Shown here one piece after another: positions 1 through 64,000 of a stretch of 64,000 nucleotides of DNA. The position numbers and the translations under genes were made by a program. Location of the stretch: the sequence record MK250027.1; one strand, given 5' to 3'. Each line of letters starts with the position of its first letter. The stretch's first letter is position 1. The notes beneath the pieces were generated by a model. That model was not told the origin of the DNA, did not search any database, and worked only from the letters and a program-made list of their open reading frames with translations.

Positions 1-3000
1 TCATATTAGGTTGTAATTGTTTAAATGATGTCCCAAGCTATTCTATAAAATTACCAAATGAAGCTGATACAAATATAGCAGATGTAAAGAATATAGAAGG
101 GTCAACCTATTCATATTCAGGTTTACCATTTTTATCATATCCTGTTACTATTTGCATCGTTGCAACTTTAATAACTGTATCAACAAATTTAGAAACTGCA
201 TCCATAACGGGTTCCATTACCTATCCAACAGTAGATATTGCTAACATTGCATTAACTGACATCTTATCAAACGCGTCACTTAAACATTGTAAAAATATGC
301 TAAACTATACAGATATAGCAAGAGCTGCGTTACTAAATTCTGTTGCTGTTAATTTCTTATATATTGGGTTCTTCTTATTATCATATCCTATAATATATGT
401 TCCTGTTGCTAGTTTCATTACAACATCTACAAATTTTCCAACAGTATCAATAATAGGATTAAGCGCTAATGTTAACACGCTTAATACAACAAGTTTTAAA
501 GCAACCATTGCGTTAAATCCGGCACTTAATTTAGAAATAAATGTTGTAAATCCATTTGTAACTGCTTCTGCTGCCTATTCAAATACAGTTGCTGGTAAAT
601 GTTCATACATAGGTTTACCATTATCATCATATCCTGCTATATAATTCATTGTAGCAACTTTCATTATAATATCAATATATTTTGATATTGTATTTAATAT
701 AGGTCTTAATGCTAATGAAATAACTAATGCCATTGCAGTTCCATTAAAACCGCTAAATGCTTTAACAATAGCTTGCATAGATCCTAAAACACTATTTTTA
801 TCATCATTACCTTTACCTATCATCAATTCAGAAAATGTTTGAATCATCTTAGCATTACATATTTCTGTTATATATTTCATCTCAGAAACAGTTAATGCTA
901 ATACACCAAATACTGCCATAATAATAGGTGAAAAAGCTGCTGCCGCTGTTGCCTATACCATCTATACAGGATTTGGAGCTGCTGCTTTTATAACATCAAA
1001 CATTACTTCAAATAATGTTACTGCAGTCTCCCCTGTTTTTTTAAGTTTCTCAGTATTATATGGTAACATTAATTCCAACGCTTTCATGAATAATATCATG
1101 GTTCCTGTTACAACAGTCATCACACCTGCAATTGCCGTCATTACTACAGCACCTAATGTAATAAATGGAAGAATAGGCGTCATCGCACCTAATGCAGTCA
1201 TAAATGTTCCCATAATAGTTAACAAACCTATCATTGTAGCTGCACCTAAAAATACTGCGCCACCTTTATTTAAATCATCAATTTTCTTTGCTTCCCATGC
1301 GAATAAAACCATTGTTCCTCCAACAATATCCATCACTGCACCAATAGCGGACATAACAATACCACCTATAATAGTATCTGGTAAAAATTTCTCTAATTTA
1401 GAAACACCGTACATTACCAAACCCATTAGACCTAAAACACCTGCCATAACAGCAGCACCTAAAAATACTGCACCACCTTCATTTAATTCTAATATTTTCT
1501 TAGATTCTATTGCAAATGCTAAACATGCAGTCCCTATTACTAACATAACTATTGCAACTGCAGTCATAATAACTGCACCAACTGCTAATTCAACTGCATA
1601 CTTATCTGCGAATTTTCCTATAAAGAATAATACAGTTCCAAATATCGCTAATGTTCCTATCACAACACCTGCACCTATTAATGCGTCGTCCCACATTTTA
1701 CCAATAGGAATCAATATATCTTTAACAATCAATGATATACCTAATAAAATAAATGCCATTGCCGCTGTTGCAAATATTGCATATGCTGCTTTCTTACCAT
1801 CTACTTTAGCCAAGAAATAAGTACCTGCAATAAGAGTAATAATAATGAATAATGTAATACCCATTCCTATACCTGCTTCTTTACCATTCTAACCTATAGG
1901 AATAAGTAAATCTTTTGTAATCAATGCAATACCCATATAAATAATTGCAAGAGTAGCAGTAGCAAGAACACCCCATAAGGCTTTCTTTCCATTTACCATA
2001 TTCAATACATAAACGCCTGCAACTAATCCTGCTATTATAAACATTGTTACTATTGCACCTAAATAAACTTCCGGCGCTTTCTTTCCAATAGGTATTAAAA
2101 ACGCAACAGATATAATAGCAACCAATGCAAACACAGCAGATATTTTAATAAGATTATTTACCCCTCTATCTATACGTTTACCATGTTTATCTAATGATTT
2201 AACTGCAAATATGCCTAATGCTATAATAAAAGATATAACCAACGCACCTTTTGATACATCATCTAATCTCTTGCCAATAGGTGCCAATAATGTTGCTGAC
2301 ACCAAAGCTATAATTGCAAATACAGCAGAAATCTTTAACATTGCATCTGTAGCGTATGTTAATTTCTTATTACCTATTTTAGACAATTTATTAACAATGA
2401 AAATAGTTCCTGCAGTAAATAATGTAAGTATTCCTATAGATGCAAGTATAGTTTCCGTACTATTATTTTTAACAGTTAACGATAATAATAACATTGATAC
2501 AGATAATGACATAATCATTATTCCAATACCAGTTAAAACACCCTGTACATTTTTAAGGCTCTTATCTAATTTCTTCTCTGATAAATCTTCTATCAAACTC
2601 TTAAATCCAGAAACAGCAACTCTCATAACAATTAAACTTGCTACAACTGCAGTTAATCCAACAATCTTAGTTACAATAGATAATCCTATAATAATACCGC
2701 CTATCATACCTATTGCTGAACTTAAACTTCTTATTATCACCTATGCTCCTTTTACATCTTTAACTTTTAATTTTTTAGCTAAATCTGTAATAGTATTCTT
2801 CATGAATTTAATCAAATACCTAACTACTAAAACAGATTCAATTATTGTTTTAAAAGATGTTAGCTTAATAGTTAATGCAATGAATACAATACCGTATAAT
2901 AATGTTTTCAATGCATTATTCCATGCATTCATAAAAGATGATAAAACTTTAACTTGTTTTACATCCCATTTTTCTTTTAATATTGTGTTAAAGAAATCTA

Positions 3001-4081
3001 CTATTTTCTATGCACGTTTCTGTGTTAATGATTTTACAGCAAACATGAAATTAAGAATCTATATCTTCTTAATATCAAATATTACATTTAATAGCTATAC
3101 CATACTATTAACAGTTTGTGCAACCGTTTTATTATCTGGTATTTCCGTTGCAAATGCGACAAAGAAACTCGCAAGCATTTTAGCAGTAATAGGATTCAAT
3201 ACCTTCATTACTTTAAATATAGAAAACTTCTATTCAGGATCTGCTATCTTTACTAAAGGATCTAATATACCACCAATATATTTAACGTTCTCACTTATTT
3301 CTTTTCCTTTTAAATATTTAGCGATCTATCCTATGAACTAACCTAATTGTCTGCCTAATAACCAACCTCTTATAGGATTAAGACTTATCTACATTTTAAA
3401 AACATTTGATGTTACCAATGCGGATAATCCTCCCATCAAGTCTCCAATGGGTTTAATTATTTTTTGAATATCTTTATTTTTTAATTTCGTTTTACTAATA
3501 GACGAAACTAATGCAGATATAAATTTGCCTAAACGTTGTGCAGTTTTAACATCAAGCTTCCCAATATTTTCCTATAACTTAATCATATCAAGAGCAACAA
3601 GTTTGGACATTGTTTCAACAACTGCTTTAATTATACCGACACTTCGTCCTACTGATTTAGAATTCTATATTGTTAACCCTTGTATAAAATCAACTATTTT
3701 TTTTGCGCCTTCTGCATTTATTTCTGTCATTTTATTAATAGCTTTCAGAAAACTATCAATATTTGTAAATGTATTGTCATCAACTTTAAGACTTGATAAA
3801 ACTGTATTTACATTTCCTATAGATGTGGCAACTTTATTCAAAACATCATTGTCAATCTATTCCATGGATACAAGTCCTTTTGACAACTTCTCCAACTATT
3901 CTCCAACAGTTGCTGCTGATTCCTCTTTAGCAGTCTCAACGATACCCTATAACAAACTGATTATAGTAGAATCAGCTTTCTGTTCAATAGTTTCTTTCTT
4001 TTTCTCCTATTGCTGACTTACCATAGTGTCCAAAATATTAAATATACCGTTAAGTGCTTCTTCTGAAGACATTTGTGCCAT
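1..4081 (-). CDS. Tape-measure-like large hydrophobic repeat protein (>1360 aa, runs off the window start; TAG read-through)
   Basis: Track ORFs 2741..2932, 1889..2740, 962..1864, 575..919 and 305..508 share one frame and are separated only by TAG. ATG at 4081 (MAQMSSEEALNGIF), at least 15 in-frame TAG, no TAA/TGA seen in frame. Ala/Gly/Ile-rich helical repeats of 64, 71 and 82 aa. Confidence 0.6.
120..2275 (-). repeat. Protein-level tandem repeats inside the tape-measure-like gene
   Basis: GYD-x-x-(G/K)-(K/N)-P-x-Y motif at an exact 246-nt period (ends 142, 388, 634). PIG motif at 192/192/189-nt spacing (1700, 1892, 2084, 2273). GGAVFLGAA twice, 213 nt apart. Confidence 0.85.
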
Positions 4082-4104
4082 ATCGTTTTAATGTAATTTA
4101 ATTT

Positions 4105-4464
4105 TTACTTAGATGTTGTTTTCTTCTTCTGAACAACATAAACAGATTTATCTTTTAATGATTTTACTGTATATATAATACCGGAGTTTTTATCATATAA
4201 TGTTCCATATTCATAAGCCTTATTATTGTCACCATCTTTAATAGATGTTTTTATCCATTTATCATATTGAGGTAATGAATCTGACATAATTAAAGAATCT
4301 AATTGAGTAGAATTTAATGTATCATTATTCATTGTACGTACGGATGTAATAGCAACTGAATATACAGAATCTTTTACCTAATTATTATTCTTTGTACCAC
4401 ATGAATTAAATGATACCATAAGGCTCAATAAAGAACCAACTAAAATATACTTTAAACTTTTCAT
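4105..4464 (-). CDS. Lipoprotein, 119 aa (one TAG)
   Basis: Extends track ORF 4105..4332 through one TAG to MKSLKYILVGSLLSLMVSFNSC-GTK, a signal peptide II with lipobox Cys. Confidence 0.7.
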
Positions 4465-4512
4465 ATTTTAAGTTTATTTAACTAAATATTTAATATATTT
4501 ATTTTTAGAATA

Positions 4513-4541
4513 TAGACTATATCATTATATTAATATATAAT
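4513..4541 (+). promoter_or_regulatory. Class II promoter TAGACT-N17-TATAAT
   Basis: Exact 17-nt spacer, 30 nt upstream of ATG 4571; motif recurs at least 9 times. Confidence 0.65.
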
Positions 4542-4570
4542 TTATTATAAGTAAAACTATATATTCAAAT

Positions 4571-5080
4571 ATGGCAAGAAAAAAGAAAGACAATGATGAA
4601 GAAGTTGAAAAAATAAAAACTCCTAAAGCTATTGGTCCATATGACATTATATCTATGATGTTTACTAATTTTGAAGGATTCAATAAATTATCTAATACTA
4701 TATTAGATAAGAATTTCTTTATGATTAATAGAGTATTCAGTATTAAATATCCTTTACAAGGTGCATTATTTAATAGATTGAATATTAATACGGCAGGTGT
4801 TATTAAATCATGGGCAATGTTTATATCTAATAAAGAAGGATATGGACGTGTGCCTTATTTTGTATATACAAAAGGTGCGAAAAAATCAGCAGTTTCAACA
4901 TCAAAAACTGATAAATTAGATAAAGAATTAATTAAAGAATATTGTAAACGTTATAAAATTAATCTAAAAGATTTCGATATGTTAAATTCATTATATCATG
5001 ATGAATTAATTAATGATGTTAAACGATATGAAAAATTAATTTCTATTAAAGAACAAGAAAAAAATATTACAAAAAAATAA
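4571..5080 (+). CDS. Possible T4 gp62-like clamp-loader small subunit
   Basis: 169 aa; pattern YDII...FFMINRVFS...FN...YTK...LIKEYCKRYKIN resembles the gp62 family by eye. Confidence 0.4.
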   Translation: MARKKKDNDEEVEKIKTPKAIGPYDIISMMFTNFEGFNKLSNTILDKNFFMINRVFSIKYPLQGALFNRLNINTAGVIKSWAMFISNKEGYGRVPYFVYTKGAKKSAVSTSKTDKLDKELIKEYCKRYKINLKDFDMLNSLYHDELINDVKRYEKLISIKEQEKNITKK

Positions 5081-5098
5081 AAATCATAATAAACAAAA

Positions 5099-5728
5099 AT
5101 GATGAAAATTTATCCACAAGATTTAGTTAAGTCAATTCAAAAAGTAATTGACTCAGGTAAAGTTGAAATTACAACTTTTAAGGATTACAATGAGAATTTT
5201 ATTAAAGAAATAAATTCATGTGAGATACATATTAAATTTACTATTGATAGTAATGACAAACGAGATGCAATTATAATTATTAATAATTCAGATATTACGT
5301 CTCAATTTATTAATACATGGAGGACATCAGCACCAGGTAAATTTATGGCTCGTGATTTTAAGAAAAATAATAAAGATTTTATTGGAAACACTCTTTATCA
5401 TGTAGTTAAGTTTGAACTTAATGGAGAAAAAATGATGATATTGGTTCGACTACTTAATGAGATTACTCAAGATTGTACAGTAGAGGAAACAAAAGAACTT
5501 ATTGAAGAATATGGTGACCTTACAATTAGTGGAAAAATCTTTTCCCTTATTAAAATTGTAAGAGATAACAATAGAGATGGATGGAATTCATGGGATCGTT
5601 ATAAATCACGTGATAATAATTATCATATGAACCTTTATGAATCTTCATCATACATTGATGAAACAGATAATGACAATGACAATGAAGAAATTTCAGATGA
5701 TTCTAGTGAATCTGAACCTTTATTTTAA
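5099..5728 (+). CDS. Hypothetical protein, acidic C-tail
   Basis: 209-aa ORF, TAA stop, coupled to the next gene. Confidence 0.8.
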   Translation: MMKIYPQDLVKSIQKVIDSGKVEITTFKDYNENFIKEINSCEIHIKFTIDSNDKRDAIIIINNSDITSQFINTWRTSAPGKFMARDFKKNNKDFIGNTLYHVVKFELNGEKMMILVRLLNEITQDCTVEETKELIEEYGDLTISGKIFSLIKIVRDNNRDGWNSWDRYKSRDNNYHMNLYESSSYIDETDNDNDNEEISDDSSESEPLF

Positions 5729-6777
5729 TGATTAAAGATATATCACAAATAAAGGATAAATCTGTTAGTTTTATAAAGGAATTTATTAATAACTGTACGA
5801 TAGAAGAAAAAATAGATGCTCATTATGTCATTGTTGAGATAACATCTAAACAACATATTACTATTAAAAAAGCAAATGGAAAAGTAGTTGATAGAGTTGA
5901 TATGATATTAAACAATATGTGGAGTCAATTAGTCACTGATTGGAATTTTATTAAACTTGCTAATCAGGAGTTTTTTAACACACATATTGGATATAATATA
6001 TCGATGTTTTATTTTCCTAATAATAAGCCTTTACTGACAGAATATCCAGATAATATAAAATATCTTATAGATAGAATTACATATAATGACGAATTAATTA
6101 ATGTAGATTCATTTGTAAATAAATTGAAATTAAAAGATAAGTTCAATATTCATATTAAACATAATTTAACAAAGAATTTATCAAATGAAATAGATACCAT
6201 TAATAAAATTAACGGTGATAGAAAATCAGATATTAATTATAAGTTATTATTTCAAAATATAATTGATAGATCTACATTATTAGCAAAAGAGCCTGAAGGA
6301 TTTATTTATAAATGGAAAAAGAATCTTTATCAGTTAACATATTATGATAGAAAAAAAATAATTCCAGAAAAAACTCAATATGAATATTTGCTTTGTGATT
6401 TTGTATCTTATTGTAAGTCACATAATTATCAAGATAAGATTCATCATAGTTATGTAAAAACCGTATGTTCTTTATTCAATGATTATATAATTAATTGGGA
6501 AGAGGTAAATCATAATATTGAAAATAATATAGATATAAACAGTATTCAATCACCATCATTAGGAACGACTTTTGATATGGGATATGAATATATACCTGAT
6601 ATTATTACAATGAATTTATGCAAATCAAATGAATTATATAAAAGTATATTTAAAGTATTATTAGCGAACCTTCGTAGAGGAAAAGATAATAGTAAATGTA
6701 TATACATGAATAAGAAACAAGTTGATGATTGGAATATTATAATGAAAAATATTAAGATTAGAACTTTAACTATTTAA
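5728..6777 (+). CDS. Nucleotidyltransferase (RNA/DNA ligase)-fold protein, degenerate motif I
   Basis: 349 aa; IEEKIDAHY resembles KxDG motif I, EPEGFIYK resembles motif IV. Confidence 0.45.
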   Translation: MIKDISQIKDKSVSFIKEFINNCTIEEKIDAHYVIVEITSKQHITIKKANGKVVDRVDMILNNMWSQLVTDWNFIKLANQEFFNTHIGYNISMFYFPNNKPLLTEYPDNIKYLIDRITYNDELINVDSFVNKLKLKDKFNIHIKHNLTKNLSNEIDTINKINGDRKSDINYKLLFQNIIDRSTLLAKEPEGFIYKWKKNLYQLTYYDRKKIIPEKTQYEYLLCDFVSYCKSHNYQDKIHHSYVKTVCSLFNDYIINWEEVNHNIENNIDINSIQSPSLGTTFDMGYEYIPDIITMNLCKSNELYKSIFKVLLANLRRGKDNSKCIYMNKKQVDDWNIIMKNIKIRTLTI

Positions 6778-6810
6778 TAAATATATAAAGTTAAATATTT
6801 TTATAGAATT

Positions 6811-7077
6811 ATGACCCATATTCATTATAATATAACAAGTACACATGTTAATCCAGAAATTCCAGGTGATAATATAGAAATTCATGAACCAAAGGAAAAA
6901 CCGGTTGAGAAAATACCTGGTTGGATGCATGTAGATCCTATAAGTACATAGATAGATTTAGAATCTGTTGCTTATCAATTATCAGATTATAAATTTACAC
7001 CAGGGTTTAAAGTTACTGTAGATGATTTACTTCATCCAAAACCTTTAGATTATGAGGCAACACCTAAATTTAAATAA
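6811..7077 (+). CDS. Hypothetical protein, 88 aa (one TAG; absent from track)
   Basis: MTHIHYNITSTHVNPEIPG...ST(TAG)IDLESV...ATPKFK-TAA, followed by a terminator. Confidence 0.65.
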
Positions 7078-7080
7078 ATG

Positions 7081-7112
7081 AAAGAGGAATAACAAGCAAG
7101 TTATTCCTCTTT
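7081..7112. terminator. Bidirectional intrinsic terminator
   Basis: Perfect 13-bp inverted repeat AAAGAGGAATAAC/GTTATTCCTCTTT between convergent genes. Confidence 0.8.
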
Positions 7113-7125
7113 TTATATTCTATAA

Positions 7126-7407
7126 TTAAATAGAATAATTAATATTCATAATATCAAAAAGTTGATTAAGATGATCTGTTGTTTGAACTTCTACAGATGC
7201 AACAGTATTATGTTCATCATTATCAATAATACATGTCCAATTTCTTCCTACCATATTTGTTTGTAAATTATGAATAGTTATTGTAAATGTATGATTAAGT
7301 TCTCCTACAGTTTTATAAAAGTAATCTGCTTCATCAAAATCTGCAAAACCTTTATCATGATTATATTCAAATTTATGAAATAAAAGTAAATCCTTTGTAA
7401 TATCCAT
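7126..7407 (-). CDS. Hypothetical protein
   Basis: 93-aa ORF, last gene of the operon under the promoter at 8787. Confidence 0.75.
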   Translation of the reverse strand: MDITKDLLLFHKFEYNHDKGFADFDEADYFYKTVGELNHTFTITIHNLQTNMVGRNWTCIIDNDEHNTVASVEVQTTDHLNQLFDIMNINYSI

Positions 7408-7417
7408 GTTTAATTAT

Positions 7418-8272
7418 TTAATCTTCATCATTTAAATCCTCAAATTCTTCATATGATAATAGTAATTTATCATATTCTTTAATCATTGTAGATAAAATTT
7501 GTTTTTGCTCTGATACATATTGTTTATCAAAATGCCAACATTGTCCTGCATATTTACATGGAATAAACATACCGTTTTGACTTTCTAACATTATACAGAA
7601 TGATGCCCAATTTACAACTGATTCTGAAAGTTCTTTCCAATTTATAGTTGAATTATTATAAAAACTCATAACACCATTCATTTGAGAAAATTGATTCCAA
7701 CAATAATTATATGGCATATAGTCTCTATATTCATCACTATTTAAATCTGTGACAACAAATAGTATACCTCCAGTAAATTCATTAAATACATTATCGCCTA
7801 CACCAATCAATTCCAAACATTTCTTCATCTTTGGAATTTCATATGTCATTGCTTTATATATAGAATATTTCTCATATATAACAGTATATTCATATTTTTC
7901 TGAAGTATGAAATACTGAACACATTTTTGTTATATTTTCAAAAAGTGTTTTAATATTATCTTTTTGTTCTTCATATGAAACATATTTATTATAATCTCGT
8001 AATATCGTAGATATAATATTATTAAATTTCATATTTAATTTTCCCTCTATCATTCGAGTGGTTTCATCCTCTTCATATTCAAAATCATCACTACCTCCAT
8101 ACTCATCCATATATCCTATAACAGGAATATGCATAGGTATTAATGGACTTTCTAAATAAGTAGGATTATTTCCAAGTTTATGCTTATTTCTACGACAAAT
8201 AATAGCAATTACTTTCTCTCTATTCCTTATTGGAATTCTTGAATGAAATCCAGATACACAAAAATCACCCAT
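7418..8272 (-). CDS. Hypothetical protein
   Basis: 284-aa ORF, no TAG. Confidence 0.8.
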   Translation of the reverse strand: MGDFCVSGFHSRIPIRNREKVIAIICRRNKHKLGNNPTYLESPLIPMHIPVIGYMDEYGGSDDFEYEEDETTRMIEGKLNMKFNNIISTILRDYNKYVSYEEQKDNIKTLFENITKMCSVFHTSEKYEYTVIYEKYSIYKAMTYEIPKMKKCLELIGVGDNVFNEFTGGILFVVTDLNSDEYRDYMPYNYCWNQFSQMNGVMSFYNNSTINWKELSESVVNWASFCIMLESQNGMFIPCKYAGQCWHFDKQYVSEQKQILSTMIKEYDKLLLSYEEFEDLNDED

Positions 8273-8275
8273 AAC

Positions 8276-8761
8276 TTATTTTAAATTATTAATATAATCA
8301 GCCATCTTAGTTTTCCAATTGTTTGCCTTTGCAATATGACAAATATAGTTAACTGCATACTCAAAACAATTTTCTAATGTATTCCATGTCATATCAAATG
8401 AATGTGGATTTTCACCAAGAGTTTGTGCAAACTTACTTGAATATATAATATCAAAATACCAATCTTTATGCTCTCTATTATATCCAGGCTCGATAATAAT
8501 ACCAAGATGTTTTTCTAACCAATCAACTGCGTCAAATACAGTAGGTGCTGGAATCCAATTAGGCGACGGATATTCAACTTCCCATTCTTTATCGCGTTGA
8601 CACAGATCTCCAGTATGCCATGTACGTTCAGCAACAGTTTCACCATTCTTTGATTTAACACCTTTAATACCAATTGGTGTATTCATATACAAATCTTCTG
8701 TATATTCATCGAATCCTAATTTATTAAGAATTTGTGAAGATGCAAAATTAATATGTTTCAT
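8276..8761 (-). CDS. Hypothetical protein
   Basis: 161-aa ORF directly downstream of a host-type promoter. Confidence 0.8.
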   Translation of the reverse strand: MKHINFASSQILNKLGFDEYTEDLYMNTPIGIKGVKSKNGETVAERTWHTGDLCQRDKEWEVEYPSPNWIPAPTVFDAVDWLEKHLGIIIEPGYNREHKDWYFDIIYSSKFAQTLGENPHSFDMTWNTLENCFEYAVNYICHIAKANNWKTKMADYINNLK

Positions 8762-8786
8762 AATTATTTTATTTTATATTACATTA

Positions 8787-8794
8787 CAAAGATA
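8787..8794 (-). promoter_or_regulatory. Class I host-type promoter, -7 element TATCTTTG
   Basis: Minus strand reads ATGTATCTTTGTA, matching the Bacteroidota TAnnTTTG consensus, with a T-run about 20 nt upstream. Nine copies in the window. Confidence 0.8.
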
Positions 8795-8820
8795 CATATA
8801 ATTTTGGAATATAAAAAATA

Positions 8821-9258
8821 TTACTTATCTTTTTCTTCTGCATCTACATATTTCCAATACTGATCTATTATCTTATTCCATAATAATTCATATGAAAACC
8901 CATAATTATTATCAGGTCCAAATACTTTCATTTCATTTGAAGTAACCACATAATTGATTTGATATTTTCCCCTTTTTATTTTAAAAAAATTATCTTCATT
9001 TAATTCGTCTGAACCAGTATAACTAAATATTCTAATATTATAATGTTTACTTGATGTTATATGAACGCATGCATATAAATATGGTTGATAGTTTATTTTA
9101 TATACATAATATGTATTTTCACAAATTTTATTAAATAGCAATTGTATACATTGTACATCACAAAAATCCGGTATTTCTTTATTAAATGGTGGAAATACAA
9201 TATTTTCATCCATTACAGGCTTATCTTTTTTCTTAAATATGTTATTAAACAGTTTCAT
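8821..9258 (-). CDS. Hypothetical protein
   Basis: 145-aa ORF. Confidence 0.75.
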   Translation of the reverse strand: MKLFNNIFKKKDKPVMDENIVFPPFNKEIPDFCDVQCIQLLFNKICENTYYVYKINYQPYLYACVHITSSKHYNIRIFSYTGSDELNEDNFFKIKRGKYQINYVVTSNEMKVFGPDNNYGFSYELLWNKIIDQYWKYVDAEEKDK

Positions 9259-9261
9259 TAT

Positions 9262-9930
9262 TCAATCTTCAATAATTTTTAAATCATCTGGTATATAACA
9301 ATCACTACCTAAATATTTAATATATTCTTTAACTGGTTTCTTTACTTTTTTCCAATATGGTAAGTTATTATCTTTGCTTTGATAATATATATAACTATCA
9401 AAATATGTTATTTCTTCAATATTTCCATTATGTTCAACTTTACATACTTTATAATTATCTTCATCGAAATAACTTGCAAGATCCATCCATACTAATAAAT
9501 CTTCTAATATCATTATTGACAACGGTGAAGTGTTATATGTATTAGTTTTTTTCTTTTCATATATAATATTTCCATTATTATCTTTCAATACTGTTAATCC
9601 TTTATAATCACCTGTAATTTGCCAATTTGGATTATCAATAAAATATTGTAATAAAAATTCTAATGGTTTTCGCTCTTCTTGAATTATAGAATAATCTATT
9701 GAAAAATTATATTCACTAAACCTTAAATTATCTTCTATACATTGTCGTATGTCTATAGCAAAATGTTGCTTCTAATCATGTGTTAATGTATAATATTCAT
9801 ATTTAGCAATATTTAATGCATGTTGATGTGCGGCTATTGTATGTCTACCAATTGCATATCTATATGACATCCATACTAAATCTTCATGATAACTTTTATC
9901 GAATATATTATCCTAATCTTTTTTCTTCAT
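9262..9930 (-). CDS. Hypothetical protein, 222 aa (two TAG)
   Basis: Track ORF 9262..9588 extends in frame to ATG 9930: MKKKD(TAG)DNIFDKSYHEDLVWMSYRYAIGRHT... Confidence 0.75.
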
Positions 9931-10019
9931 ATAAAATAAAAAAGTCTATTTATAATTATATAAAAATATACATAAGTTGTTTATTAATAAATATAATAAA
10001 TAAAAATAAACTAATTATC

Positions 10020-10922
10020 ATGAAATTCATTAAATTATTTGATAATAAAGAATAGTTAGATAATTATGCCAATGGAATTTCACATCGAGATGGCGCATTT
10101 ATACTATCTGAAAAAAAAAAAGAGAAACTAAGTATTATTGATGAAAGACATCCAGGTCCAAACTGTATTTATGTATAGGATTTAAATATGTCTCCATTAT
10201 CATTAGAATCAAATTCGTCGAAAGATGTAAAAGTTGGCTCAATATTATATGTAAACACTAATAATAAGTTAACATTAAATAATGAACCTGGTAATATGGC
10301 AATTGCTATATGTGTATGTCCATCAGTTACAGAAGATTTTGAAGCTGGTAATTCAACCGGTGAAAGTAAAGTAAAAACTGCACGTTTTTGTAGTCTTTAC
10401 TATATGAATTAGGATATAGTAGGTACTGCTAGTATTAATGATACAACAGTATAGTTTAATATGAAAGGATATACTATAGGAAATACATATGGTAATAGAT
10501 CTAGTACTAGTTATATTGGTGGTAAAAAAAATACATAGATATTAGTAGAAAAATCATCATATTATTATGATACTAAAAGATTATTATGTAATATATCATT
10601 TTCTGATACTTATAATGGTGTTTTTCTTGGCTGTAATGCTGCAGTTTCTGCTGCTGTATATAGTATACGTGGTACAAAAAGAGGTGATTGGTATTTACCA
10701 TCAGTGGGAGAATTAAAAGAGATGTATAGTAAAATTTCCATAATCAATCCTATTAGAAAACAACTAGTTAATGAAGAATACAAAATGTAGGGGCATTATT
10801 GGACAAGTTATGAATATAATGCAGACAATGAATCTGCAATATTATTCACCAATGGTGCTATAACATATGCTGATAAAAAAATGAGTAAAAGAGTAATACC
10901 ATTTTTAGCGGTTTCTATATAA
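10020..10922 (+). CDS. DUF1566/Lcl-C-like domain protein, 300 aa (six TAG)
   Basis: Read-through ORF containing GDWYLPSVGELKEMY...HYWTSYEY...VIPFLAV. Confidence 0.7.
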
Positions 10923-10928
10923 AATATT

Positions 10929-10961
10929 AAGGTGATAATATTTTTGAAATATTATCACCTT
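10929..10961. terminator. Bidirectional terminator
   Basis: 13-bp perfect inverted repeat AAGGTGATAATAT/ATATTATCACCTT between convergent genes. Confidence 0.8.
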
Positions 10962-10968
10962 ATTTAAT

Positions 10969-11649
10969 TTACTTCTTATATAAAATATTATCAATCATTC
11001 CTTTAGAACCATATGATTTTGCTTCTTCTGCTGTCATCCAAAAATCTCTATCTGCATCAGATTTAATTTTTTTCATTGTTTGCCCAGAATGATTTGCAAT
11101 AATATCATAAAGTTCTGTTTTTAACTTATTTATTTCTTTACATGTAATTTCTATATCACTTGCTTGGGTATGATCTCCAGTAGATGACATAGGTTGGTGA
11201 ATCATTACACGTGAATGTGGTAATGCGTATCTTTTTCCTTCAGTTCCTGCACAAAGTAATATACTAGCCATACTAGCTGCCATACCGGCACATATAGTAG
11301 ATACATCAGACCTTATAAATTGCATTGTATCATATATCTCTAATCCTGAATATACATCACCACCTGGTGAATTAATATAAATAGAAATATCAGTATTATC
11401 TACATTATCAAGATACAATAATTGAGATGTAATAATATTAGCACTTTCTGCTGTTACAGGATTACCTAAGAAAATAATTCTATCCATCATCAATCTTGAG
11501 AATACATCCATTTGTGATACGTTAAGTTGTCGTTCCTCAAGTATAGTAGGATTTTGATAACCCATATTTATACCATTCATATAATCATGTAAGTAAAGAC
11601 TACTTACATTTCTTGAATTCATAAACTTTTCAAAATCAGTTTTAATCAT
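10969..11649 (-). CDS. clpP: Clp protease proteolytic subunit (canonical, host-like)
   Basis: DVFSRLMMDRIIFLG, YINSPGG, AASMAS (Ser), MIHQP (His), DRDFWM (Asp). Confidence 0.95.
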   Translation of the reverse strand: MIKTDFEKFMNSRNVSSLYLHDYMNGINMGYQNPTILEERQLNVSQMDVFSRLMMDRIIFLGNPVTAESANIITSQLLYLDNVDNTDISIYINSPGGDVYSGLEIYDTMQFIRSDVSTICAGMAASMASILLCAGTEGKRYALPHSRVMIHQPMSSTGDHTQASDIEITCKEINKLKTELYDIIANHSGQTMKKIKSDADRDFWMTAEEAKSYGSKGMIDNILYKK

Positions 11650-12142
11650 CTATATTATAGTATTTCTTTCTAAAACATTTTTTTAGTAATGATACAACAT
11701 GAATATTAGGAAATTCACAAGGATTATTAGGATTTGTTTCATTATAAATATCGGGATAACAATCTAATATAAATTTAACAACTCCTTGAGATCTAGATAC
11801 TCCAGCTGAACAATGAACATAAATATCTTTTCCTAAATTATTCTCTATAAAATTAAATAATTCATTTGCTTGATTATCTGTTAATCCTTTAATTGAATTT
11901 GCATATTTAATTTCATCTTCTGTTATATCATCTCCATATGCATATAATAAATTATAATCTGTAATATCATAAAAGTCTAAATTAATAACATTATCTCTTG
12001 ATTTAAATATATGATATTCATCTTTTGCATTTGGTTCACATATAGATATTATTGCTATATTATCTGGTAATGTATTGTTATCCCATTTATTTTTATTCAT
12101 TAACGATTTAAATCCGTCAAATCCTGTACACCAAATTTTCAT
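11642..12142 (-). CDS. Protein-tyrosine/dual-specificity phosphatase-like protein
   Basis: CX5R P-loop VHCSAGVSRS. Confidence 0.85.
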   Translation of the reverse strand: MKIWCTGFDGFKSLMNKNKWDNNTLPDNIAIISICEPNAKDEYHIFKSRDNVINLDFYDITDYNLLYAYGDDITEDEIKYANSIKGLTDNQANELFNFIENNLGKDIYVHCSAGVSRSQGVVKFILDCYPDIYNETNPNNPCEFPNIHVVSLLKKCFRKKYYNIDD

Positions 12143-12777
12143 AATTTACTTAATTGAATTTCTAATTCATGTATATGTGATAATTCTTTATCTATCTCAT
12201 CATTTAAATAATCTATTCTATCTTGCGATTTTTTAATTAAGCGTTTAAGTTCATCTGATAATATATTATTTTCATCAAAATAATTTGAAATGATTTTTTT
12301 AATATTATCTATTCCGTTAACAAATGTTTTAAATTCATCATCTGTTAATTTAAAAGAAATTTGATTATTTAAATTATAAACATATATTTTTTCTTTTAAT
12401 GATTTACATTCTTTTAAAAAGAGTTCTATATTTTCATCTATTATAAAATCTAAATCATAATCAGTAAATTTGACAAAAGTATTAATTTCAAAATTATCAT
12501 ACTTTGGATTAATAAATACGTCGTTAAATATATAATTTACATAATAGAATAAATCAACTCCATAAATATCATGAAACGAATCTGTATGACATACTATAAA
12601 ATCTCCTAATTTCATATTAGAAAAATATCCATAATCGAAATCAAATATTTTTATTGTTCTATTTAATAAATCAATTGGTATATTATCTTTTAAAATTTTA
12701 GGAAAATCATTTTCATCAGGACATTCTAATAATTTATGAATATCCTGATATATGTTTTTTAATTTCTCATATTCCAT
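12139..12777 (-). CDS. Hypothetical protein with C-terminal coiled coil
   Basis: 212-aa ORF. Confidence 0.8.
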   Translation of the reverse strand: MEYEKLKNIYQDIHKLLECPDENDFPKILKDNIPIDLLNRTIKIFDFDYGYFSNMKLGDFIVCHTDSFHDIYGVDLFYYVNYIFNDVFINPKYDNFEINTFVKFTDYDLDFIIDENIELFLKECKSLKEKIYVYNLNNQISFKLTDDEFKTFVNGIDNIKKIISNYFDENNILSDELKRLIKKSQDRIDYLNDEIDKELSHIHELEIQLSKL

Positions 12778-12779
12778 AT

Positions 12780-13469
12780 TTAAATAAACTTTTTAATATA
12801 TTTTAATGTATCATGAATATCTTGAGAAAACTTAAACAATGCTTCCTTTGTTTTAAGATTAATATCTTTATATAGTTGTTCTTTCGTTTCAAACCCTATA
12901 GCATCATCTGATTTCATCCATGATTTCTGTATAACTGCAGTATGCCTATTACTATCATTAATAGTAATATTATCCCAATTATTACCATATATATTAATTT
13001 CTGTATATACAATAGTTACTCTATTATTAATAATATTTACATCTTCTAACATAATATAAGTATCATTAATATTATAATCAAAACCACATGGTTCTACACC
13101 ATATGTTATATCTTTATAAAAATCATTATCTACTTTTCGCATAACTTTACCAGTATCTAAATAATTATGCTGAATAAAATCACGTAATTCAATATTATAT
13201 TGAGATATAAAATTACCGCATGGACATTGTTCAGTCAAAAATATTTGCATATTATATGGTAAATATCTAAAATCTTCATTATTAACATTTAAATAACGAC
13301 GTTTTACTAATTTAAATGTATAATCAATATTATTGATATTAATAGTTACTTCTTCCTTTGCACAAAAATCTTGATATGTATGCAACTTATTTAAAAGACG
13401 TTTAAATAATGTAGCAACTCTATCACAACCTAAATCATTTACTGAAATATCATATACTTCAAAATTCAT
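12780..13469 (-). CDS. Hypothetical protein
   Basis: 229-aa ORF directly after a class I promoter. Confidence 0.8.
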   Translation of the reverse strand: MNFEVYDISVNDLGCDRVATLFKRLLNKLHTYQDFCAKEEVTININNIDYTFKLVKRRYLNVNNEDFRYLPYNMQIFLTEQCPCGNFISQYNIELRDFIQHNYLDTGKVMRKVDNDFYKDITYGVEPCGFDYNINDTYIMLEDVNIINNRVTIVYTEINIYGNNWDNITINDSNRHTAVIQKSWMKSDDAIGFETKEQLYKDINLKTKEALFKFSQDIHDTLKYIKKFI

Positions 13470-13505
13470 AGTTATATTATTTTTTAATTAAACATTCTAT
13501 TAATA

Positions 13506-13513
13506 CAAAGATA
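13506..13513 (-). promoter_or_regulatory. Class I host-type promoter TATCTTTG
   Basis: ATGTATCTTTGTA upstream of 13469. Confidence 0.8.
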
Positions 13514-13587
13514 CATAAAATTATTAAAAATAAAAAATAGTAATTAAGAAAACTAATATTAAATTTCTTAATTACTATATATTTTAA

Positions 13588-13794
13588 TTACTTTGATGAC
13601 GAGCTAGATGATGATGGAAATAATAATTTAGCAACTGTCATCAAACACAATGCATGAATATATGTAATTGTTGGTAAACCAAATAAATATGGCATAACAT
13701 AATTCCAACAAATCATAAATATAATTGCACCTAAAATAATAAATATAATTGCAACTAAAATAGTTACAATTGATGTCCATATAAAAGTTTTCAT
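13588..13794 (-). CDS. Small membrane protein
   Basis: 68 aa, two hydrophobic segments. Confidence 0.75.
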   Translation of the reverse strand: MKTFIWTSIVTILVAIIFIILGAIIFMICWNYVMPYLFGLPTITYIHALCLMTVAKLLFPSSSSSSSK

Positions 13795-13890
13795 ATAATT
13801 TATTTACTTGTAATTAATGCAAATAGAATATTTGATAATACATTAAATCTAAACTTCTTTTTTGCATATCTACCTTTATTTTTTATTTGT

Positions 13891-14115
13891 TCATACTTCA
13901 TTATTTCTATTATTATAATAATTAATCAAATCAACTTTCATTTCTTTATTAAATTGATTATTTCTTTTTCTATTTCTAATAACTCTATCTTCTGCTATTT
14001 CACAATTATAACGTTTCCATTTATTTAAAATAGAACGTCTATACTTTGGTTTAATTTTATCTTTATTATCATGCATATAATCATATACAGCTTGTTCTTT
14101 AAAATTATTACTCAT
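13891..14115 (-). CDS. Small basic hypothetical protein
   Basis: 74-aa ORF. Confidence 0.65.
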   Translation of the reverse strand: MSNNFKEQAVYDYMHDNKDKIKPKYRRSILNKWKRYNCEIAEDRVIRNRKRNNQFNKEMKVDLINYYNNRNNEV

Positions 14116-14158
14116 AGTATATTTTATAAAGATATTTTATTTTCAAAATAATAAAAAA

Positions 14159-14222
14159 TAAACATCAAAATTGTGGTTCTAAATCTTACTGCTACTTACT
14201 AAGACTACAATTTTGATGTTTA
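14159..14222 (-). terminator. Terminator closing non-coding locus 1
   Basis: 16-bp inverted repeat TAAACATCAAAATTGT/ACAATTTTGATGTTTA followed on the minus strand by TTTTTTATT. Confidence 0.7.
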
Positions 14223-14896
14223 TAAAAGCAATCATTCATTATCCTGCAGCATCCATATTAGTATAAGTTTCATTGCAATAGAACTTTACAACTATAGTGA
14301 TAATCCACTTATACATTCTTTTACTCTAAAGTCTTTTATATAACTTTATCATACATAATATATGTACTGTCCATCAATAAAAGGTTCTTTATTTCATCAT
14401 GGTTTTATATCGTATAAACAACCCTCTGTATATCACTGATTCATTTCTTTACATTTAGAAATCAGGGTCTTTAAGCCTCAACGTTTGGCTGTAACTATTA
14501 TCCTCAACCATTACCAGATAATGTCATCTTGTTTTTGTGGTGCATCTCACATACCTCCTTTAATCATAAAACAAGCAAAACTACTAAGACAAATAACGTT
14601 TCTTAGAACTTCTACGAATTTACGCTCATATCAAATCATCATCTGATATAGACACCTAAATTAAGTGAATAAAGTTTACGACTCAATATAAAATTTTATA
14701 TCTCAACCTTTATCAAAAATGATTCATTAAATTCTTTTAAGGAACTTATTTCTAATTAAATGAAGGATTCATTTAAAATAGGTTCTCCCGAAAACATGCG
14801 GTTTATCCTTACTCATTATAATTATAATAAGCGTTGTTTATAGCACTCATTAGAATTCATTATGTATTATCTAACTCTCATTTATAATATTCATAA

Positions 14897-14925
14897 TTTA
14901 TATGATATTAAAAGCAAAATGTCTA
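14897..14925 (-). promoter_or_regulatory. Class II promoter TAGACA-N17-TATAAA
   Basis: Exact spacing; second promoter for ncRNA 1. Confidence 0.5.
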
Positions 14926-14967
14926 ATATCATATTATAAATTATTTGTCTCGTTAGATATTATCAAA

Positions 14968-14981
14968 ATTTCAAAGATCTC
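14968..14981 (-). promoter_or_regulatory. rRNA-leader-type boxA antitermination motif GAGATCTTTGAAAT
   Basis: About 25 nt downstream of the class I promoter; near-identical GAGTTCTTTGAAAT heads ncRNA 2. Confidence 0.55.
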
Positions 14982-15005
14982 TTCATTGTTATTTTATTAA
15001 CAATA

Positions 15006-15013
15006 CAAAGATA
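15006..15013 (-). promoter_or_regulatory. Class I host-type promoter driving ncRNA 1
   Basis: GTGTATCTTTGTA with no ORF downstream for about 900 nt. Confidence 0.75.
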
Positions 15014-15065
15014 CACATTCTTTTTTAATAAAAAAAATATTCTAAGAAAAAATTAAAAATATTTT

Positions 15066-15866
15066 TTATCTTACAAAACATGTTGCATATCCATGTTCAA
15101 CCTTAATAAATAATACTTCACCATTTAACCACAATTTATCAAATGGCGTTTTATCACCATTTTCTTGCATATCTTTATGTTCATCAATAGCATATTTCTC
15201 AATGTCATCAATACTACCTTTATAATAATTCTTTATGTTATCAGATTCAAGATATGCAATTCGCGACTTACATTCGTCAAGAAGTTCTTCAAATACAGGA
15301 ACAGATTTATTACAAAATCTGTCATACTCATTCTGAAAATTAATATTAGATGAACAAATACCATTTGTAATAATACGAGATACATTTTCAAGTTTCTCTA
15401 GATTATCAAGGTCTACATAAAAATCATCGCATGTAATATCATTATCTTTATACATACCAATAACATGAACTTTTGCATTCCATAATTCACACCATTTATT
15501 TGCACCATCTTCTATAAGCTGTCCAAAATCATTATCATGAAAATCAAACATAATCATGAAATTTTTATCAACCTTAATATCACTAGTTTCATATGGATCA
15601 CCTTTATACTTATGACCATCATAAAGACCTGTAAGATATGAAGAACGACTTATCCTTAAAATCTCTTTCAAACAAAAATCCTTAATTTTTTTATATTCTT
15701 CATCATTTAGATTATCAGTTCCATCAAGCAAATCTAATACTGAGTCATAATATTTTTCTTCATTTTTTACATAGTCATAAGACATATCTACAAATGGCTT
15801 GCCGAACATACGAATTTCAGATTTATTCATATCTTCTTGCATCTTCTTAAGATCTATTTCTTTCAT
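15066..15866 (-). CDS. Hypothetical protein
   Basis: 266-aa ORF. Confidence 0.8.
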   Translation of the reverse strand: MKEIDLKKMQEDMNKSEIRMFGKPFVDMSYDYVKNEEKYYDSVLDLLDGTDNLNDEEYKKIKDFCLKEILRISRSSYLTGLYDGHKYKGDPYETSDIKVDKNFMIMFDFHDNDFGQLIEDGANKWCELWNAKVHVIGMYKDNDITCDDFYVDLDNLEKLENVSRIITNGICSSNINFQNEYDRFCNKSVPVFEELLDECKSRIAYLESDNIKNYYKGSIDDIEKYAIDEHKDMQENGDKTPFDKLWLNGEVLFIKVEHGYATCFVR

Positions 15867-15879
15867 ATTTCTTAATTAT

Positions 15880-16821
15880 TTACATTGTTCCATCATTAGG
15901 TTGCAAACACATAATTCCACGTTCTCGCCACATCTTAACCACTTTAGAAGAATCTTCCAATACAAACAATACATTATAATAAGGTTCAATATATTCCTTA
16001 TATAAATTATATTTACAATCTGGACCCTTTGTAAAATTCTTCAAAGGTCTCATTAACACCTTATCAACATTACCAATAAGGTTATTCTTCAACCAATCTT
16101 CTGTTGCATGTCTAATATCGTCTGTATCTTCTCTACCTGTCAATATAATGACATCCACTGATTTATCGGCAATATATGTATTAACAAGTTGGCAAAGTTG
16201 CTTACATGGTTTATCATCCCTCATGCTATCAGCAGCACCATTACCATAAAATGGCCGACCTTGAAGATTAAAACAAAGTGTAGCATCCATATCTACAAGA
16301 ATACAATTCTTCTTCGTTTCATCAAACTTCTTAAAGCTATTATATTGCTTATTATTAAGTTGTGTAGCAATAAAGTTTCTATATCGCCTATAAGTAGATT
16401 TGATAACGGATTCACCTATAGGATTAGATCTAAATGAATCTCTTCTAATACATTCCTCTACCGATACATCAAAGAAATCCTTAAATTCCAATGTATAATG
16501 ATACTCATTATGTGTCTCATTATACTTATCAATTCTATCTTGCATTTCTTTCCATCCCTTTGGATTCAGGTTCATATTATCCATAATGATATTCCAACCT
16601 TTTTCCATAGGTGATTTAAAAAATGCATCTGTCATATCTTTAATAACAGAAAGTTTCTCACGTGATTCTACCCAATACTCACCGAACATGTTTCTAAGAG
16701 AATCCCAATTAATTCTAATTCTCTCAGTTGGTTTCTCCTTTACCCAATGTTCAGCGAATGTAGACTTACCAGACGCTTGAATACCTCTTGTCAATATAAT
16801 TACCCTTTCTTTCATATTCAT
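15880..16821 (-). CDS. pseT: Polynucleotide kinase/3'-phosphatase (T4 PseT-like)
   Basis: P-loop GIQASGKST, RINWDSLR, CIRRD; HAD domain ILVDMDATL...LTGR...LEDSSKVVKMWR. Confidence 0.9.
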   Translation of the reverse strand: MNMKERVIILTRGIQASGKSTFAEHWVKEKPTERIRINWDSLRNMFGEYWVESREKLSVIKDMTDAFFKSPMEKGWNIIMDNMNLNPKGWKEMQDRIDKYNETHNEYHYTLEFKDFFDVSVEECIRRDSFRSNPIGESVIKSTYRRYRNFIATQLNNKQYNSFKKFDETKKNCILVDMDATLCFNLQGRPFYGNGAADSMRDDKPCKQLCQLVNTYIADKSVDVIILTGREDTDDIRHATEDWLKNNLIGNVDKVLMRPLKNFTKGPDCKYNLYKEYIEPYYNVLFVLEDSSKVVKMWRERGIMCLQPNDGTM

Positions 16822-16841
16822 ATTTTATTTAATTAGCAATA

Positions 16842-16849
16842 CAAAGATA
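16842..16849 (-). promoter_or_regulatory. Class I host-type promoter TATCTTTG
   Basis: ATGTATCTTTGTA upstream of pseT. Confidence 0.8.
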
Positions 16850-16991
16850 CATAATTTTTAGGAAAATAAAAAATTAATTATTATCAAATACTATATTTTC
16901 AACAAAATTAAGTTTCTTATAATTTCTATTCTTTGAATACTTATCGATTATTTTTAAAAAATCGACCATAAATCTATAATCAAATTCTGGT

Positions 16992-17210
16992 TTATTCATC
17001 TTTTAACATCATTGCAAGAATAACAGATTTCATACATGTCATATATCCTTTAAGATACATATCTTTCAACATCAACCAAATTCTTTCAAATTCATCTGGT
17101 ATCTTTTCACTTGTATCATCAGATATATTAGAGTTACCGACAATAGTTTTAAGCTCTCGCCGTGCTTGATAATCAGCCATTGCATTTAATTTATTCTTAT
17201 TAAATTCCAT
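16992..17210 (-). CDS. Hypothetical protein
   Basis: 72-aa ORF. Confidence 0.7.
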   Translation of the reverse strand: MEFNKNKLNAMADYQARRELKTIVGNSNISDDTSEKIPDEFERIWLMLKDMYLKGYMTCMKSVILAMMLKDE

Positions 17211-17213
17211 ATT

Positions 17214-17903
17214 TTATTTAGATTTTAATCCTAAACAATATTCTTTATTAATATTATCAATAAAAGAATTAATTCTAATTCTTAGTAATTCTGATTCTTC
17301 TTCAAATTCCTTAATTTTATCAATGTCTTTTTTAATATCATCTATATTATGATTTAACAAATATTCATACGTATTAGGTTTAGATACTTTAAAATAATAA
17401 ATATCTTCATTCATAATATTATTATGATTTAAAGCACATAATAAATGATAAGATTCCTCATTTGCAGATGAACCATGATAACCATATCCATCACTTTCAA
17501 AATATATACATAATGGTCCATAACTATAATGTCCACCTGGATATACAGTTGTTCTTAATGAGTTAATATGAAATGATTTACATATATTATATTTCTTATC
17601 TAAATAATCATTCAATAACTTATTAATACTCATCATTTGAAGATCTAATAATCTATCTAAATTTATATCATTATTCTTACTTATATATACACTGGAAACT
17701 TCTTTTACAACTGAATCAATATCTAATTCATAATTCTCGTCTGTATATAAATGAAGAATACAAAGAAATAATCTATGTATATATTCTTTCTTATCGTAAT
17801 TTATATATGCAGTTTTTAATTTTTCTACATAATCATCTGTCACCTTCTTATTGATGTTATATTCGATATTCTTTATAAATTCTTTTTGCTCATTCTATGT
17901 CAT
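17214..17903 (-). CDS. Hypothetical protein, 229 aa (TAG at codon 3)
   Basis: ATG ACA TAG AAT GAG... is in frame with track ORF 17214..17843, which lacks an ATG start. Confidence 0.7.
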
Positions 17904-17905
17904 AA

Positions 17906-18103
17906 TCATTGCTCTTTTATTTTTCTTAAAATAAATTTAGGTTCTTGATAATAAAAATAATCTATTGTTTTATCATCTATAATGTTCAAATTATATAATG
18001 CTTGTGAAAACCTAATATCCTTATATGTCGTAAGATACTTCTTTAATATATCTAATATTTCCATATTAGCATTGTATCTCTCAAATGTTTCTTTAGTTTC
18101 CAT
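17906..18103 (-). CDS. Hypothetical protein
   Basis: 65-aa ORF in a tightly coupled operon. Confidence 0.7.
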   Translation of the reverse strand: METKETFERYNANMEILDILKKYLTTYKDIRFSQALYNLNIIDDKTIDYFYYQEPKFILRKIKEQ

Positions 18104-18501
18104 TAGAATAACGGATTAATTTTTATCTCGTTTGTTTTACTATATTCTTGTACATCTAAATTCAATGTTTCATTTAGCCAATCAGCAATTAAATGTCTGT
18201 GACAAAATTCATCTGGTTTTTCAAAACAACATAAAGCACAATCTTTATTACCTGTTATAAACTTTAATCTATCTATAAATAAAGTTGGTTCTTTAAATAT
18301 AGATAAAACTTCAGCTTTATATCGTTTTCTAAACTCTTGATGATTGCTTCTACAATTATTCAATATATCTGGTGTAGGTGCGATACTTGCTAAGTTAACC
18401 CCTTTGAAATCATTTGGCGGATAACAACACACACCTATAGGAATAATATTATTCTTTATAAGATTATTAATATTACCAAAATAGCTTGTATATATTTTCA
18501 T
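18103..18501 (-). CDS. DUF488-like protein
   Basis: MKIYTSYF...LAPT...Y...L...ALCCFEKPDEFCHRHLIADWL pattern. Confidence 0.7.
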   Translation of the reverse strand: MKIYTSYFGNINNLIKNNIIPIGVCCYPPNDFKGVNLASIAPTPDILNNCRSNHQEFRKRYKAEVLSIFKEPTLFIDRLKFITGNKDCALCCFEKPDEFCHRHLIADWLNETLNLDVQEYSKTNEIKINPLF

Positions 18502-18710
18502 ACACGAAATAAACTATATATTTCATTATAAGTTTCTTTTGATATTGGATATGATACTATATTACAATATTCTCCGAAATTCTGATCAACATCTACCATA
18601 TAACCTTGTTTATATGTATCATAATAGCATCTTACTATATGTGAAACATTAACTAAACCTGAATATGTATCAATAAATTTATTATAATTTTTATTTTTTA
18701 ACTTAATCAT
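18498..18710 (-). CDS. Hypothetical protein, 70 aa
   Basis: Start moved from 18902 to ATG 18710 (MIKLKNK) because the upstream part overlaps a real plus-strand gene. Confidence 0.6.
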   Translation of the reverse strand: MIKLKNKNYNKFIDTYSGLVNVSHIVRCYYDTYKQGYMVDVDQNFGEYCNIVSYPISKETYNEIYSLFRV

Positions 18711-18769
18711 AATACTAAAACTATATAACTTAATGTTTATATAATATATAAATGTTTTTGTTTTATTTA

Positions 18770-19093
18770 ATGGGAGGTTTTGTTTATTTAATTTGCGATC
18801 CTGAATAGAATTGTTATAAAATAGGTGTAACAAGGAATATAGCATAGAATAGATTAAAGTAGTTATAGACTGGTAACTCATCAAAATTACATATGGTTTC
18901 AAATATATATTGTGAATATCCTTTTAGACTTGAAACAATGTTACATAATAAATTCAATCATAAACGTGCAAATGGTGAATGGTTCTATTTAGAATAGGAA
19001 GATATAAGTAATTTTAAAACTATATGTGAAGAAACAATATAGATGATTAATGTAATGAAAGATAATCCATTCTTTAGTAAAGATTTAAAATGA
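18770..19093 (+). CDS. T5orf172/MUG113-like GIY-YIG-related protein, 107 aa (six TAG; absent from track)
   Basis: MGGFVYLICD...YKIGVT...NRLK(TAG)L(TAG)TGN...ETMLHNKF...NGEWFYL; the canonical motif is RLKQLQTGN. Confidence 0.85.
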
Positions 19094-19136
19094 ATAAAGG
19101 TGATATAAGAATAATAAAACTTATATCACCTTTATT
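19093..19136. terminator. Bidirectional terminator
   Basis: 17-bp perfect inverted repeat AATAAAGGTGATATAAG/CTTATATCACCTTTATT. Confidence 0.8.
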
Positions 19137-19137
19137 T

Positions 19138-19413
19138 TTAATTATCGTTCTTTTCTAATTCCTTATTAATATAATCCATATCTTCATCTGTTAAATCGCC
19201 AAATGATGTGAATAAATCTTTATTAATAAGTCCATATCTCATAAGATATGCTAATGTCATTCTTACAGCATAATCTGCAATATCATAAGTTGTTGTAACT
19301 TCTAAATTTTGTAAATCTGGATTATTACCAACTACATTAGAAACTTTATCAACAATCTTATCACATGTTTTTTTCATTGAATTTAATTCATTATTTGTTA
19401 ATTTGGTACTCAT
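19138..19413 (-). CDS. Hypothetical protein, 91 aa
   Basis: Start reassigned to ATG 19413 (MSTKLTNNE); the track start lies inside a terminator hairpin. Confidence 0.7.
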   Translation of the reverse strand: MSTKLTNNELNSMKKTCDKIVDKVSNVVGNNPDLQNLEVTTTYDIADYAVRMTLAYLMRYGLINKDLFTSFGDLTDEDMDYINKELEKNDN

Positions 19414-19469
19414 AATATCATTAAATAATTTAATTATTATATTACAACGATATGCATAAAGTTTAGAAA

Positions 19470-19510
19470 TAAAAAATGAGTTATTAGACTTATGCACAAT
19501 CTAATAACTC
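19470..19510 (-). terminator. Intrinsic terminator closing non-coding locus 2
   Basis: GAGTTATTAGA/TCTAATAACTC stem followed by ATTTTTT on the minus strand. Confidence 0.8.
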
Positions 19511-20575
19511 ACAAACACTTTATTCTAAATTTATTATATTTACATCTTATTTAAAGATGTCCCTCATGTTGTTATTCGTACGAACATAAGTTTCTGCCTC
19601 TTATGATTCACTTTAACGTTTGCCCGTTATATAATGAATGTTCATACTGAACTTCGTTATGTCCATAAGGACAAATGGCTGAGAACTTGACCAACACCTA
19701 CTCTCAATGCTGTAACGTTGGAGTTACATGTTCACACAACTCTTATTTCTAAGAGGTTGAGAGCATACCCACGACTTTTGTAAAAAATCGTAAACTCTTA
19801 CTTGATAGGTTTCATAGAAATTCATTTCATACCAACTTCCTTGGAAGGATTCAATGTGTCCCCACATTTAGCACGATACTACTCTTACTATTCTCATGTC
19901 TTTCCTTGCGGTACTCGAATCATGTCTACATATTACAGTAGAATAAGGGTATTTTAACCACCAAGTGTCGCACACTTTTGCTTATACATAATTATATGTT
20001 AAATAAAATAATTTCCAATATTATTATTCTTATTATATATTCTTTAGACTTGAAAGACGAGGTGCGACCAATAGCATTTCTTCCTTTTGAGAAGAACCCA
20101 CTAAATCGCCTTTCTGAAATTTCGTTACACCAATGTAACCATATTTCTACTCTTATAACTTACCTATTGTTTTTCAATAGTAATCTTACCATTTCTGAAC
20201 AAGTTACCAGCTTGTATAAATTATTTGGTTTATAATTTATATAAGATTCATTATAACAATTAATATTAGCACTGGGAATTGGTATTCCGATCACTAAATA
20301 TCCATAAACTTAAACTTCTATTGTATTACTACTCACATCAGTTGTCTATCAAACTTCCAATGTATATAAACTTCATCTCAGGAATTATCCCATCAATTTC
20401 CCATTTATACAGGCACTTACTAAGTTTGGTTTTCTGTAGAATGCTCATTATTCATAAACATCGATAAACATGTCTACTGTTTACCTTTATCACATCACTG
20501 CTTTATCCTTACCCCACCGAAACCATGGGTTTATATTTCAAAGAACTCATCTTGAATAAAATAAATTCATTCAAA
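19478..20575 (-). ncRNA. Candidate large ornate ncRNA 2 (about 1.05-1.1 kb, GOLLD/ROOL-class or new)
   Basis: All three minus frames are closed by TAA/TGA within 20281-20340. Clearly raised GC. Hairpins CC-GCAA-GG, GTCC-TTAT-GGAC, GTAAC-TCCAAC-GTTAC, GTTACA-TTGG-TGTAAC, TCTAC/GTAGA. Tandem promoters, boxA and terminator. Confidence 0.7.
20535..20548 (-). promoter_or_regulatory. boxA-like motif GAGTTCTTTGAAAT
   Basis: At the 5' end of ncRNA 2; matches the motif at 14968-14981. Confidence 0.55.
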
Positions 20576-20585
20576 TTTTATACTT

Positions 20586-20614
20586 ATTATATAATCAATA
20601 ATTTAAAAAGTCTA
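20586..20614 (-). promoter_or_regulatory. Class II promoter TAGACT-N17-TATAAT (proximal promoter of ncRNA 2)
   Basis: Perfect consensus with a 17-nt spacer. Confidence 0.7.
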
Positions 20615-20701
20615 TATTTTAATAGATATATTTCAAAATTTTTATTGTTAACTGTTATTAAAAATATTAAATATTAAAATCTTTTTAAACTTGATTCTAA
20701 A

Positions 20702-20730
20702 TTTATATATTAAATTAAATAGAAAGTCTA
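20702..20730 (-). promoter_or_regulatory. Class II promoter TAGACT-N17-TATAAA (distal promoter of ncRNA 2)
   Basis: 17-nt spacer; tandem with 20586-20614. Confidence 0.55.
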
Positions 20731-20756
20731 TATTTCAATACAATATTTTTAAAAAA

Positions 20757-20933
20757 TTATTTTAAACAATATTCTAAATCAAATATAAAGTCTCCTAATA
20801 GTTCAATCTTTTTCCTAATAAGTTCTGATTCTAAATCAAATTTATGATCTATACAAAAATTTAATTCAATATATAACTTATCTCTATTAGATTTCCATTT
20901 ATCTATTAATTCTTTCTTTGTTAATTTTTCCAT
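20757..20933 (-). CDS. Small hypothetical protein, 58 aa (absent from track)
   Basis: MEKLTKKELIDKWKSNRDKL...LEYCLK-TAA, directly after the upstream stop. Confidence 0.6.
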   Translation of the reverse strand: MEKLTKKELIDKWKSNRDKLYIELNFCIDHKFDLESELIRKKIELLGDFIFDLEYCLK

Positions 20934-20934
20934 C

Positions 20935-21459
20935 TTAAAAATTCATTATATTTACACCAGCAATAGAAAGAAATTTTATATTCTTAATAATTTCACATGC
21001 TTTATCTTCTGGAAATATAATTTTAAAATCATCATAAACATCCATTACTTCTTGCCATTTACATTCATCTCTTGGTGCTTCCATAGAAGTATATATTTTA
21101 GCAATAAGCATTCTTTTTTTAAATTGATTATAAAACGTACTTCTTGGATACATCCCATGTTCATATCCTCCATTTGGATGATGTCCCATCCAATCAGGTT
21201 CAATATAATGACTCCATTTTACTCCTTCAAAATATAAAGTCTTATCTGGTTTTACACTAATAGAAATACTTTTATTTTTATCTTTTTGATATTCTATAAA
21301 TTCAAGAAAATTATTTAATGCATCAAGATATTTCTCTGCATATTCTGCTTCTTCTTTTTTATCAAAAATATAACTAAAACCAAAAGTATTATCTACAACT
21401 TCATATTTTACTTTTGTCTCAATCTTATTAATCATATTATTATTTTTATAATTAATCAT
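20935..21459 (-). CDS. Hypothetical protein
   Basis: Track ORF with start moved to ATG 21459, which overlaps the upstream stop. Confidence 0.7.
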   Translation of the reverse strand: MINYKNNNMINKIETKVKYEVVDNTFGFSYIFDKKEEAEYAEKYLDALNNFLEFIEYQKDKNKSISISVKPDKTLYFEGVKWSHYIEPDWMGHHPNGGYEHGMYPRSTFYNQFKKRMLIAKIYTSMEAPRDECKWQEVMDVYDDFKIIFPEDKACEIIKNIKFLSIAGVNIMNF

Positions 21460-21604
21460 TTTCTCCCCATGGTAATTCACTATCTGGATCTATTACATCA
21501 CCACCATGATTACCATCTACATTAAAACCTGATTGAAAATTACTCATAATATTCATGTCAACAGGAATAACATTAATATTTGGTTTTATATAATTCTTTT
21601 TCAT
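21452..21604 (-). CDS. 50-aa peptide with Bacteroidota-type MKKxYIKP N-terminus (absent from track)
   Basis: MKKNYIKPNINVIPVDMNIMSNFQSGFNVDGNHGGDVIDPDSELPWGEND-TAA. Confidence 0.6.
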   Translation of the reverse strand: MKKNYIKPNINVIPVDMNIMSNFQSGFNVDGNHGGDVIDPDSELPWGEND

Positions 21605-21647
21605 ATTAAAATTCTTCAACTCGTTATTCAAATAATGTTTTCTAAAA

Positions 21648-21926
21648 TTATTTAACTGTTACTTTAATTTTAGATTCTGTTACCTTTCCATTAACTACAG
21701 TATTTATAGTATCAATAGAAATAGAATCCAAACTCTTAATGAATACATTAGGAATTTTTTCTATAGTAATTAAACTATCTCTATATTGAATAGAATCTTT
21801 ACTCAAATTAATTGTATCATGTATAGGTTCTTGATTCAAACTAGGAATATGTTTATTAATCCAAAAATATTGAACAGCAATACCAATAATAATTCCAATA
21901 ATAAATGTCCAAAAAATATGTTTCAT
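21648..21926 (-). CDS. Membrane-anchored small protein
   Basis: 92 aa with an N-terminal TM helix. Confidence 0.75.
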   Translation of the reverse strand: MKHIFWTFIIGIIIGIAVQYFWINKHIPSLNQEPIHDTINLSKDSIQYRDSLITIEKIPNVFIKSLDSISIDTINTVVNGKVTESKIKVTVK

Positions 21927-21950
21927 TTTTCTATATTATTTAAAATAAAA

Positions 21951-22157
21951 TTAAACTTTTAAATTAACTAAATCTTTATACTTTATTTCTTTATACTTTG
22001 TTTTATTAATAGATATAAAAATAGGCTTATCAGTATAACTTTTATAATAATTTAACGATTCGTCTTTACTAATAAACCACTTTGTTTCTTTATCTAAAAT
22101 TTTTCCAGATAAACTTCTTCCTAATCCTATCCGAATAATAATATTATTTTTCAACAT
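21951..22157 (-). CDS. Hypothetical protein
   Basis: 68-aa ORF. Confidence 0.6.
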   Translation of the reverse strand: MLKNNIIIRIGLGRSLSGKILDKETKWFISKDESLNYYKSYTDKPIFISINKTKYKEIKYKDLVNLKV

Positions 22158-22199
22158 AATTAAAAATAATTTTTCAAAAAGAAATTTATAAATTAATTA

Positions 22200-22633
22200 N
22201 NNNNNNNNNNNNNNNNNNNNNNNNNNNNNNNNNNNNNNNNNNNNNNNNNNNNNNNNNNNNNNNNNNNNNNNNNNNNNNNNNNNNNNNNNNNNNNNNNNNN
22301 NNNNNNNNNNNNNNNNNNNNNNNNNNNNNNNNNNNNNNNNNNNNNNNNNNNNNNNNNNNNNNNNNNNNNNNNNNNNNNNNNNNNNNNNNNNNNNNNNNNN
22401 NNNNNNNNNNNNNNNNNNNNNNNNNNNNNNNNNNNNNNNNNNNNNNNNNNNNNNNNNNNNNNNNNNNNNNNNNNNNNNNNNNNNNNNNNNNNNNNNNNNN
22501 NNNNNNNNNNNNNNNNNNNNNNNNNNNNNNNNNNNNNNNNNNNNNNNNNNNNNNNNNNNNNNNNNNNNNNNNNNNNNNNNNNNNNNNNNNNNNNNNNNNN
22601 NNNNNNNNNNNNNNNNNNNNNNNNNNNNNNNNN
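22200..22633. other. Assembly gap
   Basis: 434 N. Confidence 1.
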
Positions 22634-22651
22634 TTTATAATTTGTTGTAAA

Positions 22652-23374
22652 TCAATTCTTTAACTTATTTACTGTATTATTAAATACATTATTAAACTCT
22701 TCTTCTGTTATATAAGACATCTTTTCATCTAAACGTTCATCCAATACGTCTTTAATATCGACTGATTCTCTTTTAATCATGAAATAATCAGATCCGTCTA
22801 ACCATGATTTTACTAATACTCTTGTAATATCTAAATTACCTTGATAATCTTTATCTATACCATGAATCTTTACATACTCATATACAGGTATAAATTTATC
22901 TGATATTTTTTCATCTTTTTCTTTATCAGATAAATTTTGTGTTTCTAAATCATCAATGAATTTAGTGAATAATGTTTTATTAAATTCTATACGAGTTGTT
23001 CTGTTCTTTAAATATGATACAGGTAAAATCGGTACTTCTGTTGTAATGGGGAAATCATCACTTAAAGGACATATTTGTTCTACAACCCAAACGATATATT
23101 CATTATTAACATTGAATTTATTTAGATTATATGTTTGTCGTTTATCATGACTTAAATTCCACACTTTATCAGAATAAGGAATGACCGCAATATATGTTTC
23201 ATTAAAAATATCTTTTCCTAATTGTTCAGATGTAACTTTACATTTATTTGATTCATCATCTCTATGATAATTGATACAATATAATTTTACTCCATCAGGA
23301 ATTAAGATTTTATTTTCACATGATTCATATGCAAATCTCCAAATCTTATATTCTTTATATTTTGCTTTACTCAT
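22652..23374 (-). CDS. Hypothetical protein
   Basis: 240-aa ORF. Confidence 0.8.
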   Translation of the reverse strand: MSKAKYKEYKIWRFAYESCENKILIPDGVKLYCINYHRDDESNKCKVTSEQLGKDIFNETYIAVIPYSDKVWNLSHDKRQTYNLNKFNVNNEYIVWVVEQICPLSDDFPITTEVPILPVSYLKNRTTRIEFNKTLFTKFIDDLETQNLSDKEKDEKISDKFIPVYEYVKIHGIDKDYQGNLDITRVLVKSWLDGSDYFMIKRESVDIKDVLDERLDEKMSYITEEEFNNVFNNTVNKLKN

Positions 23375-23391
23375 TATTTACTTATATTATT

Positions 23392-23700
23392 TTATCTTCC
23401 TATACAATCATCATCTCCCCATCGGTTTTTAATTACTAATCCATTATCATTTATAAAACAATTACATTTCATTCCAAGTTGAATATATAATGATTTTTCA
23501 TAATTTATTGTTATAGGAAGTTCACCATATATAGTGTATGTGTTATTTTTATTCATAATACATATATTACCATATGTTTCAGGATATTTTGGATATAATT
23601 TATTGCGCTTTGCAAAGGCGATATTTAATTCTAAGATATGAATTTTTATATAATTTGGTATTTCATCCATATCTTTTTGTTGAATAGTTTCGTTTTTCAT
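23392..23700 (-). CDS. Hypothetical protein
   Basis: 102-aa ORF. Confidence 0.7.
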   Translation of the reverse strand: MKNETIQQKDMDEIPNYIKIHILELNIAFAKRNKLYPKYPETYGNICIMNKNNTYTIYGELPITINYEKSLYIQLGMKCNCFINDNGLVIKNRWGDDDCIGR

Positions 23701-23854
23701 ATATTTAAAATAAAACTTAAGAAAAACTTAAGAAAATGATTAAATTCTCTATGTTTTTCTTAAGTTTTTCTAAGAAATTTTGATGTATTTTTCAAACGAG
23801 TATACTCCTACTGTAAATTTAAAAATACTCGTTTTAGATACTTAAAACAGTACA

Positions 23855-24505
23855 TTATTTTTGATTAACACTTGAGTTATATTCAGCTCTAACTTTCTCA
23901 ATTGCATCACACATATTTACAGACTTTCCTGTATTCTTATCAATCGTATTACAATCATCTTCTGGATCACCGACAAGTTCTTTGTATACTTCATATGCCT
24001 CTGGAAATTCATCCTTCAACTTATTAACAGTAGTAATATTATTCAATACACAAAGAACAGACTTTCCCCATTTTGCAATATCAAACATTTTCATAAGAAT
24101 CTGTTTGCATTCATTAAACAAATCAGGATGATTACTCTTAAGATATTTAAGAACATTCTCTGAATTATATCCTGAATTCTTTGTATCATTAAACATCTTT
24201 AAAAATACATTATGAATTTCAAAATCAGGATAATAAAAGCAATTCAAGCATTCACAACGTTTTGGCTCTTCTCCTTTCTCAAAGAAATAATGTCCATAAA
24301 TGCGAACAGTATTCATATCCATAAATTTTTCGTGGTCCTTAATAAAATCACGAACATCCTTTGGTACTTGATTAAACAAAAATCTAGAAATCTCTTCAGA
24401 CTTCTCCTTAATTTGTGGAGTAATTTCCTTTGCACAACGATTACGATACATGCGATTTGCAATATGTTCTCTTACTTCTTTAGTTAACTTCTTATATGCT
24501 ACCAT
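23855..24505 (-). CDS. Hypothetical protein (Nmad5-like helical protein possible)
   Basis: 216 aa; MxxxKLTKEVREHIA...LNNITTVNKLKDEFPEAYE pattern. Confidence 0.75.
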   Translation of the reverse strand: MVAYKKLTKEVREHIANRMYRNRCAKEITPQIKEKSEEISRFLFNQVPKDVRDFIKDHEKFMDMNTVRIYGHYFFEKGEEPKRCECLNCFYYPDFEIHNVFLKMFNDTKNSGYNSENVLKYLKSNHPDLFNECKQILMKMFDIAKWGKSVLCVLNNITTVNKLKDEFPEAYEVYKELVGDPEDDCNTIDKNTGKSVNMCDAIEKVRAEYNSSVNQK

Positions 24506-24537
24506 TTTTTACTAATAATTAAAATGTTAAATATATT

Positions 24538-25095
24538 TTATTTTTTTCTCTTTACTTTAGTATATGGATCATTCCATACGCCTTCAATAATCAATTTACC
24601 ATGTGGAATATTAAATTTTGTTTCAATATCCTCTATAGTTACCGTATATTTTTTTGAATTCTCTTTATCTGAATTAATCTTATTTCTTAATTCTTTTTCT
24701 TTTTGCTTACGATATTCATTGCATTCAATAGGATTATCAAATAATGCAATATCCCATTTATTAGGATTAACATTCCGAGATACCTGATGAATACCTAAAT
24801 TATAAGGGATCATAGATTTTACTTTTGTATATGATAATTTATTTTCACGAACAATTTTATCTATTAATGATTCTACTGCAGGTGAATATGGAGTAAAGAA
24901 AGCATACTTATTTTTATGTTCATCTAATTTTACAATTACAGGAACAATAAAATTAAAAGATACTTTCCCCTTATTCAATATAATAGGGCATGCCCATATT
25001 AACTTATTAAAATCTTTACTTAAAAAATCAACATAAGGTGTAAAATCATTAGGCATCAATAAGTTATCTAATGATTTAATATTAATAATTCTCAT
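24538..25095 (-). CDS. Hypothetical protein
   Basis: 185-aa ORF; C-terminal motif shared with the neighbouring gene. Confidence 0.75.
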   Translation of the reverse strand: MRIINIKSLDNLLMPNDFTPYVDFLSKDFNKLIWACPIILNKGKVSFNFIVPVIVKLDEHKNKYAFFTPYSPAVESLIDKIVRENKLSYTKVKSMIPYNLGIHQVSRNVNPNKWDIALFDNPIECNEYRKQKEKELRNKINSDKENSKKYTVTIEDIETKFNIPHGKLIIEGVWNDPYTKVKRKK

Positions 25096-25164
25096 ATTTT
25101 CTTATTTTGTTAAAATAATATAAACATTTTTAGTATATTTTAATATAATAATTGTTAACTGTTA

Positions 25165-25854
25165 TTAATATAAATCTCGATGAAGAGATGAATCAAATAA
25201 ACAATTCATAGATTCATATGAATCAACAATTATAAGTTCATCTGGTTTAATACCTAATAAATTTGTAATATCTGTAATTGTATATACATGATGTCCATCT
25301 GTTTGTTTCTTTAACATTTTATAGTAATTCTCAAATGCTTTACGATAACCTTCAGCATCTTCGTATGTAGCAAAAATTTTTGCATTCTTTGCAGAATTCT
25401 CTAAAAATGTTAATTTTGATTCATTATCTTTTTCATATACATTCAATGTAATCCAATCATAACGAACATTAAAAGTTAAATCGATCTTTTTCTTATTAAG
25501 TTCCTTTGCGGATATTGAAGTGATACCTAAGGTTGTACTAAATTTATTAATAAGATTATATGTACTAATTCCTATAAGTGAGTAATTTTCACGATTGGGA
25601 TATACAGAATGATCAATATTATTCTTACGAATAAATGCAGGAATAATTTTATTGTTATAAATTCTATCATTCCTATATTGAATAGTACAAACCCATACAA
25701 TACGATATGGAATATTACAAGTAACTGGATTATTCATTACTTTCTTAATATTCTCATCTGATGTGATATAATTGTCAAGTTCTTTTGTTGTATCAATAAA
25801 GAACTTATTATATGAATTTAATTCATCACGCAATTCATTTAAAGACTTTTTCAT
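25165..25854 (-). CDS. Hypothetical protein
   Basis: 229-aa ORF after a class I promoter. Confidence 0.8.
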   Translation of the reverse strand: MKKSLNELRDELNSYNKFFIDTTKELDNYITSDENIKKVMNNPVTCNIPYRIVWVCTIQYRNDRIYNNKIIPAFIRKNNIDHSVYPNRENYSLIGISTYNLINKFSTTLGITSISAKELNKKKIDLTFNVRYDWITLNVYEKDNESKLTFLENSAKNAKIFATYEDAEGYRKAFENYYKMLKKQTDGHHVYTITDITNLLGIKPDELIIVDSYESMNCLFDSSLHRDLY

Positions 25855-25884
25855 TATCTATTGTTTTTTAATTATTCATTATTA

Positions 25885-25892
25885 CAAAGATA
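25885..25892 (-). promoter_or_regulatory. Class I host-type promoter TATCTTTG
   Basis: ATGTATCTTTGTA. Confidence 0.8.
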
Positions 25893-25968
25893 CATAAATT
25901 ATATGTAAAATAAAAAAGTCTGACTAAATATTTCTATTTAATCAGACATTATTAACAATATTTAATTT

Positions 25969-27135
25969 TTATGCATATAAATATATTTTTTTCATTTCTT
26001 TACCAGAAGGTGTTGTAAATGTTATAACTGCATATTTTCTTTCAAATCCATCCCATTCGCATTCCATATCTTCACCTCTGCCATTATAACGGTCCGCATC
26101 ATCAAGGTCTCGTTTTAAATCAAGCTTTGCTTTCCAATTAGGCTTCTTTGTTGATTGAATTGATTTTTTATATTCAATACATTTTTTTGAATTATGTGCA
26201 AGCAATCTTAAATCAAACCTATCAAATATGCGAGATCGTTTTCCTGACACTCTTTCATCTGAAATATCCATTATATCTAATGGTTTACATTTCAATGTAT
26301 TCTGAATATATTTATTCAATGATAGGAATTCTTTACATGGTTTAGAAATATACTTAATGGAATCAACCCATGGTTTATCATCATTATTACTTAGCCAACT
26401 ACTATATGGTTTATGAATACCATCAATACGTGTGTAGTTAGGTAAATCTATTTTATACAATTTATATGTATAAATATCTTCCATTAATCCATCAATATCA
26501 CCATTTGGATAATATTTTTCTAATATATTTTCATTATCATAATAAAAATTATTAATATTAATATCGATAATAGGAAACTTTTCAGTTTTTTTATTTGCTA
26601 TATATTTCTTTAATAGTTTTGAAATAACTTCTTGCTTATTATTTGATGATGATGAAGTATTTCTTGAAGATGATGTACCTCTTAATGTTCCAGATAATAC
26701 ACGTTCACTTGCATTTACACCAAACTCTTGTAATGTAATATTTGAACCAATAAGTTTATTAATCCATCTAACAATTTCATTCGCTGATATAGGATTTACT
26801 CTAAATACTTTTGTAAATGCTTCTATTGTAGCATCTGTACGCTTTGGTATTTTTGCTTCTGTTTCACCTACAAATGTATAAATCAATTTTGGATTTCCAA
26901 AAGACATAAGCTTACATTTTCTTCCTTGTTTAATAATACGAAGAACATAAGATTGATTTGTTGGTGTATATACCATATACAAATAATATACAGGATAACC
27001 TGTGGTTCCATTTGATTTTAATTTTACAAGATTACATCTATAATATGCTCCATCAGCAGAAGCAATATTTTCAAATGCAAATTTAACTGCTTGCTTTTCT
27101 GTTGTATCTAAAGATTCAAATAATTTATTAATCAT
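25969..27135 (-). CDS. Hypothetical protein with LFES leader
   Basis: 388-aa ORF starting MINKLFESL; Ser-rich linker separates two domains. Confidence 0.8.
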   Translation of the reverse strand: MINKLFESLDTTEKQAVKFAFENIASADGAYYRCNLVKLKSNGTTGYPVYYLYMVYTPTNQSYVLRIIKQGRKCKLMSFGNPKLIYTFVGETEAKIPKRTDATIEAFTKVFRVNPISANEIVRWINKLIGSNITLQEFGVNASERVLSGTLRGTSSSRNTSSSSNNKQEVISKLLKKYIANKKTEKFPIIDININNFYYDNENILEKYYPNGDIDGLMEDIYTYKLYKIDLPNYTRIDGIHKPYSSWLSNNDDKPWVDSIKYISKPCKEFLSLNKYIQNTLKCKPLDIMDISDERVSGKRSRIFDRFDLRLLAHNSKKCIEYKKSIQSTKKPNWKAKLDLKRDLDDADRYNGRGEDMECEWDGFERKYAVITFTTPSGKEMKKIYLYA

Positions 27136-27186
27136 TATATTATTAAAATTATTTAAGTTTAATATAATATATTTATATCTAATTAA

Positions 27187-28347
27187 TTACCATCTATGAT
27201 AACGTTTTCTATATGAATAATTACCAGATGGATTATTTTCTGTATAATCATTTGTAATTACCCAATATGAAATTCCAACATTATATAGTAACATAATAAT
27301 AAGAATAGCAATATACCATCCTGTACTTAATTCTATATTAATATAATTAAAATCAGAAAATTCTTTCCTATTCCAATTTGTATCAATTTGTGTATCTAAC
27401 CATTCAGCATATTCTTTAAAATTAATGGTAGGATGATTAATGAAATAATCACGTGTTTTTACTTCAAGCAAAGGTTTATCACACCATGAAAATGGATTAC
27501 ACCAAATAATTTTATTATTCTTTATACCAAGACATACAATAAACTCGTTCTTATTTCCACCTTGCCAATATGCCTTTTGCATTTCTGATATTTCTATGTT
27601 AGATGTATTGTAACAACATATCAATACATGAATTTGATTCTTTGGACCTCTGTAGCCATTCAAATACCTAACAGCGTCAATATCAGATTCATTTGCGTTA
27701 TATCCAATTATTGGATTCTGATCATATAACTTAGTTTCAGGATATTCATATAAACCATTTTCTTTTGCATCTTCTTTACTTATATTAGAATATTTAAAGA
27801 TAGAATATGAAGATGCTTTTACTTTATTCTGATACATATGTGTCCATGTTACAGGATATGAATTCTCTCTTGTTCTATTCCAATATGTAATATATGCATC
27901 TCCATCTTCTAAATGATAATTTCTATGCATATCTTTAAATACTGGTTGCGTATTTAATTTTTTACATATATACTGATAATCTTTTTTAGATATTGATTCT
28001 TTATCTCCATGTATTGTTTCATAAATATATTCAGCAGGATGGTATCTTCGTTCAGGTACTGTATATGTTACGGTTCGTGTTTTACCGTTACCACATGAAA
28101 CAGTTCTAGTATGTGTTACCATAACTATTTCATCCCATGGTTCATAATATGTTACTTTACTTATTAAATCACTTAAATATTCTGTGTCTAATGATGATAT
28201 ATATACAAATGAATATTTAAGGCCAAGAAATAATAATAATGATGGTACAGCTACAATAAAATATTCCCATATTGCAGTTTGCTTACGAAATTTCCATGCT
28301 AATATTATTATTGTAATAATAGGTATTAAAAAAATTATTATTTCCAT
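27187..28347 (-). CDS. Multi-pass membrane protein
   Basis: 386 aa; two N-terminal and one C-terminal TM segments around a large soluble domain. Confidence 0.85.
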   Translation of the reverse strand: MEIIIFLIPIITIIILAWKFRKQTAIWEYFIVAVPSLLLFLGLKYSFVYISSLDTEYLSDLISKVTYYEPWDEIVMVTHTRTVSCGNGKTRTVTYTVPERRYHPAEYIYETIHGDKESISKKDYQYICKKLNTQPVFKDMHRNYHLEDGDAYITYWNRTRENSYPVTWTHMYQNKVKASSYSIFKYSNISKEDAKENGLYEYPETKLYDQNPIIGYNANESDIDAVRYLNGYRGPKNQIHVLICCYNTSNIEISEMQKAYWQGGNKNEFIVCLGIKNNKIIWCNPFSWCDKPLLEVKTRDYFINHPTINFKEYAEWLDTQIDTNWNRKEFSDFNYINIELSTGWYIAILIIMLLYNVGISYWVITNDYTENNPSGNYSYRKRYHRW

Positions 28348-28383
28348 ATATTATTATTTTATTTAAAATTAAAAATTATGTTA

Positions 28384-28391
28384 CAAAGATA
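28384..28391 (-). promoter_or_regulatory. Class I host-type promoter TATCTTTG
   Basis: ATGTATCTTTGTA. Confidence 0.8.
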
Positions 28392-28465
28392 CATATAATT
28401 TATAAAATAAAAAATCTTATAGATAAAAACTAATTTACCTATAAGATTTAAATAAGTGTTGTTAT

Positions 28466-28999
28466 TTAATAGATTCTTTTAAAGTTTTCATAAAAATCTT
28501 TCGCATGCTTTACAAAATACGGACCATCAGGACAATCATTATATACTGCTTTATATAAAACTAAATCTTCATTTTTTCTCCAGTAATAATTTGGGTGTTC
28601 TAAATATTCATCATCAAAATATTCAGGATCTAAATCAATATCTTTAAATAATAGATGTTCTTGAACTAATTCATATTCTCTATGTTCAAAATCTTTTGCA
28701 TTTTTATAGATATATCTTCCAATACCTTTATTCTCTATATTCCATTCTGTTTGATACCAATATTCACTTAAGCTTCTATCATGTTCATCAGGAAATTTAT
28801 CTTGATTCATATATTCCTTATTAACATGAAGATAATGAAACGTATCTTGAACATATCCACCAAACCAACAAATTCCTAATATAAGTTCTTTTTGTGTATC
28901 ATGAATTTCGACAACTCTCATACCTTGAGTCATTTTAGGAAATTCTTTACAACAATGAAATATATAATCTCCTTCTTTTATATCTTTTAGCTTTTTCAT
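28466..28999 (-). CDS. Hypothetical protein, C-terminus DUF1653-like
   Basis: EDLVLYKAVY...YFVKHAKDFYE resembles the DUF1653 motif. Confidence 0.5.
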   Translation of the reverse strand: MKKLKDIKEGDYIFHCCKEFPKMTQGMRVVEIHDTQKELILGICWFGGYVQDTFHYLHVNKEYMNQDKFPDEHDRSLSEYWYQTEWNIENKGIGRYIYKNAKDFEHREYELVQEHLLFKDIDLDPEYFDDEYLEHPNYYWRKNEDLVLYKAVYNDCPDGPYFVKHAKDFYENFKRIY

Positions 29000-29310
29000 T
29001 TCTTTCTAATTAAGTTTTTAATTGTATAAAAATATAAAAATTTAGTTTATTAAATATTGTTAATTAAAATATTTTTATTAATTTTTTCCCCAATATTATT
29101 ATGGTATTTTTTAATATAATAATTAAAATTATTATTTTTAACTATGAATGAAACTAATGTGAAAGAACCTAAACGTATAAAGCAATATATAGATACACAT
29201 ATATGGTTAAGTTTTTGTAAATTATTAAAAGCTTATGTTTTAATAAGTAATAATTTATATATTTATTTGCTTTATAAAAATTAAAATTTTATGAACGCAT
29301 ACATAAATTG

Positions 29311-29991
29311 TTATTTGTTTGTAATATTAAATAATAATTCTACTTCTTCTAATAAACTTACTTTATTTTCTTCTATTATTTTCTTTGAATATGATAATTT
29401 CATATTCTTCCATGTTTCTAATAGAAACTTTATATGTTCTGCTAAGAATTTATTCCAATCATGAATTCTCATCTCGTCTTTCAAACCACATGCACATTGT
29501 GTGAAATAATCAGATGAAAATGAAACTAATATATCACATTCTCTTAATATCCGTTGATATAAATTTAAATCATCATCATTAATCATATAAGGATAACATG
29601 TTGCATCTATATTATCTCCTATAATTTTAATCAAATGATTACATGATTCATCATTAATAAATTCAGTTCTAATATAATTCTTCATTACATCTTTTGCGAT
29701 ATTGATATTTGTAATATCATCATATTTTCCTGCGCTATGATTAAAATCATGAAATATTGCAGACATTAAAAGAATATATAAGCCTTCATTATCTAATTTA
29801 AATTCATAATTATCAGTTTGACTTTCTTCATATATACAACATATATGATACATCATCGCAAATGTATGGTTTATATTATGATATGGATTTGTAAGAGATA
29901 TACAATTATTAATATAATATGTAAATAATTTCTTTAAATCTTCATTTGCATTTATATATGTTAAAACTTTTACTTGATCTGTATTAATCAT
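29311..29991 (-). CDS. HD-domain phosphohydrolase, PDEase-like signature
   Basis: NPYHNINH...SAIFHDFNHSAG...ECDIL. Confidence 0.8.
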   Translation of the reverse strand: MINTDQVKVLTYINANEDLKKLFTYYINNCISLTNPYHNINHTFAMMYHICCIYEESQTDNYEFKLDNEGLYILLMSAIFHDFNHSAGKYDDITNINIAKDVMKNYIRTEFINDESCNHLIKIIGDNIDATCYPYMINDDDLNLYQRILRECDILVSFSSDYFTQCACGLKDEMRIHDWNKFLAEHIKFLLETWKNMKLSYSKKIIEENKVSLLEEVELLFNITNK

Positions 29992-30147
29992 ATTTAATAA
30001 ATTTAATTCAAATTTTATATAATAGTTTAAATAAAAAGACTTATTAAATAATGTAATTAAAATAAAAATCCAGATAATAATCTTATCAATTAAGAGAATT
30101 ATCTGGATAAAATAATATATTTAATTTATGATTTATGATTCAATATA

Positions 30148-31893
30148 TTAGAAATTATCATATGTTTGTTCAAGCATCTTAACATAATCCATATGATAAC
30201 CAAGAGGATGTTCTGATTCATTTACAGGTTTCATAATAGGTTTTTGAGAAACTTTATAACGTTTAACAAATTCTTCATTCATTATACGTTGTGCTTCTCT
30301 ATTTCTAAGACCAGTTTTCTCCCAGAACTCATCAACATCTTGTTTAGTTTCAAGAACCCAATAACGTGCCATATTCTCAATAGCATCTTGCTCTTGAAGA
30401 GAAGCATGTGTGTAAAGTTCAATATCTTTAGGATCAGCTAATCTCAACCAATTCTTAAGGATACGTTTCTCTGCAAGAAGTGGAACATTCCATTGATTGT
30501 TAATATCATCAATCTTATAGATATTATGTTCTACTACATATTTCATACATTTTTTCTTCTATGTAGGTTTAAGAGCCGCAAATTTCGCGAAGTTATCTGG
30601 TGATAATGAAACAGAGAATGGATAACGTGAAATAATCTGTTCTTTAATTGCTTCTTTCTTTTCGAGATTATCAAGAAGATCTTGGAATTCCTCCATATCT
30701 TTATCAGTTTCAGCCGCAATTCTTTCTGCTTTTTCTGTAGATGTTTTTGAATCTTCGTCAGCAGGCACAGAATCTTCTGCATCATCATTAGTTGTATCTG
30801 TATCAGAAACGTCTTCATCTTTTGAATTATCATCTGAATCAGCATCACCATCATCGGCTTTATCCTCATCAGACTATCCTTCTACATCAAGAATATCTGC
30901 ACGTTTTTCGGCTTTCTCATCATCGTCTGTATTTTCATCGGAATCACTATCAGCATCTTCTGATGTAATATCGAGGATTAATGCGCGTTTCTTTTCTTTC
31001 TCATCATCTGTAGGTTCTGATTTTGAATCTTCACTCTTATTATCTTTTGTATCATTATTTTCATCTTTATTATCAGATGAATCGTCAGAACTACTACCAT
31101 CTGGTGTTACGTCTGCTTCTGGTAATTTGAATTCTTCTTCATCTTCTTCAAGTAATGGTTTTGATAAATCTTTCAAATTAACCGGTTTGTTTTTCATTTC
31201 CATACATTTTTCATTTATTGGAGCATCTTGCTCAAGTTCATTGACTGTAACACCTTCCATAAGGACCTTATATTTCTTATTAGTTGTTTCTTTCTCTGAT
31301 TTTTGAGCTGATACTGATTCATTGAGATATGACATAGTATTAACTCCCAATGATTCATTAACCCTATCAAGTTTCGCTTCAGCGAAACCAGGAGTACAAA
31401 CAATATCATATGTGAAAATCTGAGCGATTTCTACCTCATGTGTTTTCTCATCTACATCACCTGCTGCACGAGAAGAAACAAACAATGGATAACCTGCTTC
31501 TACTAATTCCTATGCAATTTTACCATTAGGTGTATCAAGAATTTCAAGTTTACCCATTACATTATGATTTTCCTAATCATACCAAAGGTCTGTAATCTTA
31601 TGTGAAGCTTCCTTTAACTAAATATCAAAACGTCCTTCAGGATGATCCAATTCACCAAGAATTGAACCACTTTCCTTAATCATCTCTCGTAAATATCCAA
31701 GGTGACGTAAAACTTCTTTTTCTGGATAACTTCTATTATTACGGTTAATTACAACATGACCAGGAACAGAACATGCAGTAAATACACCGGAGAATATATA
31801 TTTCTTATTATTTGGTGTACTGTCAAGAGACTCGTTAAGCGTAAGAGGCTACAATGACTTACTTTTTATCATTAACTTATTACTTTTTGTCAT
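30148..31893 (-). CDS. T4 gp21-like prohead protease with acidic linker and C-terminal domain, 581 aa (six TAG)
   Basis: Read-through joins an untracked N-terminus (INRNNRSY, LGELDHP, ASHKI, DTPNG, VSSRAAG, DIVCTPGF) to track ORFs 30874..31485, 30559..30768 and 30148..30546, all in one frame. Confidence 0.85.
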
Positions 31894-31941
31894 AAAACAA
31901 AATAAATCTTATTTTTATTATTTATTTACTTTATTTATAGT

Positions 31942-33285
31942 TTATTTTCTATAAATTAACATTTTATCGATATTTGTAGATATATGTTTACTTTTAAATA
32001 ATCCAGTATTTGGATCAATAAAATCATATAAATTACTACCTAATAATAGCCAGATATTTGTAATTATAATTTTATTTTCAGATAAACTATAATCGCATAA
32101 TACATATATAGGATTAGTTGCATTATTTTTGTCTCTCTAATTCTTTGTTAAAGTTATATTTCCGAATTTTTCATTATATGATTTTATTTCAAATGTTTGT
32201 TTTAGTTCTTTATTTTTCTTGGGGTTAAATTCTATTAAAAAATCATGTACTTTTCCTCTTTTTGTAGTATTTATATTTTCTTTCTAACAATGAAATTCAG
32301 TTTTAAACATATCAATCATAAATTTAGCAACATATTGCTCTATTAACTAACCAGCAATATTAATCATAAGGTATTTATAAAAATCAGAATTAACAATATT
32401 ATTAATAGGTATCTAAATATTTAATACAATTTCTGGTTTAAATGTAGTTTGAAAATATTTGAAAATTTTATCTTTTATTTCTCCATTATTAAATTTATTT
32501 GTTAATCTTTGATCTTCTTCATTAATAATATCTTCATTAATACTTTCATATATCATCTTTAAATCATTACTAGATATTTTATGATATGATTCTTTTACAG
32601 ATATAGGTTCAACTCTACTCGTAAAATCTTCGATACATTTCTTTGTATCAAATTCTATATTTCGTCCTAAACCTCTTAATTTATCTTTATCTTTTTCTTT
32701 ATCTAATATTCCTTCTTTTACCAATTCATCGAATGCATATTTGTCATCAGAAATATATGTTGTTCCATTCTTTTTCCATTCATCTGTATATGTTTCAGTT
32801 TTACTATCATAACTAGCATCACAATTACCAAATAATCTTTTTGTATCTTTCCTGTATGCATTTCCTTTCTCTGGTATATAACATCTGAATTGCTTTCCAT
32901 CATAATAAATCATTACACATAATGGGCATTCCCAATCACCTCCAACCATCATTACAATATACGGACATCCTTTAACTGTTCGTAATCCACCGGTAATATC
33001 ATAATTTTCCCAATCAGGTTGAATTCCTTTAAAATCTTTCTTAATGATAGTTTCACCTTTCTTATCATTATAATATATTGTTCTTATAGCTCTTGGTAAT
33101 GATGATATAATTTTGGAAGTAGAATTAGTTTTATTCATTTTATCGGTAGTCCAACTATCATCTTTACATGTATCAAGAATAAATTTCTTTGCTTTCTCTC
33201 CAAACTATTTCTCTGATAATTTAGCAATCTTTCTACCACCTTTTCTTAATTTTACATCATTATATAATGAATAATATTTTCCCAT
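31942..33285 (-). CDS. Two-domain protein with C-terminal PD-(D/E)XK-like nuclease, 447 aa
   Basis: Track ORF 32413..33138 ends in TAG. Read-through adds EQYVAK...HDFLIEF...TFEIKSY, and an N-terminal extension to ATG 33285. Confidence 0.6.
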
Positions 33286-33287
33286 TG

Positions 33288-34763
33288 TTAACTATATTTT
33301 ATTTTATATTTTTTAATTTCAGATGGAACAGTATATAAGAATTTTATAAATTCATCTAACGTCCATTCTGCATATGAATCAAATTCGTCTTCATTAATAT
33401 CCAAACTTAATAATTCTCTATTAACATAATAATCAATATTTGATTTATCTATTATTAAATTATCATTTAACCATAAATCATTAATAACTTTATTCTTTAT
33501 TAATAATTTTATATTTGGATAATTTTTACCTTTATTATCTGTATCATTCATTGTAACACTATCGCATACTTCATATAATAATTCAAATTCTCTGAATGTT
33601 AATACATCAATAGACATACAATCATCATTATCATATGTGTCACTATCTTGACCATCCAAATATATAACATCTTCTAATGGGAAATAATAATCATTATCAT
33701 TTAAATTCTATATTTCATCATCAACAATAACATTATAAATTTTTGCATAATTTCCATTTGGATCACCATAACCATAATCAAATTCACCAACATCAAATGT
33801 TAATGTTCCTCTATCATATCCTAATTTTAGAAAATCCCATGAATTTAATAATCTTCCAGAATTTCCCTTATTACTCATAGGTGTACCTTTATCAAAAAAT
33901 GCAATATTATTCATGTTATATTTTCTTAAATCTATACATGAAAAATCCTAATCAAATGAACCACATAGAAATAACATATTCTTAAATGATTTTACACTAT
34001 TCATATTCCATTTCTATATAGGTTGATTAAACTTCTTACATAAACTAAACATGTTATCCATACATTCTACTTTTGATACATCCCAATTACTAATATCCTA
34101 ATTAAATAGTTCACAGTTATTAAACATATCGGTCATGTCAAGAGCATTCTCAGTATTCCATTTAGTTATATCACCATTAAATTTCCTACATGTATCAAAC
34201 ATACCTATAAAAAATTCAACATTATGAACGTCCCAATTACTTATACCATTATTACCATCATATTCTTTACAGTAAATAAACATGTTTGTCATTGTACATA
34301 CATTAGATGTATTCCATTTACTAAGATCACATATCTATATCTAATTGCCAAATACTTGTTTCATTCTTGTTACATGTGCAGTATTCCAATCCTCTACATG
34401 CCAAAATATAGGATACTTATCTCCCATCTATGGTTTGAACTAAAGTAAATAATCCAATTTCTTTACATTACGTATATCAATCCAATTAAGATTAAATTCA
34501 TGTATATCATCTTTAAATAACTAAGGTTTAATCTTATTATAAATTAAATCATGTAATTCATTATAATCCGCAACTTTATATTGAAACTATGGTGTTAATA
34601 CTAATTCTAGATCATCATCAGATACAGTAAAACCATTCTTTAACTTATTTAATATATTATCGACATCTCGACCTATTAATATATCACTATGATCAATTTC
34701 ATTATCAAATATATCGTCATCATCAAATAATGATTCCATTAAATTATATATATATTTCTTCAT
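33288..34763 (-). CDS. DUF285/BspA-like repeat protein, 491 aa (many TAG)
   Basis: Joins 34098..34292, 33708..33914 and 33288..33659. Repeats NLNWIDI, KWNTSNV, FN(TAG)DISNWDVSKV, FNQPI(TAG)KWN. Confidence 0.85.
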
Positions 34764-34792
34764 ATATTAATATAAATATTATTTTAATAAAA

Positions 34793-35119
34793 TTACCAAT
34801 GATAACCTAATTCTGCACCCATTGCGGCTAATACTAATTTAGATGTTAAAAGATTTCCTAAAGTTCCTTTTTCATCAATGCCTAAACACTTACAAATAGC
34901 TTTCATTATACTTTGTCCAATAGTTGATGAAACTGCACTTCCTAATAATGCAGTAAATAAACCTTCATCTACTACATCTTCCAGCGGTACACCTTCTTTT
35001 TTCGCAATTTCATTTGCTTCAACTATATAATCATATACTTTCTTACTATCCATTATCTATTTAGGCGTATAACCACTTAAATCAATGCCTTCAAATAAAT
35101 TATTATATTTTTCACTCAT
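34793..35119 (-). CDS. Small hydrophobic protein, 108 aa (one TAG)
   Basis: Extends to MSEKYNNLFEGIDL; contains VVDEGLFTALLG and two hydrophobic helices. Confidence 0.75.
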
Positions 35120-35240
35120 TATATTATTAAAATCAATTCTTTAAGATATTTATTTTATATATAAATAATCTGAATAAATATCTAAAAGATAATAATGAAT
35201 TATCTTATAAATGTAAAAAATAATTATCGATAATTATAAT

Positions 35241-36494
35241 ATGAAAAAACAAATGAAAACAGTTAATAAAGTTAATTCAAAGAAAGAACTTTATAACTCT
35301 ATTATGGAATCTGTTGTTCCTTAGATTGCAAAAGCATTGAGTGAAGCAGAAGATGAAGATAAAGATGTAGATTCTGCTGAAGATGATGTAAAGGATGCAG
35401 AGAAAAATGAGTGTGATAATGTAGATGAAGCGGCACTTAACGAGTTATTCGGTTTTGGTTCATCAGTGAAGAAACCTGAGAAAGCATTATCTCTTGAAAA
35501 TTCTGATGAAGAGAATGCAGATTTATTTATTGCATGGTCAGCATACTATATGTCTAAATGTAGCAATGATGCAAAGAAAGGTATGGAGATGTTCTTGAAA
35601 GAATCGGGTGAGATTATTTCAAAAGCACCTATGATGATTGTTAAGGGTATTCTTCGTTTAATGTCTGGTGCAATTAAAGGTGCAGTATTTGGTGTTGGTA
35701 CAGTTGCTGCTGTTGTTCTTGGAGGTATTTCTATGTTGGTTCGTATGGCAGTAAACGGTGTAGAGAAAGCAAAAGAAGCACTTGCTGAATTATATAAAAC
35801 TATTAAACAAGGTATTTCAACATTCTATAAGAATTTTACATCTGGCACTGATAAGATGGTTAATGATTCAAAAGATAAGTTAACTGTATGGCTTGGTGTT
35901 CTTTCAGGTGCACTTATGGCATGTGCAAATAAAATTCAAGGAGCTGCTGAAGCAATGGGTGATTTCTTCAAACAAGTTCTTGCAGACGCTAAAGAGAAGA
36001 AAGATGCAGCTGTTCTTATCGTAAAGACTTGGTTACAGGCAAAATCAGAAGCAGTTAAATCTTGGATTACAGAAACTGGTGGAGAAATTCGCAAAACTGT
36101 AATTGAAGCATGGAATGCAATGGATAAAAAAGTCCGTAATACTTATGATAAGGTAGCTAAAGCACTTGAATCATGGATGAATGATATTAAGGAGCTTGTC
36201 CAAGCAGTTTCACAGAAAGTATCAGATGCGGCAGATAAAGCTAAAGATGTTGTAATTGATAAGAAAGATAAAGCACTTGTATGGGGTATTTAGAAAGGAG
36301 TTAAAGGTCTTTCAAAGAATTATACAGAAGATCAAGTTGTAGCCCTTGTTCGTAAATGTTATAATGAGTCTGTAGTTCCTAATAAGAGAACTGGTAATAT
36401 CATTATCAATGAAGCATATATGCATGCTAAAGGAACAAGAACACGTATGCTTTATGAAAAGAGATTAGCACGTAAAGCTAGATTATTGAAGTAA
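35241..36494 (+). CDS. Helical Ala/Lys-rich protein with central hydrophobic hairpin, 417 aa (two TAG)
   Basis: Track ORF 35337..36293 extends to ATG 35241 and TAA 36494. Higher GC, amphipathic repeats, VDEAALNELFGFG. Confidence 0.8.
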
Positions 36495-36521
36495 TTTAAT
36501 TTTACAATCATATAATGAATT

Positions 36522-36550
36522 AAGGGATAAATCATTAAGATTTATCCCTT
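36522..36550. terminator. Bidirectional terminator
   Basis: AAGGGATAAATC/GATTTATCCCTT between convergent genes. Confidence 0.8.
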
Positions 36551-36555
36551 CTTTT

Positions 36556-36783
36556 TTATAATGAAAAATTTGAATATTGTTGAATTGCATCAACTGTTTG
36601 TTGTGCAACCGGTATTTTATATTTAATTAACAGTTCAATTAATTGTCTTTGAGTTAATTCAATTTTATCTGATTTAACATATACATATTTTGTTTGAACA
36701 CCAACTTTACTTAAATCGATAGGCTTACATTTTCTATCTTCTGTATCAATTGGTTTAATCTTATCAAAATTAAAAGATTTCAT
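36556..36783 (-). CDS. Hypothetical protein
   Basis: 75-aa ORF. Confidence 0.7.
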   Translation of the reverse strand: MKSFNFDKIKPIDTEDRKCKPIDLSKVGVQTKYVYVKSDKIELTQRQLIELLIKYKIPVAQQTVDAIQQYSNFSL

Positions 36784-36813
36784 TTATTCTATAAAATAAT
36801 TTTATTATTTATT

Positions 36814-37107
36814 TTAAATATATGTTGTCTCTCTTTTATGATCAAAGATTGTCATATCCATTTTTTCTGTAAATCTATGTAACTTTCTTAAAGATGCAGG
36901 CGAACTAGAAACAGATAAATCATGTATAAATATTTTTAATTCATTATTTCTTATTTCTTTTTCTCTACGTTTATTAATATTATTTTCTCTTTTAATACTT
37001 GCATGAACAATACCATTATATTGATGTTTACTTTTAAATATTGGTCGTTCATCATCTATACGATTTCGTTTATTATTAATAATACGTCTATTAAATTTTT
37101 TTATCAT
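36814..37107 (-). CDS. Basic hypothetical protein
   Basis: 97-aa ORF. Confidence 0.7.
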   Translation of the reverse strand: MIKKFNRRIINNKRNRIDDERPIFKSKHQYNGIVHASIKRENNINKRREKEIRNNELKIFIHDLSVSSSPASLRKLHRFTEKMDMTIFDHKRETTYI

Positions 37108-37110
37108 ATA

Positions 37111-37323
37111 TTATAGTATTTTATTAAGGTCATTCATAATTTTTGTTAATGAATTTGCATTCATATATGGATTAAAATTTTGTAATTTGGACTTTAATGA
37201 TTCTTGTATTTGTTGTTGTTCTTTTTTTCGTGTATATTCATTATATGAATCATTTAAAATTTTATATACAAGATTTATTAATTCATCTAAATTATTCGTA
37301 TGCTTATTTTTAAACTTTATCAT
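37111..37323 (-). CDS. Hypothetical protein
   Basis: 70-aa ORF. Confidence 0.7.
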   Translation of the reverse strand: MIKFKNKHTNNLDELINLVYKILNDSYNEYTRKKEQQQIQESLKSKLQNFNPYMNANSLTKIMNDLNKIL

Positions 37324-37892
37324 TATTTAAAAATTTTAAATATTCCTAAAAATTTCTTTTTTTTCATATCTTCAATCTGTTGTTTAAGATCTGTATTTTC
37401 ATTTTCAAGAATCTTATTTTTCTTTTTAATATCAATATAGAGATTTTCTATTTGTTCAAGGTCTTGTTTGTAATAATTAAACGCATTTTCTCTTTCTTCG
37501 TTATTACAGTGATTAAGGCATTTAATAAACATTTCAATAATTAATAGAGATGATTCTTTTTGCATATCCTCAATCATTTCTGAATGCTTATCTGGATCTG
37601 AATCTAATCCATCTTTTTCATATTCTATTGTTTTCTTTGCCAATGTAGATGTAGCTCTTATTTGATATTCATTAAATAAATCTTGAATAAATTTACGTGT
37701 TCTCTTAATGAATTCAATATCTTCTTTTGATTTACCTTCAAGTTCTTTATCATCCCATACAATCTGGGTACAAATATTATCAGGATTTACATTTTCTTTC
37801 TGGAGTATTTCATATTCTTCTTTCAAATCACTCAAATTATTTTGAAATACTTCGTTTATTAATTTATCTCGCCTTGTAACTAAACTTTCCAT
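37323..37892 (-). CDS. Coiled-coil hypothetical protein
   Basis: 189-aa ORF. Confidence 0.8.
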   Translation of the reverse strand: MESLVTRRDKLINEVFQNNLSDLKEEYEILQKENVNPDNICTQIVWDDKELEGKSKEDIEFIKRTRKFIQDLFNEYQIRATSTLAKKTIEYEKDGLDSDPDKHSEMIEDMQKESSLLIIEMFIKCLNHCNNEERENAFNYYKQDLEQIENLYIDIKKKNKILENENTDLKQQIEDMKKKKFLGIFKIFK

Positions 37893-38003
37893 TCTAACTA
37901 ATTACTCTTTTATTATAATTTATATAATACAATTAAATAAATGTCTTATTTATAAAAATAAAAGTGATATATATTGATTTATATATCACTTTTATATATT
38001 ATA

Positions 38004-38117
38004 TTATTTACATGTAGACCATCGTTGTTTCATACACATATCTACATATTCTTCTTCTAATGCATCACCAATAAAATTATTGATTGCTTCTTTGAATCTC
38101 TTTAAAAAATTTTTCAT
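38004..38117 (-). CDS. 37-aa early peptide (absent from track)
   Basis: MKKFLKRFKEAINNFIGDALEEEYVDMCMKQRWSTCK, between a class I promoter and an inverted-repeat terminator. Confidence 0.55.
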   Translation of the reverse strand: MKNFLKRFKEAINNFIGDALEEEYVDMCMKQRWSTCK

Positions 38118-38145
38118 ATAATAATTAATTTTAAATGTTATAACA

Positions 38146-38153
38146 CAAAGATA
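38146..38153 (-). promoter_or_regulatory. Class I host-type promoter TATCTTTG
   Basis: ATGTATCTTTGTG. Confidence 0.75.
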
Positions 38154-38177
38154 CATTAATTATTTTATATGAAAAAA

Positions 38178-38567
38178 TTAATTTATTAATTCATAATAAG
38201 TTAATACCTTACAATATCCAGAATCCCAAGAATCATAATAAAAACCGTTTATAGACGCAACAACGTGCCCTCTTAAATTCAATAAAAAATATCCTTTATC
38301 ATATTTTTTTACAAATTCGCTAACGGTTAATCTATGTTGACCTTTAGTCATTCGGCCAAATGAACGTTTAACATAATTATGTTCTTTTAACCATAATTCA
38401 ATTATCTTCCATTCATTAGGCATTCGTTTTTTCTTCCTACCTAATGCACATAATTCATCATAACATGTATACCAATCTCTATGAGTTAATTTCATCATAG
38501 CTCTTATTGCACAATCATCCGCATTCTTTTTCTGAGATACAAATTTAATATATCTATCATTGATCAT
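38178..38567 (-). CDS. Small papain-like (Cys-His-Asp) fold protein
   Basis: DDCAIRAM...RGHVVA...YYDSWDSG. Confidence 0.55.
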   Translation of the reverse strand: MINDRYIKFVSQKKNADDCAIRAMMKLTHRDWYTCYDELCALGRKKKRMPNEWKIIELWLKEHNYVKRSFGRMTKGQHRLTVSEFVKKYDKGYFLLNLRGHVVASINGFYYDSWDSGYCKVLTYYELIN

Positions 38568-38652
38568 AATTAATAAAATTAATTTATATAATAAAATATT
38601 AATCTATTTCTTTAAACAAAAAAATCTGGAAATTATAAACTTCCAGATTTTC

Positions 38653-39624
38653 TTACATATCATATTCATGTTTTTTATCTAATTCTGAATCGATTATCTT
38701 ATAGAAGTCATATATATATTGATTAAAGTAATCATTAAAGAAATTATATACGTTCTTTGCAATTTGCTTATCTCTTCTTGTTAACTTATAATCGAGTTTC
38801 TTAATATTTTCAATGTATTCTTTATCAATACCAAAATTATTTATATTTAATTCCGTTAAATAATATCCTAAATAAAATACTGGTCTCATTTCATTTGGGT
38901 CTTCATCCATAAAATGGAATAAGAAAAAATAAAATAAATTATAATAACTAGTATTAATAAAATAATTTATTAAACAACATATACGTTTAAATCCATGATT
39001 ACCATAACAAATTAAATTTACGTCGTCTTGAGATAATTTATCAATATTTTCTTTGATATTTTTTTCTCTATTTATTTTTTCTGAAGGTGATAGCAACGAA
39101 ATCATTCTTGTTATGAATAAAAATTCAGATGAAGATATATTTATATCATTTTTTAAGTTATGAACATATGTTATACTATCTTCAATTTTAATTCTATTAG
39201 TCAAACAGAATTCCAAATAAAATAGTTGTGTTCTTAATTGATGTTCATATTTATTAATATCAGAACTTACATAATGTAAGTTCAAAAATATAAACATTCC
39301 TTCATCATTTAATTTAATATCTGTAAATTGATAATCATCATCGTCATAATAATGAACATATATAGATACTCCTCCACCATAAGGTGTAAGCATATTCATA
39401 AATTCATATACACTATCTGCACTTAATGGATATTCACGAGATAACTTAAGTTCTATTTCAAAATTATTTTCTATTGATTTTGTAATAGCTTCATGTGCAA
39501 TATCCTTATGTAATTTAGCACATCTATCATAGAATTCTTTAATTGCTGTATATCTGTATGTTGGTATAATATCTCTTATCTTATTTACAATATTCTTATT
39601 TAACATCTTTTTACTCAATGCCAT
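38653..39624 (-). CDS. Hypothetical protein
   Basis: 323-aa ORF. Confidence 0.8.
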   Translation of the reverse strand: MALSKKMLNKNIVNKIRDIIPTYRYTAIKEFYDRCAKLHKDIAHEAITKSIENNFEIELKLSREYPLSADSVYEFMNMLTPYGGGVSIYVHYYDDDDYQFTDIKLNDEGMFIFLNLHYVSSDINKYEHQLRTQLFYLEFCLTNRIKIEDSITYVHNLKNDINISSSEFLFITRMISLLSPSEKINREKNIKENIDKLSQDDVNLICYGNHGFKRICCLINYFINTSYYNLFYFFLFHFMDEDPNEMRPVFYLGYYLTELNINNFGIDKEYIENIKKLDYKLTRRDKQIAKNVYNFFNDYFNQYIYDFYKIIDSELDKKHEYDM

Positions 39625-39636
39625 TTAATATATTTA

Positions 39637-39855
39637 TTATTTATAACGATATGAAATACGACCCTTTGTAAGATCATATGGTGACATTTCAACTTTTACC
39701 TTATCCCCTGTAATAAGTTTAATATAATTCATTCTAAGTTTACCAGCAAGAACACAGTTAATTTCAAATCCATTTTCAAGTTCAACCTTAAATCTTGTGC
39801 TAGGTAGACATTCGGTAATAACACCATTCATTTCCAATGCTTTTTCTTTCGCCAT
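39637..39855 (-). CDS. infA: Translation initiation factor IF-1
   Basis: 72 aa MAKE...LP...FKVELENG...GKLRMNYI...[21 protein letters not shown]. Confidence 0.97.
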
Positions 39856-39879
39856 TATTAAATTATTAGTTTTATAAAA

Positions 39880-40074
39880 TTATTCATATGAGACATAAAC
39901 ATTATGTGTTTTATATTCATCATTCTCATCGAACACGCATATATTTATCTTATATCCTGATATTTTCTTTATGAAAATATTCCATATATCTTTAAATGTT
40001 AATTCAACACCTTCTATATAAGGACCTTTTTCTTGAATTCTTTTTTCTACAATTTTTTTATTTAATAAATCCAT
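39880..40074 (-). CDS. Hypothetical protein
   Basis: 64-aa ORF. Confidence 0.65.
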   Translation of the reverse strand: MDLLNKKIVEKRIQEKGPYIEGVELTFKDIWNIFIKKISGYKINICVFDENDEYKTHNVYVSYE

Positions 40075-40077
40075 AAT

Positions 40078-40236
40078 TTATCTAATTAACATTTCTTCAA
40101 ATTCTAAATCAGTTGGATATACATTAACTGATAATAAATTTATTTGTTTTTTAATATTTCTTATTTCTAATTTTAAATAATTAAAATCGGAAACTACTTT
40201 TTTAAAATTATTATTTTTATTTCTAAATTTAATCAT
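40078..40236 (-). CDS. Small coiled-coil protein (MIKF family)
   Basis: Start reassigned to MIKFRNK at 40236, which overlaps the upstream stop. Confidence 0.6.
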   Translation of the reverse strand: MIKFRNKNNNFKKVVSDFNYLKLEIRNIKKQINLLSVNVYPTDLEFEEMLIR

Positions 40237-40453
40237 TACAATATGACATTTGAATTGTTGGTGTATATGTTTTATATGTATATTGTGTACCTTTTCTATG
40301 TTGATGACTATTAAATGTGTTAACCATATCATTTTGATGACATTCTAAATTCTTAAGGTGTTGTTCCAATATAGATATAGAATCTCTTAAAAATATAATT
40401 TTATCATTTAATATTTTTATTTGATTCTTCTTCGATTCTTTAAACTTAATCAT
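40229..40453 (-). CDS. Small coiled-coil protein (MIKF family)
   Basis: 74 aa; FNSHQH motif. Confidence 0.65.
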   Translation of the reverse strand: MIKFKESKKNQIKILNDKIIFLRDSISILEQHLKNLECHQNDMVNTFNSHQHRKGTQYTYKTYTPTIQMSYCND

Positions 40454-40719
40454 TTTATTAATTGCATCGGTATATCAGTTTCAAATGTTTTACTATAACC
40501 ATTATAACCTGTTTGAACATGTATATGATCATTAAATATTTTTGCATTTTCTTTCATTAAATATTTAATATTATCTATATCATTTTTGGTATTTGCTTTT
40601 AGTGATCTTAATTCACTTTCCAGTTGCTGTATTCTATTACGTAATTCCATATTGTTCCAACCAAGTTCATTAAAACGACAAGCAAGATTACGTTTATTAT
40701 AAGGTTTCTTTTTAATCAT
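40450..40719 (-). CDS. Small coiled-coil protein (MIK family)
   Basis: 89 aa; FNDHIH motif similar to its neighbour. Confidence 0.7.
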   Translation of the reverse strand: MIKKKPYNKRNLACRFNELGWNNMELRNRIQQLESELRSLKANTKNDIDNIKYLMKENAKIFNDHIHVQTGYNGYSKTFETDIPMQLIK

Positions 40720-40723
40720 TATA

Positions 40724-41227
40724 TTATCTTGTAATAGAAATATTCATATCATCAAATACATTTTGATCTGCAAGTAATATCCAGCGTCCATTATCATTAA
40801 TACAGCATCGCCCTATAACCATATTATCATTCATATAGATATAATAATAATTTTCACCGATGCCTCTTGATCCATATTGATGATTCCAATCTGTATTTTT
40901 AATAATATTATCTATATCAAATTGTTTCTTTACATTTTCATTAGTATTACCAAATATACAATACCAGTTATAATCATCATATTTCTCATGTATCACTTCC
41001 AAATTATTTTCCTTAATAACTTTACATATTTCAGAAAAAAGTGTCTTAGAAACAAAATCTGATGCCTTATATGAAGGATATTTATTAACTAATATACCAT
41101 CATTAAATGATTCAACAAATTTCTTCCAATTAACAGGATTTAAACAAACTTTTGCTTGTTCCTTTCTCTTATTTTTATTTGTTGATTCAAATAATATATT
41201 CATTGTATCTCTTATATTCTTATTCAT
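40724..41227 (-). CDS. Hypothetical protein with ILFES leader
   Basis: 167 aa, begins MNKNIRDTMNILFES. Confidence 0.8.
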   Translation of the reverse strand: MNKNIRDTMNILFESTNKNKRKEQAKVCLNPVNWKKFVESFNDGILVNKYPSYKASDFVSKTLFSEICKVIKENNLEVIHEKYDDYNWYCIFGNTNENVKKQFDIDNIIKNTDWNHQYGSRGIGENYYYIYMNDNMVIGRCCINDNGRWILLADQNVFDDMNISITR

Positions 41228-41251
41228 ATTTTTACCTTATTATAATTAACT

Positions 41252-41280
41252 ATTATAATAATTAAAAATAAAAAAGTCTA
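41252..41280 (-). promoter_or_regulatory. Class II promoter TAGACT-N17-TATAAT
   Basis: Perfect consensus, overlapping a terminator-like inverted repeat. Confidence 0.65.
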
Positions 41281-41316
41281 TAACCGTATAAAAGTTATAG
41301 ACTTATATATAATATT

Positions 41317-42162
41317 TTACTTATCGTATAATTTTGAAAGTAATGTTAATACTGTAATACTTTTTGGACCATAAGATTCATTTAAAATTTCACATGCACG
41401 TTTAATAGTCTGACCTCTACTAATAGTATTATCAATTAAAAGTATATTTTGACCATTTATAATTTTAGAATATCTTGCATACTTATCAGGTGTAATTTTT
41501 AAGGTGTCTAATAAAGTGTCTCTCATTAAATTATCAGTAACAAGATGACAAGAAAACATACCATTTCGTTCTTCATTCATTTTATCAAAATATAAATGTA
41601 ACTGATCATATGCTTCATCAAATTCTTCTTTATATACTTTTCTAAAATAAGAATCCTTTCTCATTACAATTTCATCAACCTCCTCTACTGTTAATTTACA
41701 TATTACCCCTTCAATTAATTTTGCATCTTTACTTTTTGACATTATAATATCCGCAATATGCTTATTTAATGAATTACCACTTGGTATAATAACAGTAACA
41801 CCTATAGGATATAATTTCGCAAATTTTTCTGCAATTAAATCAAATTGTTTTTCTATTAATTCTTTATCTTTTTCTGATTTGAATTTCCAATCACGTTCAC
41901 CTTTTAATGCATATATTAATGGATTTCCATCACCAGCAGTTCCTCTCTTTCTTTTAAATATAGACCATACATTAACATTAGGTACTAAGTTATTATCTAA
42001 TGATGGATTATTATCAAATGATGTATCTACATTATTTTCATGTTCAGAATTATAAGAAACAAATTTATGAATTCGGTCTATATCTATTCCTTCTATTAAT
42101 TATTTACTATTATTAATTTCTTCAAATAATAATTTCATTACATCTTTTATATTTCTATTCAT
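41317..42162 (-). pseudogene. Phosphoribosyltransferase-like protein interrupted by one in-frame TAA (42100-42102)
   Basis: MNRNIKDVMKLLFEEINNSK(TAA)LIEGIDID...GDGNPLIYALKG...IIPSGNSLN...ILLIDNTISRGQT; the frame is open on both sides. Confidence 0.65.
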
Positions 42163-42232
42163 TACTACAGTATCATTTATTTTAAAAATATCCATAATTA
42201 AAATATTTAAATTATTTATATATAATGTATTA

Positions 42233-42240
42233 CAAAGATA
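42233..42240 (-). promoter_or_regulatory. Class I host-type promoter TATCTTTG
   Basis: ATGTATCTTTGTA. Confidence 0.75.
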
Positions 42241-42371
42241 CATATATTTAATAAAATAAAAAAGTTTATAACATGTAGTTGCAAATTTACCTGTAATTAA
42301 AAAAGATACAGGTTTACCACTATTTTACATGTTGGACGAATGTCAATATTATTATATATATGATATTTATC

Positions 42372-42408
42372 AATAAAGGCAAATCTATTCCTTAGATTTG
42401 CCTTTATT
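42372..42408 (-). terminator. Terminator after polB N-terminal gene
   Basis: 16-bp perfect inverted repeat AATAAAGGCAAATCTA/TAGATTTGCCTTTATT. Confidence 0.8.
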
Positions 42409-42422
42409 CTGCTATTTAATAA

Positions 42423-43973
42423 TTATGTAATTTCTTTTCGTTTTTCAAGTATATGTTTTAATATTTCATATTCTGTATTCGCTATTTTCTTATCCATTTT
42501 TGCTGCTTTACGCAATGCAAAATAATGTGTAAGAATCGCAGGAACAACAGCATTTGGATCTTTTTTATAAACTGCGCCAGAACATGTTTTAATCTCATCA
42601 GATTTTGGGATATAATTCTTATCTTTGAATAAGAATGATTCAGGAGAAATTTGAAATTGTCTCATTATAGATGGATATAGTGACGCGAAATCTAATCCAC
42701 CTATATATTTAAATATTCCTGGTCTAGTTGGCCACACAAAAGCTCCAACATATTGATTATCAGTTAGTTCTGTGTTTTTATTAAATGGTTTTTCTGGTAT
42801 TACCTTATAATTTGGGTACACAAAGTTACACATAACAACATGTGTTGGTTGAATTGTAGAGAATGCGACATTTAGTTCAAGTCTCAATTCACATGCGAGC
42901 ATATACCAAATTTCAGCAGTCTTTAAGAATCTGTCTATATGTTCAACCAATATGGTATCGATGCAGTTATAGAAAACATATTCTTTGAAATGTTCTTCGA
43001 AGAATTCTTTGAATCCCCACGGGTGATTTACCTTCTTGATACCTAACGCTTTTTCTGCGACAAAATCAAGTGTATTATTTTCTTTTGGTTGGATAGTCAT
43101 GTCCCATGTTTTATAAACCAATAAGTAGTCATAAATTATTTTATGCATAGGGACTTTCACATTGATTGTTTTACCACCGGATCTTGGAGTAATCTTAAAG
43201 TTTGTGAATGTTCTTGTAGGAGAAATTCTTTCAATATCAATATTATTGATTTTACATCTATTATAGATATATAACCAGTCGAATCCTAGAAAATTCCATC
43301 CAGACATTGCAGGAATTGGTTCGATGAATGTTATATAGTCTTCAAGCATTTCCCGTTCTGTTGGAAAAAATCTGAATTCAAATTTATATCCTTTTGTAAT
43401 ATCTGATCCATTGTTTTCCTATGAATACTTATCGATTTGTTCTTGGACCCATTGTTGTTCTTCTAATGTTAAGTCTTTACGTGACCAAATGATAGTCCTA
43501 GGAAATTGTGTCATTGATATAGTATTGATACGAGTTGACGCTTCTTCTGGATCTGGAAATCCTTCATCTGAAACTTCTGTCTCAATATCACACCACCATG
43601 TTGGAGGAATATTCATTTCAAACAGAGGATCAACTGCATGTCCAAATGAATTAAGAATTTCATTTATTCTTAATTCAGGAAGTTTATCAACAGGATGCCT
43701 ACGAACCCATTTATTATCATAAGATTTCCATTGGTGCATAACAGGTGAACCGTCTGGATTAAACTTATAACATTTGTTTACAAAATCATATTCTTGAAAT
43801 GGAGGATCTGCATTTTGTCTGTTTGTATATTTCCATTCGAACATTGATTCTTTAGGAACAGGATATTGAAGGAATTTAACTTGTCCTTGTTTATCTATAT
43901 ATGATACTATTAATTTCTTTGTCGGTGTGCCATCAGGCAATAAATAATCTACCTATTCTTTATTAATTATCAT
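42423..43973 (-). CDS. polB: Family B DNA polymerase, N-terminal piece (exonuclease plus motif A), 516 aa (two TAG)
   Basis: Joins 43419..43940 and 42423..43349. WWCDIET (ExoI), GWNFLGFDW (ExoII), YNCID (ExoIII), DFASLYPSIM (motif A). Ends with TAA in the fingers helix. Confidence 0.9.
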
Positions 43974-43998
43974 AAATGTATAATGATATATTTTCTGA

Positions 43999-44607
43999 TT
44001 AAATTATTTTAGATATTATCTTTAATTTAAGAGCTTCTTCTGAAGTAAGAATCCAATCTTTCTTTCTTGAATAATTATCCTCAAGTTCTTTTCTTGTTAT
44101 TGCTGTTTCTTCAATGATTAATTTATATATCATTTCAGTAAGTCTCTTCGCTTCTTTAACATCATCTTCTAAATCTGCTGTTTTCCCGATTGCAACAGAA
44201 GATGCTTGATGAATTAAGAATGTTGTATTCTTGGTCGCGAATCTTTGTTCATAAGGAACAGAAAGAAGAATACAAATACCTGTAGACATACATGCGCCAG
44301 TTGCAGTGATATTTGTCTTGCAATGATTATTAAGCATTATTAACATATCATGAATTGCATAACCTTGATAACATGTTCCTCCATATGTGTCTAACCATAC
44401 ATTAACATCTGGTATTTTAATTTCTTCTTTTATATTATGACCGAAAAATTCTTTTAATGCTTTTTTATTCTCATCAATTATATTATTATCCCCTGTAATT
44501 AAATTAGTTACCCATTTAATAATATCATCTGATGTTTTTTCATCAATATCTTCTGTAATATATAAATTTCTCTTTGTTACATCAAATGTCTACAATTTAT
44601 TTTCCAT
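43999..44607 (-). CDS. clpP: Second, divergent ClpP-family protease, 202 aa (TAG at codon 6)
   Basis: WLDTYGG...ACMST (Ser)...FLIHQA (His)...KDWILTSEEAL; read-through N-terminus to ATG 44607. Confidence 0.85.
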
Positions 44608-44643
44608 ATATTAAAATTTATTAAATATAATTTTAGTTTAAAT

Positions 44644-44672
44644 ATTATAGTGAGAAAATTGCGATTTGTTTA
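44644..44672 (-). promoter_or_regulatory. Class II promoter TAAACA-N17-TATAAT
   Basis: Upstream of the clpP2-polB(N) unit. Confidence 0.6.
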
Positions 44673-44752
44673 TATATAAAAAAGAGATAATAGAATTAAA
44701 ATAAACTCTATTATCTCTAAAAATATATTTTCATTATTATAAAAAAAGATTG

Positions 44753-45391
44753 TTATCTTCTACCACCGAAATGTCCACCACCATTAAAATTACCAGGTCT
44801 TCCTTGAGTAACTCTCGTTGAACTTCTATCTGACCCAAATCCTTGAGGTCTTCTCTGTTGATTACCAAAATTAGGTCTACCGCTCTGTGGTGGGCGTTGC
44901 ATATTATTTGGTTTATTAGGTTGTTGTCCATTTCCAAATGATGGTCTATTATTAGGTCTACCATAATTCATTGGCTGATGATTATGTTTCATAGGAGGAT
45001 TTCTAAAATCATTTGGTCTTCCAGATCGCATAGGCGGTTTTCTAAATTCATAACCACGTGGTGCAGGTCTCATAAAATGTCTATAACCTGGATGGTAATG
45101 ATATACAAATCCCCTTGGTTTCATATAAGGGGATGGATAAAAATACCAATAATTATTATACCTATATGGATAATAATAGATTCCTCTATATAAGTAATAA
45201 CTTAAAATATTATCTATATAATATGGTGTTCCATACATAATGACTGTAGAAAAATCTACTGTAGTTGAAACGGTTGTATATGTATCGTCATCATACTGTT
45301 GTGTAGATGCGAATGTTGTTGAACATGCTGAAAATGAAATAACAGCAAATAACATAATCAAAAAATATTTAATCTTTTTCATAATCAACAC
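44753..45391 (-). CDS. Bacteroidota-type lipoprotein with Tyr-rich core and Pro/Gly/Arg-rich tail
   Basis: MKKIKYFLIMLFAVISFSAC lipobox; low-complexity C-terminus. Confidence 0.8.
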   Translation of the reverse strand: MLIMKKIKYFLIMLFAVISFSACSTTFASTQQYDDDTYTTVSTTVDFSTVIMYGTPYYIDNILSYYLYRGIYYYPYRYNNYWYFYPSPYMKPRGFVYHYHPGYRHFMRPAPRGYEFRKPPMRSGRPNDFRNPPMKHNHQPMNYGRPNNRPSFGNGQQPNKPNNMQRPPQSGRPNFGNQQRRPQGFGSDRSSTRVTQGRPGNFNGGGHFGGRR

Positions 45392-45466
45392 ACTTTTTAT
45401 TATTTATATGATTTAATACATAATTTCTCTACAGTAAATTCATATTTGTTAGTATGAAAATTCATA

Positions 45467-45931
45467 TTACTTAATACCAAGATGTCTGTCTATCTCATCT
45501 TGCGTCTTTACATTATAAACCATTTCATTGATACCGAAATCTTCACTACCAAATACAATACCATCTTCATCTACACTGTAATTAGAGACAGACTTCATAT
45601 ATTCAAGTTTCTTTTTATCTGATGGCATTGCTTTCGCTCTCTTATGATCATCAAAATATTGATCTTTATAAAACATCCAATAATCAAGAATATCTTTATC
45701 TGATTGTTTTTTGATTGCATCAAATGCTTCATCTTTTGTTTTATATGGACCTCCAAGTTTCCAGCCCACACGATATGCATGAATTTCATCTTGTGTCATA
45801 TCACCTGTATAAACATCTTCCATGTTAGAATACCATGTGAAGTATTCCTCTACATTCTTTGATTCATTAACAGATGTTGAATTACTATTCATTACAGCAT
45901 TGTAAAATTCATTCTTTTGCTTTGTATTCAT
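45467..45931 (-). CDS. Hypothetical protein
   Basis: 154-aa ORF after a class I promoter. Confidence 0.8.
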   Translation of the reverse strand: MNTKQKNEFYNAVMNSNSTSVNESKNVEEYFTWYSNMEDVYTGDMTQDEIHAYRVGWKLGGPYKTKDEAFDAIKKQSDKDILDYWMFYKDQYFDDHKRAKAMPSDKKKLEYMKSVSNYSVDEDGIVFGSEDFGINEMVYNVKTQDEIDRHLGIK

Positions 45932-45966
45932 AATTTCAAATATTTTAATATGTTTAACTTACAATA

Positions 45967-45974
45967 CAAAGATA
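45967..45974 (-). promoter_or_regulatory. Class I host-type promoter TATCTTTG
   Basis: ATGTATCTTTGTA. Confidence 0.8.
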
Positions 45975-45998
45975 CATAAAATATTTGATATTAAAAAA

Positions 45999-46658
45999 TT
46001 ATTGTATTGTAATATTATATGTCCAACCATCTTTATTATATATTTGAGAGTCACTGGGAAAATAAACTACTCCAGCGTTTGGTATATCATATGTTCTAGT
46101 TTGATATTTTGAGGACGATTCTCCTATATTCATTGTTAGACTTACTACAGTTTCAGAAGAAGTATATCTTATAACCATATCTACAACAATAGTATTTCCT
46201 ACTGGTGAATTATTTTTATAAAAATAATTTTTTACTAAATATGCACCATAAATCATTTTTGAACTATTCTGCATATTATACACAAACATTATATCTGCTT
46301 TTCTTTCATACACAGTAACAGTTTGCTAAACTTGGAATAATATATTTCCATTATACTTAAAAGTAATAAGGCGTGAAGATGTTGTTTCTGAGATATTATA
46401 GTATATTGACCGACCTGTTGTTTTATCTTCACTACTAGCTGCGTCACTGACACTCGCAGAGCATCCAGATGTATCGCATGTTAATGAAAAAGTATCATTT
46501 CCTAATTTATTATTAAAATTACCATCAATATCCTATAAACCAAAAAATACCTATCTTGTTGGTAGAACACCAAAAGCACTTGTATCTAACATGCCACTTT
46601 TTGCATCCTAATTTATTTGCATAATATTTGTACCTGTATATTTCTAAAAAGTTGACAT
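45999..46658 (-). CDS. Beta-rich protein, possible BACON/Ig-like domain, 219 aa (five TAG)
   Basis: Read-through from ATG 46658; N...SETTSSRLITFKYNG...V(TAG)Q resembles a BACON C-terminal strand pattern. Confidence 0.55.
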
Positions 46659-46730
46659 AAAATAAAAAGTATTTTTATATCTACACCCCAATATGAAATA
46701 CTATAACTTATTTTACATAACTAATAAATA

Positions 46731-47624
46731 ATGAAAAATAATTATTCATTTCAAATGAATTCTAAATAGATAGGGAAATTAATATATAATTTGGATTTGG
46801 GAAAATTCAATTATAAAACAAAATTATTTGAATCTAATAATAAAGATAATTGGTGGAGAAATGAAGAATCATATAATACAATAAAATATCATCCATTAAA
46901 TTCAAATACAAATAATCTATTGTATAAAGAATATGAACAAGAATATCTATATGAAGGATTAATAAGTTCAGTAGAACCAAATAAAACAAAAAATATATTA
47001 GATAGAAATGCTGGAGGATTTATACATGATATACGCATTGTATATAATCCTTTATAGTTAGATATGAAAACACCAGTTATTGATTTCTTTATATATAAAG
47101 AAGATTATTATGATTTAGAATATGGTAAAATTGCATATGATGAATTATTAACATTAATTAATAATTTAGGATATTTTGTATCAGGTAAAACAGAATTATC
47201 AGATATTATAAATGTTGTTATAATGCCAAAATTTTTATACGAAGTAACATATGAAATATATAAAGGAGATGACTTTTTATTTCATATAACTCCATTATAG
47301 AATAAAAAGAAAATATTACAAAAAGGATTAATACCAAAATATAAAAATTATAGGTTAGATAATTATCCAGATAGAATATATTTTTATACAAGTAAGCAAG
47401 AATCTAAATTAAATTTATTATGTAAAAATTTATCTAATAATACATGTATAAAAGATTGGTTAATTCTTAAAGTAAATATTAAAGATAAAAAAAGTTATAA
47501 AGAAAATGATAAATCTACAATGTACAGATTTTTTGAAGATCCAAAATCATAGTATGGCATTTTTACATATGAAAATATAGATCCTTAGTGTATATCTATA
47601 TATAAAGAAATAAGGTTATCATAA
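46731..47624 (+). CDS. ADP-ribosyltransferase-fold (Tpt1/DUF952-like) domain protein, 297 aa (five TAG)
   Basis: Joins 46791..47057 and 47064..47300 plus an untracked tail: LFHITP...KKILQKGLIP...YPDRIYF...FEDP...GIFTYENIDP. Confidence 0.65.
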
Positions 47625-47642
47625 ATATTGATAACCTTATTT
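47608..47642. terminator. Bidirectional terminator
   Basis: AAATAAGGTTATCA/TGATAACCTTATTT. Confidence 0.8.
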
Positions 47643-47648
47643 TTATAT

Positions 47649-48299
47649 TTAATAAATTCTACATTCAACTGATTGATCAACTTCTCTCTCCATACAATAA
47701 CTTGCAAAGAAATCAGCTTGCATAATCAACACTGACAAAGGAACTTTCTGATATGACTGTTGCATAGAAGGTTTTTGATAATTACTCATCCATGCTCCAA
47801 TATCACTCATACCCATATGCCACATTATAGCACACAATTCTTCACCACTCAACTTAATAAATGATTGCGCAATGAAAATAGACTTCGGTGCATGTCCAAG
47901 TGGAAGTTTCTCGTCTATCTTATATGAATAATACTTAATCCATTGGTTAGACTCATCTTTCTTAAACTTTTCATACATTACATAATTATTTGCTTTACAC
48001 AAATCATGTAACAATGCGCAAATAATTAATGAATCTTCAGAAATACTATCAATGTTTTTCTCTGGAAGTGCCAACTTTTTATATGTCTCTAAAAATCCTT
48101 TGGCCGCATAATATACATTCAATGAATGCTGACATAATCCTCCCGGATAATTACAATGATAAATCGTAGAAGACGGTGCTTCAAAGAAATCTGATTTCTC
48201 TGAAAGCCAACTAATCAAATTCTCAATACCTTCACGCTTTGTACTTCTAAGTAACTCAATAAATTCTTGTTTATTCTTCTCTTTTACTATTTGATCCAT
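47649..48299 (-). CDS. HD-domain hydrolase
   Basis: APSSTIYH...GGLCQHSLNV...LLHDLCK...GH...WHMG...QAD. Confidence 0.9.
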   Translation of the reverse strand: MDQIVKEKNKQEFIELLRSTKREGIENLISWLSEKSDFFEAPSSTIYHCNYPGGLCQHSLNVYYAAKGFLETYKKLALPEKNIDSISEDSLIICALLHDLCKANNYVMYEKFKKDESNQWIKYYSYKIDEKLPLGHAPKSIFIAQSFIKLSGEELCAIMWHMGMSDIGAWMSNYQKPSMQQSYQKVPLSVLIMQADFFASYCMEREVDQSVECRIY

Positions 48300-48335
48300 A
48301 AAATTTATTATGTTTAAAAATTAATAATTATATTC

Positions 48336-48364
48336 ATTATATAATTATACTTTATAAAAGTTTA
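48336..48364 (-). promoter_or_regulatory. Class II promoter TAAACT-N17-TATAAT
   Basis: Upstream of the HD gene. Confidence 0.6.
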
Positions 48365-48452
48365 TATAAACAATTCATATTATTTTTATATAATAATTAA
48401 ATTATAATTTTTACAATTAATATAAATAGTATAAATTAAATAATTTAGATAA

Positions 48453-49058
48453 ATGAAATACGTTACTGCAAAAGAAGCAAAGAAATATTTTTAGATTTCA
48501 GGGTAGACACTAAAAACGTGGAAAGATTCTAATAAAATCTTAACGAAACAATTTTCATACAAGAAGATTTTGTATGATATTGATTCTGTAAATAATGATA
48601 ATGTTAATTTAAATAATAGAAAAAACGTAATATATGCACGAGTTTCATGTAGTAATTAGAAATAGTCATTAGATAATCAGATAGAATTAATTAAATCATA
48701 TATGATTTCTAATGGTATTAAAGTGGATGATATATATTCAGAAATTGCTTCTGGACTAAATGAAAATAGGAAAGAATTATCTAGATTAATTCATGATATA
48801 GATAATGAATAGATTAATACTGTATATATATCATTTAAAGATAGACTAACTAGATTTGGATTTAATTATTTTAAATCAATGTTTGAAAATCATGGAACTA
48901 AAATAATTATATTAGACGAAAATGAAGAAACAAATAAAGATTATAAAACAGAATTAGTTGAAGATTTAATATCTATTATACATCATTATTCTACTAAATT
49001 ATATTCAAATAGAAGGAAAGAATTGAAAGAAATAGAAAAAATTATAAAAAATGAATAA
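48453..49058 (+). CDS. tnpA: IS607-family serine transposase, 201 aa (five TAG; absent from track)
   Basis: N-terminal HTH (TAKEAKKYF..ISG.TLKTW), IYARVSCSN(TAG)K(TAG)SLDNQ, SEIASGLN, KDRLTRFGF, ELVEDLISII. Confidence 0.9.
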
Positions 49059-49107
49059 TTTTTAAAATAATTTAGATAAATATTATAAAGATTATAAAAG
49101 TTATAAA

Positions 49108-50457
49108 ATGCAAGTATTGAAGATTAAATATCAAACAGATGATTAGTCATTAGATATTATACAGGATTATATGAGACAATATAGTTCTGTATAGCATTTT
49201 GTATATAATAGAAATCAAGAAGGTAAATCATAGAAAGATATAAAATAGCAACTTAAATCTTTAAATAATGTAGATTTATTAGATAGTTGGTTTATTCAAT
49301 GTTCTTTCTATGATATTCCAAATAAAAATAATGTAATATTTGGTGGAAAGAAAAATTACTTTTAGAGATTAAAGAATAATATTACTAAAGAACAATTTAA
49401 ATAGAAACGATTATCAGCTATATATTCAATAGGTGAAGTAGTTAATAAATCAGTTAAAGGAAACAGAAAATTTCATATAGAACAAGATTTAGAAAATATT
49501 ACTTTCAAACCTAATAAATCTACTAAAATAAATTTACAACTTATAGGACTAAATAAACGTAAATAGATTCTATCAAAACTTTATTAGAAACAAGAACAAA
49601 AAGAAATAAAGATAGCTTATAAGTTAGACTTAGAATATGTTTATATAATATTTGATGAAACTAATATTTATAATTATAAAACTAAATTTATAAAGAATAG
49701 AGTTCTCTCATTGGATTTGAATCCTAATTATATAGGATGGAGTATTGTTAATTGGAAATCAGAATCAGAATTTGATGTAGTTAAATCTGGTATTTATTCT
49801 ATTAAAAAGTTAAATGATAAAGATTTTAATTTAAAGAATAAAGGGTATAGTTCTGAATCTAATGAAAGAAAATATATAAGTAATAAACGTAATTTTGAGA
49901 CTATATAGATAGTAAAGAATTTAATTAATAAAGCAATATATTATAAATGTCAATTAATTTCTATTGAAGATTTAAATATTAAATCAAGTGATAAAGTGTT
50001 TGGTAAGAGATTTAACAAGTTAGTTAATAATTCATGGTGTAGGAATACATTTGTAAATAATTTAATTAAACGATGTAATATATTCAATATAAAGTTATTA
50101 AAAGTTAAACCGGAATATAGCTCATTTATTGGTAACTTTTTATACCGTTCATTAAATTTACCTGATATGGTATTAGCGTCAATAGAAATTGGACGTAGAG
50201 GATATGAGTTTTATAATCAATATATAAGTAAAACTAAAGAGATAAAAAAGAATATAATTCAACCTGATTTAAATATGTATCAAAGGTTGTACCTTAAGTC
50301 ATTGGAAGAATTTAAGTTACAACCTACATACAAGGATTTGATTGGACTATATTACTTCTTCAAAAAGTCGAAACTTAAATATCGACTTTCTACAGATTAG
50401 TTTAATCTGTAGTTTTACAGATTTTATTCAAATGTAAGTTTAATTACATTTATATAA
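49108..50457 (+). CDS. tnpB: TnpB-related RuvC nuclease lacking the Zn finger, 449 aa (eleven TAG)
   Basis: VLSLDLNP (RuvC-I), ISIEDL (RuvC-II), PEYSSFIGN...PDMVLASIEIGRR (RuvC-III); joins 49711..49908 and 49996..50400. Confidence 0.85.
50371..50441 (+). ncRNA. Candidate omega/reRNA scaffold overlapping the tnpB 3' end
   Basis: Perfect hairpin CTACAGATTA-GTT-TAATCTGTAG nested in AAACTTA/TAAGTTT, at the position expected for TnpB guide scaffolds. Confidence 0.45.
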
Positions 50458-50541
50458 ATTATAAATGTTATAATTTAATACAATAAAATTATTTAAATAT
50501 ATGAAAACTAAATAAAAACATAAGATAAAATAAATTTAATT

Positions 50542-52047
50542 ATGAAAACTAAATTATTGATTTTTTTAATGTGTGCATTCAGTTTTATAGGATTTACTGG
50601 ATGTTCTACAGAAGTAGAGAACAACAACACTATCATTATTCCAGGTTATAATGGAACTGAGGTGGTGAAGACAGGTTCTAACTTACTTGTCAATGTTGGA
50701 GAAAATAAGTATGGTGAGAAAACACAAGCATTATCAAGAGTAAAAGCAATAACACGTGCATCCGTTGATAAATCAACTATTTCGATTACAACAGATGATC
50801 AAATCAATACACCTACAATTGGTTTGTATTCAAACTATGCATGGAATACTTACACTAATGGTCAGCAAATCTATGTTGGTGCAAGCAATGGTTATCTTTT
50901 TGCAACAACATCATTGACAACACCTTACAAAACCGAATGGAATGTTAATAATACCATAAGTAATGGTGTACTTACATTGACATCACAGATGTTGGATGAC
51001 AAATATGCTAAGCCTGTTCCTGTGACATTCTGGGGTAATCATTCATTAGTAACATCAAGTGTAGAAAAAACAATCTTTGATCCTAATGATAATGATTGGA
51101 AGAATATGGCAGTGACAAGTACAACAAAGTCTGTTGCTATCTCAAAGTCTATTGAATACGCAAATTCAGCTGTTAGAATGAATTTGACATTAGGAACAGA
51201 AGGTGTTCTTTGTTGGTATGACAAGTATGATACATCAAAAGATGAAGCTGATGTTACAACAGTAAAGATAACAGAAGATAATATCAATACTATGCCAACT
51301 TCTGAGACAAAGACTTATGAAGTAAATGGTAAACAATATAAAATTATCAATATTGATAATATTGGTAGCAAGACCGTAGGAAATTACTTGCATTACAAAG
51401 CAGGTTATGCTATAAAGATTGCACAAACGGACAAAGGTACAGGAAACTGGCACTTCATTGGTCCTAATGAATCAGATGACATCAACTATGAAGTTCTTGA
51501 AGCACGCATTGTTTCATCTAAATCTTGTACTTATAAGAATGAATATCAATATGAACCAAGTTCAGATGAAGTTACTTATAAGTATGAGTTGAATGAATCA
51601 CTTCAATCAGGTGAGAATGCAGTATTCTCTATTATGCCAACATCAGAAAAATCATCTGTTGTCGTTTTGAAATGTAAAATCACAAAATTCCCAACGCAAG
51701 ATCATGATAGATTCCTTTGGTATATCAAAGAATCAATAAAAGATAATTCACCTTACATAAAAGTTGGTGATAACTCTACATTCTATATCATTGGAAAGAT
51801 TTCAACATCTGACAAGACAATACCTACAGGTTCACCTTACTCAACAACATGGAACAAAGGTATTTATTGTCCTGATGTAATAACTAATGTAAATGTACAT
51901 ATTGATGATCTCACGGTAAATGGTTCCGTTGTAGTTGATCCAGATGGTTCAGATGAAACAGATATTAATAAGATACATTATAATTTCGATTATGAATATG
52001 GTACTATGGATGGTGTTTGGACAACAGGAAATACAACAAAACATTAA
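50542..52047 (+). CDS. Bacteroidota lipoprotein, possibly fimbrillin (type V pilin)-like
   Basis: 501 aa, lipobox FTGC, ITRA motif after the N-terminal segment, Thr/Ser-rich beta content, higher GC, no TAG. Confidence 0.6.
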   Translation: MKTKLLIFLMCAFSFIGFTGCSTEVENNNTIIIPGYNGTEVVKTGSNLLVNVGENKYGEKTQALSRVKAITRASVDKSTISITTDDQINTPTIGLYSNYAWNTYTNGQQIYVGASNGYLFATTSLTTPYKTEWNVNNTISNGVLTLTSQMLDDKYAKPVPVTFWGNHSLVTSSVEKTIFDPNDNDWKNMAVTSTTKSVAISKSIEYANSAVRMNLTLGTEGVLCWYDKYDTSKDEADVTTVKITEDNINTMPTSETKTYEVNGKQYKIINIDNIGSKTVGNYLHYKAGYAIKIAQTDKGTGNWHFIGPNESDDINYEVLEARIVSSKSCTYKNEYQYEPSSDEVTYKYELNESLQSGENAVFSIMPTSEKSSVVVLKCKITKFPTQDHDRFLWYIKESIKDNSPYIKVGDNSTFYIIGKISTSDKTIPTGSPYSTTWNKGIYCPDVITNVNVHIDDLTVNGSVVVDPDGSDETDINKIHYNFDYEYGTMDGVWTTGNTTKH

Positions 52048-52069
52048 TTATTAAGTTATTATAAAATTA

Positions 52070-52103
52070 AAAGGAATATAAACAACTAAGTTTATATTCC
52101 TTT
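52070..52103. terminator. Bidirectional terminator
   Basis: AAAGGAATATAAAC/GTTTATATTCCTTT. Confidence 0.8.
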
Positions 52104-52109
52104 ATTTTT

Positions 52110-52370
52110 TTACTTATGACTTTCAATTTCTTTATTAATATCATCAATAGAAACAAGTCCCACCCATTTCTTTAATTCTTCACCATTATCACCTTCCAAT
52201 ACAATAACAGGAACATTTCTGATATTATACTTATCAATAACTGCAGATGTTTCATCATCTTCATCATCTACATCATATTTCTTTAATTCACATGTATTAA
52301 AGTTTTCCAACCTCTTATCCATTACATTACATGGACCACACCATGTAGCACCTACTTTAATTAATCTCAT
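52110..52370 (-). CDS. trxA: Thioredoxin
   Basis: ATWCGPC active site; IRNVPV cis-Pro loop. Confidence 0.9.
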   Translation of the reverse strand: MRLIKVGATWCGPCNVMDKRLENFNTCELKKYDVDDEDDETSAVIDKYNIRNVPVIVLEGDNGEELKKWVGLVSIDDINKEIESHK

Positions 52371-52388
52371 ATTATTTAAAAATTATTT

Positions 52389-52817
52389 TTACCAACATTC
52401 ATAATCTGTAATATCTTCAGAATCACCATTTTTGTTACATACAATACGTATACAGCTACCAATACCAGTTCCTCCTTCAATAAACGAAAATGGAAGCTTA
52501 TATTTACTTTTTACATTCCAATTATCTTTATTGTAATTCGTAACATCTTCAGATTCATTACATGTTTCACATACATATGTATGGCTAAAACCACAATTCC
52601 ACATATCAATTAAATATACAGAACCTCTACCACCATTGCACACTGCTTTATGCTTTACATAAAAATTATGTGCATTCTTTTTCTCTATATCATCCATTTC
52701 AGTAAATCCATGATTATCTTTCAATAATGCAATAGATGTGATACAAGACTGTGTACCAACATCATTCTCATGTTTATTAATAAATGATATAGACATTTCT
52801 AATTCTTTATCTGTCAT
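52389..52817 (-). CDS. Hypothetical Cys-rich protein
   Basis: 142 aa; CETC and an internal duplication (EDVTNY/EDITDY). Confidence 0.75.
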   Translation of the reverse strand: MTDKELEMSISFINKHENDVGTQSCITSIALLKDNHGFTEMDDIEKKNAHNFYVKHKAVCNGGRGSVYLIDMWNCGFSHTYVCETCNESEDVTNYNKDNWNVKSKYKLPFSFIEGGTGIGSCIRIVCNKNGDSEDITDYECW

Positions 52818-52905
52818 CTTATTAAAATTAATTCAATATTTTATATTATATGAAAAAAGGTAAGATTTGTTTCTTAATCTTACCTTTATATTTTATTTAC
52901 TATTA

Positions 52906-53880
52906 TTACCAAAGTGCGGCTGTATAACATAAGTTAGATGTTAATGTAGTATAACCAATAATAGATATAATTCTATTACAAGGTTCAAGAATCATTTTTT
53001 CAAATTGTTTATCATAATCTATTTCAGGTGCATATTCTATTGGATAAGCGCCAGGTAAAAATGCAAAACAATCATAATTTCTATCCTTTGCATAATACCA
53101 CTTAACTTTATCTGCTGTCTTAATAGGATTATACTTTACCTTATATTTCTTATTCTTTGGTTGATTCAAAATAAAGTTAGCAATTCCTGAAGCCTTAACC
53201 TGAATAGGACAATGTTCTCCGAATACCAACTTATTCTTATCATCAAGAACGAACTTTTGATAATTTCCTATTGAACTACCTTTTGAAATCTCTGATGGAT
53301 CTTTAAACATAAACTGTTGTTTATATCCCTTTATTTTCGCAATAATATCTTCATATGGTGGTCTTTCCTTATGTTCCTGATACCAATGCAACATATAACA
53401 TGTAAAGTCTTTTTGACATTCTCTTGCAAATGGTGGTGTAGAACCTTGAACGATCTCAAGTCCCTTATAAACGACTTCTTCCATTTGCTCCAAGAAAATA
53501 TTAGGTTCCTTAAAACACTCTGCCATTGCATAATGTTTCTTTGAAGTCAAGATAGTTGTATCTGCAATTTTCTCTAACTCAAGATTTTGAATATTTACAT
53601 CACAATTATATTTCTTTGCATATTCCTCATATTTCTGTTGCATATATGGTCCACAACCATAATTCCAAAGATCAACAACAAATTGTGCACATTTAGACTC
53701 TGGAATATCAAGCTGTTGACAAATTCTTCCAAATTCTACATATATTGAGTTGTGAGCCAGTATCTCATTTGCGAAGAATGTATGAGTATCATCTACCTCA
53801 ATATCATATACATACTCATCATTAAAATCTTCAAGTTGCTCTATTACATCAATATCCTCTACTTGTATATTGTAATTCAT
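52906..53880 (-). CDS. polB: PolB C-terminal piece fused to a 44-aa C-intein
   Basis: MNYNIQVEDID...VYDIEVDDTHTFFANEILAHN|SIYV..., then LELEKI, SKKHYA, YKGLEIV, CPIQVKAS, DKVKWYY. Confidence 0.92.
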   Translation of the reverse strand: MNYNIQVEDIDVIEQLEDFNDEYVYDIEVDDTHTFFANEILAHNSIYVEFGRICQQLDIPESKCAQFVVDLWNYGCGPYMQQKYEEYAKKYNCDVNIQNLELEKIADTTILTSKKHYAMAECFKEPNIFLEQMEEVVYKGLEIVQGSTPPFARECQKDFTCYMLHWYQEHKERPPYEDIIAKIKGYKQQFMFKDPSEISKGSSIGNYQKFVLDDKNKLVFGEHCPIQVKASGIANFILNQPKNKKYKVKYNPIKTADKVKWYYAKDRNYDCFAFLPGAYPIEYAPEIDYDKQFEKMILEPCNRIISIIGYTTLTSNLCYTAALW

Positions 53881-53956
53881 CTTTTTTCTCCTATTATTAA
53901 TTGTGTATTTTCAACATTATTAAAATGTTCTAATATATAATTATATAAATAATTTT

Positions 53957-54432
53957 TTATATTGTTTTTATATCTTCTCTATCTTTATGTGTTTTATAGA
54001 ATATCCAGTTATCAATAAAATATGGATAAATGAATAACATATTTAATTTATTATTTTTGCATCTTCCCATTTTTGAATATCAGTTTCTGTCCATGTATGA
54101 ATTAATCCATCATAATTATTTTTCGTATTTGTTTTAGAACATTTACTTAAAAAATAATTATACTTATCTTTATCTAATTCTTTATTATATAAACATTTAT
54201 TATGCCAAAATGATCCTTGATACTCTATATATAAATTATACTGTTTTATATAAAAATCACAATTATGATTATATTCTTTTGTTTTATAACATCTTATAAC
54301 ATCATCACCATATAATTCATTTAAAAAAACATATAAAATTTCTTCTTCAATAGATGTATGCTTATTATAAGATTCTGTGACTTTATCTTGTATTTCTGAT
54401 AACTATGAAATATAATCATCATCTATTACCAT
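53957..54432 (-). pseudogene. Vsr/DUF559-like endonuclease domain with a frameshift at the A5 run (54054-54058)
   Basis: CDFYIKQYNLYIEYQGSFWH...WTETDIQKWEDAK; the conserved NNKLNMLFIY continues only in the -1 frame. Confidence 0.6.
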
Positions 54433-54731
54433 ACTAAATTATTATGTTCATTTTCATAATTCTTTTCATTATAACAACACTCATCGAATTTTTTCACTTT
54501 TTCTATATATTCATCTATAATATCAATACCTAAATATTTTGCATATATTATTTTTGCATCTGATATATCACATTTATCATTCATTGTAATACAATTAACA
54601 TTATTATTCAATGCAAAGTATATATCTTTATATGTTGATATTATTTGTTTTAGAAAATATTTTAATAACGTATTATGTTTCTTAAACATATTATTCCTTA
54701 TAATCCTTATTTTTGAACGATAATATATCAT
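54426..54731 (-). CDS. Hypothetical protein, possibly N-terminal fragment of the degenerate endonuclease
   Basis: 101-aa ORF overlapping both neighbours. Confidence 0.45.
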   Translation of the reverse strand: MIYYRSKIRIIRNNMFKKHNTLLKYFLKQIISTYKDIYFALNNNVNCITMNDKCDISDAKIIYAKYLGIDIIDEYIEKVKKFDECCYNEKNYENEHNNLVW

Positions 54732-55846
54732 ATTTCAGTTATATCATTTAATTGATCTTTATTATTAATCATCTATATAAGTGATTTTATAGTTCCTTTC
54801 TTATCATTTTTATATGTAGATTCCCAAACTATTATAACCTTGCAATTCAATGTCTGTTGAATATCTTCAATTCTTTCTCTATCATGATTCCATTTATCTT
54901 TAACTGAACGTCCGTTTCTTAATATAAAATAATTTGTTTCATTAGCATTATATTTCTTTGGATTAAAATGATAAAAATCTCCATAAAATTCTATAACAAT
55001 ATTTAATGATTTATCGTAATAATCTACATGATAAAAATTATTATTTAATAACTTAACTGTATATTCTATATAAGTATCATTATCTTTATAATATTCTTTT
55101 AAATGAGAAAATAACTCTAATGATATATTTGACTTATTACCTATTAAATAATATTGTTCTGAACGTTTTTCTACAAATTCATTATATTTTTGTGTTCCAT
55201 CTTCTTTACCGTATTCTTCGATAAAATAATCTAATGTACATGTATATCTCTGACGTTCGATATAAGCATTCCATATTTTTAAACCATCTATTTCACCATG
55301 TCTTTTAATAAGATTTTCCTTTGTTACCGCTCTAGATTTATTGTATTCATCAAATTTATCTTGAGACATACCATATTTTTCATGTTTATATTCATATGTA
55401 TTTGTAACTGATTGTTTATTACAATATGAATTCCATTTTTCTAATCCTATATCTTTTCCATATCGTTTAATCATTTTTTCTTTGGTAACACATTGTCTTT
55501 CTTTTGCTACAGGGTTGAAATCCTTATCAGGTACTCCAAATCCATACTACGTATATTTTGCAGCTTTATGCGCAAATTTAAATTTTACATCTTTAAAATT
55601 TGGAAATTTCTTGCATACACAATCATAACACCTACATAAATGATATTCATTACCATTATAATTTCTAGTACTTAAAAATGATAACTTATTATTATCACAT
55701 ACTATTTTATGTGTTTTTGAGTTTATATGAAATGTACCATTATCATATATAAGAAATTTACCACATTCTTTACAATAACATATTGATGGATCTATATTAT
55801 TATCTTTACAATATTGAACTACGTTCTATTCACTTAAATATTTCAT
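54728..55846 (-). CDS. Free-standing Vsr-like homing endonuclease, 372 aa (three TAG)
   Basis: ATG overlaps the TAA of the Pol N-intein gene. Cys motifs, KYG repeats, HVDYYDK...IVIEFYGDFYH...IIVWE. Confidence 0.8.
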
Positions 55847-56658
55847 TATCTATCTAATGTTATAATTTTATCAGATTTTTTTATTTCTCTTGCAGGAACA
55901 GATATTAATTCATTATTTCGTATAACCATTATACTATGATCACCTGTAACTATAAGCTCTTTACCGGATTTAGTTTTTAACCTAAACTTATCTTTAGTTA
56001 CTTTATGTCTCATTATATAATTAATCGGTCGTGTAATAGTTTTATAATCATGATCCTTATATGATAATGTATCGTGATTATGTACAGGAATGACTTCAGA
56101 CCCATTTTGTAATTTTATAACAACATCGTCATTTTCATATTTTGCTTTAGTAAAAAAGCCTTCCATTGAAAATACTTTATTATCTATAACTACTTGAGTA
56201 TCAGCAGTTTGCGAATCCGTATCCCCCGCTACAGTTAGTGATTGGTTTCCATCAAGATACGAAAACTCGGGTCCGTCCAACGTACCTGTTTCAGTTGTCT
56301 TACCTTTTGCGATACTTACTCGTTTTGCTTTCTCCGAATCAATACCAAGTTTCTTATGCAATTCTGTATCATTCTGAAATATACCACTGAAATACGCGTT
56401 AACAGAATTCTCAGAATAATGGTTCAAATCCTGACCCTGAAGAGTAATAGACTCTGCAACTGCTGTGTTATGCGCAATGAAATACTTGCTCGCAGTTGCT
56501 CCATAAACACTATTGATAAATTTCTTTAACGCTAGCTGTTTAGTCTCATAAAAATCCCCTAAATTTTTTAATCTTTCTACTTCTTTTTCAAGTTCTTCAA
56601 TACTGCAATTCTCAGGGTCTACTTGGCAAAATTTATAATTCTTATGTTGTTCTTCCAT
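55846..56658 (-). CDS. polB: PolB middle piece (motifs B and C) fused to a 122-aa N-intein
   Basis: KQLALKKFINSVYG (motif B), AGDTD|SQTADTQV...VTGDHSIM (intein block B), TAA stop. Confidence 0.92.
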   Translation of the reverse strand: MEEQHKNYKFCQVDPENCSIEELEKEVERLKNLGDFYETKQLALKKFINSVYGATASKYFIAHNTAVAESITLQGQDLNHYSENSVNAYFSGIFQNDTELHKKLGIDSEKAKRVSIAKGKTTETGTLDGPEFSYLDGNQSLTVAGDTDSQTADTQVVIDNKVFSMEGFFTKAKYENDDVVIKLQNGSEVIPVHNHDTLSYKDHDYKTITRPINYIMRHKVTKDKFRLKTKSGKELIVTGDHSIMVIRNNELISVPAREIKKSDKIITLDR

Positions 56659-56682
56659 TTTATTCTAATTAACGATTTAATT

Positions 56683-56711
56683 ATTATACAAATAAAAATT
56701 CTATTTGTTTA
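56683..56711 (-). promoter_or_regulatory. Class II promoter TAAACA-N17-TATAAT
   Basis: Upstream of the polB middle gene. Confidence 0.6.
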
Positions 56712-56747
56712 TTAAAAACATTATTAACAATATTTAATATAAGATAT

Positions 56748-58406
56748 ATGGAAATTACAGATCAAATTATAATAGATAAGTTAACAGTATTTAGACATAA
56801 TAAAATACAATTAAATACATGTAGAATAAAAGAAACATGGTTAAAAGATCATGGTTTATATGAGTATTTAATTAATAGATTTAAAACCATAGATAATATT
56901 CAAGAAATTATATATAGGATATATTATAAATTACCGGATAATTTACAGTTACATTGTAATACTTGTGGTAATGAAATACCTTTACAATTTAGAGGATTCT
57001 TATATGGATATAATCAATATTGTTCTTATAAATGTTCTTTAAATGATCCAAATAAAATACATAAATTAACAAATGTAAAACAAAAAGATGATATAGATGA
57101 TAATTATGTATTGAATTTAATGATTAAAGACAATAGATTAGTTTCAGAATATTGTAAGAATAAAAAACTTAAGCAATTTGGTATATATGATTATATGATG
57201 AATAGATATGACGATTTACAGAAAAATAAATCTATTATTCAAGAAATTATATATAGAATGAAATATCATATAGATAAATCTCCTCGATGTCCAACATGTG
57301 GGAAATATGTTAACTTTTATAGATTTAGTGAAGGATTCAGACATTATTGTTCAAATGAATGTGCAAATAAGAATGAAAATAATGTTAACATAAAATTAAA
57401 TAATAAGCATAAAACTATAGAAAATAAATGGTTAAACCGTGGATATAAAATTAAATATACAGAAAATAAAAATGAATTTCTTGTATATAATCAATGTAAT
57501 TTACATAATCCATTTAAAATTAAAAAATATACATTCTTTAATAGACAAGGAAAAGATATAATTATGTGTCCTATTTGTAATCCTGAAAAAAATATGGAGA
57601 CTTCTATAGAATATAAAATTAGGTTAATATTAGAGAAACATAATATAAAATTTACGCAACATGTTAGGTATATAATATCACCAAGGGAATTAGACTTTTA
57701 TTTACCTGCTTATAAAGTAGCAATAGAATGTAATGGGATTTATTGGCATTCAGGGATAAACGGTAAAAATAGATTTAAAGTTAAATATGAACTATTATCC
57801 AAAACTGATATATAGATGTTAACTTTTTGGGAAGACGATATTCATTATAACATTGATAAGATAGAAAATATCATATTAAGAAGTTGCAATTTAGAAAAGA
57901 AATTATTTTCAAATGATACTGTTATTAGAGAAATAGATATTGATATATGTAAGTCATTTATTAATAATAACTCAATTAAAAAATATATTATATCTAATAT
58001 AAATTTAGGTTTATTTAAGGATGATAAATTATTATTTGTTATGACATTTTCAAATAATAATGATAATAATTATACATTAAATCAAATATGTTATAAAGAT
58101 AATTTATATGTTATAAATTCTGAAAAATTATTATTATATTATTTTTTTAATAATTATAAATTTAATAAATTGATAACATATTGCGATTTAAAAATTGAAA
58201 ATAATAAATTATATGAAAAATTAGGATTCAAATTAAATAGTGATAAATTAAAATTTAATCTGAATTATTATAATTATAGAACAACTGAACATAGAATTAA
58301 TAAGAAAGAAGTTAATCAATTATTGAAATTAGATGATTCTGATTCATTAGAAGATTATATGAAATGTTATTCAGGATATTTAATATATGAGAAAGAGAAT
58401 GTATAA
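56748..58406 (+). CDS. Vsr/DUF559-like homing endonuclease, 552 aa (one TAG)
   Basis: Joins 56748..57815 and 57816..58406. Two YLINR..QEIIYR-CxxC repeats, ELDFYLP...AIECNGIYWH, LTFWED. Confidence 0.85.
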
Positions 58407-58430
58407 TTTAAATTTATATACATTCTCTTT
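58392..58430. terminator. Bidirectional terminator between convergent endonuclease genes
   Basis: AAAGAGAATGTATA/TATACATTCTCTTT. Confidence 0.75.
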
Positions 58431-59634
58431 TATTATTTTCTAAATATTCATTTATTATAGTTTTTATTATTTCTATCTTATTGCTCCATATAGGAAGATA
58501 ATTCAGATTATTCATTTTCGCAGTTTGACATTTAAAAGGATCAATGATTGACCAAACATTTACAGCAGATTTATATTGTTTTGATATTTCTGCTTTTTGT
58601 TTCCACTTATTTAATAAATCAATATCATCTTTATTATCTTCATCAAATAAATGTTTCCCATGTGTCCAAAATGCGTTTATCTCTATAAATAAATCTAATG
58701 GTTTTATATAGAAATCTACATGGAATGGATAACGCTCATCAACATTTACATTAAACTATATATCATCTTTATCAAATATTGTTTGTAAATATTCATATGT
58801 TTGATATTCTGGTTTTGACATACCAAAATTATCTTTATATTTTTTCTTTATTGTTTTTACATATTGATCAAACTAATATTGATGAAAATTTTCTAATGAA
58901 CCATATTTTTTAATAACAGTTTCTTTTGTCTTTTCTTTATTATTAAATGTTGGATCCCCATATAATTCTAATTTTGTTTCTTTAATTTTGTTTTTTATTT
59001 CTTCATTTTTTGCAGGGTTATCAACGCCATATTTTTTAATAACAGTTTCTCTTGATTTTTCTTTATTATTATCTGACTAAAAACTATATTTACACCCATA
59101 TTTTTTTAAACATGTATTAATTGATTTCTATTTAACTTCTTCATTCTATCCTGAAAATTCTACANNNNNNNNNNNNNNNNNNNNNNNNNNTGTCTTCTAT
59201 AAATATTCCGATGTTTTTGTATATGATGAAACTCCATATTTTTCTAAACATGTTTGTTTTATTTTATCTTTAACTGATTTTAACTACATTTGATGTTCAA
59301 CACCATATCGTTCTTTTAATGTATTTTTTATTTTATTCTATACATTAACTGAATTCATTACACATCGTGAATTTGAACAAAATTTACGAAATCCTCTACT
59401 ATAACAATTAAATCTCACAGGTTTCCCACATGTTTCACATACTGGTCTTATTTCTATTTTATTTACAATACGGTATATTGTCTCCTATATAGATTCGCTA
59501 TCATTATATCTATTAATTAAATAATCATAAATATCTTGATGTTTATTTAACCAAGATAATCTTGTATAATTTTTTGCTAACTAATTCTTTTTTGTTATAA
59601 ATTTTTCTTTTATGTAGTCATCATTAATAATCAT
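58414..59634 (-). CDS. Vsr-like homing endonuclease with KYG repeats (many TAG; spans a 26-N gap; absent from track)
   Basis: YLINRYNDSESI(TAG)ETIYRI, CETC, TCLEKYGV repeats, YPFHVDFYIK...FIEINAFWTH...AKMNNLNYLPIW. Confidence 0.8.
59165..59190. other. Assembly gap
   Basis: 26 N inside the KYG repeat region. Confidence 1.
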
Positions 59635-59675
59635 ATCTAATAATAAATTATTATTATTTTTAATTATATAAAAAA

Positions 59676-59718
59676 TGAGGTAAATAGTTTTTAACAGAAT
59701 TAAAACTATTTACCTCAT
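59676..59718. terminator. Terminator after the RecA C-terminal gene
   Basis: 17-bp inverted repeat ATGAGGTAAATAGTTTT/AAAACTATTTACCTCAT. Confidence 0.75.
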
Positions 59719-59725
59719 TAATATA

Positions 59726-60463
59726 TTAATTAATACTTGCTTCTTTTATAGGATCTTCATCATTATCATTTTCATCTGAAATACCCATTGTTTCCTCTAA
59801 ATCTTTAACATCATCAAATGCAGATTGATCTGGTAATTGGAACATTGGGTGAATAACATGCTCATTTATATAATCAAGATATTCTGGTGTAAATACCTTA
59901 TCAGACCAAAATTCAGTAAAAGGAACTTGTTCATTAAGATGTTTTACTACAATATACCTTGCTGTATCTTTCGGTAAACAATAATGTGTTTCACCATCAT
60001 CTGTTGTCCATGTATATACTTTCTTTTTATCTGAATCTGATAATTTATCATATTCTTTTTGCGTAAGTAAATTTCCTCTACAAACACCTGAATTGTCCCA
60101 TGTCATAAATTGTTCCAAACCAACATATGGGTTAGGTTTTTTAAAATATGGAATTTGAAATTTCACTTTAATTGGTCTGCAAAAACGAGACTTAACTGGT
60201 TTTGCTGTAACTAAAACACCATTCTTTGTACCTGCATCAGAACCTTGTCTTGATTTTGCAGCTGAATCATTCTCTTTATCTTCCAGTTTAGCAGCACTTA
60301 ATTCAATTGTAATTGATGCATTATATACAATACCTGAATTATGATTTATAATACCATTTGCAGAAACATAATTATGTGTGTCTTTAACTGTTAAATCTAT
60401 TACATCCTCACTTAATTCTGACTATATCTTCTTTACAATCTTTAACTTTCTATATTTCATCAT
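59726..60463 (-). CDS. uvsX: RecA/UvsX C-terminal piece fused to a 42-aa C-intein (TAG at codon 14)
   Basis: MMKYRKLKIVKKI(TAG)SELSEDVIDLTVKDTHNYVSANGIINHN|SGIVYNASITIEL...KSRF, in frame with track ORF 59726..60166. Confidence 0.9.
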
Positions 60464-61790
60464 TTATATATTGCGTTATTTTTTTATATTCTAAATATTT
60501 AAAAACTGTTTCTGAAATTCTAACAATACCTAATACATTATTATCTATTAATAAAATATCATTATCTCTTTGCTTATCCAATTCTTCCTAATGAAATACA
60601 CCTTGTCCACCATCATATTCAAATATAATTATTTTACCTTTATATTCTAAATACCCATCACATGCATAAAATATTTTATTTCGTGTTTTATCTGATATTT
60701 CATCTGGAATTATTACTATATATGGTTTATGAATGATTTTCTTATCGATATATTTTTGTAAAAATTCAAAACATCTATTTTCTGATTCTGATATATTTGT
60801 CATCCAGCCACCTTTTATTTTACATAAAAAGTTATCACTATGTTTCCAATTTTTCCAAATATTTTTTGCTAAATTTGATTGTAATTCTTTTTTCTTTAAA
60901 TAATCTTCATATGATTTATAACCTTTATATTCCTCACATGATGGATTAATTTCATGCACTTTTAATTTAGCTTCATCATCAGAATATCCTAACTTCTTCC
61001 AATAATTAAACGTCCATACACTATGTTCTTTTGCATAATATGAAGCTTTCTTTTTTGCATCCTCTATAGTTAGCCCTAAATTTAACCAATATTTTGTTGT
61101 GCTTTTAGAACATGTTGAATTATTCTATTGAACTTTACTTACTTCTATTTTTGCGTCTTCTAATGTATAACCTTTATTTAACCAATATTCAACACAACGC
61201 GGTGATCTATTTTTATTTAATTCTCGTATAATTGATTCTGCTTCAGTATCACTATATCCTCGTGCTAAATAAAACGATTTACTACTTTTAATATATCCTT
61301 TATTCTACTTATCAGGATAATATTGTTTACACCAAATCATTAACTAATCATTAATATCTCGTTCTGTTATAAAATCAGAAAATGTTATGAAATTTATAAA
61401 TCTTTTAATAAAAGAAATATTATTCAAATTAAATGAATATTTATTATCTTTAATGAATGAATTAAATATATCATCTTTATTAAAATATACAACTGTCTTT
61501 TTATACTTATTTAATATAATTTTTTTATATTCATCAAATGAATATCCTCTAACATCCCAATATAAAAATGTTGTATTTTTATGTTTATTTGTAATATTCT
61601 TTAAATAATTTAATAATATATCTATTATTTCTTGAGAGCCATATACTTTATTTTCGCTAAATAACTATTGTAACTTATTAATATACTATGTATTATTTGT
61701 ATTAATATTAAAATTATAAAACTTATTATATTTGTTTATAAACTATATAAACTCATTTATATCAAATACATTTATTTCTACTTTTTTCAT
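60408..61790 (-). CDS. Free-standing Vsr-like homing endonuclease, about 460 aa (many TAG)
   Basis: Read-through ORF with YW-x-x-KGY repeats and CDGYL...IFEYDGG...FH; overlaps the C-intein start and ends in TGA. Confidence 0.8.
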
Positions 61791-61885
61791 ATTAAACATT
61801 TCAAATTTTTGATTATTTTATACCTTATAATATTTATTCATATATAAAGTAAAAATAATCAAAAATTAAAAAATATTTTATGGTA

Positions 61886-62860
61886 TTATTCAGAAATTGC
61901 ATAAATTTCATCATTTTCATTTAATTCTGAAACTATTTTCCATGAGCTATCCAACTCTGGTTTATCAGGATTAATAAGAAATCTATGTGTATTTGAACAT
62001 GTAATAGTCTCTCCATTATCAAATGTAAATGTATATGTCGGTTTTTTAAAATGCCAAAGTTTCTCTACATCATGATATTCACCATCATGTGACAATACTT
62101 TATCTCCAACAACAACATCTTTCATTTGTTTAATTCCATTATTTGTAATAATTTTTTCATCTGGTCGTAAACAACCCATTGCTTGTATATTCTGAGGAAT
62201 AAATGACATAGATTGATATACATGGTTCACTACAATCCAAGGAATTTGCAATTTTGCAATTGGAGTAGCACAAACTCTAAACATTGCTTTAGTATCTTTT
62301 GCTTTTGTAAAATCTGCTTTTTGTGAACCTGACAATGTATCTTCACGTTCCTTTTCAGATGTTAAATTTCCGAGAGAATCCAATACAATAATAACTTTAT
62401 CATGTTGACCATACTTATCTTGTTGTTCTTGCAATTTATCACATAAATTTGCAATAAATTGGCTTGTCTCCATAATTGTATTAACTTTTTTAATAATTAA
62501 TTTAGATGGATCTACTCCAAGACGCCTAACAAAATCAGAATCTATTGCACCTTCAGAATCAAGATAAATTGGAATATAACCTAATTTTTGAGCTTCCCTA
62601 CAACATGAACATGCTAAAAAAGATTTACCAGCGCCAGATGTACCCGAGAACGTTACAACTCTACCAGTCGGTATTGCTTTATAAATATCACCTGAACAAC
62701 ATGCATTTAAAATATAATTACCTGTTGAAATCCATTCTTTTATATTTGAATACGCTGAATCTGCAATAATTTCAGCTTGATCATCTATACTACTTACCAT
62801 TGACATTAATGAACCAATACCACCTTCAAAATCTTCGCTTGACTACTTTTTCTTTGCCAT
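61886..62860 (-). CDS. uvsX: RecA/UvsX N-terminal piece fused to a 95-aa N-intein (TAG at codon 6)
   Basis: ISTGNYILN, GTSGAGKS (Walker A), YLDSE, IVLDS (Walker B), VNHVY, QAMG|CLRPDEKI...TCSNTHRF, TAA stop. Confidence 0.92.
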
Positions 62861-62892
62861 AATATTAAATTACGTTAATTTTTATTTTATAT

Positions 62893-62921
62893 ATTATATA
62901 TGTTTTTTATTAATTTGTTTA
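62893..62921 (-). promoter_or_regulatory. Class II promoter TAAACA-N17-TATAAT
   Basis: Upstream of uvsX(N). Confidence 0.6.
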
Positions 62922-62987
62922 GAAAATAATAGCATCTAAAATTAATTTCTAATCTTAGATGCTATCTTATATTTAAGCTATAATAAA

Positions 62988-64000
62988 TTACATAATACCT
63001 CCAAGAACATCATCAAGACTCATTCCTGCTGCTGGATTTGTAGGAGCTGATGGAGCTGGTGCACCTGCATTCAAAATAGAATCAAGTTCTCCTGTACCTA
63101 CACCAGGAATATTAGCAGCATTAAAACCACCAGGAGTTGTCTGATTCATTGATGTAGCATCACTACCCATTTCAAGACCTGTTGCTGGTGCAGATGGAAT
63201 AGGATTTGCCGGAATTCCTGGACTTACCTGCGGTTGCATAGCTGGTTGCATATAAGGATTTGCTGTAGACATTGCTGCTGGTTGCATACCGGTTGCAGCT
63301 TGCATTGAAGCCTGAGGATTTGTATAAATCTTAATACATGAATTAACAAAATTAGTTGTTTCCTGTGTCCATGCATGATACTCATAAGGTTCAAGTGAAG
63401 GACAATTCTCCTTAAGATATGTAAGAATTGTAGGTTTAATATCTGGATTTGATTCAATTACTTGCTGAGTAATTGGTTGCCATGTCTCCTGACCTTGTGC
63501 ATTCTTAACCTGAATACGAAGAGCGCCATCTGCTGGTTGAAGATCAATAAACTGTGAATCATCAAAGTTATTGAAATTAGACACCAACTTACACTTTACA
63601 TAAAATGGACGTCCAACAAACATATTAAATGGATTTCTTGGAGTTCCCATAGGTGGATTCATCTCATTGTAAATCTTCTCATGAATCTTGATACCATAAC
63701 GCCATACAAGAATCTTACCTACCAACTGAGGTTCTGACTTACATGAAAGAATCTGTACAAGTGAAGCATAACGCTGACGACGTGAAAAATGCTTTGAATT
63801 TTCTTTAAGAACAGGATTCTCACTATTACGAAGTGCAAAGAATGTATCCTGTAGAATATCTGGTTGACCAATTGTAGATGGACAATCAACTTCCATCTGT
63901 GCATTTGTCAAAGGATTCTTAAGGAATACTGTATTCTTAGAAACGATAGATTTATTTGAAGGATCCTCTGGATTTGGAATAAAGCGAATTACTGCATCAT
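62988..64000 (-). CDS. Single-stranded DNA-binding protein, T4 gp32-like (5' end outside window)
   Basis: AVIRFIPNP...VDCPSTIG...RRQRYASLVQI...GKILVWRYGIKI...NFNNFDDSQF; acidic/hydrophobic tail LDDVLGGIM. Confidence 0.85.
   Translation of the reverse strand, partial: DAVIRFIPNPEDPSNKSIVSKNTVFLKNPLTNAQMEVDCPSTIGQPDILQDTFFALRNSENPVLKENSKHFSRRQRYASLVQILSCKSEPQLVGKILVWRYGIKIHEKIYNEMNPPMGTPRNPFNMFVGRPFYVKCKLVSNFNNFDDSQFIDLQPADGALRIQVKNAQGQETWQPITQQVIESNPDIKPTILTYLKENCPSLEPYEYHAWTQETTNFVNSCIKIYTNPQASMQAATGMQPAAMSTANPYMQPAMQPQVSPGIPANPIPSAPATGLEMGSDATSMNQTTPGGFNAANIPGVGTGELDSILNAGAPAPSAPTNPAAGMSLDDVLGGIM

Follow-up and report, generated by a model that had tools for sequence, protein, structure and literature searches.

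A putative Cys-less split intein in the three-gene family B DNA polymerase of Lak megaphages

The replicative family B DNA polymerase (PolB) of Lak phages is very probably made as three separately translated polypeptides, of which pieces 2 and 3 would be joined post-translationally, most likely by a class 1, Cys-less split intein. This reading is supported by homology to a solved intein that trans-splices, intact catalytic motifs, purifying selection on the two halves, an intein-less allele, the lack of an intron signal, and a complex prediction that stands clear of its controls. The sequence under study, a 64-kb window of MK250027.1 (the whole stretch of DNA that was analysed), belongs to Prevotella phage Lak-B7/B8 (Lak-B), a gut megaphage in which TAG is read as Gln. 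A tRNA scan of the 64-kb window found no CUA suppressor tRNA, and such a tRNA is encoded elsewhere in published Lak genomes. Judging by its sequence, the Lak intein extends a family of split inteins previously characterized in Aeromonas phages. Our literature searches turned up no paper on an intein in Lak phages, and the words "intein" and "DNA polymerase" do not occur in Devoto et al. 2019. The GenBank records of Lak phages are without feature annotation, and the C piece of one relative is labelled merely "DNA polymerase".

Table 1. Features of the Lak-B PolB locus (positions are those of the 64-kb window)
Feature	Position	Strand	Description
PolB piece 1 (gp43A-like)	42423..43973	-	516 aa; Exo I-III and motif A (DFASLYPS); without intein
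PolB piece 3, C-extein	52906..53748	-	280 aa and stop; from Ser+1 (SIYVEFGR); rest of palm and thumb
C-intein (IntC)	53749..53880	-	44 aa; own ATG; AGGAG ~9 nt upstream
HEG2, Vsr-like ORF	54043..54432	-	129 aa; one TAG; Lak-B only
orf101, conserved small ORF	54426..54731	-	101 aa; in all Lak clades, flanked by HEG1 and the C-intein gene
HEG1, free-standing homing endonuclease gene	54728..55846	-	372 aa; three TAG=Gln codons
N-intein (IntN)	55849..56214	-	122 aa, then TAA stop at 55846..55848
PolB piece 2, N-extein	56215..56658	-	148 aa; motif B (KKFINSVYG) to motif C (AGDTD)

Three genes for one polymerase

Lak-B PolB is encoded by three separate genes, two of which carry intein halves (Table 1). 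Together, the pieces cover the PolB profile phrog_262 once: piece 1 aligns to positions 116-500 (E 2.8e-67) and also matches NCBIfam Pol II/PolB models, the N-extein of piece 2 aligns to positions 497-569, and the C-extein of piece 3 to positions 581-840 (E 5e-30). The N-extein is 84.6% identical to the matching part of the intein-less gene of a close relative, P0019, and the C-extein is 80.8% identical to the P0019 residues that follow DTD. Two in-frame TAG codons of piece 1 are read as Gln; the TAG at codon 7 is kept in all Lak clades, and Tenacibaculum phage PTm1 has Gln at this position.

Piece 1 ends after motif A (...ILEKRKEIT) and piece 2 begins (MEEQHK...) ahead of motif B, with no intein motifs at either end. 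This is a gp43A/gp43B-type division, in which motifs A and B reside on two polypeptides and no intein is involved. Piece 1 is located ~9 kb downstream of piece 3 in Lak-B and 224-229 kb away in Lak-A and Lak-C, and it would join non-covalently, like the split gene 43 of T4-related phages. The original prediction took gene 55846..56658 for the N-terminal half of the polymerase and had the active site form by trans-splicing alone. That gene is instead the middle piece, running from motif B to motif C, with the first ~516 aa encoded at 42423..43973(-), and the PolB active site also needs this third, unlinked polypeptide with motif A, which joins without an intein.

Values of dN/dS are 0.04-0.05 for the exteins (at dS ~0.9), 0.12 for IntN, 0.08 for IntC, and 0.18-0.30 for HEG1; purifying selection acts on the intein halves and the endonuclease. 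It is barely conceivable that the locus is a mis-assembly or a polymerase pseudogene in the course of destruction by endonuclease insertions. Such readings could draw on the metagenomic origin of the assembly and on surroundings rich in mobile elements (an IS607/TnpB element plus five HEGs, all within 15 kb), but the low extein dN/dS speaks against decay, as does the failure of a profile search of the Lak-B7 genome to find a second PolB copy. All 15 manually curated Lak genomes, which come from samples of baboons and humans, have the split arrangement, and dozens of metagenomic clusters show the same architecture independently. No RNA run contained the locus. On the DNA side, a single study provides contigs from four runs; they are short, low-depth, and fragmentary and, being DNA, silent on RNA, and they match at 100%, offer no alternative joints, and bridge the 55846 junction. 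The concern over an assembly artefact raised with the original prediction is answered by these contigs and the curated genomes, and both the artefact and the pseudogene readings are rejected on the grounds of selection and replication across assemblies.

The intein halves

An ORF read-out confirmed the sequences, coordinates, and junction first proposed for the two intein-bearing genes, which lie 1,965 nt apart. ORF 55846..56658(-) encodes 270 aa (...LTVAGDTD/SQTADTQV...VTGDHS...KIITLDR, TAA stop), and ORF 52906..53880(-) encodes 324 aa (MNYNIQVEDID...FFANEILAHN/SIYVEFGR). IntN contains Ser1, an NX motif (MRH), and an N3/B motif (VTGDHS); IntC contains a C2/F motif (VYDIEVDD.TH) and an AHN end; neither half has a single Cys. 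Charge is segregated between them, with +8 on the last 62 IntN residues and a net -13 on IntC. The NX motif, a His preceded by Arg/Lys, has been described previously (PMC10189870), and IMRH of Lak IntN aligns with IMKH of the Aeromonas phage Aes123 PolB1 intein.

Both halves pass curated NCBIfam cut-offs, which bears out the proposed intein on HMM comparison: IntN scores 32.9 bits against intein_Nterm TIGR01445 (cut-off 24.5) and IntC 29.2 bits against intein_Cterm TIGR01443 (cut-off 15.6). Both also match the solved Aes123 intein (PDB 9HTH), IntN at residues 2-119 (E 6.6e-12) and IntC at residues 143-170 (E 2.1e-4). In P0019, an uninterrupted gene reads ...TVAGDTDSIYVEFGR... across the junction (AGDTDSIYV), and the existence of this intein-less allele fixes the insertion junction. 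Since the profile cut-offs are passed, both halves match 9HTH, and the P0019 gene spans the junction, the intein is not a chance resemblance, and the predicted Ser1/Ser+1 split intein at GDTD/S of motif C stands.

An N-terminal nucleophile, TxxH, His-Asn followed by Ser+1, and matches to both profiles place the intein in class 1. It also has the hallmarks of the Aes123 PolB1 type, namely insertion at DTD/Ser, a split into ~120 and ~40 aa on separate ORFs, the absence of Cys, and similarity in both halves. In an alignment, Ser1 directly follows DTD in Lak-B, Lak-A1, Lak-C1, Lak-A2, PTm1, Aes123, and LR756500, and Ser1, the NX His, the N3 Thr/His, the terminal HN, and Ser+1 are kept across the Lak clades, PTm1, Aes123, and LR756500. 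Prediction of the IntN-IntC complex gives an ipSAE of 0.81, against 0.00 for the best control; this mark is reached by 51 of 78 solved complexes and by 2 of 108 mismatched pairs, and the score may in part reflect the model's memory of solved intein structures. The runs agree on at least 91% of contacts, with partner pLDDT of at least 72.

These features are consistent with a mechanism in which the intein (Ser1/Ser+1), which interrupts motif C after the catalytic DTD and ahead of the Ser, assembles through capture of the strongly acidic IntC by the basic C-lobe of IntN. The pair would then fold into a Hint domain that excises itself through oxyester intermediates, and the peptide bond left behind (...AGDTD-SIYVEF...) would complete the palm. 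The ligated product of pieces 2 and 3 would be ~428 aa, and the junction peptide would be AGDTDSIYVEFGR.

Alternatively, the halves could serve only as a high-affinity dimerization module, or could have lost splicing, leaving a non-covalent, three-subunit polymerase. Piece 1 certainly joins without an intein, and other ways of holding a fragmented phage enzyme together are known, Aeh1 NrdA being one example (PMC3045599). We nevertheless consider assembly without ligation improbable: the splicing residues listed above are all retained, dN/dS is low in both intein halves, and a 166-aa Hint domain left between DTD and S would occupy the catalytic centre. Two points count against trans-splicing: aggregation limits the N-fragment of Aes123 to an in vitro efficiency of ~30%, and the IntN alleles of Lak-A1 and Lak-A2 are only ~60% identical while sharing an identical IntC, a pairing that would require cross-compatibility.

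The spacer and its endonucleases

The TAG=Gln code determines the gene content of the spacer: in place of the shorter ORFs first listed under translation table 11, it yields a 372-aa endonuclease, a 101-aa ORF, and a 129-aa Vsr-like ORF. Genes 55846..56658 and 52906..53880 neighbour each other with HEG1 between them, and all three are on the minus strand, in agreement with the fractured-gene arrangement originally proposed. The ATG of HEG1 overlaps the TAA stop of piece 2 (TAATG). The split point is where contiguous inteins hold their endonuclease domain; at this position, Lak-B instead has a free-standing, translationally coupled HEG1, which may cut a HEG-less or intein-less allele.

PTm1 and Aes123 have equivalently placed genes annotated as "VSR endonuclease", to which HEG1 is 29-31% identical and with which it has the motifs D...E(F/Y)xGDxxH...W..D...VW(E/D) in common. 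Vsr structures top its PDB matches in single-sequence and 5-sequence profile searches, at a sub-threshold E of 0.5-0.9, and are the sole PDB matches of the profile search (E 0.6-0.9); spike-protein matches in one PDB search are noise. For HEG1, the "Vsr-like" label given to the spacer genes draws on homology to annotated VSR endonucleases, and its direct Vsr matches are sub-threshold; HEG2 likewise matches TIGR00632 (vsr) at E 1.2e-4, under the curated cut-off. HEG2 is absent from Lak-A1, Lak-C1, and Lak-A2, and HEG1 is absent from Lak-A2. The counterpart of orf101 in Lak-A and Lak-C is 80 aa long (orf80); profile searches returned no family match for orf101, and the ESM Atlas returned nothing.

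The ~2-kb spacer could also be, or lie in, a self-splicing intron, so that the mRNA would encode a contiguous, cis-splicing mini-intein. Gut jumbo phages and phage polymerase genes commonly contain group I introns that carry endonuclease ORFs (PMC12880540, PMC7824862), and contiguous mini-intein alleles do occur in the relatives P0118 and P0120. RNA splicing is very improbable, however, in light of several observations. At E ≤ 1, an Rfam scan of both strands of 52000-63000 found no group I intron or other RNA family apart from a snoRNA match (E 0.59) ascribed to chance. A conserved TAA, overlapping the HEG1 start codon, ends IntN, and a separate ATG, likewise conserved and preceded by AGGAG, opens IntC. 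The spacer is full of conserved ORFs under purifying selection, and in Lak-A2 it is down to only ~355 nt, yet orf80 is retained. The homologous Aes123 halves, moreover, function as separate polypeptides.

Related systems and allelic states

The Aes123 PolB1 intein, with which the engineered CL and CLm inteins belong, is naturally split (IntN 120 aa, IntC 39 aa, Ser1, Asn159, Ser+1), and its trans-splicing has been shown in vitro (PMC11923092, PMC13014065). In the Aes123 annotation, the order is gp43A, gp43B1 with N-intein, VSR endonuclease, and gp43B2 with C-intein. Lak and Aes123 have in common the PolB host, the DTD/S site of motif C, a split at the endonuclease site, Ser1/Ser+1, the absence of Cys, the NX His, half lengths (IntN 122 aa in Lak, IntC 44 aa), a homologous VSR-type gene between the halves, and a separate gp43A. 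Identity is 33% for IntN and 51% for IntC. The three Aes123 pieces are contiguous and overlapping, whereas piece 1 of Lak-B is distant; a 101-aa ORF and a second Vsr-like ORF are additional in the Lak-B spacer; and the host is a T4-like Aeromonas phage for Aes123 and a ~550-kb code-15 Prevotella megaphage for Lak.

PTm1, a phage of Bacteroidota that Iyer et al. grouped with Lak-B8, is annotated with an "intein-containing split DNA polymerase precursor" and "VSR endonuclease" (ORF-236/239/240/241). Like Lak, it has a three-piece PolB whose C piece opens with an IntC (HN/S), with 39.5% identity for IntN and 50% for IntC. Unlike Lak, PTm1 uses the standard code, has one Cys in IntC, and has its pieces collinear on a single strand, where two unrelated genes separate piece 1 from piece 2.

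The fractured genes of marine metagenomes reported by Dassa et al. 2009 (gp41, NrdA/J, IMPDH, DnaE, ligase, terminase) also have intein halves on adjacent genes with a free-standing, often Vsr-like endonuclease between them and Ka/Ks<1, and their gp41-7 locus lacks an endonuclease, like Lak-A2. The original prediction pointed to these, and the parallel holds; the same insertion in Aes123 and PTm1 is nearer, and PolB and UvsX are not among the eight enzyme types of Dassa et al. Because this insertion was already known in those two phages, the "new Ser1 split intein candidate" is new as a further member of the family. UvsX, which adjoins the PolB locus in Lak-B, is fractured by a second split intein of the Cys1 type.

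Other characterized Cys-less PolB split inteins are CP21 PolB1, LCGC14 PolB2, GOM-OPS-1 PolB2, and PolB16 OarG, all, like that of Lak, of the Ser1/Ser+1 kind and located in PolB-type polymerases from phages or metagenomes. CP21, LCGC14, and GOM-OPS-1 each have one non-conserved Cys, in contrast to the Lak halves. PolB16, whose source is a sheep gut metagenome, shares the SGDTD end of the N-extein but has an atypical split with an IntN of 15 aa, whereas the Lak split is canonical. The Neq Pol intein of Nanoarchaeum equitans is likewise a Cys-independent, oxyester-type split intein in a family B polymerase encoded by separate genes, but it is archaeal and thermophilic, with halves at distant loci and no endonuclease; it is not among the PDB matches of the Lak halves.

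Within the Lak clade, the split state dominates, with C pieces ending in HN/S in ~86 of the best 120 cluster representatives. Lak genomes that are nearly identical elsewhere differ in the IntN and endonuclease block, which has been swapped between them; IntN and HEG1 together behave like a mobile cassette, exchanged in some genomes and lost in others. The endonucleases are heavily TAG-recoded and the polymerase pieces they interrupt are almost TAG-free. A tentative possibility is that the mobile unit is neither the intein nor the endonuclease by itself but a half-cassette of IntN and HEG, swapped by recombination against a fixed IntC, and that, given the recoding, HEG translation is gated by the code-15 switch. 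With such swapping, one IntC would have to trans-splice with IntN alleles as divergent as those of Lak-A1 and Lak-A2.

For protein engineering, there is a shortage of Cys-less split inteins active at ambient temperature, with only four usable ones counted (PMC13014065). The Lak family offers many natural, fully Cys-free variants, with several IntN alleles paired with one IntC, and if the half-cassette reading is true, these would amount to a naturally occurring set of split-intein partners that cross-react and lack Cys altogether. The intein/endonuclease cycle can be followed in close relatives, where an empty site, a contiguous intein, and a split intein with or without a HEG are all seen. 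For the largest gut phages, the finding would mean that an essential replicase depends on three-piece assembly and predicted protein trans-splicing.

The split intein and the three-piece polymerase

The stretch 52906-56658 is identical (100%) to Prevotella phages Lak-B7 and Lak-B8, with 99.2-99.4% identity to other Lak-B genomes and 82-87% to Lak-A1, Lak-A2 and Lak-C1. Lak genomes are "megaphage" genomes of ~540-550 kb, assembled from baboon and human faeces and deposited in GenBank without annotation. According to Devoto et al. 2019 (PMC6784885), these phages use code 15, in which TAG means glutamine, and carry genes for RF2 and a CUA suppressor tRNA. Because this published recoding is joined by evidence from the window's own TAG codons, TAG was read as Gln here: the endonuclease ORFs in the window open only under this reading, and at five aligned sites the window has TAG where other Lak clades have CAA or CAG.

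Table: Features of the polymerase locus and neighbouring genes
Feature	Coordinates	Strand	Description
PolB piece 1	42423..43973	-	516 aa; two TAG; Exo I (DIETE), Exo II, Exo III, motif A (DFASLYPS)
IS607-family element	48453-50457	+	
Thioredoxin-like gene	52110-52370	-	86 aa; directly downstream of PolB piece 3; TIGR01068 below cut-off
PolB piece 3	52906..53880	-	324 aa; 44-aa start MNYNIQVEDID...VYDIEVDDTHTFFANEILAHN
HEG2	54043..54432	-	129 aa; one TAG
orf101	54426..54731	-	between endonuclease and C-intein gene
HEG1	54728..55846	-	372 aa; three TAG; ATG overlaps TAA of piece 2
PolB piece 2	55846..56658	-	270 aa; motif B (KKFINSVYG); extein end ...LTVAGDTD
HEG4	56748-58406	+	552 aa; 1 TAG; phrog_559/3339; weak Vsr match
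HEG3	58414-59634	-	406 aa; 10 TAG; masked N run 59165-59190 inside
UvsX, fractured gene	59726-62860	-	UvsX/RecA-like recombinase
UvsX C piece	59726..60463	-	42-aa C-intein (...IINHN|SGIVYNAS) + 203-aa C-extein
UvsX spacer ORF	60408..61799	-	463 aa; endonuclease-like; 8 TAG
UvsX N piece	61886..62860	-	229-aa N-extein + 95-aa N-intein (...QAMG|CLRPDEK, Cys1)
gp32-type single-strand DNA-binding protein	62988-63998	-	upstream of UvsX; phrog_224

In piece 2, AGDTD is followed by 122 amino acids that start SQTADTQV, contain VTGDHS and end ...KIITLDR before a TAA stop. In piece 3, the 44-residue start is followed by SIYVEFGR, leading into the remaining PolB palm and thumb. The original prediction of a split intein at PolB motif C, with its ORFs as described, is borne out. 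Both halves exceed the curated cut-offs of the NCBIfam intein models (intein_Nterm, 32.9 bits versus 24.5; intein_Cterm, 29.2 versus 15.6), and they match opposite ends of one solved intein, 9HTH: the N-terminal half (IntN) aligns with residues 2-119 (E 6.6e-12) and the C-terminal half (IntC) with residues 143-170 (E 2e-4). A metagenomic relative, P0019 (425 aa), shares 81-85% identity with the two exteins and reads ...NGNQSLTVAGDTDSIYVEFGRI... across the junction; because its gene is uninterrupted, the extein junction is fixed to the residue. From these sequences we infer protein splicing of pieces 2 and 3, which would yield a DTD-SIY junction within a peptide spanning AGDTDSIYVEFGR.

All seven aligned intein pairs conserve Ser1, the NX histidine ((R/K)H), the N3 motif T.DHS, the C2 motif VYDIE and the terminal HN|S. 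Non-covalent assembly of the pieces without splicing is unlikely, because every catalytic residue of the intein is kept. Removal of the spacer as an intron at the RNA level is not supported either: an Rfam scan of both strands of 52000-63000 gave no intron match at E<=1, the stop codon and the start codon are both conserved, AGGAG precedes the IntC ATG, and the spacer is filled with ORFs under selection. An assembly error is excluded by the same architecture in 15 curated genomes and in ~86 of the best 120 protein clusters, and by matching independent contigs. The finding is real, and its original interpretation essentially right.

Three pieces, rather than two, make up the polymerase. The 270-aa protein begins only at position ~497 of the 856-position PolB family profile, and the missing part, piece 1, turned up when the complete Lak-B7 record was searched. 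No intein motifs are present at the piece 1 C-terminus or at the start of piece 2. A gp43A/gp43B split is known in T4-related phages (Dassa et al., citing Petrov and Karam), and the break between pieces 1 and 2 is this plain split. In Lak-B, piece 1 follows piece 3 at a downstream distance of ~9 kb (~10 kb from pieces 2 and 3 taken together); in Lak-A1, Lak-A2 and Lak-C1 it lies 224-229 kb from the other pieces, on the opposite strand to them in Lak-A1; RNA-level joining of this break is inconceivable. A large rearrangement separates Lak-B7 (record L005) from Lak-A1/A2/C1 (L010-L012) in the distance of piece 1. In the assembled catalytic centre, piece 1 would supply motif A, piece 2 DTD, and piece 3 the next strand and the thumb.

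Spacer genes and exchange at the intein site

Under code 15 the spacer holds three ORFs. HEG1 shares 29-31% identity with the "VSR endonuclease" genes at the same position in phages PTm1 and Aes123, along with the motifs D / E(F/Y)xGDxxH / W..D / VW(E/D), which Dassa et al. give for Vsr-like homing endonucleases. A solved Vsr ranks top against HEG1 at non-significant similarity, and HEG2 and HEG4 match the NCBIfam Vsr model below its cut-off. Vsr membership, as first proposed for the spacer endonucleases, is likely rather than certain. The third ORF, orf101, has 80-aa counterparts in Lak-A and Lak-C (64-66% identity) and is kept in every clade, even without HEG1; searches of protein families, PHROGs and the Atlas gave no match for it.

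Every stage occurs among relatives: of the best 120 clusters, most carry a split intein, ~30 have an empty site and two (P0118, P0120) have a contiguous mini-intein. Lak-A1, Lak-A2 and Lak-C1 share flanks of 98-100% identity and have identical IntC, orf80 and C-extein. Sharp divergence among the three begins ~38 nt upstream of the DTD|S junction, takes in IntN and HEG1 and ends at the HEG1 stop. IntN of A1 shares 88.5% identity with that of C1 and 59.8% with that of A2; for the A1/A2 pair, dS is 1.30 in IntN versus 0.12 in the adjacent extein. HEG1 is cleanly absent from Lak-A2, a state resembling locus gp41-7 of Dassa et al. Such a pattern is what cassette exchange with co-conversion leaves at a homing site, and it implies that one IntC may serve several IntN alleles.

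Comparison of Lak-B with Lak-A1 or Lak-C1 (dS ~0.8-1.0) gives dN/dS of 0.04-0.05 (exteins), 0.12-0.14 (IntN), 0.08 (IntC) and 0.18-0.30 (HEG1), values that speak for functional parts under purifying selection. Net charge is -13 in IntC and +8 in the C-terminal lobe of IntN, the kind of charge segregation behind the "capture and collapse" assembly of natural split inteins (PMC11923092, on the Aes123 intein). Complex prediction from piece 2 residues 141-270 and piece 3 residues 1-54 gives an ipSAE of 0.81 (best control, 0.00), with at least 91% of contacts agreeing between runs and partner pLDDT of at least 72; this mark was attained by 51 of 78 solved complexes, against 2 of 108 mismatched pairs. 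Because intein structures are already solved, the prediction indicates resemblance to these structures and does not prove binding.

Neighbouring genes and TAG usage

The UvsX recombinase is a second fractured gene, with intein halves above the NCBIfam cut-offs. UvsX is uninterrupted in the relatives in records L007 and L016. It is absent from the fractured enzymes listed by Dassa et al., and papers pairing "UvsX" with "split intein" describe no split intein in it. Two more free-standing endonuclease genes, HEG3 and HEG4, lie between the UvsX C piece and PolB piece 2. HEG4 also adjoins piece 2 in Lak-A1 and Lak-A2 (76-77% identity, full length); the Lak-C1 copy is partial (81% over the first 237 aa).

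The IS607-family element lies in Lak-B between the piece 2/3 block and piece 1. Its serine-recombinase transposase (5 TAG) reaches 171.7 bits against NF033518, whose cut-off is 110. The following 449-aa ORF (11 TAG) is called TnpB-like because of this position; it weakly matches TIGR01765, a transposase N-terminal domain model (E 1.7e-4; 21.5 bits versus a cut-off of 47.25). Gene order near the element differs in Lak-A1, where the HD-like gene found at 47649..48299 in the window is placed upstream of HEG4. A 434-base N run at 22200-22633 is masked sequence or an assembly gap.

An in-frame TAG at codon 7 of PolB piece 1 (43953-43955) is shared by Lak-B, Lak-A1, Lak-A2 and Lak-C1; the PTm1 residue at this position is Gln. 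A further TAG stands at intein residue 2 in Lak-C1 (L003, ~10856), against CAA in the other clades. These codons mean that the replicase itself depends on TAG suppression. Among 13 genes within window 42423-63998, the mobile genes (five HEGs, IS607 and TnpB genes) use 39 TAG versus 67 CAA/CAG, and six replication gene pieces (three PolB, two UvsX, SSB) use 4 versus 86 (Fisher p ~1e-8). Devoto et al. (PMC6784885) describe genome regions poor and rich in TAG, with which the skew is consistent; the mobile genes give the impression of being adapted to the recoded state or gated by it.

Relation to known split inteins

9HTH, the PolB1 intein of the T4-like Aeromonas salmonicida phage Aes123, is naturally split and cysteine-less (IntN 120 aa, IntC 39 aa, Ser1, Asn159, Ser+1). 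It trans-splices in vitro and gave rise to the engineered CL and CLm inteins (PMC11923092, PMC13014065). The GenBank annotation of Aes123 lists gp43A, gp43B1 ("includes putative N-intein"), a "putative VSR endonuclease" and gp43B2 ("includes putative C-intein"). Tenacibaculum phage PTm1, grouped with Lak-B8 by Iyer et al., is annotated alike (DNA polymerase, "intein-containing split DNA polymerase precursor", "VSR endonuclease", DNA polymerase). The split recurs in the huge-phage assembly LR756500, whose spacer endonuclease is a different one, of the HEG4 type.

Shared motifs and identity to the Aes123 halves (IntN 33%, IntC 51%) place the Lak intein, by sequence, in this characterised family; the proposed new Ser1 split intein is a new member rather than a new kind. 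Added interest lies in the three-piece, partly unlinked polymerase, in intein halves fully free of cysteine (none in either Lak-B half), in the polymorphism of the IntN and HEG cassette, in the neighbouring UvsX split intein and in the strong skew of TAG towards the mobile genes.

Follow-up and report, generated by a model that had tools for sequence, protein, structure and literature searches.

Two genes of one phage genome, each broken by a split intein of its own and with the charges of the intein halves seemingly reversed from one pair to the other, raise the question whether the reversal keeps the pairs apart. A sequence-only reading of this DNA had proposed that it does, as a built-in orthogonality that stops mis-splicing between the two. 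In the window, by which we mean the whole 64-kb stretch that was analysed, the genes are those of a UvsX/RecA recombinase (RecA) and a family-B DNA polymerase (Pol), both on the minus strand. With a probability of roughly 0.78, we read the region as part of a Lak-like megaphage genome with recoded TAG, in which two 'fractured genes' were acquired independently and the opposite polarity is a trait of the intein lineages.

Organization of the two loci

Both loci have the same order, i.e. the N-part with its intein half (IntN), a free-standing ORF, and the second intein half (IntC) with the C-part, the halves being separate ORFs. All four intein boundaries were set by intein-free alleles of relatives, with which the exteins are collinear and share the junctions (RecA of L003/L004, Pol of L012/L013), and by sequence comparison both break motifs are conserved (AMG/SG in RecA, GDTD/S in Pol; the slash marks the break). 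All four halves match PF14890 in Pfam, with its N part found in both IntN and positions 118-155 (Pol) or 123-155 (RecA) in the IntC; all four intein ORFs stop at TAA and both IntC ORFs start with ATG. Judged by these comparisons, the view that both pairs represent real split inteins holds.

The UvsX/RecA-like N-extein (229 aa, 62174-62860, minus strand; Pfam RecA 1e-12, PHROG UvsX-like 1e-45) carries a TAG at codon 6 (62843-62845) and continues into an IntN of 95 aa with Cys1 and block B SNTH (61889-62173, minus; PF14890/Hint matches), which stops at TAA 61886-61888. The free-standing ORF that follows by ORF call (463 aa with eight TAG as sense, 60408-61799, minus) runs 56 nt into the start of IntC. 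No family, nuclease or other, was matched to it in Pfam or PHROG, and in the relative L030 the corresponding site still holds remnants of it; from its position alone it is presumed to be a homing endonuclease. The IntC (42 aa, 60338-60463, minus; PF14890 E 1.6e-6) has blocks F/G ending in NHN with Ser at +1, and leads into the C-extein (203 aa, 59729-60337, minus; stop TAA 59726-59728), which was delimited by tblastn to contiguous RecA in L003/L004/L005, the junction being the same in L003.

The polymerase is encoded in three pieces. Piece 1 (516 aa with two TAG, 42423-43973, minus), comprising the exonuclease and N-terminal palm, matches DNA_pol_B_exo1 (2e-11) and DNA_pol_B positions 28-153 in Pfam and DNA polymerase in PHROG (7e-68); this piece, which contains no intein, is found some 9 kb further downstream than piece 3. 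The extein part of piece 2 (148 aa, 56215-56658, minus; Pfam DNA_pol_B 148-239) ends in GDTD, where the intein-free alleles of L012/L013 read GDTD/S[VI]YVEFGR. It is followed by an IntN of 122 aa with Ser1, block B TGDH and no Cys (55849-56214, minus; PF14890 8e-11; stop TAA 55846-55848). The start of a free-standing ORF of 372 aa with three TAG (54728-55846, minus; phrog_22677, 3e-48, function unknown) shares 1 nt with that stop, and its C-terminus is weakly Vsr-like (Pfam MTES_1575, E 0.047). Two small called ORFs of 101 and 129 aa come next (54043-54731, minus), of which the latter is Vsr/HNH-like (Vsr E 0.022, weak; phrog_559 6e-8 and phrog_3339 6e-5, PHROG HNH/homing endonuclease). The Pol IntC (44 aa, blocks F/G ending in AHN, +1 Ser; 53749-53880, minus) and the C-extein, piece 3 (280 aa, 52909-53748, minus; stop TAA 52906-52908), recognized by sequence comparison and Pfam, complete the locus. 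The span given in the earlier reading (53749-62173) is right, its two ends being those of this IntC and of the RecA IntN.

Charges of the intein halves

Net charge was calculated as K+R-D-E and ranked against all same-length windows in the ORFs of the 64-kb window. The Pol IntC carries -13 over 44 aa without a single K or R, which puts it in the 0.7% tail, and the Pol IntN +4 over 122 aa with +8 in its second (N2) lobe, in line with the earlier description of these halves as strongly acidic and basic, respectively. The RecA IntN, the tail of which had rightly been called acidic, has -7 over 95 aa, entirely from its second half. The RecA IntC had been called basic, which is true of its first 12-13 residues (+6, 0.03% tail), whereas the remainder is acidic and the whole sums to only +2 over 42 aa. 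Both N2 lobes fall in the 4-5% tails; taken as wholes, the RecA IntC and the two IntN do not stand out from same-length windows of the window's ORFs.

The claim of opposite polarity thus stands in part. It applies to the net charge, the IntC head and the IntN second lobe, and aligned residues in the IntC head and in the IntN tail show inverted charge. It does not apply to the strand next to block F: the adjoining stretch of the RecA IntC (QSELSED) is acidic, as in the Pol and gp41-1 IntC, so that only the head of IntC and the tail or second lobe of IntN are reversed. The RecA strand equivalent to beta3 (KLWHFKKPTY), of which the register follows from homology only, is mildly basic. Both polarities of split inteins have been known since 2009 (PMC2677866). 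Since the halves of a split intein complement each other in charge and either polarity is found in nature, it is roughly a coin-flip event, not significant by itself, that two inteins differ in this respect.

Conservation of polarity within intein families

The Pol and RecA inteins share 22% identity in IntN and 35% in IntC. The best solved relative of the Pol IntN is 9hth (E 2.9e-12), and the Pol IntC matches PolB16 (8cpn) and 9hth with E 3e-4 to 4e-5 (one match 2.9e-4). By these matches the Pol intein is best classed with the Aes123 PolB1/PolB16 type, as an allele with Ser1 and Ser+1 and without cysteine. Among solved structures the RecA IntN is closest to gp41-1 (6qaz, E 4e-6), and no gp41-1 match to the RecA IntC was obtained with phmmer at E up to 10; this intein can be described as Cys1/Ser+1 with an IntN nearest to gp41-1.

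Polarity is retained in both families. In 52 homologues with 45-99% identity, the charge of the Pol N2 lobe ranges from +1 to +13 with a mean of +7, and an identical Pol IntC occurs in the complete 553-kb relative G002, the RecA of which has no intein. RecA-type inteins of L027/L030 and P0011/P0013 have -7 to -10 in the IntN second lobe and +1 to +5 in IntC, the polarity being kept in relatives and also in a contiguous copy. In related records, the second lobe of IntN is net negative in all of the radical-SAM, helicase, ligase-like and IMPDH-like split inteins, and the two IntC that were recovered (radical-SAM and helicase) are net positive. On this evidence the opposite polarity appears to be a lineage trait of each intein family and not a co-adaptation in this genome; with polarity inherited within each family, nothing shows a purpose-built safeguard against mis-splicing.

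Probable orthogonality of the two pairs

Unrelated split inteins are usually orthogonal. Of 24 split inteins tested in a published comparison, 15 proved orthogonal to one another (PMC7090010). Structure prediction of cognate against non-cognate pairs, proposed earlier as a check, favoured the cognate Pol pair. In a three-chain fold, a format that differs from the one used for calibration and in which likeness to solved inteins may by itself give a high score, Pol IntC was placed on Pol IntN with an ipSAE of 0.87, and its confident contacts were with Pol IntN only. The best control, in which Pol IntN was swapped out and RecA IntN left as the sole HINT partner of Pol IntC, gave 0.12, which means no support for the cross pair rather than evidence against binding. 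At least 91% of contacts agreed between runs, with a partner pLDDT of at least 78. Of 78 solved complexes, 51 came up to the ipSAE mark, as did 2 of 108 mismatched pairs.

Since Pol IntC selects Pol IntN in the model and scores poorly with RecA IntN as the only HINT partner, it is likely that the two inteins are mutually orthogonal. This is expected to be due mainly to their deep sequence divergence. In both cross pairs the charges are of one sign (RecA IntN -7 with Pol IntC -13; Pol N2 lobe +8 with RecA IntC head +6), and it is plausible that their repulsion makes an additional contribution. What survives of the proposed charge orthogonality is therefore the probable orthogonality and the like charge of the cross pairs, whereas a purpose, and charge as the cause, find no support in the low identity of the inteins, the 52 homologues and the intein-free RecA of G002.

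Possible selection for opposite polarity

One may still suppose that opposite polarity was favoured by selection, or that it filters the inteins able to invade, with electrostatics as the actual cause that prevents Pol-RecA mis-splicing. The like-charged cross pairs, the inversion at aligned positions and the unsupported cross pair in the fold would fit this, as would the survey of related records: in this small sample no genome combines canonical split inteins of like polarity, an N+/C- intein always being paired with an N-/C+ one, and G002 combines three split inteins in three formats (N+/C-, N-/C+ and an atypically split ClpX intein). However, the Pol family is the only one with N+/C- polarity among the canonical split inteins of Lak-like records, so that being opposite to Pol is automatic, and the sample is too small to demonstrate avoidance. 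Moreover, the polarities are older than the co-residence, the strand next to block F has the same sign in both IntC, and inteins this divergent do not need charge for specificity (PMC7090010). In Npu, a charge swap of beta3/beta6 alone did not abolish cross-splicing (bioRxiv 10.1101/546465). We consider selection of this kind unlikely, and a charge-based adaptive cause of the orthogonality unproven.

A wider form of the idea, slightly less probable again, is that megaphages with several split inteins filter their co-residents in such a way that no two share a format, be it charge polarity or split site. It is based on the phage of the window (N+/C- plus N-/C+) and on the three formats of G002. 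If true, electrostatic polarity would be a genuine rule of compatibility for invading inteins. Lak-like megaphages, being rich in split inteins (Pol, RecA, radical-SAM, helicase, ligase-like, IMPDH-like and ClpX genes), offer a natural test bed for polarity limits on intein coexistence.

Decoding of TAG and the intervening sequences

An in-frame TAG occurs at codon 14 of the RecA IntC (60422-60424), one residue after the basic string on which the earlier reading relied. Under table 11 this ORF has only 13 codons, so that without TAG as a sense codon there is no RecA IntC. Were this TAG a true stop, RecA would be decaying and unspliced, and only the Pol pair functional. Neither the window nor 249 kb of the nearest record yielded a suppressor tRNA(CUA), and TAG decoding consequently rests on ORF evidence and literature. 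This evidence favours sense: besides ORF statistics, in-frame TAG, spanned by Pfam domains, is found in dozens of the window's genes that are otherwise intact; all four intein ORFs terminate at TAA; the catalytic blocks and the extein beyond the TAG are intact; the TAG is kept in the alignment in L001/L002 and replaced by a sense codon, GAA/GAG, in L027/L030; and the published code of Lak phages is TAG=Q (PMC8346664). A true stop at this position is therefore very improbable.

Equally hard to credit is the proposal that self-splicing introns house the intervening ORFs and that each intein is contiguous as a protein. One could cite for it the intervening stretches of 1422 and 1965 nt, exact multiples of three that leave the halves in frame, and the many group I introns of related huge gut phages (PMC12880540). 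Against it, no intron family model gave a match even with E allowed up to 1, the IntN ORFs end in TAA and the IntC ORFs start with ATG, 52 further Pol piece-2 proteins have the same end point, and both loci would be in frame by chance in 1 of 9 cases.

Relation to known split inteins

By their sequence both inteins are canonical and split at the endonuclease-insertion site, with a presumed homing-endonuclease ORF between the halves. What is known of the families suggests the following course. IntN and IntC would be translated separately, meet via complementary local charges, fold into the HINT domain and trans-splice, to yield a 432-aa recombinase and a 428-aa C-terminal portion of the polymerase, which would then pair non-covalently with the separately encoded 516-aa N-terminal piece.

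The cysteine-less Aes123 PolB1/PolB16 split inteins in family-B polymerases of T4-like phages (9hth, 8cpn; PMC11923092) resemble the Pol intein in host protein, GDTD/S insertion, Ser1 and Ser+1, split at the endonuclease site, and basic IntN with acidic IntC; the C-extein of 9hth begins with SV (compare GDTD/SVYV). About half of the residues are identical, in the second lobe only. The present host differs in being a Lak-like, TAG-recoded megaphage, and its polymerase has an additional, intein-less break, with a third piece encoded downstream. The RecA intein shares with gp41-1 (6qaz; Dassa 2009; Beyer 2019) Cys1/Ser+1, block B SxxH, a fractured gene, and an IntC head of 'MM + basic' type followed by an acidic stretch. 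It resides in UvsX/RecA instead of the gp41 helicase, and its net polarity is N-/C+ with a far more basic head, whereas gp41-1 was reported as N+/C- on the long strands (PMC2677866).

Its polarity agrees with that of the cyanobacterial DnaE split inteins (Npu/Ssp), IntN being negative and IntC positive, and the electrostatic 'capture and collapse' model of DnaE association may apply to it as well. There is no detectable close sequence relationship with DnaE, the host protein is another, and the RecA halves are adjacent whereas those of DnaE are at distant loci.

The fractured genes of Dassa et al. (2009; PMC2677866) have the same one-strand layout and intein break point, complementary local charges of both polarities, and nearby Vsr-like endonuclease ORFs. 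The present region differs from them in having two loci 3 kb apart in one genome, and intervening ORFs full of recoded TAG, that of the RecA locus without a recognized nuclease family. The charge idea is not new, both polarities and orthogonality engineering by charge swap being already published. What is gained is two natural split inteins from one genome, a cysteine-free PolB1-type and a UvsX/RecA pair, which could enter the protein-ligation toolbox and are very probably orthogonal to each other.

Neighbouring open reading frames

A homing-endonuclease-like ORF (58414-59634, minus; Pfam DUF7487 3e-25, PHROG homing endonuclease 2e-23) lies downstream of RecA. The assembly gap at 59165-59190 falls inside this ORF, 536 nt past the stop of RecA and 2.5 kb away from the Pol piece; it touches neither intein and thus has no bearing on them. 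The frame is open across it at the nominal 26 N, with KKYG-type repeats on both flanks. A further homing-endonuclease-like ORF of 552 aa with one TAG is situated between the fractured genes on the plus strand (56748-58406; PHROG 3339/559, about 1e-43), and has weak Vsr/DUF559 matches in Pfam.

Two fractured genes and their inteins

Both split inteins are real. The minus-strand order begins with a gp32-like SSB, followed by the RecA/UvsX N-extein (229 aa) with its IntN (95 aa; Cys1, SNTH), an ORF of 463 aa with eight TAG codons, and the RecA IntC (42 aa, ending in NHN/S) with a C-extein of 203 aa. After two homing-endonuclease-like ORFs come piece 2 of the family-B polymerase (148 aa, ending in GDTD) with its IntN (122 aa; Ser1, TGDH, no Cys), a 372-aa ORF plus two small ORFs, and the Pol IntC (44 aa, ending in AHN/S) with the PolB C-extein (280 aa). 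All four intein halves are matched by PF14890, each at the expected part of the profile, and the boundaries could be set from intein-free alleles of relatives, i.e. the uninterrupted RecA of locus L003 (QNIQAMGSGIVYNAS) and the polymerases of L012 and L013 (GDTDS[VI]YVEFGR). Both loci are laid out like the 'fractured genes' described by Dassa et al. 2009 (PMC2677866). Introns were rejected as an explanation for the region, since Rfam models gave no match. The Lak papers found by literature search do not mention inteins. The stretches between IntN stop and IntC start (60464-61885, 1422 nt, and 53881-55845, 1965 nt) are exact multiples of three, so that the halves of each gene lie in one reading frame; both would be in frame by chance in 1 of 9 cases.

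The Pol IntN matches PDB entry 9hth (3e-12), and the Pol IntC matches PolB16 (8cpn) and 9hth. The deposition title of the latter reads only 'DNA-directed DNA polymerase'; from its C-extein (SV) and PMC11923092 we infer that it is the structure of the Aes123 PolB1 intein. The Pol intein family is the PolB1 type known from T4-like phages, which lacks cysteine. Association is described as electrostatically driven in PMC11923092, whose authors gave preference to positive substitutions in the N fragment, to avoid counteracting C-fragment association. The RecA IntN matches gp41-1 (4e-6) and the RecA IntC generic block F/G only. Between the Pol and RecA inteins, identity is 22% for IntN and 35% for IntC.

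An assembly gap (N run, 59165-59190, minus strand) touches no intein and no extein. It falls inside an ORF (58414-59634, minus) that matches DUF7487 (Pfam, 3e-25) and the PHROG 'homing endonuclease'; the RecA stop codon precedes it by 536 nt, and the polymerase piece is 2.5 kb away. The frame is open if the nominal 26 N are taken, with KKYG-type repeats shared by both flanks.

The GC content of the window is 20-33%, and its relatives are Lak-like contigs of 330-550 kb. Reading TAG as sense yields many longer ORFs, after which all ORFs of at least 150 aa in the window terminate in TAA or TGA; Pfam domains of the prohead protease, DUF285 and the PolB exonuclease domain span TAG positions, and TAA terminates all four intein-bearing ORFs. 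TAG coding for Q has been published for Lak phages (PMC8346664). Since a tRNA(CUA) suppressor was found neither in the window nor in G001, the nearest record, of which 249 kb were searched and whose tRNA array lies at the end of that fragment, the decoding of TAG is based on ORF evidence and literature. In-frame TAG codons occur on the minus strand at 60422-60424 (RecA IntC codon 14) and 62843-62845 (RecA N part, codon 6). There are two in Pol piece 1, pieces 2 and 3 are free of them, and the intervening endonuclease-like ORFs have 3-10 apiece.

Charge polarity

The sequence-only reading held that the two inteins have opposite charge polarity, possibly built in to prevent mis-splicing between them. 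Their net polarities are indeed opposite. The Pol IntN carries +4 (second lobe +8, in the ~4% tail of the window's ORFs, the whole being unremarkable) and the Pol IntC -13 with no K or R at all (percentile 0.7%), whereas the RecA IntN carries -7, all of it in the second lobe (~5% tail, the whole again unremarkable), and the RecA IntC +2. In the latter, residues 1-12 amount to +6 and the sequence turns acidic thereafter, so that the head is extreme (0.03%) and the whole is not. The basic string originally quoted for it ends one residue short of the in-frame TAG at 60422-60424, which is aligned with GAA/GAG in relatives.

Alignments confirm a charge inversion at homologous positions in both the IntC head and the IntN tail: E/D of Pol stand opposite K/R of the RecA, radical-SAM and helicase inteins in the head, and SELNENDEI of RecA opposite AREIKKSDKI of Pol in the tail. 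The claim does not extend to the segment adjacent to block F, which is acidic in both IntC; lysines, moreover, are retained in the RecA strand that by homology corresponds to gp41-1 beta3. The inversion is therefore a partial one, and the RecA IntC forms a dipole.

Predicted pairing and orthogonality

When Pol IntN, RecA IntN and Pol IntC as partner were folded together, the prediction scored 0.87, as compared to 0.12 for the best control, on a scale whose mark was attained by 51 of 78 solved complexes and 2 of 108 mismatched pairs (these counts apply only roughly here, since the calibration jobs were of another kind). Contact agreement among runs was at least 91% and partner pLDDT at least 78. 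The confident contacts of Pol IntC were with Pol IntN only, its residues 15-29 being predicted to run antiparallel to the basic strand at intein residues 63-77. The multimer check proposed earlier thus supports the cognate Pol pair; in the 0.12 control the Pol IntN was swapped out and the RecA IntN kept, which leaves the RecA IntN plus Pol IntC cross pair unsupported, to be read as no support and not as evidence of non-binding. The Pol and RecA split inteins are very probably mutually orthogonal, as a prediction.

That charge polarity causes this orthogonality is unproven. Both polarities were reported in 2009, N+/C- for gp41-1 and gp41-8 and N-/C+ for IMPDH-1, NrdA-2, NrdJ-1 and DnaE (PMC2677866). 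Cross-splicing of Npu persisted after a charge swap of beta3/beta6 alone (10.1101/546465), and an earlier report, as cited there, saw cross-reactivity suppressed once charges were swapped throughout the Npu DnaE N and C fragments. Mutual orthogonality was found for 15 of 24 split inteins (PMC7090010).

Polarity as a probable family trait

The polarity looks like family inheritance. Old and widespread, the Pol intein family shows a net positive second lobe (+1 to +13, mean +7) in 52 of 52 homologues (45-99% identity). The complete 553-kb relative G002 has a Pol IntC identical to that of the window and an intein-free RecA; a sign kept there and in the 52 homologues speaks against a polarity built in for orthogonality. 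RecA-type inteins in L027, L030, P0011 and P0013 have acidic second lobes (-7 to -10), with IntC of +1 and +5 recovered for L027 and L030 only, and a contiguous copy of the RecA-type intein, which needs no capture step, retains the acidic and basic segments.

Searches covered G001 and related records, and the PF14890 survey (one complete and a few partial genomes) gave additional split inteins, their host genes being of radical-SAM, helicase, ligase-like and IMPDH-like type. The IntN second lobe is net negative in every one of these. An atypically split ClpX intein was recovered as well. Both IntC recovered for these additional inteins were net positive (radical-SAM +4, helicase +1). Since N+/C- is confined to the Pol family, any second intein is automatically 'opposite'. 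The suggested survey of multi-intein Lak-like genomes revealed no record with two canonical split inteins of the same polarity, yet a sample of this size has no statistical power. A scan with a narrow IntN alignment yielded mainly contiguous inteins, located in host genes of other kinds, and did not add another genome with several split inteins.

Other inteins and gene fragments

The polymerase is encoded in three pieces (42423-43973, minus; 55846-56658; 52906-53880). Piece 1, with exonuclease and N-palm, terminates in the fingers region without an intein. It is encoded ~9 kb downstream of piece 3, which makes the gene order a permuted one. The break between pieces 1 and 2 appears to be ancestral; the start point of piece 2 is common to 52 other piece-2 proteins, and piece 1 is matched in length by a PHROG family. 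A piece-2 homologue of 411 aa (P0067) seems to have a contiguous mini-intein and then a second, split IntN in tandem.

Split inteins of relatives also sit at catalytic motifs (L032/L042 in G002, L035/L045 in G003, L051 in G008, L034 in G006): at the third Cys of CxxxCxxC in radical-SAM, at DE/CH in the helicase, after KMHG in the ligase-like gene (resembling, by eye only, nucleotidyltransferase motif I of ligases) and at GSGS/R/C in the IMPDH-like gene. Each of these has a free-standing ORF downstream. The ClpX-like ATPase of G002 (L047, 1059-1611, plus) is interrupted in its P-loop (GVGK/.../T), with a short IntN (37 aa, +1) and a long IntC (122 aa, -17).

The RecA intein halves flank a variable cargo, as shown by L027 (2593-5655) and L030 (6736-7217): L027 and L028 carry a helicase-methyltransferase ORF of 1020 aa, and all that L030 retains of the window's 463-aa ORF is two remnants, of 112 and 47 aa. 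The mobile gene thus appears to be subject to turnover and decay. A more distant RecA (62% identity; L005, 10001-11700, plus) contains a contiguous 144-aa mini-intein after HVYA, 13 residues upstream of the other RecA site, so at least two separate invasions of RecA must have taken place among these phages. Finally, a 159-aa ORF is a contiguous RecA-type mini-intein, 55% identical to the window's RecA IntN, with an 'extein' of just ~8 and 5 residues; it is kept in three Lak-like records (L036, 1483-1962, minus, in G002; L038 in G003; L091 in G009), one of which, G002, has the intein-free RecA and carries the ORF downstream of a Dam-like methyltransferase.

Follow-up and report, generated by a model that had tools for sequence, protein, structure and literature searches.

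A split intein and a putative Vsr-like endonuclease gene fracture the UvsX-like recombinase gene of TAG-recoded Lak-B megaphages

The uvsX gene of the Lak-B gut megaphages is a true "fractured gene" as described by Dassa and colleagues in 2009, a known arrangement that cultured T4-like phages have at this site too. Very probably, a class-1 mini-intein was here broken by an endonuclease gene, the two halves trans-splice, and the endonuclease drives homing. In this scheme, the mini-intein would sit after ...AMG and before SGIVY..., at the edge of the DNA-binding loop L2, and would be broken at the DNA level by a free-standing gene for a Vsr-like (EDxHD-type) homing endonuclease. With TAG read as Gln, the locus would code for three proteins of 324, 463 and 245 aa. 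The intein fragments would associate and trans-splice by means of Cys1, S-x-x-H, the terminal His-Asn and Ser+1, yielding a 432-aa UvsX with a junction identical to that of the uninterrupted Lak-A allele, and the endonuclease would promote homing of the whole 1.84-kb cassette into alleles lacking either the intein or the endonuclease. Trans-splicing is deduced from homology, from the conservation of catalytic residues and from the predicted structure of a homologous pair of intein halves; the activity and the target of the endonuclease are likewise presumptive.

We analyzed a 64,000-nt window of the Lak-B sequence MK250027.1, in which re-reading of the open reading frames (ORFs) reproduced all coordinates and sequence strings of an earlier sequence-only reading that had proposed a split intein in a RecA/UvsX recombinase. 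All parts of the locus are on the minus strand. The 324-aa N-half ORF (61886-62860) codes for a 229-aa UvsX N-extein (62174..62860), which starts with MAKKK, contains the Walker A motif GTSGAGKS and ends with ...QNIQAMG, followed by a 95-aa N-intein (61889..62173) that runs from CLRPDEKI to YAISE and includes Cys1 and a block B S-N-T-H. A TAA stop codon (61886-61888) directly follows the N-intein, and an 86-nt spacer carrying a long, AU-rich hairpin (61794..61878) separates it from the start of a free-standing 463-aa endonuclease-like ORF (60408..61799). This ORF contains eight in-frame TAG codons, ends with TGA and lies in a frame different from that of the uvsX halves; its C-terminal part (60411..60860) corresponds to the predicted Vsr-like/EDxHD-type nuclease domain. 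The 245-aa C-half ORF (59726-60463) begins with its own ATG at 60463 and comprises a 42-aa C-intein (60338..60463; MMKYRKLKIVKKI-TAG-SEL...NGIINHN) and a 203-aa UvsX C-extein (59729..60337), which opens with Ser+1 in SGIVYNAS and ends with a TAA stop codon (59726-59728). The 3′ end of the endonuclease ORF overlaps the first 56 nt of the C-intein (60408-60463), and 1425 nt separate the end of the N-intein from the start of the C-intein, the N- and C-halves being 1422 nt (474 codons) apart. Directly upstream of uvsX, a gene coding for a gp32-like single-stranded DNA-binding protein (62988..63998; phrog_224, E=7e-21) runs off the window.

The N-extein matches the UvsX-like recombinases of phrog_97 (E=1e-45) and the solved structures of UvsX (PDB 9GBG and 7Z3M) and T4 UvsX (3IO5). 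The score against the bacterial RecA equivalog TIGR02012 was 44.6 bits, below the cut-off of 325.3. By its sequence, the Lak-B recombinase is a UvsX-like phage recombinase and not a bacterial RecA. Comparison of the GenBank records of Lak-B7, B1, A1, A2 and C1 revealed uninterrupted uvsX genes (431/430 aa) in the sister phages Lak-A1/A2 and Lak-C1. In Lak-A1, this gene has ...QNIQAMGSGIVYNAS... without a gap, as predicted for the Lak-B splice product, with the junction ...QNIQAMG-SGIVYNAS.... Removal of both intein halves and the intervening ORF restores the uninterrupted Lak-A1 allele, the in-silico spliced protein being identical to it at 409 of 431 positions (95%) and gapless at the junction. 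The N-extein is 98% identical to residues 1-229 of Lak-A1 UvsX and the C-extein 92% identical to residues 230-431, and the DNA around the insertion site (30 nt on each side) differs from that of Lak-A1 at three positions only, all synonymous. The MAKK N-terminus is conserved among homologues. The C-extein by itself found no solved relative, and its contiguity with the RecA fold was established through the Lak-A1/C1 profile: the profile of Lak UvsX proteins matches 9GBG over residues 27-283 (E=1e-35) and crosses the junction in alignment with both E. coli RecA (...TTTGG|NALKFYAS) and 9GBG. The junction aligns to GG|N in RecA and to GG|S in UvsX, at the end of L2, and this alignment places the insertion site at the C-terminal edge of loop L2. 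The sequence-only reading had expected the spliced product to align contiguously with RecA and its junction to fall in the L2 region, and both expectations were borne out.

Both intein halves score above curated NCBIfam cut-offs. The match to TIGR01445 (intein_Nterm), of 29.0 bits against a cut-off of 24.5, covers residues 230-296 of the N-half and opens precisely at Cys230, which is intein residue 1; together with S-N-T-H, this accounts for blocks A and B. The match to TIGR01443 (intein_Cterm), of 26.3 bits against a cut-off of 15.6, covers residues 23-43 of the C-half and closes at HN|S, and NGIINHN followed by Ser+1 provides blocks F and G. All of the catalytic residues, Cys1, SxxH, the terminal His-Asn and Ser+1, are intact in Lak-B, and the intein parts lie on separate ORFs of the same strand, each fused to its own extein, as in fractured genes. 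The best solved relative of the N-intein is the gp41-1 split intein (6QAZ, E=4e-6); the C-intein aligns with the inteins of Pho RadA, DnaB and DnaE at their C-terminal ends, with Pho RadA as its best solved match. Among two diverged relatives of the locus (L038 and L039), N-inteins are 50-52% identical to that of Lak-B, and the C-intein of L039 is 68% identical. A complex was predicted for the cognate intein halves of L039, a homologous pair and not that of Lak-B, with an ipSAE of 0.73 compared to 0.02 for the best control, a mark that was attained by 51 of 78 solved complexes and by 2 of 108 mismatched pairs. The runs agreed in at least 91% of contacts, the partner pLDDT was at least 77, and residues 1-14 of the C-intein belong to the predicted interface; this prediction concerns inteins 52% and 68% identical to those of Lak-B and may reflect the model's memory of solved inteins. 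Split inteins of the gp41-1 class are prized as ligation tools, and this sizeable family, as yet mostly unexplored, may hold orthogonal pairs of practical use.

The ORF between the halves, which the sequence-only reading had called an endonuclease gene, had no sequence or profile match in PHROGs, NCBIfam (including TIGR00632 vsr), a phmmer search of the PDB or a search with a 13-sequence profile, and Foldseek found nothing at E<=0.001 in the PDB, returning only weak PD-(D/E)xK matches. Exhaustive structural alignment of an AlphaFold2 (AF2) model of the C-terminal nuclease domain (pLDDT 81) gave matches to Vsr (1CW0; Z 9.1, 117 aligned), to the catalytic domain of I-Bth0305I (3R3P; Z 8.4, rmsd 3.0, 95/98 residues) and to 3HRL (Z 7.4), Z scores of 8-9 being in the range where the aligner warns of merely common arrangements. 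In a sequence alignment of nine homologues, D68, E81, D83, H90, D95, R98 and D99 are invariant, and in most of them E and H are spaced as in descriptions of the EDxHD family. Fold and motif residues together suggest that the middle ORF codes for a Vsr/I-Bth0305I-like (EDxHD-type) endonuclease, in agreement with its earlier assignment as an endonuclease. Full-length homologues of this protein, 34-43% identical, are encoded between the uvsX halves of L038 and L039. The hairpin preceding the ORF has a folding energy of −26.8 kcal/mol (z = −5.9; none of 200 shuffles as stable), and the AUG of the endonuclease (61799-61797) lies within the base of its stem. It is not conserved in L038 or L039, and therefore we make no regulatory claim on it. 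A scan for sigma-70 promoters performed no better than on shuffled sequences.

The same cassette occurs as diverged homologues in L038 and L039 and, at about 92% identity, in a contig from pig gut; a further related locus, L041, lacks the endonuclease. Among the best 150 cluster representatives, we found 35 split N-halves, and contiguous mini-inteins in 13 of the 18 that carry both intein halves. The related N-inteins all start with Cys (61/61) and nearly all contain (T/S)xxH (60/61), and 18 of the 19 C-intein ends scored have HN, the remaining one reading SN|S. A tblastn match pointed to an intein at the same site in Xanthomonas phage XaC1, a candidate that was rejected, the protein being uninterrupted. 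Altogether, one insertion site occurs in five states, namely empty, occupied by a contiguous mini-intein, split but lacking an endonuclease, split around a Vsr-like endonuclease gene, and split around a Seg-like one, and together these make up a compact set of natural examples for Dassa's model of split-intein origin.

In the Lak-B phage, TAG is an ordinary Gln sense codon (genetic code 15), an assignment already published for Lak phages (PMC8346664). The 58 complete ORFs of the window end with TAA (52) or TGA (6) and never with TAG, and 104 in-frame TAGs occur among the window's ORFs. In uvsX, TAG stands opposite CAA/CAG in orthologues at three columns. A tRNA(CUA) gene (MK250026:414053-414124) has the acceptor stem U1-A72/G2-C71/G3-C70/A73, like the phage's own tRNA-Gln genes. 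A code-11 ORF list shows no more of the C-half than a GTG-started remnant of 146 aa, and the C-intein is invisible there, just as the sequence-only reading had noted. Code-11 or intein-unaware pipelines would call Lak-B uvsX truncated or duplicated, and for this core recombination gene of Lak megaphages our analysis amends the annotation. The same reading had also held that recombinase activity needs TAG read-through in both halves. These TAGs are indeed translated, but by ordinary sense decoding as Gln, and a strict dependence holds for one half only. The C-half, whose TAG at C-intein codon 14 (60422..60424) aligns to a variable position in homologues (E, S, G), strictly depends on TAG decoding because no in-frame start further downstream retains the C-intein. 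The N-half TAG at codon 6 (62843..62845) is shared by Lak-A1, Lak-B and Lak-C1 and lies within the conserved MAKK N-terminus, which is the authentic one. It may be dispensable, as judged from the next in-frame ATG, codon 19 at 62806, which could give a protein 18 residues shorter. The endonuclease genes carry a very high TAG load, amounting to about half of their Gln codons. We consider it unlikely, though worth stating, that the TAGs act as a gate, so that no C-intein would be made until the phage tRNA(CUA) is expressed and an active recombinase would need both the code switch and trans-splicing. Such a gate would time recombination-dependent replication, and homing itself, at two post-transcriptional layers. 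In a related version of this idea, the TAG load of the endonuclease genes would confine nuclease expression to the phase that follows the switch of code. The locus provides a concrete case of an alternative genetic code and, very probably, protein splicing bearing on one gene.

Three other explanations of the interrupted gene deserve consideration. The cassette could have killed uvsX in Lak-B, leaving decaying halves and recombination to host RecA or another phage protein. This fits the physical interruption of the gene and the intact copies of Lak-A and Lak-C, but is highly improbable given that neither half is shortened or broken by a TAA/TGA stop in any of the nine Lak-B genomes, that every catalytic residue of the intein is intact, and that distant relatives, at 34-68% identity, have kept this arrangement, as have cultured T4-like phages. 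Moreover, dN/dS is 0.035 for the N-extein and 0.074 for the C-extein (at dS 0.57-0.75); both exteins are under purifying selection, and a pseudogene was rejected on these values. The intein and the endonuclease are nearly invariant across the nine Lak-B genomes, so selection on either is unmeasurable within Lak-B.

We also deem it very unlikely that the halves merely assemble non-covalently through the intein fragments, with no peptide bond made, as happens in some T4-like phages with NrdA and gp43, which are split but have no intein. Association of the fragments is predicted for the L039 pair, and fractured genes without inteins whose products are joined by protein interaction are documented (PMC3045599, and for an SbcD-like case PMC2677866). 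However, Cys1, SxxH, HN and Ser+1 are kept here and in 60-61 of the 61 N-inteins and 18 of the 19 C-intein ends, and this conservation of nucleophiles and assisting residues counts against mere docking because docking would not need them. In addition, a 137-residue HINT domain at the edge of L2 would probably obstruct the filament groove, judging from the RecA structure 3CMU that PMC3239194 discusses. Removal at the RNA level as a group I intron, or read-through of stop codons giving one long intein-endonuclease polypeptide, is extremely improbable. The N- and C-halves do share one reading frame, a tRNA whose anticodon is TTA is likewise encoded by Lak genomes (PMC8346664), and group I introns abound in the jumbo phages of the gut (PMC12880540). 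Yet dozens of TAA/TGA stops close the frame between the halves, on which ground a contiguous intein made by read-through was rejected, and the endonuclease is in another frame. Group I and II introns were rejected for lack of any Rfam intron match in 52500-64000, even at E<=1. The C-half also has its own initiating Met, at the very position where the C-inteins of L038, L039, L041, the Vibrio phage and HY03 start. A contig from an RNA library, derived from a relative about 93% identical, spans the 3′ half of the endonuclease gene, the C-intein and the first part of the C-extein, and where the endonuclease gene meets the C-intein it is colinear with the DNA, DNA carry-over being possible in that library.

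The reading of Lak-B uvsX as a trans-spliced fractured gene agrees with the loci described by Dassa and colleagues (PMC2677866), such as gp41-1, NrdJ-1 and IMPDH-1. These have the same order on one strand (N-half, short spacer, endonuclease, C-half) and likewise interrupt phage DNA-metabolism enzymes. The Lak-B intein is also of mini-intein size (95 + 42 aa), with gp41-1 as its nearest solved relative. Twelve of their loci have a Vsr-like endonuclease, hairpins were noted there too upstream of the endonuclease ORF, and gp41-7 lacks an endonuclease, like the L041 locus (PMC2677866). Lak-B differs from them by its longer spacer (86 nt compared to 27-51), the 56-nt overlap of the endonuclease ORF and the C-half, and the TAG sense codons in all three ORFs of a code-15 phage. 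The eight types of host enzyme in that set exclude UvsX, which appears there only as a neighboring gene (PMC2677866), and UvsX, at the L2 edge, now joins the hosts of fractured-gene split inteins.

The T4-like phages HY03 (Escherichia, NC_031047), SEA1 (Salmonella, OQ927978) and vB_VmeM-32 (Vibrio, KU160494) carry a split intein at the homologous site (...TGG|C...HN|TG..., compared to ...AMG|C...HN|SG... in Lak-B), also with a free-standing gene for an endonuclease between the uvsX halves, but use the standard code. These phages are viable, and therefore a UvsX split at this site works. The Lak-B inteins are just 33-41% identical to those of vB_VmeM-32, whose short endonuclease is noted in its record as similar to SegG homing endonucleases; the corresponding gene is annotated only as 'homing endonuclease' in HY03 and as 'hypothetical protein' in SEA1. 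The split uvsX genes of these phages are annotated merely as 'uvsX_1/uvsX_2', 'HintC' or 'hypothetical', and in the searchable literature on UvsX, Lak and HY03 inteins we found no account of this element. I-Bth0305I (3R3P; PMC3239194) resembles the Lak-B ORF in the nuclease fold predicted for the latter and in an N-terminal region with repeated short helix-type modules, despite no significant sequence-profile similarity between the two, and the invariant E, D, H and D of the Lak-B ORF may correspond to its catalytic motif. Its target, too, is the part of a phage recA that codes for L2, but it resides in a group I intron, inserted a few codons further upstream (F-G-D-P of L2), and not in an intein (PMC3239194).

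HINT-domain inteins likewise interrupt the RecA-fold recombinases of mycobacteria (RecA) and Pyrococcus (RadA). The mycobacterial RecA inteins are single polypeptides inserted at sites other than that of Lak-B. The Pho RadA intein (2LQM/4E2T) is also a single polypeptide and lies in the P-loop, the 'site a' seen in relatives, whereas the Lak-B intein is split and at the edge of L2. The cyanobacterial DnaE intein is naturally split, like that of Lak-B, and builds an essential DNA enzyme by protein trans-splicing, as the Lak-B intein would. However, the genes for the DnaE halves are distant from each other and do not flank an endonuclease gene (PMC2677866), unlike the Lak-B halves, which lie 1.4 kb apart around the endonuclease gene.

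On the minus strand of the Lak-B window, uvsX is encoded in two pieces, each carrying half of an intein, and the strings and coordinates given for this arrangement by the sequence-only reading all match the DNA. The N-half ORF (61886-62860, minus) codes for a 229-aa N-extein ending ...QNIQAMG, followed by a 95-aa N-intein from CLRPDEKI to a TAA stop, while the C-half ORF (59726-60463, minus) codes for a 42-aa C-intein ending ...NGIINHN and a 203-aa C-extein from SGIVYNAS. In-frame TAG codons occur once in each: the N-half has its TAG at codon 6, the C-intein at codon 14. As that reading also noted, the C-intein is invisible under code 11, which leaves only a 146-aa remnant of the C-half with a GTG start. 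The N-intein scored 29.0 bits against NCBIfam intein_Nterm (curated cut-off 24.5), the match beginning exactly at the Cys, and the C-intein 26.3 bits against intein_Cterm (curated cut-off 15.6), the match stopping at HN↓S (arrows mark splice or insertion points). Among solved structures, the N-intein is most closely related to the cyanophage-like gp41-1 split intein (6QAZ, E=4e-6), the C-intein matches the very C-terminal ends of the Pho RadA, DnaB and DnaE inteins, and the catalytic residues are complete (Cys1, S-N-T-H, H-N, Ser+1). The host protein is UvsX-like (phrog_97, E=1e-45; matches to 9GBG, 7Z3M and T4 UvsX 3IO5) and not a RecA equivalog, scoring only 44.6 bits against a cut-off of 325 for the bacterial RecA equivalog. 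The next gene upstream encodes a gp32-like SSB; between that gene and uvsX, an 18-bp terminator-like hairpin with a T-rich tail (62928-62966, minus) is the sole terminator-like site of 59500-63100.

Prevotella phages Lak-B7 and Lak-B8 share the region 59700-62900 at 100% identity, the remaining seven Lak-B genomes at 99.2-99.9%. The sister phages Lak-A1, Lak-A2 and Lak-C1 match it as two pieces just 1.34 kb apart and encode an uninterrupted uvsX (431 aa in Lak-A1 and Lak-A2, 430 aa in Lak-C1), which in Lak-A1 runs through the site as ...SMSFIPQNIQAMGSGIVYNASITIE... The Lak-B UvsX spliced in silico is identical to that of Lak-A1 at 409/431 positions, with a gap-free junction, and 67% identical to that of Lak-C1; within 30 nt on each side of the site, Lak-B and Lak-A1 DNA differ at just three positions, all synonymous. 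A profile built from these uninterrupted proteins crosses the junction unbroken against both E. coli RecA (...MFGNPETTTGG↓NALKFYAS...) and phage UvsX 9GBG (...KEMGGG↓SGLKYAAS...), thereby bearing out the contiguity check proposed earlier. The insertion point therefore lies at the C-terminal edge of loop L2, within the region to which the junction had been assigned.

Three other readings of the broken gene are poorly supported. Translation as a read-through polyprotein is opposed by TAA and TGA stops, dozens of which shut the frame linking N-intein to C-intein, the middle ORF being in another frame. Against joining by RNA splicing, no intron family matched 52500-64000 even at E≤1. Decay into a pseudogene disagrees with the complete catalytic residues and with dN/dS values between Lak-B and Lak-A1 of 0.035 and 0.074 for the two exteins (dS 0.57-0.75), which reveal strong purifying selection.

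TAG encodes Gln in Lak-B. This recoding, with a tRNA(CUA) and RF2, has been published for Lak megaphages (PMC8346664), and we name Gln here because the genome itself shows it. Counting TAG as sense raised long-ORF coverage of the window from 42 to 58 kb, and the 58 complete ORFs end in TAA (52) or TGA (6), never TAG, and contain 104 in-frame TAG codons against 403 CAA/CAG. Three uvsX columns pair a TAG of one Lak clade with CAA or CAG of another. A CTA-anticodon tRNA of Lak-B7 (MK250026:414053-414124) has the same acceptor stem (U1-A72, G2-C71, G3-C70, A73) as the phage's tRNA-Gln(TTG) and tRNA-Gln(CTG). The window has a G+C content of 25%. Lak-B7 also carries, outside the window, a tRNA with anticodon TTA (MK250026.1 345556-345627; 1501-1573 of locus L021), which would read TAA, the main stop here (52/58 ORFs); this tRNA is reported to be universal in Lak genomes, without evidence of TAA recoding (PMC8346664).

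The sequences show three ORFs and the families they belong to, the genetic code, and an allele without the element. We propose that the halves would dock through their intein fragments and trans-splice into a 432-aa UvsX, and that the endonuclease would drive homing of the element. As a docking proxy for the Lak-B pair, we co-folded the cognate halves of L039, a contig from a more distant relative, using code-11 proteins. The predicted complex reached an ipSAE of 0.73, a mark attained by 51/78 solved complexes and 2/108 mismatched pairs, and the highest value among three controls was 0.02; contact agreement between runs was at least 91% and partner pLDDT at least 77. This prediction supports likeness to known split inteins rather than binding of the Lak-B copy.

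The claim that both halves need TAG decoding stood for one of them. C-intein residues 1-14 fall within the predicted L039 interface and no in-frame start follows codon 14 in the Lak-B C-half, so that a stop at this TAG would leave nothing useful: the C-half is truly dependent. The N-half TAG sits inside the genuine N-terminus (MAKK..., conserved in homologues), but Met19 could start a shortened protein, so the N-half may not depend on decoding of this codon. TAG accounts for 20% of Gln codons window-wide and 2/22 in the uvsX halves. We take the uvsX TAGs as ordinary Gln codons by default and give a gating role a low probability.

Between the halves, where the sequence-only reading had put an endonuclease gene, lies a 463-aa ORF (60408-61799, minus) with eight TAGs. 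It has no sequence match in PHROG, NCBIfam or PDB; full-length metagenomic homologues share 34-95% identity. In L038 and L039, the two longer contigs, its counterpart occupies the same place, between N-halves ending in N-inteins (GG↓CLTPDEN... and GG↓CLHRDEM...) and C-halves beginning with a C-intein (...NGIINHN↓SG...). When the C-terminal 150 residues were modelled with AlphaFold (pLDDT 81), the best structural alignments were to Vsr endonuclease (1CW0, Z 9.1), to RAP domains and to the I-Bth0305I catalytic domain 3R3P (Z 8.4, rmsd 3.0, 95/98 residues). Although Z 8-9 is the range where the aligner warns of common arrangements, the top matches form one coherent fold family, and the residues invariant among homologues (D68, E81, D83, H90, D95, R98, D99) appear consistent with the EDxHD motif of the Vsr-like family (PMC3239194; PMC2677866). 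At the level of the predicted fold, the ORF is thus a putative Vsr-like (EDxHD-type) free-standing homing endonuclease. I-Bth0305I targets the L2-coding region of one phage's recA, via a group I intron situated several codons upstream (PMC3239194). The ORF overlaps the C-half by 56 nt in a different frame (60408-60463, one TAG per frame); L038 and L039 preserve an overlap of about 50 nt, a hint that the two genes are coupled in translation or have co-evolved. An 85-nt AU-rich hairpin (61794-61878, minus; -26.8 kcal/mol, z -5.9) separates the N-half stop from the endonuclease start, with the endonuclease AUG in its stem base; it recalls those Dassa et al. saw upstream of such ORFs and is not conserved in L038 or L039.

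The split-intein interpretation was thus essentially right, and Lak-B uvsX joins the known 'fractured gene' class (PMC2677866), with UvsX as a new host protein in the literature, in a code-15 phage. Inteins have no occurrence in PMC8346664 or a second Lak paper. The same-site element is already present, undescribed, in RefSeq T4-like phages: Vibrio phage vB_VmeM-32 has ...SGG↓CVVEG... and ...VVSHN↓TGAVYSAN..., with a middle gene whose record notes similarity to SegG; Escherichia phage HY03 has ...MTGG↓CVIAG... and ...IVTHN↓TGVMYSAD..., with a middle gene annotated 'homing endonuclease'; and Salmonella phage SEA1 is annotated uvsX_2, hypothetical, uvsX_1. The PHROGs 'recombinase' profile phrog_18112 starts with the C-intein, and, of the 40 phage records listed as best, at least 17 align from a point within the C-intein. 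When the Lak-B N-half was searched exhaustively with HMMER, the best 150 clusters (50% identity) included 35 proteins that stop right after the N-intein, 18 that carry both intein halves (13 as contiguous mini-inteins, such as the 561-aa P0018, GG↓C...HN↓SG) and 89 that lack an intein; the N-inteins retain Cys first in 61/61 and (T/S)xxH in 60/61.

Within Lak, the cassette is found in Lak-B and the more distant L038, L039 and L041 and is absent from Lak-A and Lak-C, a patchy distribution that fits a mobile element. A pig-gut contig about 92% identical shows the same fractured arrangement, and another from the same run joins the exteins directly, representing an intein-less allele. An RNA-library contig of a relative about 93% identical runs from the endonuclease 3′ half through C-intein to C-extein, with DNA carry-over possible. 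In run X1 (contig record 2), a lower-depth 704-nt contig joins diverged N-intein and C-intein pieces (window 60333-60391 and 61970-62000) separated by 174 letters; it may represent a mini-intein in contiguous form, from a different gene or strain of that sample.

A family-B DNA polymerase gene (52906-56658, minus), the window's 'first' split intein, is fractured in the same way, into an N-part with N-intein (55846-56658, minus; TIGR01445, 32.9 bits) and a C-intein with C-part (52906-53880, minus; TIGR01443, 29.2 bits). Since its 270-aa N-part spans just a middle piece of the polymerase profile, the gene may be broken into more than two pieces. Between the parts lie ORFs at 54728-55846 (phrog_22677, 3 TAG) and 54043-54432 (weak Vsr and homing-endonuclease matches). 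Together with 56748-58406 (plus; phrog_3339/559, E about 1e-43), 58414-59634 (minus; phrog_3339, including a masked N run at 59165-59190) and the uvsX endonuclease, five endonuclease-like ORFs are interleaved with polymerase pieces and uvsX halves inside 8 kb (54043-61799). Their TAG share of Gln codons is mostly high, at 0.47-0.50 in 58414-59634 and 60408-61799 and 0.20-0.23 in the two ORFs between the polymerase parts, with 0.06 in 56748-58406. The share is 0-0.12 in the pieces of polymerase and uvsX, and many further ORFs have a share of 0. In Lak-A1, a 403-aa homing-endonuclease-like ORF (4329-5540 of locus L001) lies between uvsX and the gp32-like gene, a spacer that is short in Lak-C1 and the window (62861-62987), so the mobile insertions around uvsX differ from clade to clade.

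At least three positions in UvsX-family proteins (P0023, P0096, P0030 and P0061 of the HMMER search) take up inteins: a, inside Walker A (...SG↓T-GKS); b, ...HVYA↓(S/T/C)xG...; and c, GG↓SG, the Lak-B site. Between Lak-B7 and Lak-B1, 20/24 differences in 59700-62900 are packed in a 67-nt tract (62632-62698, uvsX codons 55-77) whose last codon, 77, specifies the +1 residue of site a (Ala in Lak-B7 and Ser in Lak-B1) and which looks like a gene-conversion patch beside a known insertion site. Several UvsX representatives combine a site-a C-intein and a site-c N-intein in one ORF. In L041, a Lak-like Logan contig (SRR19415656; 1755-5099), a pair of split inteins spaced by 14 codons divides uvsX into three pieces: ...NHVYA↓N-intein(b), followed by a DUF7487 endonuclease gene; a 147-aa ORF comprising C-intein(b), the 14-residue extein CVGAYVPTNIQSGG, which is the L2 loop itself, and N-intein(c); and, after a 101-nt gap lacking an endonuclease, C-intein(c) with the C-extein. 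Insertion of this one loop would require two trans-splicing reactions.
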